From assembly GCF_006345805.1 (NCBI RefSeq), contig NC_042999.1:94116001-94180000 (forward strand): a stretch of 64,000 nt of DNA, read 5' to 3'. Under the pieces are notes generated by a model. It was not told the DNA's origin and made no database searches. It saw only the letters and a program-made list of their open reading frames with translations. The position numbers and the translations under genes are program-made. The stretch is from Octopus sinensis (taxonomy: Eukaryota). Positions 1-64,000 of this stretch are shown piece by piece. Every line of letters begins with the position of its first letter. The first letter of the stretch is position 1.

Positions 1-1774
1 AGAACAATAAGCATGTTGTATTCTACAAATGCATAAATCGAGATCTTAAAAATTGCTGTCCTTTCTCTTAAATATTTTATTATATATCTAACTTGCATAC
101 ACTAAATTATGTGAAATAATATACCGAGAAATCAATTTGTTCAATAATTATGCTACATCACTATAATTTGTTTAGTCATAAGTTATAGAACATATTTAGA
201 AAATAATATTAAAACTGGACTTTGGATAGTCACCTGGGCGCTAAGAGATGCATAATGTGACAAAATCAATTTCTTATACATTATGTTGAGAATGTTGATT
301 TATGTTTATATCAATTAGCCGTCTGCCTTAACACTTTAGAGTCTGGCATTATTTACAGATATTAAATTGAGTTTGTACAAGTGGGTGTGCGAGTGCTGTG
401 CTTTTGAGTTTGTGTATGTATATACATATATAAAGGAATAGAGAGGAGAGAGGACACAGAGAGAAATAGATAGATATGCGCATACACACTCTCTCACTCA
501 CATATACACATATACATATTGGACAACATCTGTTTTTTACAGACTTGTCCATGTTACTATTCGAATGCGTTAACCATGAAAGTTATTCATCTGCAAGATT
601 AAATATGTTTTGAACATATAATTATATTTTCATGACTGGAATTAATTAATTAATTTACTACGTATTCTCTTACATAATCAATATTTAGTATTGGCCGTGT
701 GGAATAAATGAAGTTATAATTTACATGTATGTTTTACTTTACGTTTAATAATCTCAGTTTTCAATAATCAGAGTTTACAGTAATGGCATCTGAAGAAAGC
801 GGCCTCAATTATAATCCAGAAACCAACTGACATTCGCGTCAAAATTATTGCGTTTTAGTCCACCAGGGAATAAGAACCATATAATATGACTCACTGTTTG
901 TGTACCGCTACTTTATTGAAAACTAAGGATATATCAGTATATGCAGCACCATCAGTAGAATGTTTTTGTCTAACAAAATTTGTTCCATAGAATATCAATC
1001 ATATGCATGCTTCCATTGTTGCAATTGACGCGATCTGTTTCTGTGTTTTTTCCAGATTGCCATTATTCGAACATATTGTTAATGTTTCTATCATTCAGAA
1101 AGAGATAGATGCAATCAAACCAAGTGTTACGCATCGATTTTGTAATGTTATGCTGTTTAAAGAAGTGTTCGACTGAAACATGGGCAATTTTCATTTACCG
1201 AAGAGAAACAACATGAAAAAGTCTCATTCCAAAGAATACATAGCAACTCTGATGACAATATACAACGTACTGCCGCCTTGAAAATGCATATAACATGGAT
1301 GTTTCTGCAACTAGATTGTATGCAAGTAACAAAACAAAAACCATCATACATGGTGTTGAGAACAGTTACACACTTTTTCTTGCAGTTCAAAAATAGATAA
1401 TGAATCACATTTAAATCACAAAAAAAATTCAACTTAGAAACGAAATGACAAATTAGATAGTGTTGTACCACATATATCATGGAAGATTATGTTTGAAATA
1501 CTTCTGAACTGCTTCTTGATTAGAGGTGCAGAGGTCTGAAATGACAACAATTTAATCTCGACGGCAAAAGGAAAACGATACACAAGATGAAATATACGAT
1601 GTATACATATATATATATATATGTTTAAGTAGTTGAATGAATTATCCTAGTATGGATAATTCGGTTAACCGATAACCGGGTAGCAAATTTACGTCAGAAA
1701 GTACGGTTGGTGCTACATGCCAAGGGCAGAAACCAAGTGCTTTCGTGTGGAAATTTGTGTGTGTTTTTATTATA

Positions 1775-1972
1775 GATAAATGAAAGAATGGAGTCGAACG
1801 ACGATTTAACAAAATTCCTTTATTCTCGACATATGTTTCGAAGACTGCATATTCTTAATTCCGACTGCATATTCTTTATTCCTTCGGAATTAAGAATATG
1901 CATTCTTCGAAACATATGTCGAGAATAAAGACATTTTGTTAAATCGTCGTTTGACTCCATTCTTTCATTTAT

Positions 1973-1973
<1 letters not shown>
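1775..1973. repeat. Long near-perfect inverted repeat (fold-back), 90-bp arms and 19-bp spacer
   Basis: 1775-1864 (gataaatgaaagaatggagtc...taattccga) is the reverse complement of 1884-1973 with only a few mismatches; the spacer repeats part of the left arm. Confidence 0.95.
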
Positions 1974-1974
<1 letters not shown>

Positions 1975-2044
<70 letters not shown>

Positions 2045-2070
2045 GTGTGTGTGTGTGTGTGTGTGTGTGC
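1975..2070. repeat. Compound (TA)n-(TG)n microsatellite
   Basis: Read directly from the sequence. Confidence 0.95.
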
Positions 2071-3254
2071 TTATACGGAAATGAAGATGAAATGCTTCTA
2101 CTGCATCAGATACGAAGCTGAACCAAGCAATGTAAGAGAGAGAACCACACCGATATTTCTGTTTCTTTTATTTTGCTATTTCACTACGATATTTGCAGCA
2201 TGTTTTAAATGTAGTATCTCCGCAGGAAAACCCAATTTTCCTAGAGTAAATATTTACATTTTGCTGTAAATGAATGTGTACAAGGAAGATTTAGATGTTA
2301 TGCTACAGAACATTGTCTTAATACTAACAAGGTTTTTACAAAAACTGACAATACAAAGAAACAATCAGAAGAAATATACGCAAATCTTATTTTCATTATC
2401 TGTTGAGTTCCACATTAGATTAACCCACTGATCCATAAGCTTTTACAATACGGTATATTATAAATCCTGAATGTAAACTGTGATTACTTATAGCTTAAAT
2501 ATAGTAGAAAATTGCTTGTAGCATTACCTATCATTATAGCCAATGTGTACTTATCACTAATTTTACCAGAAACACTCGGGAATAGTTGGCAAGATAAACG
2601 TGATACTTCTATGTTTCTGTGAAGTCAGGCATTTGACAATCAAACAAACACAATGCATATTTTGTTAGCACAAGGAGTGTAGACAACACACAGTTTACTG
2701 TAGGATATATATGACTGACACATTCTTTGTATTTGTCAGCAACATATTGCTATCAAACACAGCATCGTAGTTATCAAAACTCTAAATTAGTTGAAAGGTT
2801 TTAACTCACTATCTGTGTTGTATACGATTCGTCCAACAATATTTATCGAATATAAATAGATTTACTCGCATAGGTTGTATTTATACATTTTACAGGATAC
2901 TATTTTTTTTTCTTTTAGACTATAATAAGTGTTTATTCCAGACATCCTTGAAATATTGATAAGCGGTTTAAAAATACAACTTGCTGATTGGCACGAAATC
3001 TTGCTCACAGATAACTGGAATGAAGCCCAGTAGTTTTGCAGAAATAGGAAAATGAAAATTATTGTGAGAGACTCAAATATATTCATTCAAACTATTATTG
3101 TATACTCCTCACTCTTCCATCGTATTTCATTATCTTATTACACTTAGCATACACATAAACACATACAGATGCGCTAACATACAATTAAACATTCACACAC
3201 GCATATATACACGTGTAATATATAAATACATATATGCATTATATATATATATAT

Positions 3255-3597
3255 AAAGGGTAAAGACCCCCTTCGGTCATGAATGACCATGGGATTGCAC
3301 CTAGAAAGTTACCCTCCTAGACACAAGTCCGGGCAAGGTTGTTTATGGAAGACCAGCAGTCGCCCATGCATACCAGCCTCCACTCTCCACGCCACCAGTG
3401 TTATCGAAGGGAAAGACAAAGGTCGATACAGCTTGGCACCAGTGACGTCGCAACTCATTTCTACAGCTGAGTGAACTGGAGCAACGTGAAATAAAGTGCC
3501 TTGCTCAGGAACACAACACGCAGCCCGGGCCGGGATTCGAGCTCACAACCTTACGATCGTAAGCTTGACGCTCTAAGCACTGAGCCACGCGCCTTCA
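3255..3597 (-). mobile_element. tRNA-derived SINE (family A)
   Basis: The minus strand starts gaaggcgcgtggctcagtgcttagagcg...ggttgtgagctcgaatcccggc (pol III A/B-box-like head), then gtgttcctgagcaaggcactttatttcacgttgctccag, a typical invertebrate SINE central domain; flanked by (TA)n. Confidence 0.85.
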
Positions 3598-3600
3598 TAT

Positions 3601-3638
<38 letters not shown>

Positions 3639-3693
3639 CATGCACATATATATATATATTATATATATAAAAATATATATATGCATGTATATA

Positions 3694-3724
<31 letters not shown>

Positions 3725-3784
3725 CATGCACATATATATATATATATATGCATACGCACATATATGAGCATACACACACCGATA

Positions 3785-3861
<77 letters not shown>

Positions 3862-3880
3862 CACACACACATTCACACGT
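3598..3880. repeat. Interrupted (TA)n microsatellite array
   Basis: Read directly; source of the spurious YIYI ORFs. Confidence 0.95.
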
Positions 3881-3889
3881 ATATATGCA

Positions 3890-4085
3890 AACTAGGGAAT
3901 CCTTCCTAGAGTAACTGCTGCATTTGTTGAATATATAAACAGTTTCACTGTTTGTTTCTCTGCAGATTGTCAAAGTGATCTGGACACCTCTGATGAGAAC
4001 CCAATAAGGTTCGAAAATCGATTAGATTGTTCATAATTTTTTTTCAGTCTGCGGAGAAATGGCTAAATTTTGCCCTATTTATAAT
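3890..4085 (+). mobile_element. Probable solo Penelope-like pLTR fragment with a minimal hammerhead motif
   Basis: CTGATGA (3990-3996), stem gaacc/ggttc, GAAA (4013-4016), palindromic atcgat; lies between two (TA)n arrays. Confidence 0.55.
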
Positions 4086-4097
4086 TATACCATATGC

Positions 4098-4146
<49 letters not shown>

Positions 4147-4169
4147 ATATAGATATTTATATATATATA

Positions 4170-5495
4170 GGTTTCGGCCAAGCTAGGTCCATGCCATGTC
4201 TAACTTCCTGCTGAAGTCTTTGATACCTATAGTGGTGGGGCATGGCCTAATCTAGCAAAGACATATTATTGTTGGAGACAATATCCAGGTGTAGGAGGTT
4301 CGTCAGGCATGTTTTGAAGAAATTTGTCCAGTAAACATCTCGATTTTATGAGACCCGCTTCCGTTTTGATGTATTTTGGTTTGATTTTAAAAAGGGCTGG
4401 ACCGGTTTGAGTTAAAGTAGTTGTGTCGTAATGTCGTTATGTGTTCTGAGTTCGATTTTTTGTAGTGGATGAATAGCACGAGGAGCGAGTTTTGGGTGGA
4501 TTTCAAAATTGATGCCGACAACATTTGTGCAATAATTATTGAATATTGTACGCATCGCACAAATTAAGTAGCGCTCCTAGCGGCGTTGGATAGAGTAGAG
4601 ACTGAGTTTTCTTTTAGTCAACTACAATAGCAACTCCCTGTCATACTGTCTATCTTTCTTGTTATTGACCTCTGGAGTGCTCCCACTTTCATATGTTGCT
4701 TTGTGTGGGGAGAGAACAGTAGGCAACATTATTAAAGTTGGGGTCGGGCAATTGGAGTAGAGAAAGATGAAGCTGTTGGCATCTCTAGACCGGAAAGTTC
4801 TCAGAAACAAGGATCACGTTTTGCGGACCAAGTGAACCTTGCTGTTTACGCGGGAACCCCAGCTTAGATTGTTATCAACAATTACCCCCAATGCCTCTGT
4901 TGTTGTTGGATGACGCTAGGGAGTCGCGAGGGAAGGGCATATGGCAGTTTCAGAGTATCCACTTTTCTAAAGTGGATCAAATTAAATTTATCTTCATTTA
5001 GAAGCATATTGTTCTTTTCCGCACATTAGAAAACAGTAGACAGATCCGATTGAAGGCATGTCCGGTCTTCCATACCGTTTAAGGCCATGAAACATTATGC
5101 TTGCTCAGTAGATGAAACACCTAAGGCAAGATACATATAAGGTCACCAAACTCTTTGATAAATATGTTGGGTGATGAACAAGAATTCTTCGAAGCATTAA
5201 CCAACACAATGGTACTGTTTTTGAGCTCATGTGATTGATCTTGGTACCAAGAGGAGATGACGACAATCCCAGAAAAAACTTATCTTAAAATGCGATTCCG
5301 ATCTTAAAGCAAGCACAAAATAAGGAAGATTTTCTTTTTTTTTATCTTTTATTTCTTTCTTTTTTTTTGCGAGAGAAAAGCGCTGGAAACGAAAGCGAGC
5401 AGTGTGACGCAATGAGGAAATGAATGGATTGTTAGGTACTATAAGCTGTTGAACAAAAAGGGAGAAATGACAGAGTACTAAGTGATCGGCATGGG
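4170..5495 (-). mobile_element. Degenerate CR1-group LINE 3' fragment
   Basis: The minus strand carries broken CR1 RT C-terminal motifs (FLRTFRSRD...PT...HKA) and ends in the family 3' terminus ...catggc...tggccgaaacc; (TA)n on both sides. Confidence 0.8.
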
Positions 5496-6614
5496 GGTGC
5501 ATATACATACGTACAGACATACATATATATATATATATATATATACAGGGGAGGGAGAAGTTGATCTTGAAATGCGCGCATCTGAAGGGGAAAGCGAGAC
5601 AAGTAAATATTTATATTAACACTCAGTAGTAAATTAGATAGATAAGTACGCAATTGTTTTATTTGCCATTCGTATAATATACTACAACATTTAATACGAT
5701 ATTAAATATCTCTATACAAAGACGATAGCAGAGAATCAACCAGAACCGAATGAGCTCCATTTGCAGTTATGTTATCACTTAGGGCTACATGGAACGTTTC
5801 CAGAAACATAGAATCAGCAATTGCTGTATTAACAGTAGCTGCCAACAGCTTTCTTTCCATTAATACATAACTATTTAATGTAATCGGATGTTGTATTAAT
5901 GTTGTCAATAATTATTACAGTAACAAGTAAGCGAGAACTTATATTCCTTTATTTCAGATATGATGCAGTCAGCCGGGCAATGCATACAGCATATTACATC
6001 TTGGAGATGGCATTATATTTGAGGAATGAATCATCGTTTCCTATATTTTTGATGCTGAATCTGAAGAAAATTTTTTATGCCTGACATGTGCATTAGAAAT
6101 GCATTATGTCAAAGTCACAAAATAATACATCCCAGTTATTCTGATACATGATTATGGGGTTTTTGAATACAAAAAGAAGTTAACAGCTAACAATGTGTGT
6201 GTGTGTGTGCAATAAATGTAGGTACGGATGAAAGAGAAATGGGCAGACAAATATATGACATTCAGGAAAAAATGTATAAGCTGTCATATATGCCAGATAA
6301 GATATTGATTTGTGTTGTCCTGGTGGGTCACTTAATGAAAAAAAATATTTTAAAAATATATTTCGGGAAATATGACATAATAAATAACTTTACCCATAGA
6401 TGTTATATACAATGGAATTGCGATGTAAGTAACAATGCGACAAACATGGGCGACACGATTGAATATAATAGTTAGTCTAGGTTCTAACCTACGCAAGGCT
6501 TACTTTTGAGGAATTGGTTACACACACACATATACTGATGCACATATTTCTTTTCCTTCTCTCTTCTTCTCTGTACACACACACACACGCACATATATAT
6601 ATATAACTTAGATT

Positions 6615-7595
6615 GGTTTCGGCCAGTATCGATCCAGGTCATGACTCACTCAATAGCACCATCTGGATAAATCTTTTAGTTAATTATTTCAGGATACCAT
6701 GGACCACTCAAGCAGAAAGTTCTTGTTAGTTGAGACGTATCCAAGTGTAGGTGGTTTATCAGGTATATTCTGGAGGAATTTGTCCAGGTGCCGTTTGTAA
6801 GTTGTGGGGTCTTTTCCTACTTTAATTTCTTTCAGGATAACATTGAAAAGAGCAGAACCATTTGCGGGAAAGGAATTGTGTCGTAATGTTCTTGTGCGAT
6901 GTGATTTCGACCTTTGTAGGGGACTCATTGCACGAGAGCCAAGTCTTGGGTGAGTTGTTAACATAGTACCGATATCATTTGAAAAATATTGGTGGAATAT
7001 TTTCCACATAATGCAAATAATGCATCGTTCACGGCGGCGCTGCAGAGAATCGTGTTCCAGCTAAATTGAGCCCAATAATTAAGTCCCATCATGCCGTTTA
7101 TTTTTTTAGGGATTGATCTTTGTGGCACTTCGTTCATCATTGTGTCTTCTTCTTTTTGTAGGTGAGGGTCGGAGCACAATGGGTAGCAATATTCGAGGTG
7201 GGGCCTAGCGAGTTTGGAGAAGTGAAAGATAATGGTTTCATGATTCTTAAATTGGAAAGTTCAGAGGATCCAATCCATAAGCACACTCTGCGGGCAACAT
7301 CGACATTTTTGTTGATGTGCACACTCCAGGTAAAGTTGCGGTCGACAGTAATACCTAGGTCCCTGATATTATCCGACGCTTCATGTAGGTCTCCCAACTG
7401 TAGTGAATGTGGTTGTTTGAGTGTGCCCTCTTTTGGATGGGTCCAAATTTTTCTTCGTTCAACTGCATATACTTTTTTTGTAACCGTTGAGTTACTCCGT
7501 GTAATTCCGATTGAAGCATCGTTCGATCATATAGTCCCTTAATGACATTCTGGAGCTTAGAGTAATCTCTAAATATTTTAATGCTGCTATATCCA
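6615..7595 (-). mobile_element. Degenerate CR1-group LINE 3' fragment
   Basis: ORF pieces IKIFRDYSKL, NIRDLGITVD, MWKIFHQY...HPRLG...LDKFLQNIPDKPPT are homologous to the RT C-terminus at 17945-18800; same 3' terminus tggccgaaacc. Confidence 0.85.
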
Positions 7596-7670
7596 ATGTA
7601 TATATATATATATGTGTGTGCGTGTGTGTGTGTGTGTATGTTTGTGTATGTATATATATATATATATATA

Positions 7671-8580
7671 TTGGTTGGTTGGCATCCTTTCTGTCTCGGG
7701 AGACAATGGAGTTGCGCATAAAGTAGTCTAGTCCGGCTTTTATATTTCATGTCCTGATACATTTCCTGCTGTGGCTGTGTAGTCCTATCCTGGACAAACA
7801 CTCCCTCTGGCAGGTACCGCAAATGTAGCGAAGACTGTTCCTGGCTGGTTTTTATGCCATAGTCTCTTGTTGACGTCTCTTCTTTTCTTTCCATTTCTCC
7901 TCTCTCTCTCTCTCTGTCACTCCTTTGTATTCCCTCTTTTACGGTACGTTGCCATTCTCCACGGTTGCCGGCAACTGCCTTCCAACCACTAATATTGATG
8001 TTGCAGGCCTTCATGTCCCTTTTGCATATATCCTTGTAACGTAAGATCGGTCTACCCACAGACCTAGTACCCCTAGCAAGCTCTCCGTAGAGTATGTCCT
8101 TGGGGATTCTGCCATACGGCTAACATGCCGAAGCCATCTCATACGTCTTTGTGTGAGGAGTGCAAACATGCTTGATATTCCTGCTTGCCTGAGGACATCT
8201 TTGTTGGGGATATGATTCTGCCATTTGATGCGGGGGATTTTTCGGAGGCAGCGCAGGTGAAAGATGTTTAGGCGACGCTCTTGGCGTGTGTATGGCGTCC
8301 AGGTCTCACTTCCATACAGTAGAATGCTGAGTACACATGCCTGGTAGATCTTCATTTTCGTGGTCTTGGTCAGCTTATTGTTGTCCCAAGCCCGTTTGGA
8401 GAGTTGGGCCATCGCAGCAGCTGCCTTGCCAATGCGTATATTGAGCTCAGCGTCAAGGGATAGGTTGTAGGTGACGGTAGAGCCCAGATAGGTAAACTTC
8501 TCCACCTCTTGTAATCTGTGGTCTCCAATATGTATGTTTGGGATGTCCGATGTAGCCTGGCCCATGATGTTGGTCTTCTT
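7671..8580 (-). mobile_element. 5'-truncated RTE-clade LINE (RT C-terminus and 3' UTR)
   Basis: VEKFTYLGS...RIGKAAAA...LLYGSETW...FHLRCLRKI...RRMRWL then GRPILRYKDICKRDMK, characteristic of the RTE clade, with one frameshift; (CCAA)n-like tail at 7671-7682; 5' end abuts (ATGT)n. Confidence 0.9.
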
Positions 8581-8668
8581 ATGTATGTATGTAATGTATG
8601 TATGTATGTATGTATGCATGTATGTATGTATGTATGTATGTATGTATGTATGTATGTATGTATGTATT
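8581..8668. repeat. (ATGT)n microsatellite
   Basis: Read directly. Confidence 0.95.
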
Positions 8669-8772
8669 CATGTATACGTAATGATGAGTAGATAGGGATA
8701 AATTATTCAGGCACGTACCATAAAAGATCCCAGGTATAGTCCGGATAATCGCATCCGGATTTACCCAGTGAA

Positions 8773-8790
8773 GTGTGTGTGTGTGTGTGA

Positions 8791-8855
<65 letters not shown>

Positions 8856-8885
8856 GTGTGTGTGTGTTTGTTTGTGTGTGTGTGT
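8773..8885. repeat. (GT)n microsatellite
   Basis: Read directly. Confidence 0.95.
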
Positions 8886-9269
8886 GATTAAGACGAGCTC
8901 GATTTTTTAAGAAGGTGTATTTTTTATGCATAGAAAATTAAATAACTCTAAAGAAACATTTGGGTATTATATTTCAACTGAATATATATTTTCGTAATCG
9001 TTCGGAAGATGAGTTTGACATAAATGAGATAATGTAAGTTAGAGATATGGATGGAAGCAAGGAAAAAAAGTCAGATTTTTAGTAATAGGTTTTCGCGTCT
9101 TGCGGCTAAAATAGCGTTGTTTTCTAGCATACGAACAGTTATATTTAACAGACCTGGATCTGGCTTCATTGATGTCTACCTTTTACATATTTCCATATTT
9201 AAAGCCATATGAGAATAATGAATATATATATACTAGGTTTAATCAATATTCTGGGATACTCGCATCCAG

Positions 9270-9510
9270 CAAAACTTTGAAAAATATCGCAGATGTGCGT
9301 ACCGCTATGAGGGTAAATCGTCGAATCACCACCTGTGAGTTGTCAGAGGATGTACAGATCAGTTACGATTCAGTTCAGTCCATCATAACAGAAGATTTGG
9401 GTATGGAACGCATGTCTGCCAAGTTTATGATAAAACCGATTTCAGCTGACCAAAAAGAGATTCGAGTTTCAGTTGCGTAAGATCTCGACTGTGTCGAGAA
9501 CGATGAAATC
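9270..9510 (+). mobile_element. Mariner transposase relic (second HTH region)
   Basis: KNIADVRTAMRVNRRITTCELSEDVQISYDSVQSIITEDLGMERMSAKF matches the mariner HTH and the xSAKWVP-like motif. Confidence 0.8.
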
Positions 9511-9519
9511 GTTTATGAA

Positions 9520-9772
9520 AACTTTTACGTAGGCCTCTGAGCAAGTATCGCTAAGCTTTTGGCAAAATTTGCTGTAGATTCTCTGCTCAACTTTCTCTGT
9601 CATGATCCACACCTTCCTTCCAAGCATTGTTGTTAACAGCAGAAGTGAGCTCGAACATTAAAACTTAGTGCGCATGCACAGCCGAGTTCAAGATCAATGA
9701 GTGCCAAGCAGATTTACTCAGCTTTGTTACAATGGCAACAGTCCGGACACCTATTTTATCATAATACGTATG
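9520..9772 (-). mobile_element. Mariner 5' end relic (TIR-like end and transposase N-terminus)
   Basis: The minus strand begins tacgtattatgataaaataggtgtccggac (mariner-like TIR) and encodes MTEKVEQRIYSKFCQKLSDTCSEAY, similar to mariner N-termini (EQRxxIKF). Confidence 0.7.
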
Positions 9773-10306
9773 CATCTCCCTATATATGTTACTGAATTAA
9801 TCACATTGAAATTCTACCCGCATTAAAAAAATGCGGTAATTTTAGCGGTATCTCTTCCGTCTTTACGCTCTGTGAATGTAACGAACACTAAAGATCGAAT
9901 TACAAGGAAATGGGGAAAATACAAGATTATCAAATTGATAAATATTACTCGATCATATTGGCAATTATAACAAACCACTGAGAAGATATTTCGGTTCTAT
10001 TAGTCACATTATTGTTAGCAATATTGAAAAAAAAATTCATTTCAGAAAGTACAAACTGCCTACAGAGAATTTGTGAATACGCTTAGCTCTTTGAGACAGT
10101 ATTACATTAACGTAAGTTATGAAATATTCATACTCGAATTGCATGATGAAGGAAGTTTTGAATTTGTCATTTAGTCTCTATTTTCTCCATTGAACTTTGT
10201 GAACGCCGAAGCTCGTGAAATGATTGGTTTAGCTTGCGTTTCTCATGGATAGAAGATGCGAATGTGCTACGTTTTTTAAGCATTTCAATACATATGAATA
10301 TATTAA

Positions 10307-10703
10307 GGCAGCGAGCTGGCACAAACTTTAGCACGCCAGGTGAAATGCTTAGCGGCATTTCATCTGCCGTTACGGTCTGAGTTCAAATTCCGCCGAGGTC
10401 GACTTTGCCTTTCATCCTTTCGGGGTCGATTAAATAAGTACCAGTTACGCACTGGGGTCGATATAATCGACTTAATCCGTTTGTCTGTCCTTGTTTGTCC
10501 TCTCTGTGTTTAACCGCTTGTGGGTAGTAAAGAAATAGGTATTTCATCTGCCTTTACAAACTGAGTTCAAATTCCGCCGAGGTAGACTTTGCTTTCCATC
10601 CTTTCGGGGTCCATAAAATAAGTACCAGTTGCGTACTGTGATCGATTTAACCAAATGGCCTCCTCTCCCACAACTTCGGGCCTTGTTCCTTGAGTAGAAA
10701 TGA
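10307..10703 (+). mobile_element. tRNA-derived SINE (family B), dimeric form
   Basis: ggcagcgagctggc...gagttcaaattccgccgaggtcgactttgcctttcatcctttcggggtcgat; this core occurs twice (about 10380-10450 and 10562-10630). Confidence 0.9.
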
Positions 10704-12184
10704 ATATACATGACAATATTTTAATATGTAAAAGTCCTATGTAATATCAATATCCAAATATGTAGCTATTATAGAAGGGGACCAATGCCTACTGTAACAC
10801 AACTACGTCGAATTAGTTTAATTGTTGTGGTGATTTGTCAGTAAAAATTGCGAATGCCCAGTGTATTCACTGTATATGTATGTGTAATTATCTAAACATC
10901 ATTAATATGATAATTATAATTATTTTTTGTTGTTGTTAATTCATTACTTTATTTGGGTAATCAGGATGCTCTTTTCTATTGGAAGACATTTAACGATTGA
11001 AACTTTTAGTTTATTAGTTTATGCACGGCTATTAGCTATAATTATGCGTTTCTTCTGGATATGAGCGGTCGTTACAATATTTAGTCTTTGGTGATTGTCG
11101 AATGGTTTTATCAGACGATACTCCCGTGTGAATTAAATATGAAGCTTATTAATTCGTTTCTTAACAATGGGAATTCTATTCCAAAATTCATCAATTATCA
11201 ACCTCATCAGGGATCAATAATATAATATAAAATGTATTTATCAAAAGCATCTTCGCATTTCTGTTGTGATTCTTTTTCTGGCTATCACATAAAGCCGTCT
11301 GAATTTCCCGTTCTAGTAATTCTGAAGGCTTCACAAAATGGAAATTCCGCTTGGTATTAATAGTGAAATATTAATCAAAGAAACAGCCTTTAAAATAACA
11401 ATATAACTGCTATGGAAGTATAATGAGTAATGTTAGACTATTATACATTGAATAGGACATCAATATCTGTAACTTTCCAAGCGTAATTGTTCTCTTAAAA
11501 GTACCAAATTGGCTAATAACAATAACAGTTAATAGATGCTTAGAAAATTGTATCTCATTGTCATGAAAGTCATATGATAAATGCTTATCAGAAATATTAG
11601 CATCAGCAAGTAATTATGAGACACCTAAACGTTTGTGTACAGCGACGTTATATTTTCTGTATTGCAGTGTGCTGTCCCTGTCGTTATGTACTCATTTGAC
11701 ATCTTTTTAAGCTACTATTAGAGACATGTTACATCGCCGTCCATGGTTTAATCCCCACGTACATATTTTAAATATTAAGAAATAGGGTGTTGATTATGTT
11801 CCTACAACCCAGTAAGCTCCGTAACTTAGGTTTATATATTCAGTTCGACTACTGAAAGGCATTGAAGGTTTGTACAAAATGAGCAACACACTGCATGCTT
11901 CCTTCCCCCAAATACTAAATATTTATTATATATATGTGTTGTTGCTAGATCTTGTGTCGTAACTGTCTCCAATGAATATTTCGTCCACCCCGACATCAGT
12001 TTTAGAATTTATGGAATCTAGTATTTAGGTCCCAAAATGAATAAAGCACTGTTGGATAAGAGACAAGTCGATAACGAACGTCTAGCAAGTGGTGTAAAAC
12101 CTATTTTACGTGCTATTATAGTTCATCACATAAAACGTATTCATCAGAAACATGCAAAAACACAGGAATGCGCATGTGTATATA

Positions 12185-12480
12185 TCTGTATGTATGTATG
12201 CATGTATGTATATGTTATTATTCAATTTTATTTGAACATTTCTTGCCAATAGTGAAAATGTTGGTTTCTAACCTAGATTCAAGGCTCCTTCATTAGATTT
12301 CAACAACATCAACAGGGTATTTTTGTATTTATGTTTTGTGGCGGGCACCCCCAGGTGAGAAGTGGGCCGGTCCACTAATAATAAATAGTGGACTGACACA
12401 GTCAGTAATGTCAATCAGTAAAGGTACGCCGTTTGGACCAGTGCCGCGGAGACAACGAAATACGTTGTCATAATGGGACA
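12185..12480 (-). repeat. Probable non-LTR element 3' end with (ACAT)n tail and a structured GC-rich segment
   Basis: The minus strand ends ...aaatctaatgaaggagccttgaatctaggttagaaacc...ttgaataataac(atac)n; local hairpins at 12370-12393, 12393-12405 and 12451-12469. Confidence 0.4.
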
Positions 12481-12713
12481 TTTCAATGCCGACTAAGATT
12501 CGTAGCTTATGAAGTGAAAAAAAGATTATGAAGGAAAAATCGCAGTGAAAAATATTAGAAATTCCGAAGTAGGATTTGAACTAACACAAAACTACATACA
12601 GTGAAAAGTGTATAAATTCCATTGAAAAATATTTTGAAGAAAAAATGTTTGATAAAGCTGGAACTCTAACACAGAACTAAACTACACGCAAGGAAAAATA
12701 ATATAGGTCCGTT

Positions 12714-12960
12714 TGAAGGATTTTAGTCGGGTTGCTATATTTAGTAGCACTACCAGTAATAATGTAAGGCTTGACACTATCTGCGGTATTTTGAAAAATG
12801 CTTCTGTGTAGGAAAAAAATAATAAGCCTGTTCGAAGGATTTGTGAGTCAGGTCGCCATATGTAGTACCGCTACCAGTAATAATGTAAGACTTGGTACTA
12901 CCTGCGACATTTTGAAAAAACTAAAAAAACTATAGATCTGTGTGGAACCAAAATAATGAT
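12714..12960. repeat. Diverged tandem duplication of about 120 bp
   Basis: gaaggattt...ctaccagtaataatgtaag...attttgaaaaa occurs at about 12714 and about 12834. Confidence 0.75.
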
Positions 12961-13039
12961 ACTGGTTCCGTGCGAAGGATTTAATAATTCTGTGTGGAAC
13001 AAAATATATTTCTGGTTTGAAGAAAAAAATGATAAAGAT

Positions 13040-13350
13040 CTAACGTTACGTTTAAAGCGACTCGTACGAAAAGATTTTAAACGTATGCAGATATCTGTTG
13101 AAATTGAAACAGAGCGCTCACATGAATCAACCCCTGGTAAATTGTTATATAGCTATTGTTCACAACAGAACGTGCAACCTATAGAAAGGTATGCCTCTCA
13201 GTTGGAGGATTGAAAAGACATGTTAAATTGTTCATACTGTGGCACCTGTTCTTCTGCCACTCAGCACAGCTGTGCATTATGCAACAGAGTGTGCAAATCT
13301 TTCGCCGCGCTAAAGTCACATACAAGGGCCTCACATTGCATCAACAATGA
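13040..13350 (+). mobile_element. Degenerate LINE C-terminus (RTE-like) with two C2H2-like knuckles
   Basis: Across frameshifts: LRLKRLVRKDFKRMQI, KVCLSVGGLKRHV and CALCNRVCKSFAALKSHTRASH, resembling the C-terminal zinc fingers of RTE-group ORFs. Confidence 0.55.
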
Positions 13351-13599
13351 CTCATTTCAGTGATTTTTCCAAGTAATGGCATTGCTAGTATACGATGAAG
13401 CAGCTAAGATATATGTATACATGCATGTATATATGTATTATGAATACATGTATAGTATGTATATCTGTATATAGAATAAAATTACAAACAGTATCAGATT
13501 AGTATCAGATTAGATAATGACACATATATTTAAGCATGCAGGGAAATATTTACAGCCGTATAGACGCCAAGAGGTCCATGAAAGGTTAGCTGAAGAATG

Positions 13600-14000
13600 T
13601 CCATAGTGCTTATGGTATACGCTAGTATTCTCCAGGAATAATTATACAGTAATTCCGAATAATTGGTATTAGATAAAGTTGGGTATCGTAGGTAAACACC
13701 TAAGCTGGATGAGAAGAAAGGTAACAGGAAGAAAGAAGGCGTGCAGATAGTCTCTTAGTGTTGTGTCAAGAATAGATGTGGAGATGGTGCATTTCTCAGC
13801 AGATGCTCGACAACCAGCATAGTGGAGATCTATGTCAATACCGGAGAAAGAATGGATAGTGCATTAACAGGAAGTAAGAATACAACAGTAGTAGGAGGTA
13901 TTATGAGGTTAGGTTGAAGGAAGAGAAGCAGAGGAGATTAGGTCATAATCTGAGAATGGTACATCGAAGCTAGCAATGTGAGGGATAGATATATAAAGTT
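13600..14000 (-). repeat. Unclassified interspersed repeat, copy 1 (inverted relative to 14310-14700)
   Basis: Its reverse complement aligns to 14310-14700, for example catctgctgagaaatgcaccatctccacatctatt versus catctgttgagaaatgcaccatctccgcatctatt. Confidence 0.75.
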
Positions 14001-14309
14001 CAAGATTTAGAAGATACTAGCAGTAATACCCGTCGTTGATAGGGTAATACTTTCAATTTTTCTCGGGAGTGGCATTCTAGTGTTATTATATATATACATT
14101 TTCTCCTCCTGTATGTGTATATCAGGTGCATTTTATCTAGTAACGCCCCCAAGCTCAAACTCTAGGTGTCCTCTTCAGATAATGCCACATAACCCGGAGA
14201 TCACTCAAAATGTTGTTTGTAATTTACTTGACCCATATACCGTTGCTTTTCTAATCATAGTTTTCATCACGCCATCCAACTTAGCAACTTATTTCTTTAT
14301 ACATATTGG

Positions 14310-14700
14310 CACTAACCACTTCTTTGTATATGTATTGCTAACTCGTGAAATGTATAGACTTATTCCTCGTCTGATTATGACCAAATATTTTCTGCTTCTG
14401 TTCTTACCTCCTACTACTAGTATATCATTACTTACTAATAAGGCTCTACCCAACTCTTTTTTCGATGATGAAATAGACCGCCACTGGCCATCATCTGTTG
14501 AGAAATGCACCATCTCCGCATCTATTTTTAATACGATTGTAAGAGACAATCTGTACACCTTCTTTCCTGCCTACTTTCTTATCGTCCAGGCTAGAATTCA
14601 ACTTACGATGACCAACATTACGTATTATTTATAATTCGGACTTACCGTATAACTGTTCATGGGGAATACTTAATATCGCATAACAATTATGAATATTCCT
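14310..14700 (+). repeat. Unclassified interspersed repeat, copy 2
   Basis: Shares gattatgacc, cctcctactact, gagaaatgcaccatctcc and ataattcgga-like blocks with copy 1. Confidence 0.75.
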
Positions 14701-16313
14701 TAACTAGCTTTTATAGAACTCTTGCGGTCCACCCTCCTTTAAAAATTCTATTCACATGCAGAAATATATATGACATAATCTGAGATGACGTAAGTTTACC
14801 TGCTCTTAATTTTGTTCTATTAAACATGCTACTGATCAAACTAAATAATGCCAAATAGTCGATCTGCAGTAGACAGCTATAGCAACCCTGTTTCGTTTCT
14901 TTTATTTGCAGTTCAAGTTGGAGTTTAGGCAAGAAGTCAGCCTATAGTTATAATGTATGTAACTTTGATAATAGTAGAATAAATTCGCAAATTTGTCATC
15001 AACTTGTGATTATAGGGAAGAATATTTCTGAATACTGTTTTGCTGGAATGTTTAGAACTGTCTATATTTCGACTGGAGATGACGTCAGTATTTCAATGGC
15101 ATTATCCACTCGTAAATTTTCACATAATAACTACTTGCACTTAATGAACTATATGTTCACTCTTATAAATTTGAAGTTAAATCAAATTATCCAATAATAG
15201 ACATGTGTTATGCTAATGCTCGCAACAATGTGATGGTCTACGAGATATGACTTCAATTACGCCAGGGGGAACTCCAACAATCTAGAGAATACACGAAATG
15301 TTTTCTGTATGACTGCTTATTTGTTGGGTTTTATTATCTAAATACTTAAGTCATATGTTCATCCTTCACTGTTTATTATCTTGTGACTATTATATGAAAT
15401 TATGTTCCCATGAAGTGACAGATTACGTCTCTTCGTGATAGGTTTACGTGAAATTGCAATCAACAGAAATGGCAAGCATCAAACGATTACTCTCGCTATG
15501 TAATTATTTCCAAGTGTATATGCTTAAGGAACAAAATCCTACTTTACAGCTCTTTGTTATATCCCATCATCAAACACCACAGGATAAATTTCCATAAATC
15601 TAATTCCAGTATTTTATCATGGAAAGTACGTGATGATATTATCTATTATCGAAAGATAATAGATAATATCAGGACTTGGTTCTCTAAATATATGCTTCAG
15701 AGTTTTCATTCTACACTTCTTATCTGAGGAGGTCTCATCTGCGTAAATGTTTTGCATTAAAATGAAATTTGTTTGAATTTCAAGTGTATGTCTGAAATAT
15801 CTTGATCGGAAAAAAGATACGCCTTCATTATGCAAATTGTGACTATCAATTAGAAAAATTTAGACGGCTTGCATGAGCACAACTATAAAGAAGAAATTAA
15901 CGATTTCGAGAGGTGTGTGAAAGAGAGAGAGAGCGAGAAGGAGGAAAGAAAAGAGTGAGTGAGGAGAGATTTCAGAACATATAGAAATAAATCAAAATGT
16001 AAGAGAAAGGATGTATGAAAGAATATATTTTCTTTCACACGTATGTAAATATTAATAGTTCCATATATATTTTGTATAGAAAATAATTCATGACATGTTT
16101 TACGTTTATTGCCGGCCAGAGCTAATTGGGCAGTCTATGGCACCTTTCCCCTTGATGGAACGACTAAATTTACTCTAATACACACGTGCCAATCATGCCG
16201 AACACAGTATGGTGGTATGTATTTTGTTGCAGTTCAGACGTTTTAGACATTTTTTAATAATAAGTACGGATGTAGTCAGGTGGATGTAGTCAGATTGATA
16301 TATTAAGGATGGA

Positions 16314-16532
16314 AGGCGCGAGCTGGCGGAAACGTTAGCACGCTGGGCGAAATGCTTAGCAGTATTTCGTCTACCGTCAGGTTCTGAGTTCAAATTCCGA
16401 CGAGGTCGAGTTTGCCTTTCATCCTTTCGGGATCGATAACTTAAGTACCAGTTACGCACTGGGGTATATATAATCGACTGGTCCCCTCCACCAAAATTTC
16501 GGGCCTTGTACCTAGAGTAGAAAAGGATACAG
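16314..16532 (+). mobile_element. tRNA-derived SINE (family B), monomeric form, with candidate 10-bp TSD
   Basis: Same head and core as 10307; taaggatgga at 16304-16313 and 16533-16542. Confidence 0.9.
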
Positions 16533-16720
16533 TAAGGATGGATGTAGTTAGATTATCACTGAACTTATTTCTCAGCAATTATACCCACATATGTACCTGG
16601 GTATGTTTGTGTAAATGCGTGCACGCGCGTGTCTGTGTACGTATAATTGCGTATCCCTATATGTATGTATACACGTATGAATGTATGTGTATGTATACAT
16701 ACATACATACATACATATGT

Positions 16721-16767
<47 letters not shown>

Positions 16768-17163
16768 GAGAGAAAGTGAGAGAGAGAGAGATAGTGTTGC
16801 AAATAAACTTATGCTTGGGCTTGATATATAAAATATACATACATGTATTTTCACATATAAATATATATAGGGATATATAATGAAAGAAAGAAAAACTGAA
16901 ACTGTTCAGAAGATGAAAATTCGCGTATTAGAATATAGATATTTAGATATATTTACGGAACAAATTTACAACTGAAAACGAAGGGGAATGTGTATGGTAT
17001 TTCAGATCCGACAGCTGAATAGTTGTAACCCTGGCAGATGGAGTGTGCAAGAAGTGAAGGATGCGTAACCTGCAATACATGCATATAAACATTACCGAAA
17101 GCCGGCCTCTGCTTCCACAGTGCAAAGACTGGCAACTAGATGAGAGAGCCCTTGTTGACTCTC

Positions 17164-17419
17164 TGTATGTATGTATGTATGTATGTATGTATGTATGTAT
17201 GTATGTATGTATGTATGTATGTATGTATGTATGTATGTATGTATGTATGTATGTATGTATGTATGTATGTATGTATGTATGTATGTATGTATGTATGTAT
17301 GTATGTATGTATGTATGTATGTATGTATGTATGTATGTATGTATGTATGTATGTATGTATGTATGTATGTATGTATGTATGTATGTATGTATGTATGTAT
17401 GTATGTATGTATGTATGTA
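17164..17419. repeat. Long pure (ATGT)n microsatellite (about 255 bp)
   Basis: Read directly; source of the MYVC/HTYI ORFs. Confidence 0.98.
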
Positions 17420-17767
17420 CGTACGTATGTTTGTATTTATGTATATGGATATGAACATATATATCAGTACGATATAGTAAAATAATACTGAACTTAGATT
17501 CTCTTTATCATACCCCTTGGTTTGTCTCAATCTCGGTAGGAAAAAATAATCCTTTCCAGAGTTGTAGCAGTGTTGATATTTTCCTGCTTCTGCGTGAGGC
17601 AATTCTTGCGTTTCTACAGAATCGACCACGCTACTCGCATGATAACATTTTAGTATTCTAACATAAGCTCTAAAGGAAAGAAGATAGAGCCGCGTGTATC
17701 AAAACAACACATGTGGAATTTAAAGTCTACGCACACTCAATCCCACATATATATATGTATATATATA

Positions 17768-17815
<48 letters not shown>

Positions 17816-17944
17816 TTACTTTGATACTTTGATAGGTTTCGGCCATTATTGGCCCAGGCCATGTCTAACTTAATAGCACCACCTGGTGAAGTCTTTCAAG
17901 TCAGAATTTGGGCACTATGGCCCACTCAAGTAGAGAGTTATTGT

Positions 17945-20203
17945 TCACAGAGACATATCCGGTGTAGGGGGTTTATCCGGGATTTCTTGAAGGAATCTGT
18001 CCAAAGACTTCTTGAACCCTATAGGGTCAGTTTCTGTTTTAATGTGTTTTGGTGTAATGTTAAAGAGAGCGGGGCCAATTGAGGTGAAATAATTGTGCCG
18101 TATTGTTGTTATGAGATGAGAGTGCGATTTTTGTTTTGGGCGGATGGCACGGGGCCCAAGCCTTGGATGTACCTTAAAGGTGATGCCAACATCATTTGGG
18201 CAATGCTGATGGAATATTTTCCACATCATGCAGATGATGTAGCGCTCACGACGACGTTGGAGAGAATAGAGCTTTAGCTTTTCTAGTCGACCCCAATAGT
18301 CGAGGCTTGTCATGCCATCTATCTTTTTTGTGATTGCCCTTTGAGGTGCTTCAACTCTTATGATACCTTGTATTGTGTGGGGAGACCACAGTGGACAACA
18401 GTATTCAAGGTGGGGTCGGGCAAAAGTGGAGAAGAGAAGGATAATGGTGTGGATATCTCTCGACTGGAAAGTTCTGAGAATCCAGGAACACATTCTGCGG
18501 GCTATGTCAACTTTGGTGTTTATATGAGTGGCCCAGCTTATGTTGTTGTCCACAATTACTCCCAAGTCTCTGATATTGTTGGACGCCGCGAGAGTTTCAC
18601 CTGAAGGAAGGGAGTGTGGGAGTTTCAGGGCATCCTCTTTTCCAAAGTGGATTAACTCAAATTTATCCTCGTTCAGCAGCATATTGTTTTTTTCTGCCCA
18701 TTGGATAACAGCCAGTAGATCTGACTGAAGGCATGTCCGGTCACTCGCCTCATTTATGACCTTCTGTAGCTTGGAGTCATCTGCAAAGATTTTTATGTTG
18801 CTGTGCTTGATGATGTCATTAATGTCATTAATGTATATGATGAAAAGAAGTGGGCCCAGCACAGTGCCTTGCGGAACGCCACTACTGACTTTGGCTGGGC
18901 TTGATTTTACCCCTTCAACTACAACATGTTGAGATCTGTCTGTCAGGAAACACTTGATCCATTTCAGTAACTTCCCAGAGACACCAATGTTGGATAGGTT
19001 TTTCAATAGGATCTTGTAATCGACCCTGTCGAAGGCCTTACTGAAATCAAGGTAGATGACATCGGTGTTGGAGCCCTCTCCCAAAGCTCTCAAAATGTCC
19101 TCAAAGTGATGCAGGAGCTGCGTTAGGCAGTCCCTTCCATTACGGAACCCATGTCGGTTAGAGATCAGCCGTCTGTTGCTTTCCAGAAATTGGGTTATTC
19201 GAGATCTCACCACCCCCTCAAATACCTTGATGATATGAGAGGTGAGTGAGATCGGACGGTAGTTCACTGCAAGGGACTTGTTTCCCTTTTTGAAAACTGG
19301 GACAACAGACTGGGACAGAAGGTTTTTTGGAATATAGCCAGCATCCAGTGAGTTTCTCCACAGATTAGCAAGGGGAGATGCAAGTTGGTGTCGACACACC
19401 TTCACGACACAAGCAGGGAACCTATCGGGGCCTACTGCTGAATTGTGTTTTATTTCGTTTATCGCCGCTAAGACATCAGGGGCACTAAACGTTATGTCCG
19501 ATATAGTGTGTTGGGGGTTGACATCACTGATACAACCCAGATCGGCCATATCAGGATTGCTGAAAACAGAGCAGTATTGTTTCTGCAGTATCTCGGCCAT
19601 GGATTTGGCGTTATCTTGGAGAGTGCCAGTTTCATCAATTAGAGGGCCAACAATGGAGACAGTGACCCTGCGTTTCCTCGCAAATGAAAAGAACACTTTG
19701 GGGTTGAGTTTGATTTTTTCAATGGCCCACTTCTCCTCAGCTGATCTTTGGTTATTGATGAGGGTCTTCATGCATTGTTGGAGGTTATATTTTTGGGATT
19801 CAAGCAATGCGATAGCCGTCGAATGTGTGTGTTGCTGTTGGCAGTACTTTAGTTTGTTAATTTTTTTGTTTGTTCTTTTTATTTTTCTGATAATGGTTTT
19901 TCTGTTTTGGGGGATTCTGCACTTTTTTTTCACAGGTCTTGGTGGGGAGTGTTTTGCACATATGTCTGTGACGGTGTCTACAAAGATCTGCCAAGATGTT
20001 TTATGGTTGGTGGAGATGTGTGTATGTGTAAAGGACCAGTCAACATGTGATAGCTCGTTCCTGATTGCATCCCAGTTGGCATTATGGAGATCCATGTTGT
20101 CAAATGGGTGGGCTGGAGGGAGGTCACTAGGATTAGCTTTCGGCTGGTGGAATTTCATGTTACAGAGAACCATGTCATGGTCTGAAAGAAGGGTTTTTTC
20201 CAC
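17945..20203 (-). CDS. LINE ORF2 reverse transcriptase portion (752 aa open)
   Basis: Complete set of non-LTR RT motifs including IFADDSKL; separated from the APE portion by a frameshift near 20230. Confidence 0.92.
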   Translation of the reverse strand: MEKTLLSDHDMVLCNMKFHQPKANPSDLPPAHPFDNMDLHNANWDAIRNELSHVDWSFTHTHISTNHKTSWQIFVDTVTDICAKHSPPRPVKKKCRIPQNRKTIIRKIKRTNKKINKLKYCQQQHTHSTAIALLESQKYNLQQCMKTLINNQRSAEEKWAIEKIKLNPKVFFSFARKRRVTVSIVGPLIDETGTLQDNAKSMAEILQKQYCSVFSNPDMADLGCISDVNPQHTISDITFSAPDVLAAINEIKHNSAVGPDRFPACVVKVCRHQLASPLANLWRNSLDAGYIPKNLLSQSVVPVFKKGNKSLAVNYRPISLTSHIIKVFEGVVRSRITQFLESNRRLISNRHGFRNGRDCLTQLLHHFEDILRALGEGSNTDVIYLDFSKAFDRVDYKILLKNLSNIGVSGKLLKWIKCFLTDRSQHVVVEGVKSSPAKVSSGVPQGTVLGPLLFIIYINDINDIIKHSNIKIFADDSKLQKVINEASDRTCLQSDLLAVIQWAEKNNMLLNEDKFELIHFGKEDALKLPHSLPSGETLAASNNIRDLGVIVDNNISWATHINTKVDIARRMCSWILRTFQSRDIHTIILLFSTFARPHLEYCCPLWSPHTIQGIIRVEAPQRAITKKIDGMTSLDYWGRLEKLKLYSLQRRRERYIICMMWKIFHQHCPNDVGITFKVHPRLGPRAIRPKQKSHSHLITTIRHNYFTSIGPALFNITPKHIKTETDPIGFKKSLDRFLQEIPDKPPTPDMSL

Positions 20204-21173
20204 TGTAACGTTATGTATAGTGTTAGTGTGGTTACTAACACTAGGTCCAAAATGTTCTGATGTCTTGTTGGTGCAAGGACAAGTTGGGACAAGAAAAACT
20301 CATTCGTAAAGTCGAAAAGTGACTCTGCTGCTTCTTTGTCAGCGGTTGAGGCGGGAGTGCTTGGTTTCAAACAGTTTGTAGTCCAGTCAACACAGGGTAG
20401 ATTGAAGTCTCCCATCATGAGTAGGTTGCTAGAATGGCACTGTTGAATAAAGCACTTAATGCTGTTGAGAAACACACCATGCTGCAGTAATGCTGGTCCA
20501 GTCTTTTCAGGAAGACACACAAACAACAACAAAAGTGGAAACTACAACCCTATCCAACAGTGCAACCACACCTCCAGCCAAAAACTGCTCCCTAAGCAGG
20601 AAAATTCTTTTTTAGCCATGTTGAACATGGCAAAAGAGATACACAAAAATATTCTAGCCCAATTACTGTCAGGTCATTGGCTTTGTTGTGCACGGTGACT
20701 GATTCACAGTAGCCGTTGGAGAATATACTATTTCCATCTGCCGTAAACGAATCATGCAGGAAAATGGCAGTTCCACCCTTCCTTCTGCCGATACGATCCG
20801 CGCGGATGGTTGTGAAATTCTTCACTCTCACTTCGGCTTCCAAGTGGGAGTTGTCAAGGTGGGTCTCAGTGAGAATGAAGAAAGGGATGTGGTGTGGATG
20901 GTTACCAACCCAGTCTTCAATGAATTGGACCTTCCATTTTTGTGCATTGATGGAAGGGCTGACACCTTGTGCATTGAGTAGAAATGTGGAGGTTAGTGTA
21001 GTGGCTGGTTTTGACTGTTGCAGGGGGCTTGGATTTTTTGTGTGTGCTAGTGGCAGCAATGTTGGGAATTGGTGCACTGGGGTAATAGCATAGGATGGTG
21101 TTGAGTGATGGCTAGAATATTTTTGTGTATCTCTTTTGCCATGTTCAACATGGCTAAAAAAGAATTTTCCTGC
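20204..21173 (-). pseudogene. LINE ORF2 apurinic endonuclease (APE) portion, interrupted by an inverted insertion at 20468-20659
   Basis: TFLLNAQG...FFILTETHL...RADR...GGTAIF...HNKANDLTVIG | LNSIKCF...MGDFNLP...NILDLVL; the frame opens after the TAA at 21174-21176. Confidence 0.9.
20468..20659 (+). repeat. Inverted copy of 21110-21304 inserted in the APE domain
   Basis: Apparently identical apart from one AAC unit (the ORF track shows the same peptide NTPCCSNAGPVFSGRHT...KEIHKNILA on both strands). Confidence 0.95.
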
Positions 21174-22255
21174 TTAGGGAGCAGTTTTTGGCTGGAGGTG
21201 TGGTTGCACTGTTGGATAGGGTTGTAGTTTCCACTTTTGTTGTTGTTGTTTGTGTGTCTTCCTGAAAAGACTGGACCAGCATTACTGCAGCATGGTGTGT
21301 TTCTATTTTTATTTTTATTCAGGTTTGTGTGTTGGCTTGAAGCCCCGTTTCTGTTTGTGCGTCGGGTCCCTGGAAGATGAGTGAAGGGACAGTTACTCAG
21401 CAGACATGTTCTCTCACGTTGGGAATACCGGCAGATTTTGGGACTCCGAGTTGTGTGTGTTTTGAATTTCGATTTACTATTTGGTGGTGTTGATGTTATT
21501 GTGGGATGCGTGCTTTGGCCTTGGCCGGTAGTGCGTCTAGTGCCGGGTAGATGCGTGAAGATGCAGTCACTATTTGTGCAGAGTCTCTGGCGCAGTGAAT
21601 AGCGGCATATTCTGGGGTTTCTTGTTTGTGCCGTGGGGGGCGCATTCTGCTTCCTATGTTTCTTTAAGTTTTTGTTACTGCAGTGGTATTGAGGTGGTGA
21701 TGTGGGGGAAGAGAGCAGTGGTTTCCTTTTTGGTTTTTTGGTGATAGAAGACGATGGTGGCAGCGGTGGTGATGATGATGATGATATTTGCGGTGGTTGC
21801 CGTGAGAGCGGTGAAAATATACTGGCATTTAGTGAATCGTCTAGTATGCTAGAGTTGAGGAGTGGCTGTTGTAGTTCTTGTTGCTGTTGTTGTTGTTGTG
21901 CTTGACCGATGTTCGGGTCAGCCATTGTGCTGGGAACCAGGAGTGGCTCATTCTGTTGTTGTTGTTGTTGTGGCTGCTGATTTTGTAGCTGTTGCTGTTC
22001 TTGAACTGTGAAAATATGAAGAAGCTTTTCATAATGACCCTTTGTCAGTTTGAAAGATACTTCGATATGTTTCAGTTTACTACGAATCTGTTTGACGGAT
22101 CGTGTGTTGATCACTTGTGATGTTTTTTCGGCAATATCATTCAAACACAAAACATTTAAATTATCTGTTTGGGAGAGAGAGAGCCAAGTGTTTATTAAAA
22201 CATCAATTTCATTATCGGACCAATTTCGTCTGTTGCAGGCCTGCAAGTTAGTCAT
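21047..22255 (-). CDS. LINE ORF1 (402 aa from the ATG at 22255): Myb/SANT-like N-terminus, poly-Q/Ser-Pro linker, two CCCH fingers
   Basis: RRNWSDNEIDVLINTW...RSVKQIRSKLKHI; two C-x8-C-x4-C-x3-H repeats each followed by LPGTRR; uninterrupted frame at the canonical ORF1 position. Confidence 0.85.
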   Translation of the reverse strand: MTNLQACNRRNWSDNEIDVLINTWLSLSQTDNLNVLCLNDIAEKTSQVINTRSVKQIRSKLKHIEVSFKLTKGHYEKLLHIFTVQEQQQLQNQQPQQQQQQNEPLLVPSTMADPNIGQAQQQQQQQELQQPLLNSSILDDSLNASIFSPLSRQPPQISSSSSPPLPPSSSITKKPKRKPLLSSPTSPPQYHCSNKNLKKHRKQNAPPTAQTRNPRICRYSLRQRLCTNSDCIFTHLPGTRRTTGQGQSTHPTITSTPPNSKSKFKTHTTRSPKICRYSQRERTCLLSNCPFTHLPGTRRTNRNGASSQHTNLNKNKNRNTPCCSNAGPVFSGRHTNNNNKSGNYNPIQQCNHTSSQKLLPKQENSFLAMLNMAKEIHKNILAITQHHPMLLPQCTNSQHCCH

Positions 22256-22566
22256 GTTTGTTTTTCTTTTGATTTTTTTGATATATATATATTCTTTCTT
22301 GGGAGTTAAAGAAGTGTATATATATATAAATGTTCTCTCTTGAGGGTGTGAGTTTTTGATTATTTGGTTGTTTGAAGATATTAAAAGAAAAACAAGTGTA
22401 TATAACAATTTGTAGTTAAATAAAAACGTACTTACGGGTTTGTAGGCAAACACGTGGTTACAAATATATATATATTTAAGGTAAGTCAAGCTCTGAAGCT
22501 GTGTAGCTTGCTACTGACTTTGGGAGAGAGAAACAAAAGACGTCCGTCGAGTTCAACAGAGGCACT

Positions 22567-22622
22567 ATATATATATATATTTATATATATATATATATAT
22601 GTATGTATATATATATGTATGC

Positions 22623-22666
<44 letters not shown>

Positions 22667-22803
22667 ATATGTATGTATATATATATATATATATATACAT
22701 AGGTACATATATATATATATATAAATACATATATGTATACATAAATACATATATATATATACATACATACTTGTGTATATGTATATATATATATATATAT
22801 ATA
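22567..22803. repeat. Interrupted (TA)n array between two head-to-head CR1 pieces
   Basis: Read directly. Confidence 0.95.
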
Positions 22804-23200
22804 TGACGTCGTGAACGCTACATTAATTGTATGATGTGGAAAATATTCCATCAGTAATGTCTAAATGTTGTTGGCATTACCTTCAAAATACACCCAAGTC
22901 TTGGACCCCGTGCCATCCGTCCACCACAAAAATCTAAATCGCATCTCATAACAACAATACGGCACAATTATTTCACCATCTCAATTGGCCCCGCTCTCTT
23001 CAACATTACACCAGGACACGTCAAAACAGAAACTGACTACACAAAATTGAAGAAGCTTTGGACAAATTCCTTCAAGGAGTCCCGGACAAACCAACCACAC
23101 CCTGATATATTTCTGCAAAGAATAACTCGCTTCTCGAATGGGCCTTGGTGCCCGAAATGAAGGACTTCGCCAGGTGGTGCTATTAAGTTAGTCATGGCCT
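22804..23200 (+). mobile_element. CR1-group LINE 3' fragment, related to element 1
   Basis: Aligns to the reverse complement of about 17850-18250 (tgatgtggaaaatattccatcag, ggccccgctctc, caggtggtgctattaagttag.catggcct). Confidence 0.88.
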
Positions 23201-23835
23201 ACATACATAGAGTATGTATTTCTGTCGAGTAATCGGCAGAAGTAATGTTGTGTCGTATTAGAAATAATCAACAATATTCTAAAATTGTAAATGATTATGA
23301 AAGCTTTCATGACAATCGTGTTGACATATTCTAATTAGTGTTTAATGTTCACGTTAATCATTAATGAAGTTACTCATTGCGATCAAACAATATATTTAAC
23401 ATACTACGATTACATTTGCTTTTAATCGTGTTTACATGAAATAACACGGTGTCATATATGTTTTAATAATATTGGTAGTGAAATGTGAGAGTAACGAACA
23501 AATTAACTCTTACGCGATTCGGTTTCGTATTTTCTGAGTTCAAACCATACTGAGATCAACGTTGCTTTTCATCCTTGCATAGCAGAAGAAAAAGCAGAGC
23601 AGTATCAATGAATCATGCAGAGGCGAATCATTAGATCACTTGGTTGAGATGTTACATTCTTTTCTCTGGTATCCGCGTTTTAAGTTAAAAACATGTGGCT
23701 TAATTGGATCGAAGACTTGAACCGTCGATGAATACATACCACTAGGAGCATTCTGTTCCAAGCATATGAAGCATGTCTTAGAATGACTTTCTTACTTGCT
23801 TCTCCTATTTGCTAAAATTTCGTAAATTGTCAGGT

Positions 23836-23877
<42 letters not shown>

Positions 23878-23979
23878 TCTCTCATCCAGATTCAGCCCTA
23901 AGACTTACGTATAAAATGTATGTAAACATGTGCATGTATGAATGTGAGAGCATGCTTTTTCATATATTCTTTATTTGCT

Positions 23980-24150
23980 TTAGTCACCGGCAGTTGTCAT
24001 GCTGGAACATCATCTTAAAACGTTTATTCAAGCAAATCGACCGTAGTGTGCATATGTTTTTAAGTCTAGTACTTATAGTATTGGTTTCTTTTGCGCAAAA
24101 ATTAAGTTAGAAGGACGTAAACAACCAAACACTGGTTGACAACTGGTGGC
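23980..24150 (-). mobile_element. Degenerate 3' part of SINE family C
   Basis: catgctggaacatc...caagcaaatcgacc...gtactta...ggacgtaaaca resembles 35880-35990. Confidence 0.5.
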
Positions 24151-24879
24151 TGTGGGCAACTAATACAAGCACAGATACTCACACGTACTCCATTATAACT
24201 TCATACCGAATCACATCGGCCGATTTTTGGAATCATTAAAGTAATAATCAACAAATATCTTCATCATGAAAGTCAAGTATAGCACATAGATCCTTTCACG
24301 GAATGCATATTTACAGATCACGGAATGCATATTTACTGATCAGTGTGAAAAAGAAAATAATTTCTAGCTATCTAATAGAAGATTAAGCCGTTTTCTGGAT
24401 AAGACACACATTTCATATACTTACTTACAAAGAAACACCCTTATCTGATATCTGCTGCGAATCGTCTCGTGACCTCCATGTCGAACAAGAAGAAATAAGA
24501 AATACAAATATGGATTCTCTGTCTATAATACCAATTTCTGTTCCTAATTAAATTTGCTTCTTTTTATTTTTTAGATGTAGATATGTCATCCTTTGTATGT
24601 TGTTTTTTTTCTAAAAGACAAAGCGCAATATTAGAAGTATTTGCAAACCTCTCGAAACCTGACAGTATACATTTTGAACACATCAAAAATATAAAATAAA
24701 TTCCAAGATTCCAGGAATCTGCACATGGCCATTTGGACTTTTACAAATAATATACAAATATCTATAAATATCTATGAATGAGCTGGCCCTAACCCAAAAC
24801 TTGAAAGCATTATCATCGCCGTCGTCGTAGTCGATGTCATCATCATCATCGTCGTTGTTGTTGATATTTCTTTTTATCA

Positions 24880-27800
24880 TAGGTTTTATTGTAACTGTTG
24901 AAGTCTTGCATGCGTAGAGGGTTTACTGCGTGCAGCCTACAATACCATGCTATCCGTTCTTTTCAGCTATCTAATACTTTCCTCATTATTCTGGCAGTGC
25001 CATGGAGGAAAAAGCTTTTGTAAGAGTTCTACTGTGCACACTATTAAGTTGCAATTATATTCCTCTTGACGCCTTCTGATACTATTCACAAGAACCCAAC
25101 AATAATTGGCACTATCTTCACCACTTCATTTTCAATAGCTGGGCTATTTCGTACATAAGAAGGTTGTATTTATCTATTTTTTCGCCTTCAACCTTGAATT
25201 TTCCTGGTCAAAGGGGAACGTATTATCAACTATAAAGCACATATAGAACATCTCGAGCGCCACTAGGCCAGGTCTCTTATTCTCTGGCACCTTATTTGTT
25301 AGGAGTGGGAAATCCGGGAAGATTTTGCTGGTCTCCCACTCCGACACTCTCTGCTATTTCAATTCTTTCTGCCGACATTTCTTGGTGCCGACTTTTGCAA
25401 TGCATCTAGATTGTAGGATATTTCTAAGGTTTTCAGATGTTTATTTGTTCAGATTGGATGGCATTCGATCCAATGCTCCGATAACAATGGGAATAAACTT
25501 TATGTTTAACTCTTGTAGCTGCCACATCTTAGCCATCACAATTTTTAGGTTTCCATATTTATCAATCTTGTCTCTTTCATGTTATGTTGATCTCGTGGTA
25601 CTGCCACATCAATTATTAGGCACACTTGTTTGTCACTACTAAAGGTTACTATATCCGGCCTTCGGTGCTTTAACTTTCATCTGTCTGAAAATCAAAGTCC
25701 CAGAGGATTTCTGCCTTTCCCTTTTCGTTTATAACTTATTCCAGCATATATTTGTACCAAGTACCCGTAACATCATATCAGTACTTACGGCATAGTGGCC
25801 AGTTGAGGTTTTGGGCTACTTTGTAGTGTCTACGCTTGCACACTTTCTGCGCAAGTCTTTCAAAAGTTCTAAAAATATGAGTCACACTTTCGACCTTCTT
25901 CCCTCACATTCTGCAGAGATCCGTTGCACTTGTGTGGTATATATTCCTTTTCACTGAGTTGGTAAACGTTTTCTATATGCTGTCAGTTCCGCCCTCCACT
26001 TCACAATACCTTTCCCTAGCAATCGTTCAACATTCGATGCAGTACCAAATAGGTTCATACACTCCATAATCCAAGAATTTGGGATTATATCATGCGCTTT
26101 ATGATAGTCGATCCATGACATGGCTAAGTTAATTTTACCTCCTCTTGCAGTCTCTAAATACAGTTTTGTCTACCAGGAGTTGATCCTTGATACCTCTGCA
26201 ATTAGGCTTATAACCCTTCTGTTCATGTGGCAGGATTCCATTTTTTCACAGATGACCGTACATTGACTCTACGACTATTCCAGTCAATAATTTCCACATA
26301 ATTATTATGCAGGATATTGGCCTTTAATTGTCTACCGTATTGCCTTTCTCGATGCTTTTCAAGCACAGAATCAACCTACCCATTGGCAACCAATCTGGTC
26401 GGAATTTACTTGATCGGCATTTAACAAGCTGTTGAGTTGTACAGCTATTCGTGCATGACATTCAGCAAATATTTTGGCCCAGTAGCACTGAACTCTATCT
26501 GGTCCCGTGGACTTCCAGTTGTCAATTTCTTTGCTGACTTCCTTCACTTCCCTAAGTAAAATTATTAGCCCTATCTGTTTTGGAAATACTACTGTTTGTT
26601 TCAGTTCTTGCAACCTTCAGCATCCTTCTTGCGCTCATTGTCTTTACTCCAGATGCCACCCCAAGACCTTTGACTTTCAATGTTATTTGCTATGAACTTT
26701 TCATCTGTACACTCCCCGTTTATATCTGGGTAGAATCTCTTCTGATTTACTCTGAATAACCTATTCCGCTGGCATCCCTTCATTCTTTGGTCGTATCTTA
26801 CCATCTTTGCTTTCATTGCAACGTGGTTCTGTTTCAGTTCTTCTATTACCAATTTCATGCCCTTTCTTTCAATATTATACTTCCTGTTCAGTGCCCTGTA
26901 TTTTTGTCGGATTTTAAGCTCCCTCTTCTCTTGTCGGTCTAACACATAAATATCCTTCGAGGGCATATCTAACTCCGCCTGTATTCTTCTTTCCACCATG
27001 AATCTTTTCTTTCGTCACTCCCAATATATTTCTTTTTCTTGATATCAACACCCACGTTTTCTGCTAGAAAAATACTTGCTGTCTTGATCAAATTATTTGT
27101 TTCTTATTTCTTTGTGGCCCACAAGGGGCTAAACATAGAAGGGAACTCAGAACATAACGGCAGACGAAATACCACAAGGGGCTAAACACAGAGGAGACAA
27201 ACAAGGACAGACAAACGGATTAAGTCGATTATATCGACCCCAGTGCGTAACTGGTACTTAATTTATCGACCCCTAAAGGATGAAAGGCAAAGTCGACCTC
27301 GGCGGAATTTGAACTCAGAACGTAACGGCAGACGAAATACGGCAACGCATTTCACCCGGCGTGCTAACGTTTCAGCCAGCTCGTCACCTTGATCAAATTA
27401 TTGGCTCTGTAATGTTTTTTGTTCAGATATATTTTAGAATTTCATTCACATTTTTCGTTTCTTGGTTCAATTTCCACCGCTCAACCTTCCTAAGGTTGCA
27501 AATAATGTCAATATCGTTCTCCTGTAGCCTAGCCTGTGTTCTGTCTTAGATTGCCCTTTGCTCATCTGTCATGTTACCATTGTCTTCTTCTAAACCATCT
27601 CTATGCCTCTCATCGAGCAAGCTATCACTATTCCTTTCCAGTGGTTTATTAGAGATTTCACCTCTGTTTTCTGCTATTAGATTACTTTTATCAGTAGGAA
27701 CTGTATTTTCATTTTCTCCTATGCTGCTGCTTTCCAATACCAGTCTTTTGTTAGCTTCGAGCTCTAATTCTATGAACCAGTGATTTTTTCTTATTGCTCT

Positions 27801-28030
27801 TGCTTGATCACATAATCTCTGTTCTGTCTGTCCTCTTTCTCTCCATTGATAGTCTGTTAGTTTTATTCAAACCCGAAACAATTCCTCTTAACAACATGTT
27901 TAGGATGGCCCCCCACTACTTCTGCTTGTGATCAGAGATGCGCATATCGTCATTCAGAAAGAGATATGCTTAACTGATTGAGGTGAAACAAATGACAAGC
28001 AAATATGTGGTATTGATCAGTTTATTTGCT
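24880..28030 (-). mobile_element. Degenerate R4/Dong-clade (RLE) LINE, copy 1
   Basis: Minus-strand fragments EQRLCDQARAIRK (N-terminus), EELKQ...RYDQR...NRLFRVNQKRFY, NWKSTGPDRVQCYWAK and RLE-like KVEGEKIDKY; many stops and frameshifts. Confidence 0.85.
27117..27390 (-). mobile_element. SINE family B nested in Dong copy 1
   Basis: Reverse complement of the 10307 SINE (aaaggcaaagtcgacctcggcggaatttgaactcagaacg), with a partly duplicated 3' junction. Confidence 0.9.
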
Positions 28031-28040
28031 TATCATTATT

Positions 28041-28118
28041 ACCCTCCAGCCTTCTTCAGGAATCTTGAGGAAATTTCGAATCTGGGTTCTCATTTCTAAG
28101 GTATTTTTCGATGTTATT
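28041..28118 (-). mobile_element. Truncated Penelope-like pLTR (same family as 48421 and 52749)
   Basis: accctccagccttcttcagg...aaatttcgaatctgggttctcatttctaaggtatttttcgatg, followed by (ATT)n. Confidence 0.75.
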
Positions 28119-28158
28119 ATTATTATTATGATTACTATTATTGTTGTTGTTGTTGTTG

Positions 28159-28240
<82 letters not shown>
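28119..28240. repeat. (ATT)n/(GTT)n array
   Basis: Read directly. Confidence 0.95.
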
Positions 28241-28244
<4 letters not shown>

Positions 28245-28620
28245 TAGTTTTAATTTTATAGCGTGCTTTCACTTCACTACCGAGCGCAGCTTTGTGTGCC
28301 TTGGGTATGTGCTGTGATTTGTTGTGATGCTCTGATGGTTATTGTATGGAAAGTGTTCTGCGTAGGATGTGTGCAGTGCCTAGTAGTGCAATTTTCTGTA
28401 TGTTATATGTGTTTGTAAGTCCTGGTGTTTTCGTTATGTATTTGTCTGAATATTTTTTTATCATGCCTAATGCACCTACTATGATAGGAATTGTTTCGGT
28501 TTTTAGATTCCACATTCTGGTTACCTCTATTTCCAGGTCTTTGTATTTTGAGAGTTTCTCCATTTCTTTTAGAGACACGTTGTCATCTGCCGGTATTGAT
28601 ACATCAATTAGAAAGCATTT
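28241..28620 (-). mobile_element. R4/Dong-clade LINE 3' end (RLE domain and 3' UTR), young family
   Basis: KCFLIDVSIPADDNV...EKLSKYKDLEIE...PIIVGALG; 2 aa differences from the end of 51556-52371 and a nearly identical 3' UTR; (ATT)n on both sides. Confidence 0.92.
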
Positions 28621-28621
28621 T

Positions 28622-28688
<67 letters not shown>

Positions 28689-28705
28689 CATCATCATCAC
28701 CATCA

Positions 28706-28737
<32 letters not shown>

Positions 28738-30035
28738 TGATGAAAACCCTCAGCTTAATTTGCTGGGTGTGATGGAATGTATCAGCTGTCCACAGCCAGC
28801 AGACTAAGATGACACTTGTTTATTGTCCACGCTTCAAGAACTCAGTGAAGTATTCTGACAGTTCAAAGTACGCTGGTTCTTGTAGATATTCTAGATGTAC
28901 TTTTGTACCAATCTTCTTGAGCCTTGTTGGTAGTTGAGTGCTGATACTCCCAAGAGCGCCAATTACTATTGGTAATACGTCTACTCTCCTCAGTGACCAC
29001 AAACTTCGTATCTCCCACTTCAAATTGACATAGTTGCTAAGTTTTCTTTATTTTAATTGCTTCTAGCTCCAATTCTGACAACCATTCTTTCTCATTGCTC
29101 CTGCTTGGTCACATATCTGCGCAGTAATTTCAAACAGATTAATTGCCTTCCGTTCTCTGTGTATTCATATTCTGTACCCTCTGACTGGCACGCCAGTTGC
29201 ATCCACCGGGATACTATGTTAGTAATACTCTATAACCATCATCTTTACCTATTTACTCCACGTGTTCTGAAGTAGGTACTTCTGTAGTCCTATGGTTGTT
29301 ATTTTGTAATATTTTTCTAACTATATAAGACCTCTAACACCTTCGATACGTCTTATATATAGCATTTCTACATCCTAAATCCTAAAGTCATTATTTTTCT
29401 TGTTTTCCTGTCTATTTTGATTAGTTCAGTTAGAGTCCACTTAAGAATATTGTAGCTGTAACTTATAACTGGGACAGCTAGAGTGTTGATGCCCATTATC
29501 TTGATTTTCACATTGAGTTCTGTTTACAGCATTAATCTAACACGTCTATAGTATTCTTTTCTAATCTTCTGTTTCATATGTGTGTGTTGTATCGTGTCTA
29601 GTTCATTGATTCCTGAGTATTTGTATGTCTGGCTTTGATGTATTTCACCTATTCCACTTGTTTCATTTAGTGTGATGTTGCTACACGTAAATAGTTTTTC
29701 TCATTTAAAGGTTGCTTTGACACACTTTTCTCAGCCAAATGTCATGTTTATTTATTATTTTATTTTAGTAAATAGATGTACTGTCTGTAGTAATATTTCC
29801 AGCTGTTTAAAATTTGTAGCGTACAGTTTAGATTAACTATATATAAGAGGTGGCTGATTGTTTTGCTGTAACGTTTGCATCCATATCCAGTTCTATTTAG
29901 CATGTCAGACAAAGGTGTCAATGCCTAGCAGAAAAGTAGTGGAGAGAGTGTGTCTTCCTAGAATATACCTCTACTAATGGGGAGTCCCTCTTTTGCCTGG
30001 AGCTGTAGCACTGTCTGCTTTTAATTCATGGAAAT
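28738..30035 (-). mobile_element. Degenerate R4/Dong-clade LINE, different family
   Basis: RT remnants RGIF*EDTLSPLLFC...ISHLLYI and RLE remnant VLPIVIGALGSI; bounded by ATT-rich arrays at 28621-28737 and 30045-30125. Confidence 0.8.
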
Positions 30036-30049
30036 TTTTATTTATTTTA

Positions 30050-30124
<75 letters not shown>

Positions 30125-30125
30125 T

Positions 30126-30285
30126 AAGGTAGCCAGCTAATAGCATTGTTAACATATTGGACAGAATGCTTATCACTATTTCATCCATATTTACGTTCTC
30201 AGTTCGGGGTCGAAAAATTAAGTACCAGTTGAGCACTGACTTTGTTGTAATCGCCTTATCCTTCTCCAGGCCGTGTGCCTCAATT
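30126..30285 (+). mobile_element. Degenerate, internally deleted SINE family B
   Basis: ttacgttctcagttc...ggggtcgaaaaattaagtaccagttgagcactg. Confidence 0.6.
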
Positions 30286-31035
30286 ATAAAGGATTGTTAT
30301 TATTGTAGATATTGCTTTTTCTGTGGTTATGCCGCCAGTTTTACTGGAAAAAAATTATTACTGTACAATATGTTAGAGAAATAATGAACGTCGTTGAATA
30401 AATAATACTGGTAACTTACTCTGCAATAATTGAATATTTCATCGCTATGACTACATTTTCCGCATATGAGCAGGTCATATGGATTCCACAAGGGAATATT
30501 TGTCTTGGATTCACAACAAAGCAACTGCATACTCCACGTATCGGGTAAATATAACTACGCAAGCAACAATATTTTTATTAGAATTGGTAACAAAATAGCC
30601 CTCACAATTGATTTTCATATAGTAAAATCAGAAAAGGTATTGTTTATCTTAACTGCAAGTACTGACTGGATGATAGGTCTGAAATGCATTTGATCATAGT
30701 ACACCTAACTCGAGGTAAAATAAATGAGTTGATTTAAGATATTTACGTTCATTTATTTTAGAGATGGACAATCTGGTCAAGATTGTTCAATGCAACGTAA
30801 CAATGTTTGCGGATCAATGTAACCTCGCTAGACTTTTCTAGATATTGGCAGCTTCTGTAATCTTCATTGAAATCTGACTTGATTAAAATGATCAAAAAGA
30901 TCAGGAACAATACTGAATGACAGAGAATTAAACGCCGTAATGACATAACATAGACGCAACAGAGATAGAATATATATATATATATAAGCTCATATGACCA
31001 AAGTTGAACATAAGACAGTTTAACATAATAGCAAT

Positions 31036-31084
<49 letters not shown>

Positions 31085-31635
31085 ATAGGTAGATATATAA
31101 CGATGTAATAGAGCAAAAATATAAGTGTACATGCTGCAAAGTTAATCAACAATACAATCAAGAAAACGTTTTATATGAAAGCTTATATTCTTTAGGAAAA
31201 ATTATTTTTTCCGTCGTATATATCAAAATGCTTTCCTAATTTCATCATCAGACACACACCGGCACTTCGTAGAATGTGTATTTATCAATAAATAATGGAA
31301 ATTTGTTTGGCAGACAGAAGTAATTCCCATATCGTTTCTCGAAATAACATGCAAGCATAAATTTACTGTTGGGAAATATTTCATCATGTCAGGAATATTC
31401 ATCTGTAGATTATTTTTTTAGTTGCCTAGTGAAATTTCTCAGGAATTCGATTTGGCTTCATTGTCGGTTTTAGTGAATTTGTTTTTCTTCTACATTATGT
31501 CTCAGTCATACCGAAATTATATTGATGTACACTTTGACAAAATAAGTTTAATTTTGGCTTTAATAGAATATAAAATAAAGCTCATGAAATATATACATAT
31601 ATATATATATATATTATATATATATATATATATAT

Positions 31636-31720
<85 letters not shown>

Positions 31721-32154
31721 ATATGTGGGCACAGGACGTCTCGATACATGTACAACAAAAAATACGAAGTAGAAGTACATGGATTCTGAACTATGTTTTC
31801 AAACGACGAAAGACACAAATGGAAAACAATACAATCAACACAAAGAAGACACTTCATCAGTTGTTGTATAAAAATCATTCAGTCATAGGCAATATGAGGT
31901 CAAGAAGAAAAATGGGTTAAACTTTGTATATTTCGAAAAGCAAAGTAGATTGTCAGAAATGAGTAGCGTCCTACGAATTAACGTGCTTCATTTGGGTACT
32001 TCTAAAATTGAAGCAATGGTCCATTTTTCTATGTTATCCAACCGAATTCAGAAAATGATATTCACCAATATACATGTAATTTGGGCAAGTTTTAAGAAAT
32101 TATTATTTATCACGAAGACGGCGAACAGGCAGAATCATAAGCACGTCAAGAAAA

Positions 32155-32310
32155 ATGCTTAGCCTTATAATAAGCGACTGTGCGTTCTGCGTTCAATTTC
32201 CGCCGATGACGACTTTGCTTTTGACCATTTAGGGACGCTAAAAAATAGCATTACGAGCAGAGTTCGATGTAGTTGACGAGCCGTTTCCCTCAAACCTTCA
32301 TGCCTTATAT
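32155..32310 (+). mobile_element. Degenerate SINE family B
   Basis: aaatgcttagc...gttcaatttccgccgatgacgactttgctttt. Confidence 0.55.
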
Positions 32311-33908
32311 GAATAGTAAAAAGCAAATAATTAGAAAAGTCAAATCAAATTTATAGAATTTCTACAACCTCTACTGGATTAATCGTTACTGATGCAGAGC
32401 TTCAGCAGTTTCTCTGGTACTGATATTGGTAACATACAGCCTTTCAAAATATACAATCTGATTTCTAGGGTTAAATGTTCAAAGCTGAGTGCAATTGGGA
32501 GTTAGACCTCACGATAAAATGTGTTGAAGGATGGTTAATCCAGTAACTTTTCAAAATATGTGGCGTGATTAAATTATTGCCTTTTGTTGTGGTTAGTCAA
32601 ACACACAGGGTATGTGTGTGAGAGGATTTACATGTTACAGGTGGTTAGAACTTTGAAAAAAAATGTTATTTTCTGCAGATCTATTTACTCTGATGACTAT
32701 ATTGCGTAATTAATCTGAAAAATGTATTTATATTAGTTATATATCTCCTGTCTGAATATATCAGCTGCTGCACTACGTTTCAAGTGACACTGACTAACAT
32801 ACTTAATTCCGCCTATTCATTTCCACGTACGTTGTGCACATATCCGTATATATGCATGCATGTAAAAAATATATTCACATATCTGTGCAAATGTATGTAT
32901 GAATGTGCGGCACTGTTGTTAAACAGAACGTATAAACATATATTCTCCAGTGCACTGATATTCTTGTATTTGTTTCTATGGGATTTGGATTTGAGTTAAT
33001 ACGTGTGTAATACGTGAATATGTCAGTGCTTGTATATATATATATATATAGTAAAGGGACATGCATCGAAGTTGCTATAGCGCTATATTGTGTAGGAGTC
33101 ATCTTCTACACGTCAACAACAGCAATATACGTAAATGTAATTATATTATAAATTATCTTAATGATGATGATCTACAAAATTTCGTTAAGTATGCAAAAAT
33201 CATCTTTTAAAGCAATCTTTTTATTCATTAGTTGTCAAGTAAAATATGTGAGAGATGGGTATGGGGCATGAAATAAACAAAGCGATAAGCATCAATAAAC
33301 AAATAGAAAAGACAACAGATAAAAATGCATTAAAACAATGTTATAAAGAAGTGTGGTAGAGCTTAGAATATCAGAGGCAAATGCTATTCTCGTACTGCTG
33401 TTATTTTGTTGCACAATTGTCAAATAGACAAATTCGCAGTCATTTGAAAAAAATATTTACAAACTGACATCGCCATGATGATGTCCAATTATAGTTAATG
33501 GAATGGCATGCTAATTAGGTTCTTTTTATGTGAATTATATTCCTTTACGAACAGCAGAACTAATGTCACCATTACCCTGCTAATTATTGGGTTTTCTTGT
33601 TTATCTAAGCGTTATTCCTGTGTTACATGTATGAGTTTGTGTTTGCGTGTGCGCACTTTTGTATTTATACCATATATACATATATGTATGTATGTGTTTT
33701 TGGTGTGTATGCACGTCTGTGTAAATATGCTTATTATTTTTACATGTATAAAATATTTTTTTTAAATATTCAATATCAGCTTCACTTCCTGTAGAAACAC
33801 AATTATGCAAGATGAAAATATACAAATGCTCACAGAACGGAGAGACACAGTTAGACACATATACATAAATATATACACTTATATATGTATGTATATATAC
33901 ATATGTAA

Positions 33909-33966
<58 letters not shown>

Positions 33967-35849
33967 GTGTGTGTGTATGTGTATACAAAATTCCAGTTCC
34001 TATTTATAGAAATAAATAAAATGAATGCATAAACTGACAGACATATATATATATATGCGTGTGTGTTTCATATATGTATTATGTATGTATGCAAGTATTT
34101 ATGTGTGTGTGCCAATTTAATCAGACAGTACATGTCCACGTCTTCATAAACAGAAATTGGAATTTTCCATGTGTATTTATTTAGTGATTTTTTAAAGAAA
34201 TCATTACGCATATATCCAACATTCCATCATACCCACTAAATGGAAGATTCAGAATCAATTTTATTATTACTTTCTTTTTGTTAATTTACCCAACATAGAC
34301 CGAGGTACAATCTATCCGCATCAGTAAACGGATTTGAAGATAAATTGACACACACGCTAAATGCTCAGGGGAAGTAAAATATTCTTCACTTTAGGTTATT
34401 AGAGAGGAAGACATAAGTTCCAAGGCTATTGGGGCTACTTCGATATGTAAAACATTTCAAACTATAAGAAATTAATATTTCTTGAAAGCACTTCAGTCAA
34501 TATTCCCTGTTAACTTTTGAAGGAGTTAATTCTTTACTGGCGACATTCTGAACTATAGAACAAAATTATACGAGCTAAACTGCTTCATTATCAGTGAGAT
34601 AACTTGACGACGTTGAGCTTAACGTTGGTAATCGATTTAGATCTAACTACTTTTAGTGAAAGTCAAATAGTAACAGTCATGATATTCAGCAATAAACTTT
34701 AAGGAAAAGAACCTTCATGTATAATAAATGGAGGTCAAGAGTACAGAAGAAATGGCTTAATGGCACCAGTTTTAGAGAATGAATAATCCGGCAACCATGG
34801 TTACCAAATTCTCGGTAGCCATTATCTCCGTGCATTATGGCATTTTATTAAAATAACTTCAGTGCACAATACAAATCTCATCTCTTCCTTATTACTCGTT
34901 GACTAAAAGGCATTAGCAATTCAAAACTATCACTTTAACAGACATGGCAGAAATTGTACACCATGATTTAGTAGTCATAAATAATTTTTTCTGAAGACTA
35001 CAGAACTTAACCACTTTTAGAAATATTCCTTCGTACGCAGTGAAATATATTTTGGCAAAATTGTAAAACACATCAGATTGAAAGCTCCACGTATCAGTAG
35101 TGACATATTATTATATAAAACAAAATACAATGTACCTGTCTCTATGGTACTATATATGATGTATAGGGACATTCTTATGATTGACATACACTGGTCATGC
35201 ATCCGTCAGTAAACATCTATTTCAGATGTATACATACATACATACATGCATGCATACACACACACACATACATACGTGTATGCATAAAATTTACAGTTCC
35301 ATTATATGTAGGATCAACAAAAATCTACTCCATTCAGTGAGCGATAAATAACATTTAATATACTCTATTCACAGAATAGTTACTAATAGTTTCATGCTTT
35401 AGAGACACAAAAATTTGCAGATTTGTAGAATATGGCGTGGGTCTCCAAATAATCGTTCATGCTCAATACCTATCGTTTCATGAATTTAAAAAGCAGGACG
35501 CTTGTCTATTAGGGTAAATGAATAAAGAACAGAGAAGCGCTATGAAAGTGATGAAATAAAAGTAAAATTCATAATTAATCTATATGCGGAGAATAACTGT
35601 GACGAGGCCAAAGAGACCTACCAGATCACATATGTCTGCACTGTCACATGATCACATCGATACACCAAACAATTAATTCGTATGGTACATTTCAATCCAT
35701 ACAGAAGCTTCATTGAATAGGACAATTTTACGTGCATATTCTATGTGATGAATATTGACATCTTGGAACGTTCTCGCCTTATCAGGCAACGATATTCGTA
35801 TCGAAGGATAAATATCTACAATATCAAACTGTAAATTAAGTTCTATACA

Positions 35850-36210
35850 TATACTCTTTTACTCCTTTACTTGTTTCAGTCATTTGACTGCGGCCATGCT
35901 GGAGCACCACCTTTTAGTACTTATTCTATCGGTCTCTTTTTGCCGAACCGCTCAGTGACGGGGACGTTAACACACCAGCATCGGTTGTCAAGCAATGCTA
36001 GGGGGACAAACACAAACACACACATATACATATATATACATATATACGACAGGCTTCTTTCAGTTTCCGTCTACCAAATCCACTCACAAGGCATTGGTTG
36101 GCCCGGGGCTATAGTAGAAGACACTTGCCCAAGATGGCACGCAGTGGGACTGAACCCGCAACCGTGTGGTTGGTTAGCAAGCTACTTACCACACAGCCAC
36201 TCCTGCGCCT
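35850..36210 (-). mobile_element. tRNA-derived SINE (family C)
   Basis: Minus-strand head aggcgcaggagtggctgtgtggtaagtagc...gggttcagtcccactgcgtg, core cttgggcaagtgtcttctactatagc and a short tandem tail. Confidence 0.88.
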
Positions 36211-36724
36211 ATCCTGAATTTTTTTATATAATAATGTGTTCGATGTTGATTTCTTAAGTTTCCCAAGACGTAAATTCACCACACTACTTAACTCCACATC
36301 TGAAATGTTTAACCAATGCAAGCAAACGGTCGAGTTCTTTTTTCCGAAATGGAAGATACCACCCGATGCGGATTAAGAAGTTATTTCACAGATTTTGCTC
36401 TCCTCTCTCTTATACTATTCTACAACTGCTAGGTTAATTTCGATTTTTATAGACAGTGAGCACGAAGATCTTGGTTTCCTACTTTTTTTACTTTCTTCCC
36501 GTTCCACACCTCGTTTTTTTTCTCATGTTTTCTCATAAACCAGCGTCCTATAGTTTTGATACATTCAGTTATATGGTCTGAGCCTGAAAGATTGCTTTGG
36601 GAGACAGCAAGTTATATAAAACTGCTAAAAGTTTGTATCTGTAAGGCATAAAACTATTAACAGCTTTTTTGTAAACAGTGTGTATCAAATGATGGACACA
36701 CACACACACATACACACACAGGCA

Positions 36725-36792
<68 letters not shown>

Positions 36793-39130
36793 ATGTATAT
36801 ACATGTGGGTGTTGACTTCGTATCAATGCATTTATGTGTATGTTTGTGTGCGCATGTGTGTGTATGCCTCTGTGTGTATGTGTATATAAATAGTCGGCCA
36901 AAGAATGTTTTAATTTTAGAGATAAAATAATTTTTTTCAACTCATCTCTGTCTCCCCTTTCGCTCACTCCCCAACCCTACCCTTAAAAAGCATTATGATA
37001 TAGGATAATAGCCAACCGTGGAGTCTTATTCGAGAATTCCCAGCCTTATTTTATCACCTCTGTTAAAATAAACTCACTGTGTCTAGTTACATCCGCCTAT
37101 GTTTGACTTTTCATATCAATGTTGGGTTCATTCACCCTTCCCTTTAATAGTGCGAGCACATCGTGTCTATAGGAAGATCAGTTTAATGCTCTATATAGAA
37201 GTAAAATTCGAAATCAATGCATGATGCATTTCATTACATCTCGCTGCATAAAATGATAAGTTTATTTAGTTGGTTGTTAATTGCGTACAAACTGTTCAGA
37301 ATATACTTAGGAATACAACTTTCATTCATGCTATGTATATTGTCAATTTCAGAGATGAAAGTCGCTAAGCTGTGAATTGGTTTTCGATAGGGCTCTGTGT
37401 AACCATCTTGGGTTGGTGACTTGACTAGTTTTCTCTTTGAGGTTACCGAAATTCTACGGCTATATCTTAGGAGACATACATTGAACTTTCTCTCCTGTAT
37501 ATCATTCGACATCTTACCAGAAGGATTTTAAATGGCAGGTTGAATACGTACATAAATGGCAACTTGAATACATACATAAATGGAAATCATTAATAACCAG
37601 CTTCCTGTGGCAGCTTTGAAATAAGATTCTACTAGTTATTTTCACAGATAGCTTTAACGTTAAGTTAGAACGGCATTTTCAACGATGGTTAACAAATCTG
37701 AGAGCAATATAACTGCATAATAGTCAGTGTGTACTCGGAAAATTTGCTACGATGACATTCAATATAGTTTACGCATTCGATTTTAATAGTAAGTTGCATG
37801 CGCATTTCAAAAGCTGTTGATTGTCGTTCCAATATAAAAGTAGTCGCATGATAAAGACTGTTGTCAAAAAGTTCTGTCAGATGTTTTATGAAGTTAAAAT
37901 CAAATATAAAGTCTGATAGGAGATTCTCACATACAAAACGTCGCAACATGCCATATGTTGCTCAGGAACCTAGGCAAGGTGTGTCGTATTCTATCCTATG
38001 TTAGAGGAATTTTAAACACGTCAAACACAAGGGTTTTACATTTGAAACTAATATCTCACTGACGGAGATATTTATTAATTTTATGTGCAAACCGGCTGAA
38101 TTGTACAAATTACCATCACACTAGACCTTGCCGGAGGACGAAATTGACAGGGGTGAGCAGAAAGCTTAGCAATCCCATGGTCATCCAGGACCAAATGAGG
38201 GCCTTTACAAAATCCCATCGTAACTGCAGAAAATCTTGGATTTGACATGATTGTAGGGAGGTATATATGTTTGTATGAATGTATGTATGTATGTATGTAT
38301 GTATGTATGTATATATGCATTATTATATAAAATTGCGCATAACACACTCACACACACATATTTTATTTCTATGCATTATTGACCGTAATTCTCTCCGAAA
38401 TGGATGAATTCTGCTTTAGAACTTTCCCCCCACATTTCTTAGAATTCATTATTTATTTGAATTTGTCAAACTTATGTGATGAATCATATGTATTTGTTTG
38501 ATACTCGTAGTTATATAATTACAAAAAGGACAGCTAACATATAAATGATTTGATCCTAGGTATGAGGCACAGGCTACACAAAGATGTATGTTCATTCTGC
38601 TCCTTGTTTGTAATCTATTCATGTCGGAATGTATTTTTGAATATAACCTTCGGTTATGAACCATACATTATTTGTTTTAAAAGCAATTACAACAGAAGAG
38701 TTAATTAGAAGTTTCTGATACTTGTTTTGTAGCATGTTTTTCTTTTTTATCACTGAATCAAATTGTTAAATATTTGTGTGTACACTGCTGGCAGATATAA
38801 TTATTCTTAACGCTCAACACTATCGCTTATCTAAATTCAATACTAAGTTTAATTTGAAACGTAGCTGTTAGGCCATTTTTCCTTGAACATTTGATATAAT
38901 AACCGATTTGGACATTGGTACCATGAACAGTATCTTGCGGAAGTAACTCTATATGACTTCCGTTACTACGCTATACTCCAAATAAATTTCGCATTTTATT
39001 CTAGTGGTTTCCTCTTTACTCGAATATTGCATAACACTAAACAAATTATTCAAGGCTATTTCGTTTCGCGTCTCAAATATTTTTCTCTCACTATTAAAAA
39101 CTTCATCACTCCTCTATGTCTCAATCCCTC

Positions 39131-39163
<33 letters not shown>

Positions 39164-39294
39164 GTCTCTCTCTGTCTCTCTCTCTCTCTATCACCTGCTC
39201 CCTGTCTTCCTCCCTCCCTCCTTCTCTCTCTCTACGATTACAGCAATGGGAGTAATCTCAAATTGGTACATATTAACAGAGAAATATTATATTA

Positions 39295-39683
39295 TTGTCT
39301 TTTCTACTCTAGGCAATAGGCGCAAAATTGTGGGGGAGGGGACCAGTCGATTAGGTTGTCTCCAGTTCGCAACTGGTACTTAATTTATCGATGCCGAAAG
39401 AATGAAACGCAAAGTCGACCGCGGCGGAATTTGAACTCAGAACTTAAACTATTTCATTACTACCCACAAGGGGCTAAACACAGACGGGACAAACAATGAC
39501 AGACAAACGAATTAAGTCGATTATATCGACTCCAGTGCGTAACTGGCACTTATTTAATCGAACCCGAAAGCATGAAAGGCAAAGTCGACCTTGGCAGAAT
39601 TTGAACTCAGAACGTACCGGCAGAGGAAATACCGCTAAGCATTTCGCCCGGCATGCTAACATTTCTGCCAGTTCGCCGCCTTG
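39295..39683 (-). mobile_element. SINE family B, dimeric form
   Basis: Reverse complement of the 10307-10703 structure, with two core copies. Confidence 0.9.
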
Positions 39684-40949
39684 AATAATATTACTTAGAA
39701 CAGGAAAGCTAAACTACTTAATACTAGACAGAAGTTACCCTCAACTCAATCAGAGTAAAAACAACATATGATTTTGAAAAATACAATAATAAAAAATTAT
39801 TCTACGTAAAAATCATTATACATACATATGCATGCATACATGAATACATGCATTAATATATACATGTATATATACACACATACATACGTTCTTGCGTGTT
39901 TTTATGTTCTAAGTTCCGATTCCAGCGAGGTTAACTTTGTCTCTCGTCACTTTGCAATCGATAGAGTACCAATCAATTATTGGTCTGGATGTAATCAACC
40001 TACCCCTTTTCCTATGAAATATCGGTCTTTTCTTGGTCTTTACATTTAAATGTAGATCCACCCTGATGCTATGAAATATTCCAAGAAGATATATGAAACG
40101 AGAGAAAGACAAAAAACTACTGGTACGAATTACACGCACAATTAATCTGTTTAACTACGAAACCGCTTCAGTTTGATTTATCTTTCTTAGGAAAACATAG
40201 ATATTCCTCATAAAAAAATCTGTCATTAGAGAGATGGAAAATAATGTTTACAAACAACTGGCGTTATTGCAAATAAACTATTCGACAAAGATGAATGTGT
40301 TACACTGTCTGCTTCAGAACCATAGACGGATGTATCATATAGTCTTCCTTGAAAGTATAGATTTAAAAAGTTTTTTCGGTCCCTCTAAGATCCTGTTGTA
40401 CAATAGCATATTCTTAAGAGATTAGCGAAAAAGCCAACCTTTCTCATGATGAAAGATTCTGAAGAGCACAGGGAATCATGATATTAATTACTGAATACTT
40501 CATACTTTCTGATACACAACTCTCATATAACACCTTGGAGAAATCTGCAATGTACGTGCTAATAAATTATTGAAATAATACTTATTAAGGGGAAAATAAA
40601 TCTTGGTGAAAGCATTAAAAGTTTATTATAATATATTTTAACGGGAATAATAATTTGATACTACGCAGTTACCTCTTGAGCAAAATATCACAATATTCTA
40701 CGATGTGTTTTCACTCCAAGATCTAGACAGAAAGCTAGATCAGGGCGCCGAACGAATACGTCGCTATCGTACAAAACATTTCCTAGCAAACCAATATAAT
40801 TCACATTTCTACCTCCAATCGACAGATATTATATCTCCAAGTGAGAAAGAAAAACATTATTGTTAAAGAAAGCCACTTTGCGATAAAATCTTTATCATTC
40901 TAGTTACGATCGGCAACGAAAAGATATTTCTACGAGTATGGATCGTGCT

Positions 40950-42150
40950 AAACACCGATTGGAATAAAACAAAGGTAAGGAAAAAAGCAAAATTGTTCCC
41001 GGAACATTCCCTTTAAACTACATAGGGGAAAGGTATCTGGAAGAGTCCTAACAATTGGATAATAGTAGAAGAAAGCGAGCTAACATAGGAAACCAATGTG
41101 TATATTCAAGCGAACTATGAAAGGATAGGCTGGCATACGAAACTGGTTTACTATAGCTCGGATAAACTATATAGCCACGATCTAAACAACCGAGCTGGCA
41201 GAAAAGCTATAGGTATATTACTTACCTACGCATTATGCAGAAACTTTACACTAGCAGTCTCAGCCAATTCCTGCAGGATCATATGAGTCCCAGAATATAG
41301 TGAATGATAAGCAGGAAGGTGGAAAGAAAGGAGTGAGGTATTTTTCCGAACAACTTTTTGCGAACAAAAGGATCTATCCGATGAGATCCCTTCTGTCATA
41401 TTGGGACAGTATGGATTCATTACAGAAAAGCATTAGTATTTAACCCCCCACCCTTATAGTTGCAAACGTCTTTGGAGTGAACGTTCCCATATTTGTTGCC
41501 ATTGAAAAATATTTGCCGCTATAGCGAAATGCTTCACAATTACACCTGAGAGTAAAATCATAATCTCACTTCATATAAAAATTTCAAAGACAATATTAAA
41601 GGGACATAGTTTTTCGTGTAATCATATATATCTGGCATACAAATTTCCACTGGCTGTATGCCAGGAACAGCATCTGCTAAAGATTGCAATGTAAATAATA
41701 TTGTCTTCATGGAGGACATGATCATCTATGCTAAAATGTGTACAGCATCAGAATATAGGTGTATTTACTAACACTTACGGCAGAGAAAGGAATGGAAATT
41801 GATCAAAAGAAAGGTTCGTATTTATTGAACGTGCAAAATTAGTTGTCAAAACCCATACATCAGTAGCCTGTCAATCTATCCAGTTCCACCCAAGGAATGT
41901 TACAAATACTTAGGCATTCATGAAAATATATTGTACGAAGGACCTATGAAAGTAGTGTAACCAGAGAATATTACGACGGACCAGAGAAATGTTACAGTTA
42001 TATCTCCTTACTACAAAGTAGTATTTCACATGGCATTTTCAGTATCAGCGATGGTACCAATATCTGGAATATCTGGCCGATTAGTTTAGGAAATATGCTC
42101 CAAATCCAGTAAGACACAGAAGATACACTCATCGACTGGAATATTGCGCA
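40950..42150 (+). mobile_element. Ancient R4/Dong-clade RT relic
   Basis: Ordered remnants NYERI, KQEGGKKGVR..EQLFANKRI, VFMEDMIIYAK and YKYLGIHEN, corresponding to the NYRPI, EQKG, YMDDLKLY and YKYLG motifs. Confidence 0.55.
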
Positions 42151-42339
42151 GAAATAATACTAACAGAAGTCCACGAGAGTTCGCTGAAATGTTCATACCC
42201 TGAATAGGAAGAAGTGATGCTAAGACTGAAATCTTACATGCATTACTTTCACAACTTCTTATTTAGAACTGCAGCTTTTCTTTCCAGGTAGATTAATAAC
42301 CGATTGTTCAAAGATTTCAAAAATAAATAGTAGCAACAT

Positions 42340-43290
42340 CTCTTCAAAATGCACAAAATTCGGCATCGTGGTCTTATCAAGTTCCTGCAGGAAAAAGGGT
42401 TTTGCCACATTAACATTCATGCTGACAAGAATGCTGCTCTAGGGGTTGACATTCCAGCTTTTCCAACAGTGCAAAAACGTGCAGCTGACTTCAGACGGAG
42501 TAGCAAGAATCTTGAGGATGACACAAGGTCTGAAGGTCCCGCAATTGCCACCACCTAGCAAAACACTGATCGTGTTACCATTTGCTGATGGATTACAGAC
42601 ATTTGCCTGTGAATGAAATAGCCAATCCCATTAATATATCTCGTGACAGAGTTCATATTATTTTGCAAAATGAACTTTCTATGACAAAGATTTCTGCTAG
42701 GTGGATGTTATGTCTCTTGACACCTAATCAAAACCGCACCAGTCTGATCACATCGCTGGGATATTTGCCATTGTTTGAGGCATATCTGGTTGGTATTCTT
42801 GAATGTTTCATAGTCCAGGAAAAGAGTTGAATTCATCACTTGGAACCAGAAACAAAATACAATCCAAGCAACTGCTCCAAAGAAAGACAAGGTTGTTTTA
42901 CTTGCAGGGATGGTGACGGCTAACTTTCTGAGATATTTACAGAAGGATATCAATATGAAACACTCAGGAAAACTAACGAACGGGATTTTATTTCATTAGG
43001 ACAATACACCACCACACACGTTCTTGATGTCATTGGTTGCTTTGGATGGCTGTGACTTTGAAATGATTGACCACCATCCCAATCACCTTCATTTGGCCCA
43101 ATCTGACTATCATCTATTCCCCAACACGGAAAGAACACTTGACTGGGAACCCGTATTACAGTGATGATGGCGTCAAATATGTTGTTGATGACTTTTCGAC
43201 CAATAGAATGAAAGCTTCTTCACCAATTGGATTCAAGCATTGCAACACAAATGGAAACAATTGCGTGATCCGCAAGCGAGACTAAGTGTT
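42340..43290 (+). mobile_element. Degenerate mariner transposase
   Basis: MHKIRHRGLIKFLQ..., INISRDRVHIILQNELSMTKISARWM (WVP-like) and a SPDLAP-SDYHLF-like tail; multiple stops. Confidence 0.8.
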
Positions 43291-43520
43291 AATCTAGAAA
43301 ACCTAAGTTTTGCATTAAAAAATCGTCAAGTTAATACACAAATTACAGTCGTTTTGAGAAATTTTGTTTAAATGTTAGACAACTCAGCACCGTCCATTGG
43401 ATGGGGGGCGTTTTGCTCGTATGCATATATATATACATATATATATATGTATACGTGTGTGCATGTGTATTATATGTATGTAACACGCACGAACACACAT
43501 ACATACGCATGTATATATAT

Positions 43521-43659
<139 letters not shown>

Positions 43660-45703
43660 TCGAAGATACTGGAGTGAGAGTAAATTTTGAAATCCATATT
43701 CTTTACAAAATTTGTAGCGACAGAAATGGATGGCCTTGCTTAAAATTATGATTGAAATGTTAATTCGCTGTTAAGTTTCCCTGCACTTCATCGTTCTCAT
43801 CGAGATTTTTGTGATGCATTTCTTATTAATTTCCAGCTCATAATGTAAGCATGTCATTTTATAACTGAAAGACTTGTTGTTTAAAATGATATATGGTACC
43901 GTCAGTGACACCCGAGGTATGAAACACAAAATAAGCATATATGCATTACTCATATTGAAAATGTATGGAGAGTTCATTCTTTAAATTATATGTTTCACTG
44001 AGTTATCATGCCTGATAATCTGCTTGCATCTTTGACTCAACATCAAATGCGGTATCCTTACGATAGTAACAGGACATTCATTTTACTCTATAATTTATAG
44101 ATATCTAGACTGGCAGAAATAAGTTCAGCTATTTTACACTGGATGTCATAGGACAGGAAAATGAGATTTGATAAAGCTTTTGTGCATATAAAAGAAAAGG
44201 AAAAAAATGCTATCTACTTTCATGCCATAGAAATTCTGCTCAATTGAGGAAACTGCCGTAAATCAATCAGAAATAGGAAGAATAATGGGTAAAACAGCAA
44301 TTGATTAATTCTACGCTGGCAGATCACAAAATCATGTTTCCCGAAACAGGGTTACAGAAATACATTTTGATACTAACCGGATTTGAACTGGATCCACTTG
44401 TTATTTGGGGTGTGGTTAAGTTAATCATATCTTGCATCCGATTGATGTGGATTATCTTTCAGTCAATATACAGAACATTCCTTCAGACGAAAGTGATTCC
44501 CTTTTATTTATCTAACTTCAGTATATATTAATAGCCGTAGTTGTACGTGTTGCCTTGGTTCTGTAAGACTGATAAAAGTAAAACGAATCGAAATTTGAAC
44601 GAAGAATGTACATAGAAAATAGCTTTATCCTATATCTTTCGGTTTTCTGCCGTTTGTAGAAGGTTGGCAATCGCTGACTAGAAAATACAATAAAGGACAA
44701 CTCACAATTACTCTACATATAATGAAAGCGAGAACAGTTGAATTAATTGGTACATGATAACCACTCAAGATGGCTTTCTTGGGCAATCTTTTGCTAGATA
44801 AAATGTTTTGATGTTTACACTAGCATGTAGAGGTTATATATCTTAGTATAGCATAAAATACTACATAATTTTCAGTAACGAAAGATGTTTTAAAACATTC
44901 TACATTTTGTGTTTTAAATGCAGTTGGCGTTTCTAATGTAATACGAAGCTAATACATTAATTTTGTGGGAGCGTTGAACGTAATACCTAACACTATCTCA
45001 TTCGTGCGTAGCATCTTTGCTATCTTCAATATACACACTTTATGTATATTCATTTCGCCAACTTCTTATTCTAGCGTTTACATTCCTAGGTACAGTTTAA
45101 GTGGTTTCTGAAAGTGATATTCTATCCGGTTCTATAAGCTCATAACGCGGAACGGATTACAAGGCTTCAGTGACGTCGAATTCATTTGCAATGATGTGTG
45201 GGAGAATTTTGTCATAAACACATGGTGTGTCTTTGTGTTAATTTGTGAATGTGGTATAGTGTCAATTTGACAGTCTCTGTTATATTTTGAGGAGACAGAT
45301 ATGTGTGATAGTGATGCCAATGTTTACACTTTAAAAGGTTTTGAAAATGAGGGCGTGTAGTCATTATTCTATTATTTTTCTGAGTAACATCATTATTATG
45401 CTATTACCTGTCTTTAGGTATATCACTACTATGTTGGTGAGGGGAGTTTGAAAAGGTGTCTAGAATCATACTTTCTGATCCTATGAATTTTAGGTGTGTT
45501 TTTGTAATAACTGCTTGGCTTTTAGTTCTTTTCATTTTTATAACTTTCTACTTTTCTAACATGATTAAAATATGTTACGTGATTCAAATATTTCCTTTTA
45601 GGGTTTTCTGTAGTTATCAGGGTTATAAAGTTTTCGGAACATTCATTTTAAAAGCATCAAAGCCCGATGCAAAATGTACTCTACGGTTCACAGCTCAATT
45701 ATG

Positions 45704-45705
<2 letters not shown>

Positions 45706-45778
<73 letters not shown>

Positions 45779-45790
45779 ATACACACACAT
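45706..45790. repeat. (CA)n microsatellite
   Basis: Read directly. Confidence 0.95.
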
Positions 45791-46009
45791 ATATACAGTA
45801 CAGTGCACAAGACTTAGGCCACTTTAAACTATTGTAAATTTCTACTAATTGCCAACTTATAAGTGGATGTTTCACATTGCATCTTTTATGGATGAAACAT
45901 TGGCCCTGTTGGAGTCATCTCCATACATAATCATTATATTTTGTTATAGGGGTTCTGAAAGGTAGTGGAAGCTTCATGACGACCGCCAAAAATGGCCGAC
46001 TGACACACA

Positions 46010-46180
46010 TTCTTTATTTTCTCTTCTTGTTTATTTCTGTGTCCCTTTCTGTGGAATAGCGTAGGCTCGAACCGTTAAAGACCTTTTCACTTCCGGAGTG
46101 TTAAACTAATATATCTGTTTGTTGTCTAAATCACCTCTCTTCGTCTTTTTTTTTGTGAATTCCCCACCCCATGTATATAT
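46010..46180 (+). repeat. Interspersed repeat (pLTR-like), copy 1; second copy at 54510-54680
   Basis: Shared block tgtgtccc.t.ctgt.g.a.agcgtaggctcgaa.c.t.aa...ttc.gag.gtta.actaat...ctgtttgtt...cacct...ttcgtctttt; both copies end at (TA)n. Confidence 0.75.
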
Positions 46181-46189
46181 AAGTGTGTA

Positions 46190-46239
<50 letters not shown>

Positions 46240-48420
46240 CTAATGCTTCAGATTAATTATATAATTATAGATTTATTGTTAAAAAAAGCTGTTATAATGT
46301 CTTTTCGTTTTTTCTTTTACATTGGTTTACATCATCAATAGAATTCTTATCAAGAGAGGGTAAATTTGTATGTCCAAACCACGTGATGTAGTTTATATTA
46401 AATTCCGTTCGATTAAACCAAACGAGCATTGCATCTGTGCCCTAGAGAGCTCAACGTACAGTGTTTTAGCATCTTTTCATCTCGTACGGCGTTTGCAATA
46501 TTTGAGAGGAATGTTTCTTTACATCCATTACCTATCTTTCGATGGGCATGCTAATCCTTGCAATTCTGGCTCCTGATTATTGATATTATATGGACAATTA
46601 ACTTATCCTGCATACATAGCAATTTTCGATGAATGTAGAATAAAATTTAAGAAAAGTTTTACTGCAACTAATTGCTACCTCAGGCGATTTGCGTTACTCC
46701 TAAGGGTTTAGTTGCATAGCATATGCAGAAATGGAGAGTGAGAAATGGAGCTGAAAGCGAATTGCTGTCGATAATAATGGCATATGGGTGAGGGTGAATA
46801 CATCTTGTGTACATTTTCCTTTAACCCAATATATTTAATGTTATACAAAACTACCGGCCAAAAATCTGAGAATTTTACCATATGCGTAGACTATACAGAC
46901 CCTTTATGATTGTATAGTGTTGATCTGTAAAGAAATATGAAATCCAAAACATATAGTTACTCTCACCGTACAATGTAACAAATAACAGATATTACAATAA
47001 ACATACTTCAAATTATGTTGAAATAATGTTAAATGTTTGAAATTCTATCTTCATTTCTTTGAGGATATCTAACAATTTCTGACAGCTTGATCCCCCGAAG
47101 AATTTGTAAGATATGTGATACATGTTTTCTACTACATGTACACACTTTTAACTCCTAATTAGCAAACGAAACGTTTGTAAGAGCGAAAAAATATTACTAA
47201 AAATTAGTGCCAAATTTACTTTTTTACAGTCTGCTGTTTTGGTATGTAATTACTCTTCAGAGACTTGCAATACTCACACACATGATATCTATAAATAGAT
47301 TTAAAATATTCGAATAGGCAAATGTACTTCAAGGTGTTTTAACCTAATATATATCATATACATATAAATATATATGCATATTTGTGTGTGTATAATGAAA
47401 CGCCGAACCATGGTAGTTATCGAAGTACAACTGTGCGTTGTTGCTAAGCAATGTTTGCATTATCTAATCATCATGCACAAACGAATGCATACACACATAC
47501 AGACACACATACAGTGACTGAACTGTTTTGTACCAATGATATGTATCCTGTCTCTTGGCGATGATCAGCATTTCTGTAGACCAGCTACTACAGTAATATT
47601 ACTATTCTCTGGTGGAGTGTACAAAAATCTATGGTTGAATACACCGTTTGATACATTATTTTTTTATTTTACACGTGTGTTTCTTGAATATTCGGACATT
47701 TATTGTAAATTACAAACAAGCTTCTGCAGTGATTGCTGCTTGAAAAGATTTCCAAAACAACACTACGTTAAATTATAATCTCCAGTAAACTACTACAGAT
47801 TCAGTAGAAGATTCAAATGCAATGTGGATGACGTTTGTCTGTTGTGACTCTTTAATCTCCATATCACTTGAGTGACCTGAAAGTAATATGTTAATCACGA
47901 CGATATTGTTATTAAAAGAATACATAGAGGACAGTTAGAATAATGGGTTGCAGCAATTTTATAGATCGACTATTAGTGGCATTTGTCTCAAGATATTTTT
48001 GATTACCAAAGTCCAATCGATTGGTTTCACAGATAAAGAAATATCACTACATCATTCGAACACGAATTTTTAAACTTTTATTCTTTGTTAGAGATTTTGA
48101 AAACAATATCAGCTTCTTTTTTTTCCTACTTGTTCTAAAATACTTTTAATGTTTCAATATTTATTGAAAAATAAATTCAACATAAAAGATTATTTTTCAT
48201 ACAGATTTTAAACGGTTCACAAAAGGTTATTAAATAGAGAATGAGGAGTCATCTTTCTTATTATTGAAAAGTACGTGTAAATTTTATTTTATTCTTTCAA
48301 CATTACTATATCAATGAAAAACACTATGAAACTGCAGTCTTTTAAATGAATTTATACATTTCTAAGCATGCACTTGTCTACACACAAACAGACACAGGCA
48401 CATCCAAACACTTTATGTCG

Positions 48421-48675
<255 letters not shown>

Positions 48676-48729
48676 ACGATCGCTTCTTATATTCTTTGCT
48701 TGATGTTTTAGGCACTGAGTAATTCCTCA

Positions 48730-49192
48730 GTCATCAAGAAATGATTAAGCTCAGTAACAATCTATTAAGCAACAACTACCCCAAAAGCATACTATCCACT
48801 CCAATTATGAAGAAATGAGAGGACGAAACCAATAAACTGTCTTCAGTCTATCTACCTTAAGTTAAAGGCTTCTCCAAAAAGATACAAAAGATATGCGGCC
48901 CATATGACACCAGGACAGTATTCACGAGTAATACAACACTTCGTAAATATCTCCTTCGAGTAAAACTACTAATAGAAGAGAATATGACCAAAATTGCGTG
49001 TACTTCATCCCATGCAGCTGTGGCAGGTTATACAAAGGCGAAACATGCCGCGCCCTCAAAATAAGGTAAAGAAACATCGCAAAGCAGTGACACAAGGAGT
49101 TATTGATAAATCGGGTATAGCTGATCATGTATGGAAAAATAGAGACCATCTCTCCTTGTGGGATGAAGTTAAAATAATAGACAGAGAACACC

Positions 49193-49194
<2 letters not shown>
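48730..49194 (+). mobile_element. Penelope-like element ORF fragment with GIY-YIG endonuclease
   Basis: NCVYFIPCSCGRLYKGETCRALKIR (from 48992), then after a frameshift KHRKAV...KSGIADHVW...WDEVKIIDRE. Confidence 0.88.
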
Positions 49195-49236
<42 letters not shown>

Positions 49237-49250
49237 TAATAATAATAATA

Positions 49251-50511
49251 AGGCAGATACAGAACGACTTTATCTGCCAAGAATAGAGGGAGGCCGTGGA
49301 CTTTTACAACTGGCAATAACAATGAAGATTGCTACAATTGGCCTAGACACCTACCTGAAAAACTCTGAGGACTGGATGTTAAAACCTGTCTGAAAACATG
49401 AAAACAAGAAAGCATCATACTCAGTAACAAAACAGGCAAAAGAATATCTAAGTGAATTCCGAATACAACAAATTTCGGAATTAGAGATAGACATACAAGA
49501 AACAGGCACAGAAAAAGCCAAGCGCATGAAAACCCGTGCTAAATCTGCGGCCTTAGATATTCTGAATGATAAATGGCAAGAAAAACCTCTCTATGGCAAA
49601 TACCCAAAGAGAGCGAATAATGTAGATGTTGACAAAGCCCTGACCCATCAATGGCTAATGGCCTCTGGCTTAAAATCTGAAACAGAGGGGTTTATCATAG
49701 CAGCTCAAGATCAATGCCTGCCAACAAGAAACTACCAGGCCAACGTATTAAAGATCGGCAGCAGTCCAACGTGTCGTGTATGCCAGCAACAAAATGAAAC
49801 CATTGATCATATGATCTCCAAGTGCAGTCTTCTAGCGCCTACAGAGTATCTCAACAGGCATGATAGAACTGCACAATATATTCACTGGGTAATCTGCAAA
49901 AACCTGGATTTGCCCCATGAAAAAAACTGGTGGGAACACAAACCACCCCCAGTGCTTGAAAATAACCACATCTCACTCCTCTGGAACTTCACCATTCAAA
50001 CTGACAGGAAGATAGATGCAAAAAGGCCAGACATCATATTGAAAGACTTCAAACAAAGAACATGCCTCCTTATTGATATGACTGTCCCAATCGATATAAA
50101 CGTATCTGTCAAGACCTACCAAAAACTGAGCAAATATAAAGATCTTAAAATAGGAATCAGCAAAATGTGGGACCTGAAGACTAAAACAATACCTGTTGTC
50201 ATAGGTGCCCTGGGAATGATAGCAAAAGGGGCTGATAGCTACCTAACTCAGATACCAGGAAACCCAAAAATGGCAGAAATTCAAAAGATAGTGCTCATGG
50301 GAACTGCTCATATCCTACGCAAAATACTTTCTATGTTATGTCAAGGTTTAAAACAAATATTTTTTTCGACATCCTCCAGTACAACACAAAAAACAACCAA
50401 ATATATGGCACACTAGGCATAACAACAACGTGAACTTCCAACCTGCTGTCTCTTGAGGTCTCCGGGTGAGACTTGGAGCCAAATTGTACAAATATAAAGC
50501 AAAAGTGAAAA

Positions 50512-50512
<1 letters not shown>
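49251..50512 (+). mobile_element. 5'-truncated R4/Dong-clade LINE (CCHC knuckle and RLE), ORF 49526-50416
   Basis: GLKSETEGFIIAAQDQ, CRVC...ETIDHMISKC, RHD, RPDII...LLID...P, KLSKYKDL; (TAA)n on both sides. Confidence 0.93.
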
Positions 50513-50565
<53 letters not shown>

Positions 50566-50629
50566 TGATGATGATGATGATAATAATAATAATAATAATA
50601 ACAGTAATAATAATAATGATAATGATAAT

Positions 50630-50667
<38 letters not shown>

Positions 50668-50693
50668 CAACAACAATAATAATAATAATAATA

Positions 50694-50754
<61 letters not shown>

Positions 50755-50760
50755 TTATTA
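50513..50760. repeat. (TAA)n array with TGA/CAA variants
   Basis: Read directly. Confidence 0.95.
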
Positions 50761-50763
50761 TTA

Positions 50764-51355
50764 GGTAAATGCCCTGATGCAGTACCAGACAGTGGCTCTA
50801 TGCCCTGATGCAGTACCAGACAGTGGCTCTCATGGCTTCTGATCTTAACTGATTGGAAGTGTTATCATGTACATTGTTTTGTCTTGGTATAAAAGATGGG
50901 CTACAGCAAATATTCTGCTCAATACCACAGATTTGCTTGTCAGTTGTTTGGCCTTAACCAGTTGAGCATGTCCCTTAGAGGCTGACGATATGTGCATCTC
51001 TGATCACGAGCAGAAGTAGTGGGGGAGCATCATGGCCATGTGTTGAGAGGGATTCTTTGGGGTTTGAATAATTCACCTCTGGAAACATAGGTGTTTCGTT
51101 CAACATCCTAAAGCAACCCTTATTCAGGGACCTTTTGAGCAGGATGGGCTACTCAACCTGAAGAAAATTCTAACTGGGCTCCACCTGCAAGGTCATGTGC
51201 TGTTTATCTTGATATGAGATCACCATGTCGCGCACATATGGTTGTGATGCATGTGCCTGGTGTACTTTTATCAGACGGGTAGTCATGATGGGTATATTGG
51301 GCTTCGTATATTTTACCCCAGTGTCACTTTGATGGCATGAACTGCTCTCTCACTC
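50764..51355 (+). mobile_element. Non-coding element of about 590 bp embedded in TAA repeats; probable Dong-associated non-autonomous element
   Basis: No ORF; about 50905-51075 is homologous to the reverse complement of 27870-28030 (5' region of Dong copy 1); 31-bp tandem duplication at its 5' end; ends in (AAT)n. Confidence 0.65.
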
Positions 51356-51387
<32 letters not shown>

Positions 51388-52471
51388 CTACTTCAGAAGG
51401 AAGGAAAACTGATCCAGATAGCGGCGAAACACGAGCAAAACAAAAAACTGTTCTCAGTAGTTAAGGAAGCTGACAAATACAAACAAGAAATCATACCACC
51501 TAATAAACATGAAGAAGAAGAAGAAGATGAAGAAACAACAAAAGCTATAAAATAAATGAAATCCAAACTAAAAATAGAACAGCAAGGAACCATGATAAAA
51601 CGATGGCAAGAAAAGCCCCTTCATGGTAAATACTGGACTAAACTAAACGCAAAAGAAATAGACAAAGAAAAATCCCAGCAATGGTTGAGAAGCTCAGGAC
51701 TCAAAGCAGAAACAGAGGGATTTTTAATTGCAGCACAAGACCATAGCCTCCCCACCAGAAATTACCAAAAACATGTAATGAAAAGAAATATTACAAGTAA
51801 CTGCAGAATATGTGGAGATGGACAAGAAACAATAAATCATATTATCTCTAGCTGCCCAGTCCTGGCTAAGAAGGAATACATACACAGACATGACAGAGTT
51901 GGAACCTACATACATTGGAAGCTATGCCAATATTATGGAATAACAACAGAAAAAAGATGGTATAGGCACACACCAGAAAAGGTCACAGAAAACGAGAAAG
52001 CAACCATACTCTGGGATATGCCGATACACACAGATAGAGAAATTAAGGCCAACAGACCAGATATAGTTGTCAGAGATCATGAAGGAAAAAAATGCTTTCT
52101 AATTGATGTATCAATACCGGCTGATGACAACGTGTCTCTAAAAGAAATGGAGAAACTCTCAAAATACAAAGACCTGGAAATAGAGGTAACTAGAATGTGG
52201 AATCTGAAAACAGAAACAATTCCTATCATAGTAGGTGCATTAGGCATGATAAAAACATATTCAGACGAATACATAACAAAAACACCAGGACTTACAAACA
52301 CATATAACATACAGAAAATTGCACTACTAGGCACTGCACACATCCTACGCAGAACACTTTCCATACAATAACCATCAGAGCATCACAACAAATCACAGCA
52401 CATACCCAAGGCACACAGAGCTGCGCTCGGTAGTGAAGTGAAAGCACGCTATAAAAATAAAACTACTGAAT
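51388..52471 (+). mobile_element. 5'-truncated young R4/Dong-clade LINE, ORF 51556-52371 (CCHC and RLE)
   Basis: GLKAETEGFLIAAQD, CRICGDGQETINHIISSC, RHDRV, RPDIV...LIDVSIP, KLSKYKDL; followed by (TAA)n. Confidence 0.95.
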
Positions 52472-52503
52472 GATAATAATAATAATAATAATAATAATAA
52501 TAG

Positions 52504-52534
<31 letters not shown>

Positions 52535-52541
52535 AATAATG

Positions 52542-52575
<34 letters not shown>

Positions 52576-52582
52576 CAACAAC

Positions 52583-52665
<83 letters not shown>

Positions 52666-52669
52666 TAAA

Positions 52670-52735
<66 letters not shown>

Positions 52736-52748
52736 TATACCAACAACA
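52472..52748. repeat. (TAA)n array
   Basis: Read directly. Confidence 0.95.
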
Positions 52749-52935
52749 ACATCGAAAAATATCTTAGGAATGGGAACCTAGGTTCGAAATTTCCCCAACA
52801 CACCTGATAAAGGCTGGAAGGTATATCAGTTGAAACGTTATGTTAACAACAATCAAGATGAGGACAAATATACCTCGAATGTAGAAATAATGTAAATAAT
52901 GTACATAATCCCTCATCTCTTAAATATAGAACTGT
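52749..52935 (+). mobile_element. Penelope-like pLTR, 3' copy with a decayed hammerhead (52799-52845)
   Basis: cacac-CTGATAA-a-GGCTG-gaaggtatat-CAGTT-GAAAC-GTT-atgtt; the core G8 position is mutated to A. Confidence 0.8.
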
Positions 52936-54129
52936 ACTTTTGTGAACCAATGAGATCATTAATAGAATTTCTGAAGGACCCTCAAGGTACTTATATACTT
53001 ATAAATGCAATTTGCACAATGCAGAGAGAATGAATGCGAATAAACCTTATCCAAATTAATAATCATAATTTCCCTTAAGGTATGGATGGATTAAATTTAG
53101 CTCTAGCCGCACCATTCTTATAAACACAAGGTAGATATTTAATTCGCTGTGTGAGCGTATGTGCACCAAGACATGTATATACGTAAGTTTATATCTTCGT
53201 GGATGTTTGTAAGAGCGAGTGTACGTGCTCCATACAACATAACTGTAGGCATTTATACATCCATATCATTTAACCGTTATATTTAATACATTTTTCGCTG
53301 TATTGTATGTTCGTTTCTTTTAGCATCTGTTATTTATTATTGGTCTTCTATAAACATGAAGCCGTATCCCTTAAATTGCTGCTTTTCTATACGGAAACGA
53401 GAAGATATTTTACGGAGCTGGTTATTTTAAAGAGATACATCTTGTAATCACCTGAAGGAGCACGTCTACATCAACAGATAAGCCTAAATGAGTTGTTAAG
53501 TATATCACCCGTGGGGGATCGATGACACATTGGTCGAATTAATTTGAGTGATTACTAAACATACTTGTATATTCCATCTTCCATCTCCCTCATTAATCAT
53601 ATATATATATATATATATGCAGGCATAAATACAGCATGCAAACACTTACAATTTGTTGCTCAGACCAGCATTACTCTAGTTTCGCACACATAGGCAAGGT
53701 ATGGCTGTTCATATGAGACGTTATTAGATGTCAACGCAACAATGATCTCTTACGGACGACTACTTTTCATCAATTTATGTATATATAAACTTATATTGCA
53801 TATATTATCTAGTCCTGATCATATTGTCGATATTCTCAATAAATGAAAGAGCCAGCGGCTATTCACTCCCAGTAATTGTGCTCATGCCATTTTCCTAGTT
53901 CCGAGACTTAAAGAAGGGGAAATTTTGTTAAATTAGCTACATCTCTGGAACAGAATAATGGTATATGCTAGGTGATTCTTTTCTTGAAATTTGTGTAGTT
54001 TGAAGGCCACCATAACTTTAAAAAGTAGGGGCCTGTCACTACACTGATGCGTTGGTGTCGGGAGTTGCTGTTTCGGCTTCAGATTCATGTCTGGTAGGGC
54101 ATGTTTTATTCTAAGATGCCCGTCGTGGG

Positions 54130-54174
54130 ATATATATGTATATATATAAATATATGTATGTGTGTAATATACAA

Positions 54175-54207
<33 letters not shown>

Positions 54208-54214
54208 ATATATG

Positions 54215-54292
<78 letters not shown>

Positions 54293-54325
54293 ATTATATA
54301 TATATATATATATATGTATATAAAT
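54130..54325. repeat. Interrupted (TA)n array
   Basis: Read directly. Confidence 0.95.
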
Positions 54326-54509
54326 ATTGATACATAAACGCACACGTCTACACCACCAGCCCTCTTTCACACGCACATATATATTCTCTTATACACAGAC
54401 GCACCTTCGTGTTGGAGGTCATCTTTACTTTGTTATTTCCCCTACTTTCCCTCTTGTGTGTGACCCTTCTGTCCGAGTCGCCATGATAGATCGTTAGCCA
54501 CTACACATA

Positions 54510-54680
54510 TTTTTTTTCTCTCCTTGCTTTTTTTGTGTCCCTTCCTGTAGGAGAGCGTAGGCTCGAAACATAAAATACTTTTTTTCTATTCCTGAGCGTT
54601 ATACTAATACAACTGTTTGTTTTGTATACCACCTGCCTTCGTCTTTTGTTTTTTTCGTAAACTCTCCCTATATATATATA
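54510..54680 (+). repeat. Interspersed repeat (pLTR-like), copy 2 of the 46010 family
   Basis: gagcgtaggctcgaaac hairpin plus GAAAC; homologous to 46010-46180. Confidence 0.75.
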
Positions 54681-54681
54681 G

Positions 54682-57600
54682 ATGACACGCTTGATGCCAT
54701 CTTTGACAACGAACAAAGTAAAGATGGCAAGAATGGAGGCACGGGTGCTGATGAAAGATGTCACCCCCACTTGGTAGACACCCAGGACAACAACCAAGAA
54801 GATAATTCAAGTGAGAAACCTTCCCGGGAAGTAAACCCAAGTGCAAGTGCCCCTACCAGCACCAAAGGCCAAAACCATGGAGATGAAAGAGCCAAAAAGG
54901 AAGTAAAAGGAGGAAAAACTCAAAGAAAAAACAAAGGATGAAACAGCCAAAGAAGGAAAAACTAAAATTCAAACAAAACCAAAAGATGAAACAGCCAAGG
55001 ATAGAAGCAAACCTGACTATCAATGTACCAAAAAGGATAGAAAGAGACAGCGCACACGGATGTGTAAATTCTACCTGAAAGGTGTCTGCTGGCATGGAGA
55101 GGAAGGTGCAGACTGCCATTGTGCACACCAAAAACCCCGCCACATAAACATGAAACAGGGCAGAAACCAACTGCTAAAAGGAAAAGGAATGGACCACGCC
55201 CCACCTGCCCCAAAATGGAGGTACGCAGATGTGGTGCGTGCTACAAACCGCCAACATGTTATTGAAAGGGCGGCTGCTGAACAAGAATCTTTTTTGTGCA
55301 TGGCACAAAAGATTGTACAGCAGCTAACCTGGCTCCATCAAACTCAATCTCGCAGATGGGACTATCTACAATATACAAGAACGCCACAGCAAATAGACCC
55401 ATGGTGGACACCACCGGCAACAGTATACACATCACCTCGATGCTCCTACTGAACATCAGAGGACTGCTAACACTCAGTAACAGGACAAAAATCCCGTTCT
55501 TGAGAGACTTTGTTGCATGCAATCAAGCCTTATGCATAGCACTTACGGAAACACACCTGAAACCGGACATAGCAGATGCGGAAATACACATGCCACAGTA
55601 TGTTGTATTACGGACCGACAGAAAAGAAAGGAGTCATGGAGGAGTTGCTATGTACAGGACCCCACACCACAGGTCCTTTTGTCATACTCAAATTCGGTGT
55701 GTGACACACTAATTGTACATATAAGGCAATTTGGTGTAGTTATATGTGCTACATATCGCCCTCCAGATGCCCAAGCCATGTAGGCACGTTTGAAGCCTGC
55801 CTTATAAAAATAGAAGAAGTTCTAGTCACATTAGAACAACACATAAGTGTACTTGTTATGGGAGACTTCAATCTACCCAATTTCAGATGGCCCGAGAGCC
55901 TTTCTCTCCCAGGAATGACACGATGTGAACGAGGACAGGCGAGGTCCCTCCTGAACCTCATCAACAATCTGTACATGGAGCAAGTAATACTACAACCAAC
56001 CAGGGCAGGTAACATACTGGATCTCTGCTTCACAAATAATATGGATCTCATCCAAAATGTGAAAGTGACACCGACACTACTCTCGGATCACACCATGGTA
56101 GACCTGACCATGTACGGGCCAAAGGAAAGCATGGACATGCAGCCTACAAGAAACACTCAGAATCTTTCCAGTTTGAACTTCCATAAGGGAAACTGGAAAC
56201 AAATTGAGAAAGAGATCCTCAAACAAAATTGGCCTGAATGTCTCTCCTCGCTAGATATCGACATGAAACTTCAACAATTCATGTCTGTAATGCAAGCCAT
56301 ATGCTACAAATGTGTCCCAGAGAGAAAGGCCACTGTACACAAGAACAAAATCCCCAGAGAGAGGAAAATTCTAATGAGACGGCGTACAAAGGTTTCAAAT
56401 CGCCTAAACAAACAAATTGAAAGCAGGGAAAAGTCCCGCCTGAAAATAAAACTGTTGGAAATTGAAAAAACTCTGCAACTCTCCCATGAAAAACAAAGAA
56501 CAGACAAAGAAGCCTGGGCTATAGACAACATAAACTCTAACCCCAGAGCTTTCTACATGTATGCCAAAGAAACAGCTACGGTGCACTGTAGGATAGGGCC
56601 ACTCCTTGAAAAGGATGGCACACTCACAGGAAATCCAATGAGGATAAGTGAAATACTGAAGGAGCAATTCAAGAGTGTTTTCACTCCACCCCTCGGGCAT
56701 TTTCAAGTCAGCAATCCAACTGACTTCTTTCCCACTGCAGATATAAAATCAGAGGCAGCGATGATTGATTACACCAATATAAAGGAAGATGATGTAATAA
56801 AGGCTATAGATGAGATGAAAACAAACTCAGCTACTGGCCCCGATGGATTCCCAGCAATCCTTCTAAAAGTATGTAAGAGAGTCCTAGCAAGACCATTGCA
56901 GTTCCTCTTTTAGAGCTTCTTTGCAACTGGCAAACTTCCAAGAAAACTGAAGGAAGGTAAAATATGCCCTATTCATAAAGGAGGTAGCAGAGCGCAGGCC
57001 AAGAACTACAGACCTATCTCTCTGACTTCACACAGCAAGATCATGGAAGGAATAGTCAGAAGGAAACTAATCACCTTCCTTGAAGAAAATGACTTGCTGC
57101 CTGACACCCAACATGGTTTCCGACCAGGAAGAAGCTGCTTAACTCAGCTCCTCTAACACTATGACTGGGTGCTGAAACGACTGCTCAACCACTAAAATGT
57201 GGAAGTCATATATCTCGACTTTGCAAAGGCCTTTGATAAAGTCGATCATGGAATGATATGTCACAAACTGCGTGATCTTGGCATAGTTGGAAAATTGGGA
57301 GAATGGCTTCATGACTTTCTGAAGGATAGAAGTCAGGTGGTAGTAGCCAATGGGGCCACTTCCATTAACACGCAAATAGTGAGCGGTGTTCCGCAGGGCA
57401 CTGTTTTGGGACCACTACTGTTCATAATGGCCCTCTCAGACATGCCCTCAGCCACGTAGAGAGCCACGAACACAAGTTATGCAGATGATACAAAAGTTTC
57501 ACAGGCAATACAGAGCCTGAACACACTAAGCACCTGCAACGTGAGCTGCACAATATATACAAGTGGGCTGAAAAGAATAGCATGCAGTTCAATGCCGAAA

Positions 57601-58465
57601 AGTTTCAAGCTTTATGCTATCAGCATGCAAAACTAAATGCAATACCAATGAATACACTGGAACTGGAGGGATTGCAATCCCAGAGGCACAATTAGTGCGA
57701 GACCTGGGTATTTACATGAGTGATGATGCAACCTTTCATGTGCATGTTGCTAAATTGGCAATGAAATGTAGGTGGCTGACCGGATGGATTCTTAGATTTT
57801 AGAACAAGAGACCAGGAAACCATGTTGGTCCTCTGGAGGACACTTGTCCTAAGCCACTTTGTTTATTGCTCTCAGCCATGGTCACCATCCAGTGTCAAGT
57901 TAATCACAGAACTTGAGGCGATCCAACGAAGCTACACGAAGAAGATAGCCTCTGTGCAGCATATAAGCTACTGGGAAAGACTCAAGGGACTAAAACTCTA
58001 TTCCTTGGAGCGTAGGTGAGAAAGATATGCCCTAATATACATCTGGAAGATCCTAGAAGGACTTGTCCCAAACTTTGGCATCGAGAGTTACACAAATGCC
58101 AGAACTGGGCGCCACTGCATAGTGCCAAGGACTCCAAATTTGCCATCAAGATGTAGGACGAGATACTGTGATAGCCTGGGCTACCGAGGCCCACAGCTCT
58201 TCAAAATCCTCCCGAAGAACCTAAGAGACCTGCATGGGGTGAATGCAGATGTCTTTAAAATAAAACTGGATCTCTTCTTGTCAGGTGTCCCAGATGAACC
58301 AACTTCACGGCAGGAGGTGCAGATGAGGGCAGCTGCATCGAACACTCTCATGCACCAAATGGCAGTTGCTAAAAAGCATTCGTGAAGTAAAATCATGTAG
58401 CAACACCAAATGGCGGTGCCCCAGCATGGCCTCAGCTTGTGAGCTGAAGCTAGATAAAAAAAAAT
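54682..58465 (+). mobile_element. 5'-truncated CR1-group LINE (element 2), multiple stops and frameshifts
   Basis: ORF1 tail with CCCH (CKFYLKGVCWHGEEGADCHCAH); APE motifs LLLNIRG, LTETHL, YRPP, GDFNLP, LDL, SDH; RT motifs NYRPISLTS, YLDFAKAFDKV, GVPQGTVLGPLLF, YADD at 57478-57489; short poly(A) at 58456-58464. Confidence 0.93.
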
Positions 58466-58879
58466 CAATTTGATATGCCTTCAGAATTCCGGTTTGAACT
58501 GCAGTTGAAGATGTGATTTTGTGATTGCTTTTCTAAAGAAGCTAGAAATTGCTTCCCTTTGAGCCAGTAGGTCTAGATTAAAACAGAAATAAAAAAGCAA
58601 ATGGTTTGACAAAACTTGACAAGGCTATTTAATTTAGCTATATAAAAAATGGTATACATAGTCTCTAACAGCTGTTTCTTGAATATCCCAACCACTTGGA
58701 ACATTGTTTCAAGTGAAGATTCCGTAGGCTGAGTATCAGAGAGGAAGAGGTCAAATAGATGTAACAGTGGAGGAAGGCTACTCGTCAATGATATTATTGT
58801 AGCGCATTTTGTTACAAAAGAGGAGAGAAATCTAATTAAAGATCCAATTAAAATTGCAATTAATTTCAGTTAAAAGTCC

Positions 58880-59095
58880 AATTTCCATTTATCTTTCCAC
58901 TGTTACTCCTACTGTATATTTCAATGGGAAAGCATTAAAAGCGGTATCCTCTTTTAGTTATCTTGATTCCATTGTGTTAAATGATGCTAAGATGAATAAA
59001 GAAATTGAACCCAGAATTGGGAAGGCTAGCTCCAATTTTAGTAAGCTTTATCATAGGTTTTGGAATAGCCACGATGTATCATTGAAGGATTAACT
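58880..59095 (+). mobile_element. RTE-clade LINE fragment
   Basis: LKAVSSFSYLDS...EIEPRIGKASSNFSKL...WNSHDVSLK, homologous to 8350-8520. Confidence 0.75.
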
Positions 59096-60191
59096 GAAGA
59101 GCCTATGCCTACGCCATATTGTCTCCCCTAAACTAGTCAGCAAGAAACAAAGGTCCTGAATACATTGGAATAGCTGATGTTTCACTTGCTAAGGATGGAA
59201 GTTCACTCGGTCCATTTCGTGTTAGAAATCATCGGGATTCGAGCCCAAAATACTTAGCTTCTCATTCGCTGACATGAGCTGAGTTTTGCCACATTTATAC
59301 ACTGACTGTATCAAATTCAAACCATATTTCCTAGCTCTTATCGTCCTTGGAGTTGCATTGATCACGAATAGATTAGGTTTGGACACCTGACTAATGGAAT
59401 GCCGTCGGACTCTGTTTCGCACCATCATTTGTGGAAATTTCACTATGCCTAAATACAACGAACTAGTTGAATGTAAAGGCAAGGGCCTTCGCTAGAAATA
59501 TCTACGCAAAGCCAAAAATCATGCTAATTGATTCTTCAGACATATTTTCTGGATGAGGAAATCATGGAAACATTTCATATATGTTTGACGTGGCAATTTT
59601 AACAATTACTATAATCAAGGATTATCTTTTGGGGTGAAATATCAGGGGTGTGCGCGGATCGTTGTAACTGTACTCACGCATTCGTGCAGTACGTTATCGA
59701 AAAAAGTGTTTGTTAAGCTAGTTAAGCTACCCGTCAACACCTTCGTGAAGTTCATTTCACTGCTATTCCTTTAACGTGAGTAGCGAAGCAGGTCATGTTA
59801 TTCTTCCTAATGGTATGGCCGAAACGGTTCTTTTACCAGTCAAATTTGCAAAGAAATAGAGGATACACTTTAAAATTCGGTCAAGCCCTCATCCGCTTCG
59901 TTAAGTTCCAGCTGTAAAGAGAAGTCGGTGTTGGGAGGAAGTGGTTTTCTCAAATGATTTTATTAAAAAAGTGGATGAGTGAGGTAAAAATGATTACAGA
60001 GGATGGAACTACTCGATGATATTCTGTTTATACTCTAGGTGATGTCGATAGTGATGCACTCCTAAATTATCCCTCTTAGAAGCTCTACTCTGTTAGGAAA
60101 CTGTGTCATACGTATACCTTTTTCGTATACTATATATATATTCGTATTATTTTAACATCCTTTTCATTCTCACCCGAATTTATTTAAAACC

Positions 60192-60247
<56 letters not shown>

Positions 60248-62353
60248 ATATTTGTCTCCGCAACTTCCGTGCCTCATCCTCTACTCCTGTAGCGTATATT
60301 ATTATTATGGTAGATGAACAGAATCGCTGGAAGGACGCAGAAAATGCATTGCATTATTTCGTATGGGCCTTTAGATCTATGTTCGATTTCTGCCGAAGTC
60401 AACTTTGCCTTTTTACTTTCCATGGGTTAATAGTAATCTAAAATGCTAGGCAAATGCTGAGACCAACATTATAGCCTTACCCTCATCCATCAAACTTGTT
60501 GATTCTCGGTCTAAATAAAACAAAATCTTTTATAGCTATGTGTGGCTGTAGAAGTGGTGGCATTATTGTCAGTTGTTGATGTAGTAGTAGTTTCTTTTTG
60601 TATATTTATTCATCTAACTACAAGTATCATGACTTTTCGTCACGCACTCGAAGCCTGTTAATCTTTCTCTGCTAAATTTCTACTAGTTGAAATCTCTTGT
60701 TTTAACTTTATTCTTTTATTCTCGTTGTGATGCATTTTTATCCCAAATGTCTGTATGATTCTAAGGTGTGAGTTTGTAATGATGTATAATGTGTATAATG
60801 TAGTTTATAATACATTTTCCTCTCTGTATTCAACCAATACAATGTGTGTAGAGCTTTGACACACATATTTCAATTATAAGAGTGTTTTTATTTACATAAT
60901 GATTAAAGACAATGGCAAAACTGACTTTGTTACAAAGATAACGGCATGATAAATGACAAACGAAATACAACATATATGAAAGGGAATTTAGAAACTTCAA
61001 AATTGTTTAAGTGAGCAGTAAATATGCCAAGTACGATCAAATGAGATAGTAGCACACAAGATTTTGACATTTTTATCAAATGTATGGTAATAATTCAGAT
61101 TTAAGAGGATAAACTTCATACACATCTTAAAAAAATATAACGGTCGGTTGGTGCCTTCCTTCGCACTCAAATATGAATAAACATTGAAAACAACAATAAA
61201 TTATAAGTCAATAATGAAATCAAATACTCCTGGACGCCCAAGACTTGACTGATAGAAGCACCACCGTTATAGTATATTTACTGCAGAATCTATGAAACTA
61301 CTTTGCTTGTACCATGAGCTTTTAACTCTAACTAGTTTCAAAAGTTAATTAGGGTTAAGAAAATCTCAGAACATATTTTCTCTTTCTGTTAAGATACAGG
61401 ATTTCGGAAATGTCTTCGTTACATACTTTACAACGCTGACTGGCCTTTATCACACAAATTCCCTGCATTGACTATTCCACAATCTAATGAATTATTTAAT
61501 TATATGCATAGATATTCCAACCACTCACATATTTTTCATATATCTTACAGTCTAATATTTCTCATAAGATTTTGCTTAAAAAAAAGATTGTGGCCAATGC
61601 AACGATTATTACAACCAAGACTTGGGCAGAAGACGCTCCAAGAATGAAATACACTCTTGCCCAACAAAAGAATTTAAATGAGGAAAACATCAATATCATT
61701 TACTAATTCCTATTCAATTTAGACTTAAATTCAAAAAAATTTTAAACTGAGAAATCATTTGAACCGCTCCCAGTGGCCTATATCTTCTTATGAGCCCTAG
61801 TATTCTCATGTGCATATATTCATCGTTTTCACATCTTTGATTGATAAAAATTTTACAAAAGAGCGCGTGTTGCGCACACACACGTTCCAAACACACACAT
61901 GTACACAGGCACACACAGAAACACACACAGACGTACAGATACGCACAGATACGCACGCACACAGACACACATCTATATAACTCTTTAGCCTGAATATTTT
62001 GAAAATAGCATCTGAGCAACTACTAGCGAATCTCATACAAGTGATGTTATTCTGAAAATTAATTTCTCGGGGATAATTTACGCGTTTCGTGAAAGATGTT
62101 CTTGGTCGATTATTTCATGCAAAACTTTTGATATATTTACCATTTGTCGTTCACATAGAATACTTTATCAAATTTGAAGGTACTTGATGTGGATTATTAA
62201 ACTTAAATAGATAAATATATATATTTAGGTAGTGTCATTTGAATGATTCAGAAGTAAAATTATCTGAAGTGAACATTTCATATAGACGAATCACGTGGTA
62301 TTTGATATATGTGTGAATGTGTGTGTGTGCACGTGTACGTGCGTATGTGTATG

Positions 62354-62405
<52 letters not shown>

Positions 62406-63779
62406 ATGTGGAAATTTGTTGTGGAAAATACACCTACATTTGAAAAGCTTGTAATTGTTTCAATTTAATTTATTTATAAATGTTTTTTCTAATTCATAAT
62501 TCCAAATGTTTATCATTGATAAACAACATACATTGTTAAAGCTATTTTGCTATTTATGTAAATAAATCTATTTCAAACAATTACACGTTTTCCAGATTTA
62601 GGTGCATTTTGAAGAACAAATTTGCCTATTTTCCCTGCGAAAAATACACTCTTTAACATTGGATATATATGTATATATATATATATAATATATATATATA
62701 TATATAACCAATGTACAACTCGCGAAAATAGTTTCAAGAAATATATAATCCTGGCGGTTACCCTGTTAACTCTTAGATCGGTTCTCAATGCCGTCTAGCC
62801 ACGAATGAATAAATAAATAAAATAAATAATCATCTTTTGTTATAAACAATTAATCATGTATTATAGTATTAGAATAGAAATATTTAGTATCTCTGTAGGA
62901 AAAACAGGATTGTCTAATTTCGTATTTACCCGTGCTATTTAGTATACTAGTTGTAAACATTCATATCAAAAGATAGATTGTCAATTAGTTGTTTCTACCA
63001 TATAACCATGTGTCAAGGTTTGTCAATCAATGGATTTCAAGCTATAACCATCCAGAGTTTTAGAGAAAACTAGCGCTGCATTATCTAGTGCATCTTTCTC
63101 GTATTTAAGAGAGTGAGTTGTGGTTCGGAGGAGTGTTGTTCGCAGCTGCTACATGGGCAATTTAAAATCATTTTGTCATAGAATGGTACATAGATCAATG
63201 GCTATTGTGTCTTTATGTGTTTATTCTGATCAGGAAGACATACATCATTCTTCATGATGCATCGTTCTTTACACCAAAGATTACGCTGTCCAACCTGCCC
63301 ATGTTCAATTTAAATTGTATACTCTGAGTGAATGCTCATTTATAAAAGGCCGAGTGAAAGCATAGGGACTACTTTTAATCTGAAGAAGTAAGAAACTTTA
63401 TGTACCTTAACATGGTATCATTGTGCCATTTACATTGTGTAAGTTATTCAATCAAGAATACAATACTTTACTTTTTTTTAAATGTTAAATTCATAAGCGA
63501 GTATCATTAACAGCTCACACTGTAAGTAAAGAAAATCAATATTCGATAAAATATAAGCAATTTGATATTGTTCTGTCAGTTATAGAGAGGAATGACAATT
63601 TAAGATGAAACATTTAATTACAATTTCTTCTCACCAACCGTAAAATGCTGTCTGCCAAAAATATTCTGGCTAGTATAGTTGAACTTAGCATAAAATATTA
63701 TTTAATCAATAAGAGATGTACAAACAAGCGATCAGAGCCATCTACTAAAATGTGCATTTAGATACATAAAAATATTCTA

Positions 63780-63807
63780 TGACATTGTAAGTATATATAT
63801 ATATATA

Positions 63808-63898
<91 letters not shown>

Positions 63899-63955
63899 AT
63901 ATATATATAATATATATATATATGTATATATATATATGTATATATATATATATTA
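63780..63955. repeat. Interrupted (TA)n array
   Basis: Read directly. Confidence 0.95.
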
Positions 63956-64000
63956 TGCATTCTTCTATACATGTTTCTGCCTTTCTGTTCTATTCTGTGT

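What the first reader, a model, noticed from the sequence alone, without database searches (positions are those of the whole stretch)
55278..55452. The same slippery-site and hairpin cassette recurs in a second, divergent CR1-group family
Seen: element 2 ORF1 reads GAA TCT TTT TTG TGC ATG GCA, with the heptamer T_TTT_TTG at 55290-55296 in the same phase. The -1 frame is again closed by a stop just upstream (TGA 55278-55280), then open for about 53 codons to the APE motif LLLNIRG. A hairpin again encloses the U-run: AATCTTTT(55286-55293)-TT-GTGC-atg-GCAC-AAAAGATT(55307-55314). The two families differ widely in RT sequence yet share TCTTTTTT...CATGGCA.AAA.GAT, giving SFL..MA(K/Q)(E/K)I in frame 0 and FF..HG(K/T)(R/K)D in frame -1. 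Inference: conservation across divergent families points to a selected recoding or translation-control element. Caveats: Z=G heptamers are usually weaker, and this element has ATGs in the ORF2 frame (for example 55440, just before the ORF1 stop at 55450-55452), so reinitiation is also possible.
Basis: partly seen in the sequence, partly recalled or inferred. Interest (0 to 1): 0.8.

Follow-up and report, generated by a model that had tools for sequence, protein, structure and literature searches.

The report
Conserved frameshift site in LINE retrotransposons

Summary
Element 2 (+ strand) has T_TTT_TTG at 55290-55296 in the ORF1 phase. A -1-frame stop lies at 55278-80, and the -1 frame then runs open into the endonuclease motif LLLNIRG. 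Element 1 (- strand) has T_TTT_TTA at 21161-21155 in the same arrangement and has no ATG in the ORF2 frame.

I collected 15 more ORF1/ORF2 junctions from public contigs, giving about 15 families with 32-62% ORF2 identity. ORF2 is always in the -1 frame, with an overlap of 110-300 nt. The homologous ORF1 codons are NNU UUU UUA in 8 families, UUG only in element 2, G UUU UUA in one family, and G GAU UUU CUN/CAG in one subclade. Background codon usage is UUU 43% of Phe and UUA 10% of Leu, so this is selection on the RNA, not on the protein. About half the families have no ATG before the catalytic endonuclease motif.

The best reading is gag-pol-like -1 ribosomal frameshifting that gives an ORF1-ORF2 fusion (confidence about 0.65). 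The hairpin is not supported: it is at chance level in element 2, absent in relatives, and has no consensus structure. No conserved downstream stimulator was found. I found no earlier description of this. It is a new member of a known kind of system.

The parts
54871..55452 (+). Element 2 ORF1 remnant. It has a CCCH-like zinc finger and a C-terminal helix SFLCMAQKIVQQL. It is intact from ATG 55060 to TGA 55450-55452, with stops further upstream.
55278..55280 (+). TGA that closes the -1 (ORF2) frame 3 codons upstream of the heptamer
55290..55296 (+). Element 2 slippery heptamer T_TTT_TTG in the ORF1 phase. The predicted trans-frame junction is ...QESFL|VHGTKDC...
55286..55314 (+). Local hairpin enclosing the U-run. 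It is real as a fold but not above chance (z -0.87) and not conserved.
55281..55452 (+). ORF1/ORF2 overlap of element 2 (172 nt). The ORF2 frame here encodes a Ser/Thr/Pro-rich linker.
55440..55463 (+). ORF2-frame ATG (55440-42), followed by the endonuclease N-terminal motif LLLNIRG. The ATG lies 10 nt before the ORF1 stop, so it is a possible reinitiation start.
55281..58385 (+). Element 2 ORF2 remnant (AP-endonuclease plus reverse transcriptase), broken by several frameshifts and stops. It is a dead copy.
21047..22255 (-). Element 1 ORF1 (402 aa). It has a weak Myb/SANT-like N-terminus, two CCCH-like fingers and a C-terminal helix SFLAMLNMAKEIHKNIL.
21174..21176 (-). TAA that closes the -1 frame 4 codons upstream of the element 1 heptamer
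21155..21161 (-). Element 1 slippery heptamer T_TTT_TTA (HIV-1 type) in the ORF1 phase. The predicted trans-frame junction is ...ENSFL|SHVEHGKRD...
21130..21163 (-). Element 1 hairpin around the U-run (-16 kcal/mol, z -4.5). It is built on the two Met codons (GCCATG..CATGGC) and is not kept in relative L001.
17948..21173 (-). Element 1 ORF2 (-1 frame). There is no ATG between the frame opening and the endonuclease motif FLLNAQG. The reverse transcriptase part is intact (752 aa), and the endonuclease part is interrupted at 20468-20659.
20468..20659 (+). Inverted, 100% identical duplicate of the ORF1 3' end (21110-21304, including the heptamer), inserted in the endonuclease region of element 1

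Best explanation
Both elements are CR1-group-like LINEs whose ORF2 (endonuclease plus reverse transcriptase) has no dependable start codon of its own. ORF2 is reached by programmed -1 ribosomal frameshifting inside the last 40-100 codons of ORF1.

Proposed steps:
- With tRNA-Phe on UUU in the P site and tRNA-Leu on UUA in the A site, both tRNAs slip back one base on U_UUU_UUA.
- Translation then continues in the -1 frame through a Ser/Thr/Pro-rich linker into the endonuclease.
- The product is an ORF1(minus its C-terminal helix)-ORF2 fusion, analogous to retroviral Gag-Pol.
- Ribosomes that do not slip finish ORF1.

No conserved downstream RNA structure exists, so the shift is probably inefficient (inference). 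That would fit the very low ORF2:ORF1 ratio LINEs need and would enforce cis-preference.

Shown here: the anatomy, the phase, conservation across families at synonymous sites, and the lack of ATG. Inferred: that ribosomes actually slip there, and how often.

Element 2 is a dead copy, and its UUG is most simply a decay mutation of UUA.
For: 1. ORF2 is in the -1 frame in all 17 junctions, with a 110-300 nt overlap. The -1-frame stop density in upstream ORF1 is 0.089 per codon, so open overlaps of 37-98 codons are individually improbable, down to 1e-7.

2. Anchored on the homologous ORF1 Phe codon:
- UUU in 15 of 15 families, against 43% background (P 3e-6).
- The preceding Ser/His/Asp codon ends in U in 14 of 14 such codons (P 3e-5 given the amino acids); the one other family has CAG (Gln).
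- Leu is UUA in 9 of 14 families, against 9.9% background (P 1e-6).

3. Information content peaks sharply on U UUU UUA, while wobble positions of the flanking codons are near 0 bits.

4. The seven other (non-window) families with canonical U6A share only 32-46% ORF2 identity with each other, so the site is ancestral and has been maintained.

5. Eight families, including element 1, have no Met codon in the ORF2 frame before the LNxQG motif. From established knowledge of L1 endonuclease, that motif holds a catalytic Asn (N14). Many database gene calls therefore start after it.

6. The T6 run is the only one in the coding sequence of most families.

7. In the L016/L019 pair, ORF1 third positions (which are ORF2 first positions) are more conserved in the overlap (64%) than upstream (35%).
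Against: - No conserved stimulatory stem-loop or pseudoknot lies 5-9 nt downstream. Downstream folds have z-scores from -3.4 to +0.8, and RNAalifold gives 0 pairs.
- One subclade (L002, L006, L007, L017, L018) lacks a canonical heptamer and has G_GAU_UUU_CUN/CAG. L016 and L019 have G_UUU_UUA.
- Several families, element 2 included, have an ATG next to the ORF1 stop that could serve reinitiation.
- The relatives are single copies from metagenome assemblies of unknown organisms, not consensus sequences.
- The families are not fully independent.
- There is no protein or ribosome-profiling evidence.
Confidence: 0.65

Rival explanations
1. ORF2 is translated independently, by termination-reinitiation or coupled initiation near the ORF1 stop, at an ATG or a near-cognate codon, as in SART1 (UAAUG) or human L1. 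On this view the SFL codons are conserved only as part of the ORF1 C-terminal helix.
For: Element 2 has ATG 55440 10 nt before the ORF1 stop. L010, L011 and L007 have an ATG within a few nt of the ORF1 stop and just before the endonuclease motif, and L014's ATG also sits just before the motif but about 60 nt past the stop. xFLxxLxxMK is clearly a conserved protein motif. Reinitiation is the documented LINE mechanism (PMC3708506 citing Kojima 2005 and Alisch 2006).
Against: - Eight families have no ATG before the catalytic motif.
- Protein constraint does not explain the synonymous choices UCU/GAU/CAU, UUU and UUA.
- It does not explain why the -1 frame is kept open for 40-100 codons upstream of the ORF1 stop, starting at this site.
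Confidence: 0.17
2. The T6 run acts at the nucleic-acid level. RNA polymerase II or the element's reverse transcriptase stutters on it and adds one U, so a fraction of RNAs or copies carry ORF1 and ORF2 fused in one frame.
For: The site is a homopolymer run at exactly the point where a +1 nt insertion would fuse the frames. It is the only T6 run in the coding sequence.
Against: - Base 7 is conserved as A: UUA in 9 families against UUG in 1, with background UUA:UUG about 1:1.
- The run is only U4-U5 in six families.
- None of the 17 copies has T7.
- From general knowledge, six U is short for efficient eukaryotic transcriptional slippage.
Confidence: 0.08
3. The hairpin that encloses the U-run is a functional part of a recoding or translation-control cassette.
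For: The element 1 hairpin is -16 kcal/mol with z -4.5. Element 2 and L014 also pair the U-run more than most codon shuffles do.
Against: - Element 2 has z -0.87.
- The stem is lost in L001, the closest relative of element 1.
- Ten or more families show pairing equal to or below the shuffled expectation.
- There are no consensus pairs and no covariation.
- The 3' arm is the K/E-coding purine run, and the inner stem is two Met codons (CATG is self-complementary).
- A stem that includes the slip site cannot be a downstream roadblock.
Confidence: 0.05

Closest known systems
Retroviral and LTR-retrotransposon gag-pol -1 frameshifting (HIV-1 U UUU UUA)
   Same: The heptamer is identical (U_UUU_UUA) and in the same phase. 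The downstream polymerase ORF is in the -1 frame without its own start. The expected product is a fusion of the nucleic-acid-binding first protein with the enzyme polyprotein, made at a low ratio.
   Different: The element is a non-LTR (LINE) element. No stem-loop or pseudoknot lies at the usual 5-9 nt spacing. The overlap is long (110-300 nt) and encodes an ORF1 C-terminal helix that the fusion would lack.
Dictyostelium TRE5-A/TRE3-A non-LTR elements (stated to require a -1 frameshift for ORF2; PMC5911963) and the Drosophila HeT-A gag frameshift (PMC5009743)
   Same: These are non-LTR retrotransposons for which frameshifting has been invoked to express a downstream frame.
   Different: They belong to different LINE clades and hosts. 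I found no report for them of a conserved canonical heptamer across many divergent families.
Termination-reinitiation in LINEs (SART1 UAAUG; unconventional ORF2 translation of human L1; cited in PMC3708506)
   Same: It solves the same problem, making ORF2 from a bicistronic LINE RNA. A few families here, including element 2, have an ATG abutting the ORF1 stop.
   Different: Here the ORFs overlap by 110-300 nt, and half the families have no ATG before the catalytic motif. The conserved RNA signal lies at the start of the overlap, not at the stop.
2A-like 'ribosome skipping' peptides at the ORF2 N-terminus of CR1, L2 and Rex1 clade LINEs, including mollusc CR1 elements (PMC3708506)
   Same: It is translational recoding in the same broad LINE group, located at the ORF2 N-terminal region.
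   Different: No NPGP motif occurs in any of the 17 junctions. 2A elements are mostly single-ORF, whereas these have two overlapping ORFs.

Membership tests
Canonical -1 programmed ribosomal frameshift signal | X_XXY_YYZ heptamer in the phase of the upstream ORF | tested here: met
   Element 1 has U_UUU_UUA and element 2 has U_UUU_UUG. Ten of 15 families have in-phase U_UUU_UUR. It is not met in the G_GAU_UUU_CUN subclade.
Canonical -1 programmed ribosomal frameshift signal | Downstream ORF in the -1 frame, open across the site and dependent on it (no own start) | tested here: met
   ORF2 is in the -1 frame in 17 of 17 junctions. There is no ORF2-frame ATG before the endonuclease motif in element 1 and 7 other families. 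Element 2 does have ATGs.
Canonical -1 programmed ribosomal frameshift signal | Stimulatory stem-loop or pseudoknot 5-9 nt downstream | tested here: not met
   No common structure was found. Downstream z-scores run from -3.4 to +0.8. The 100 nt downstream of elements 1 and 2 give z -1.1 and -0.45. RNAalifold gives 0 pairs.
Canonical -1 programmed ribosomal frameshift signal | Conservation of the site beyond what the encoded protein requires | tested here: met
   The synonymous choices have P 3e-5, 3e-6 and 1e-6 against the elements' own codon usage. An information peak sits on the heptamer.
Canonical -1 programmed ribosomal frameshift signal | Observed trans-frame protein or ribosome footprints | not testable with these tools
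   This needs reporter assays, mass spectrometry or ribosome profiling.
CR1-group LINE (CR1/L2 lineage of the Jockey superfamily) | ORF2 with an N-terminal AP-endonuclease and a reverse transcriptase | tested here: met
   tblastn between the elements. Homologues carry PF14529/PF03372 and PF00078.
CR1-group LINE (CR1/L2 lineage of the Jockey superfamily) | Placement of the reverse transcriptase within the CR1/L2 clades by phylogeny (RTclass1/Repbase) | not testable with these tools
   No Repbase or RTclass1 is available here. The C-terminal motif KLKLYSL(Q/E)RRRERY resembles the CR1/L2 'LFSLEKRRLRGDLI' motif, but only from memory.
CR1-group LINE (CR1/L2 lineage of the Jockey superfamily) | ORF1 of the PHD type (type III), reported for CR1 and L2 lineages (PMC4120745) | tested here: inconclusive
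   Relatives show a PHD-like Cys/His pattern plus three CCCH-like fingers by eye. Pfam gives only sub-threshold CCCH hits, and element 1 has a weak Myb/SANT-like N-terminus instead.
Termination-reinitiation (SART1-type stop/start coupling) | ORF2 start codon overlapping or within a few nt of the ORF1 stop | tested here: inconclusive
   It is met in element 2 (ATG 55440, stop 55450) and in L010, L011 and L007. It is not met in element 1, L006, L008, L012 and L016-L019.
2A-like ribosome-skipping LINEs | D(V/I)ExNPGP motif upstream of the endonuclease | tested here: not met
   No NPGP occurs in any junction.

The most novel reading that the evidence does not exclude
An old and diverse clade of two-ORF CR1-group LINEs (zinc-finger/PHD-type ORF1) in marine invertebrates, including the host of this window, expresses its endonuclease and reverse transcriptase only as an ORF1-ORF2 fusion. 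It does so through -1 ribosomal frameshifting on an HIV-type U_UUU_UUA that works without a structured downstream stimulator. This would be the first conserved canonical frameshift signal described for non-LTR retrotransposons. It would be a Gag-Pol-like solution to the long-standing question of how LINE ORF2 is translated and kept scarce and cis-acting.
Probability: 0.5. Interest if true: 0.75.

Novelty: new member of a known kind. Interest (0 to 1): 0.62.

Why it matters
How LINEs translate ORF2 from a bicistronic RNA is unresolved outside a few models: human L1, and SART1. PMC3708506 states that the mechanism 'is not clear'.

A sharply conserved, in-phase U_UUU_UUA at the start of a long -1 overlap gives a simple, directly testable answer for a whole clade. 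It predicts a specific fusion protein, with junctions ...SFL|SHVEHG... for element 1 and ...SFL|VHGTKD... for element 2. It also explains why automatic gene calls truncate these ORF2s after the catalytic Asn.

It would extend the retroviral Gag-Pol expression logic to non-LTR elements. It would also offer a natural case of a slippery site that appears to work without a conserved RNA stimulator.

For annotation, the ORF2s of these families should be modelled as frameshifted fusions rather than started at the first ATG.

Tried and rejected
- ORF1-based protein searches were almost empty: 0 hits for element 2 and 1 hit, P0001, for element 1.
The similarity between the elements is at the peptide level.
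- The alignment of 17 endonuclease domains was too diverse for a locus scan.
- Scans of viral contigs and of prokaryotic genome contigs found no relatives. The metagenome scan gave 6 loci.
- The Rfam scan of the whole window gave no family.
- The hairpin-as-stimulator idea was tested and rejected.
- The 2A-like recoding idea was tested and rejected.
- The -1-frame stop sits only 0-7 codons upstream of the site in most families, but this closeness is not significant on its own (P 0.06). It is partly a by-product of Asn/Asp/Glu codons.
- Eight effective literature searches found no description of a U6A site in CR1-like LINEs. The library lacks most subscription journals and Repbase Reports, so prior mention cannot be excluded.
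- P0038/L022 (30% identity) is a single-ORF element and lies outside the pattern.
Full report
**What is there**

The window is repeat-rich eukaryotic DNA with two full-length-type LINE copies.

Element 2 lies on the + strand at about 54.7-58.4 kb.
- ORF1 (frame mod3=1) ends at TGA 55450-55452.
- ORF2 is one base upstream, in the -1 frame. It is open from just after TGA 55278-55280 and runs into the AP-endonuclease motif LLLNIRG (55443-55463). After that it decays through several frameshifts and stops.
- ORF1 reads GAA TCT TTT TTG TGC ATG GCA, so T_TTT_TTG (55290-55296) is in X_XXY_YYZ phase.

Every coordinate in the finding is correct.

Element 1 is on the minus strand, about 22.26-17.95 kb.
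- ORF1 is 402 aa and ends at 21049-21047.
- AAT TCT TTT TTA GCC places the HIV-type heptamer U_UUU_UUA at 21161-21155.
- A -1-frame TAA lies 4 codons upstream.
- The -1 frame runs with no Met codon at all into FLLNAQG and the rest of the endonuclease and reverse transcriptase.

The two elements share only 37% ORF2 identity.

**Is the recurrence meaningful?**

ORF1 searches were nearly empty. An ORF2 search gave 49 homologues, mostly on 3.5-5.4 kb contigs from metagenome and run assemblies. I fetched their DNA and added six loci from a metagenome scan. This gave 17 ORF1/ORF2 junctions in about 15 families, with ORF2 proteins 32-62% identical.

In all of them ORF2 is in the -1 frame, with a 110-300 nt overlap. 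All share a homologous ORF1 C-terminal motif, x-F-L-x-x-L-x-x-M-K-x-D. The -1 frame opens 0-17 codons (median 3) upstream of its Phe codon.

The three codons at that point:

| Codons | Where found |
|---|---|
| UCU/CAU/GAU UUU UUA | 8 families: element 1 (with its relative L001), L008, L009, L010, L011, L012, L014, L015 |
| UCU UUU UUG | element 2 only |
| CAG UUU UUA | L016/L019 |
| G GAU UUU CUN or CAG | one subclade: L002, L006, L007, L017, L018/L020 |

**Controls**

Background codon usage in these same elements is UUU 43% of Phe, UUA 9.9% of Leu, and U-ending codons 39% of Ser, 56% of Asp and 50% of His. Given the amino acids, the observed choices have these probabilities, treating families as independent:
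- about 3e-5 that all 14 preceding Ser/His/Asp codons end in U;
- 3e-6 that 15 of 15 Phe codons are UUU;
- 1e-6 that at least 9 of 14 Leu codons are UUA.

Further points:
- Information content across an anchored alignment peaks on U UUU UUA, while flanking wobble positions carry about 0 bits.
- The T6 run is the only one in the roughly 4.3 kb coding sequence of most families.
- The seven other (non-window) families with the canonical site are the most divergent from each other (32-46%). The families without it form one 57-62% subclade, so the site is ancestral.
- The -1-frame stop density upstream in ORF1 is 0.089 per codon, so the open overlaps are not accidental.

**Does ORF2 need it?**

Eight families, including element 1, have no Met codon in the ORF2 frame between the site and the LNxQG motif. 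From established knowledge of L1 endonuclease, that motif contains a catalytic Asn. Database gene calls for many homologues start at a Met after this motif and so would encode a crippled nuclease.

Four families, including element 2, have a Met 1-4 codons before the motif; in element 2, L010 and L011 it also lies close to the ORF1 stop. Four others have one 13-40 codons before it. Reinitiation is therefore possible in some families but cannot be general.

The linker between the site and the endonuclease is 36% Ser/Thr/Pro and has no 2A (NPGP) motif.

**The hairpin**

- Element 1's stem (21163-21130) is strong: -16 kcal/mol, z -4.5.
- Element 2's stem is not above chance: -10.1 kcal/mol, z -0.87, and 38 of 200 shuffles fold as well.
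- Across 17 junctions, pairing of the U-run with downstream bases equals what codon-shuffled downstream sequence gives in most families. It is near zero in L008, L012 and L006, and the stem is lost in L001, element 1's closest relative.
- RNAalifold on 12 sequences predicts no pair.
- The 3' arm is the Lys/Glu-coding purine run, and the inner stem is two Met codons (CATG is self-complementary).
- Folds of the 90-100 nt downstream show no common stem-loop at frameshift-stimulator spacing.
- Rfam finds nothing in the window.

**Mechanism**

The best reading, at about 0.65, is tandem -1 slippage of tRNA-Phe and tRNA-Leu on U_UUU_UUA. This would produce an ORF1-ORF2 fusion, with junction ...SFL|SHVEHG... 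in element 1 and ...SFL|VHGTKD... in element 2. The fusion would lack the ORF1 C-terminal helix. The absence of a conserved stimulator suggests low efficiency, which would suit a LINE. This last step is inference.

The G_GAU_UUU subclade could still slip, with the A-site tRNA-Phe re-pairing perfectly and tRNA-Asp re-pairing with G:C plus G:U. Alternatively, it may have moved to another mechanism. This is unresolved.

**Known context**

- -1 frameshifting on U UUU UUA is classical for retroviruses and LTR elements (PMC5009743).
- For non-LTR elements, the review PMC5911963 states that Dictyostelium TRE5-A and TRE3-A require a -1 frameshift.
- HeT-A gag needs a frameshift (PMC5009743).
- SART1 uses UAAUG coupling, and L1 uses an unconventional mechanism (PMC3708506).
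- CR1-clade elements, including mollusc ones, can carry 2A-like recoding peptides (PMC3708506).
- PHD-type ORF1s are reported for the CR1 and L2 lineages (PMC4120745), consistent with the PHD-like plus CCCH pattern in the relatives' ORF1s (Pfam only weak).
- I found no description of a conserved U6A site in such LINEs. The library is incomplete, so I rate this as a new member of a known kind, not a new kind.

**Limits**

- The relatives are single copies from assemblies of unknown organisms.
- CR1-group membership could not be tested phylogenetically.
- The families are not strictly independent.
- Nothing here shows that ribosomes actually shift.

Noticed in passing
window 20468-20659 (+) versus 21110-21304: A 192-nt, 100% identical inverted duplicate of the ORF1 3' end, including the slippery heptamer and its hairpin. 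It is inserted in the endonuclease region of element 1, where it replaces about 14 codons (YRPP...). It could be a template-switch rearrangement or an assembly artefact.
   Followed up: partly
loci L002, L006, L007, L017, L018/L020: One subclade has replaced U_UUU_UUA by GAU UUU CUN/CAG. The preceding base is always G (G_GAU_UUU), and mostly there is no ORF2-frame ATG. This is either a non-canonical slip site or a different way of reaching ORF2.
   Followed up: partly
proteins P0003, P0004, P0006, P0009, P0017, P0036, P0039 and others: Automatic gene calls for these LINE ORF2s begin at a Met just after the LNxQG endonuclease motif. They are therefore N-terminally truncated, because the true reading frame upstream has no ATG.
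   Followed up: yes
protein P0007 (EukProt, 1625 aa): A single-frame protein model that joins a PHD/CCCH ORF1-like part directly to the endonuclease and reverse transcriptase through a linker of about 70 aa. It lacks the ORF1 C-terminal helix and carries an unrelated C-terminal extension. It resembles the predicted frameshift fusion but may be a chimeric or domesticated transcript.
   Followed up: no
window 22828-23115 (+), 6746-7597 (-), 4275-5085 (-): Three 5'-truncated fragments of related LINE reverse-transcriptase C-termini, at 70%, 40% and about 40% amino-acid identity to element 1. The first abuts the 5' side of element 1 in inverted orientation.
   Followed up: no
window 17164-17444, 17747-17814, 22566-22804, 54120-54320: Long microsatellites: (TGTA)70, (AT)34, and (TA)n runs. 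(TACA)n and (AT)n lie just 3' of element 1 on its strand and may be its tail. (TA)n runs flank both elements.
   Followed up: no
window 22255-22030 (-), element 1 ORF1 N-terminus: Element 1 ORF1 starts with a weak Myb/SANT-like DNA-binding match (PF13837, 23.7 bits, below the cutoff) instead of the PHD-like finger seen in the relatives. This suggests modular exchange of the ORF1 N-terminus.
   Followed up: no
loci L022/L023 (P0038): A more distant relative (30% identity) is a single-ORF element with its own ATG and a 135-aa N-terminal extension. It has no ORF1 and marks the edge of the two-ORF frameshift arrangement.
   Followed up: partly
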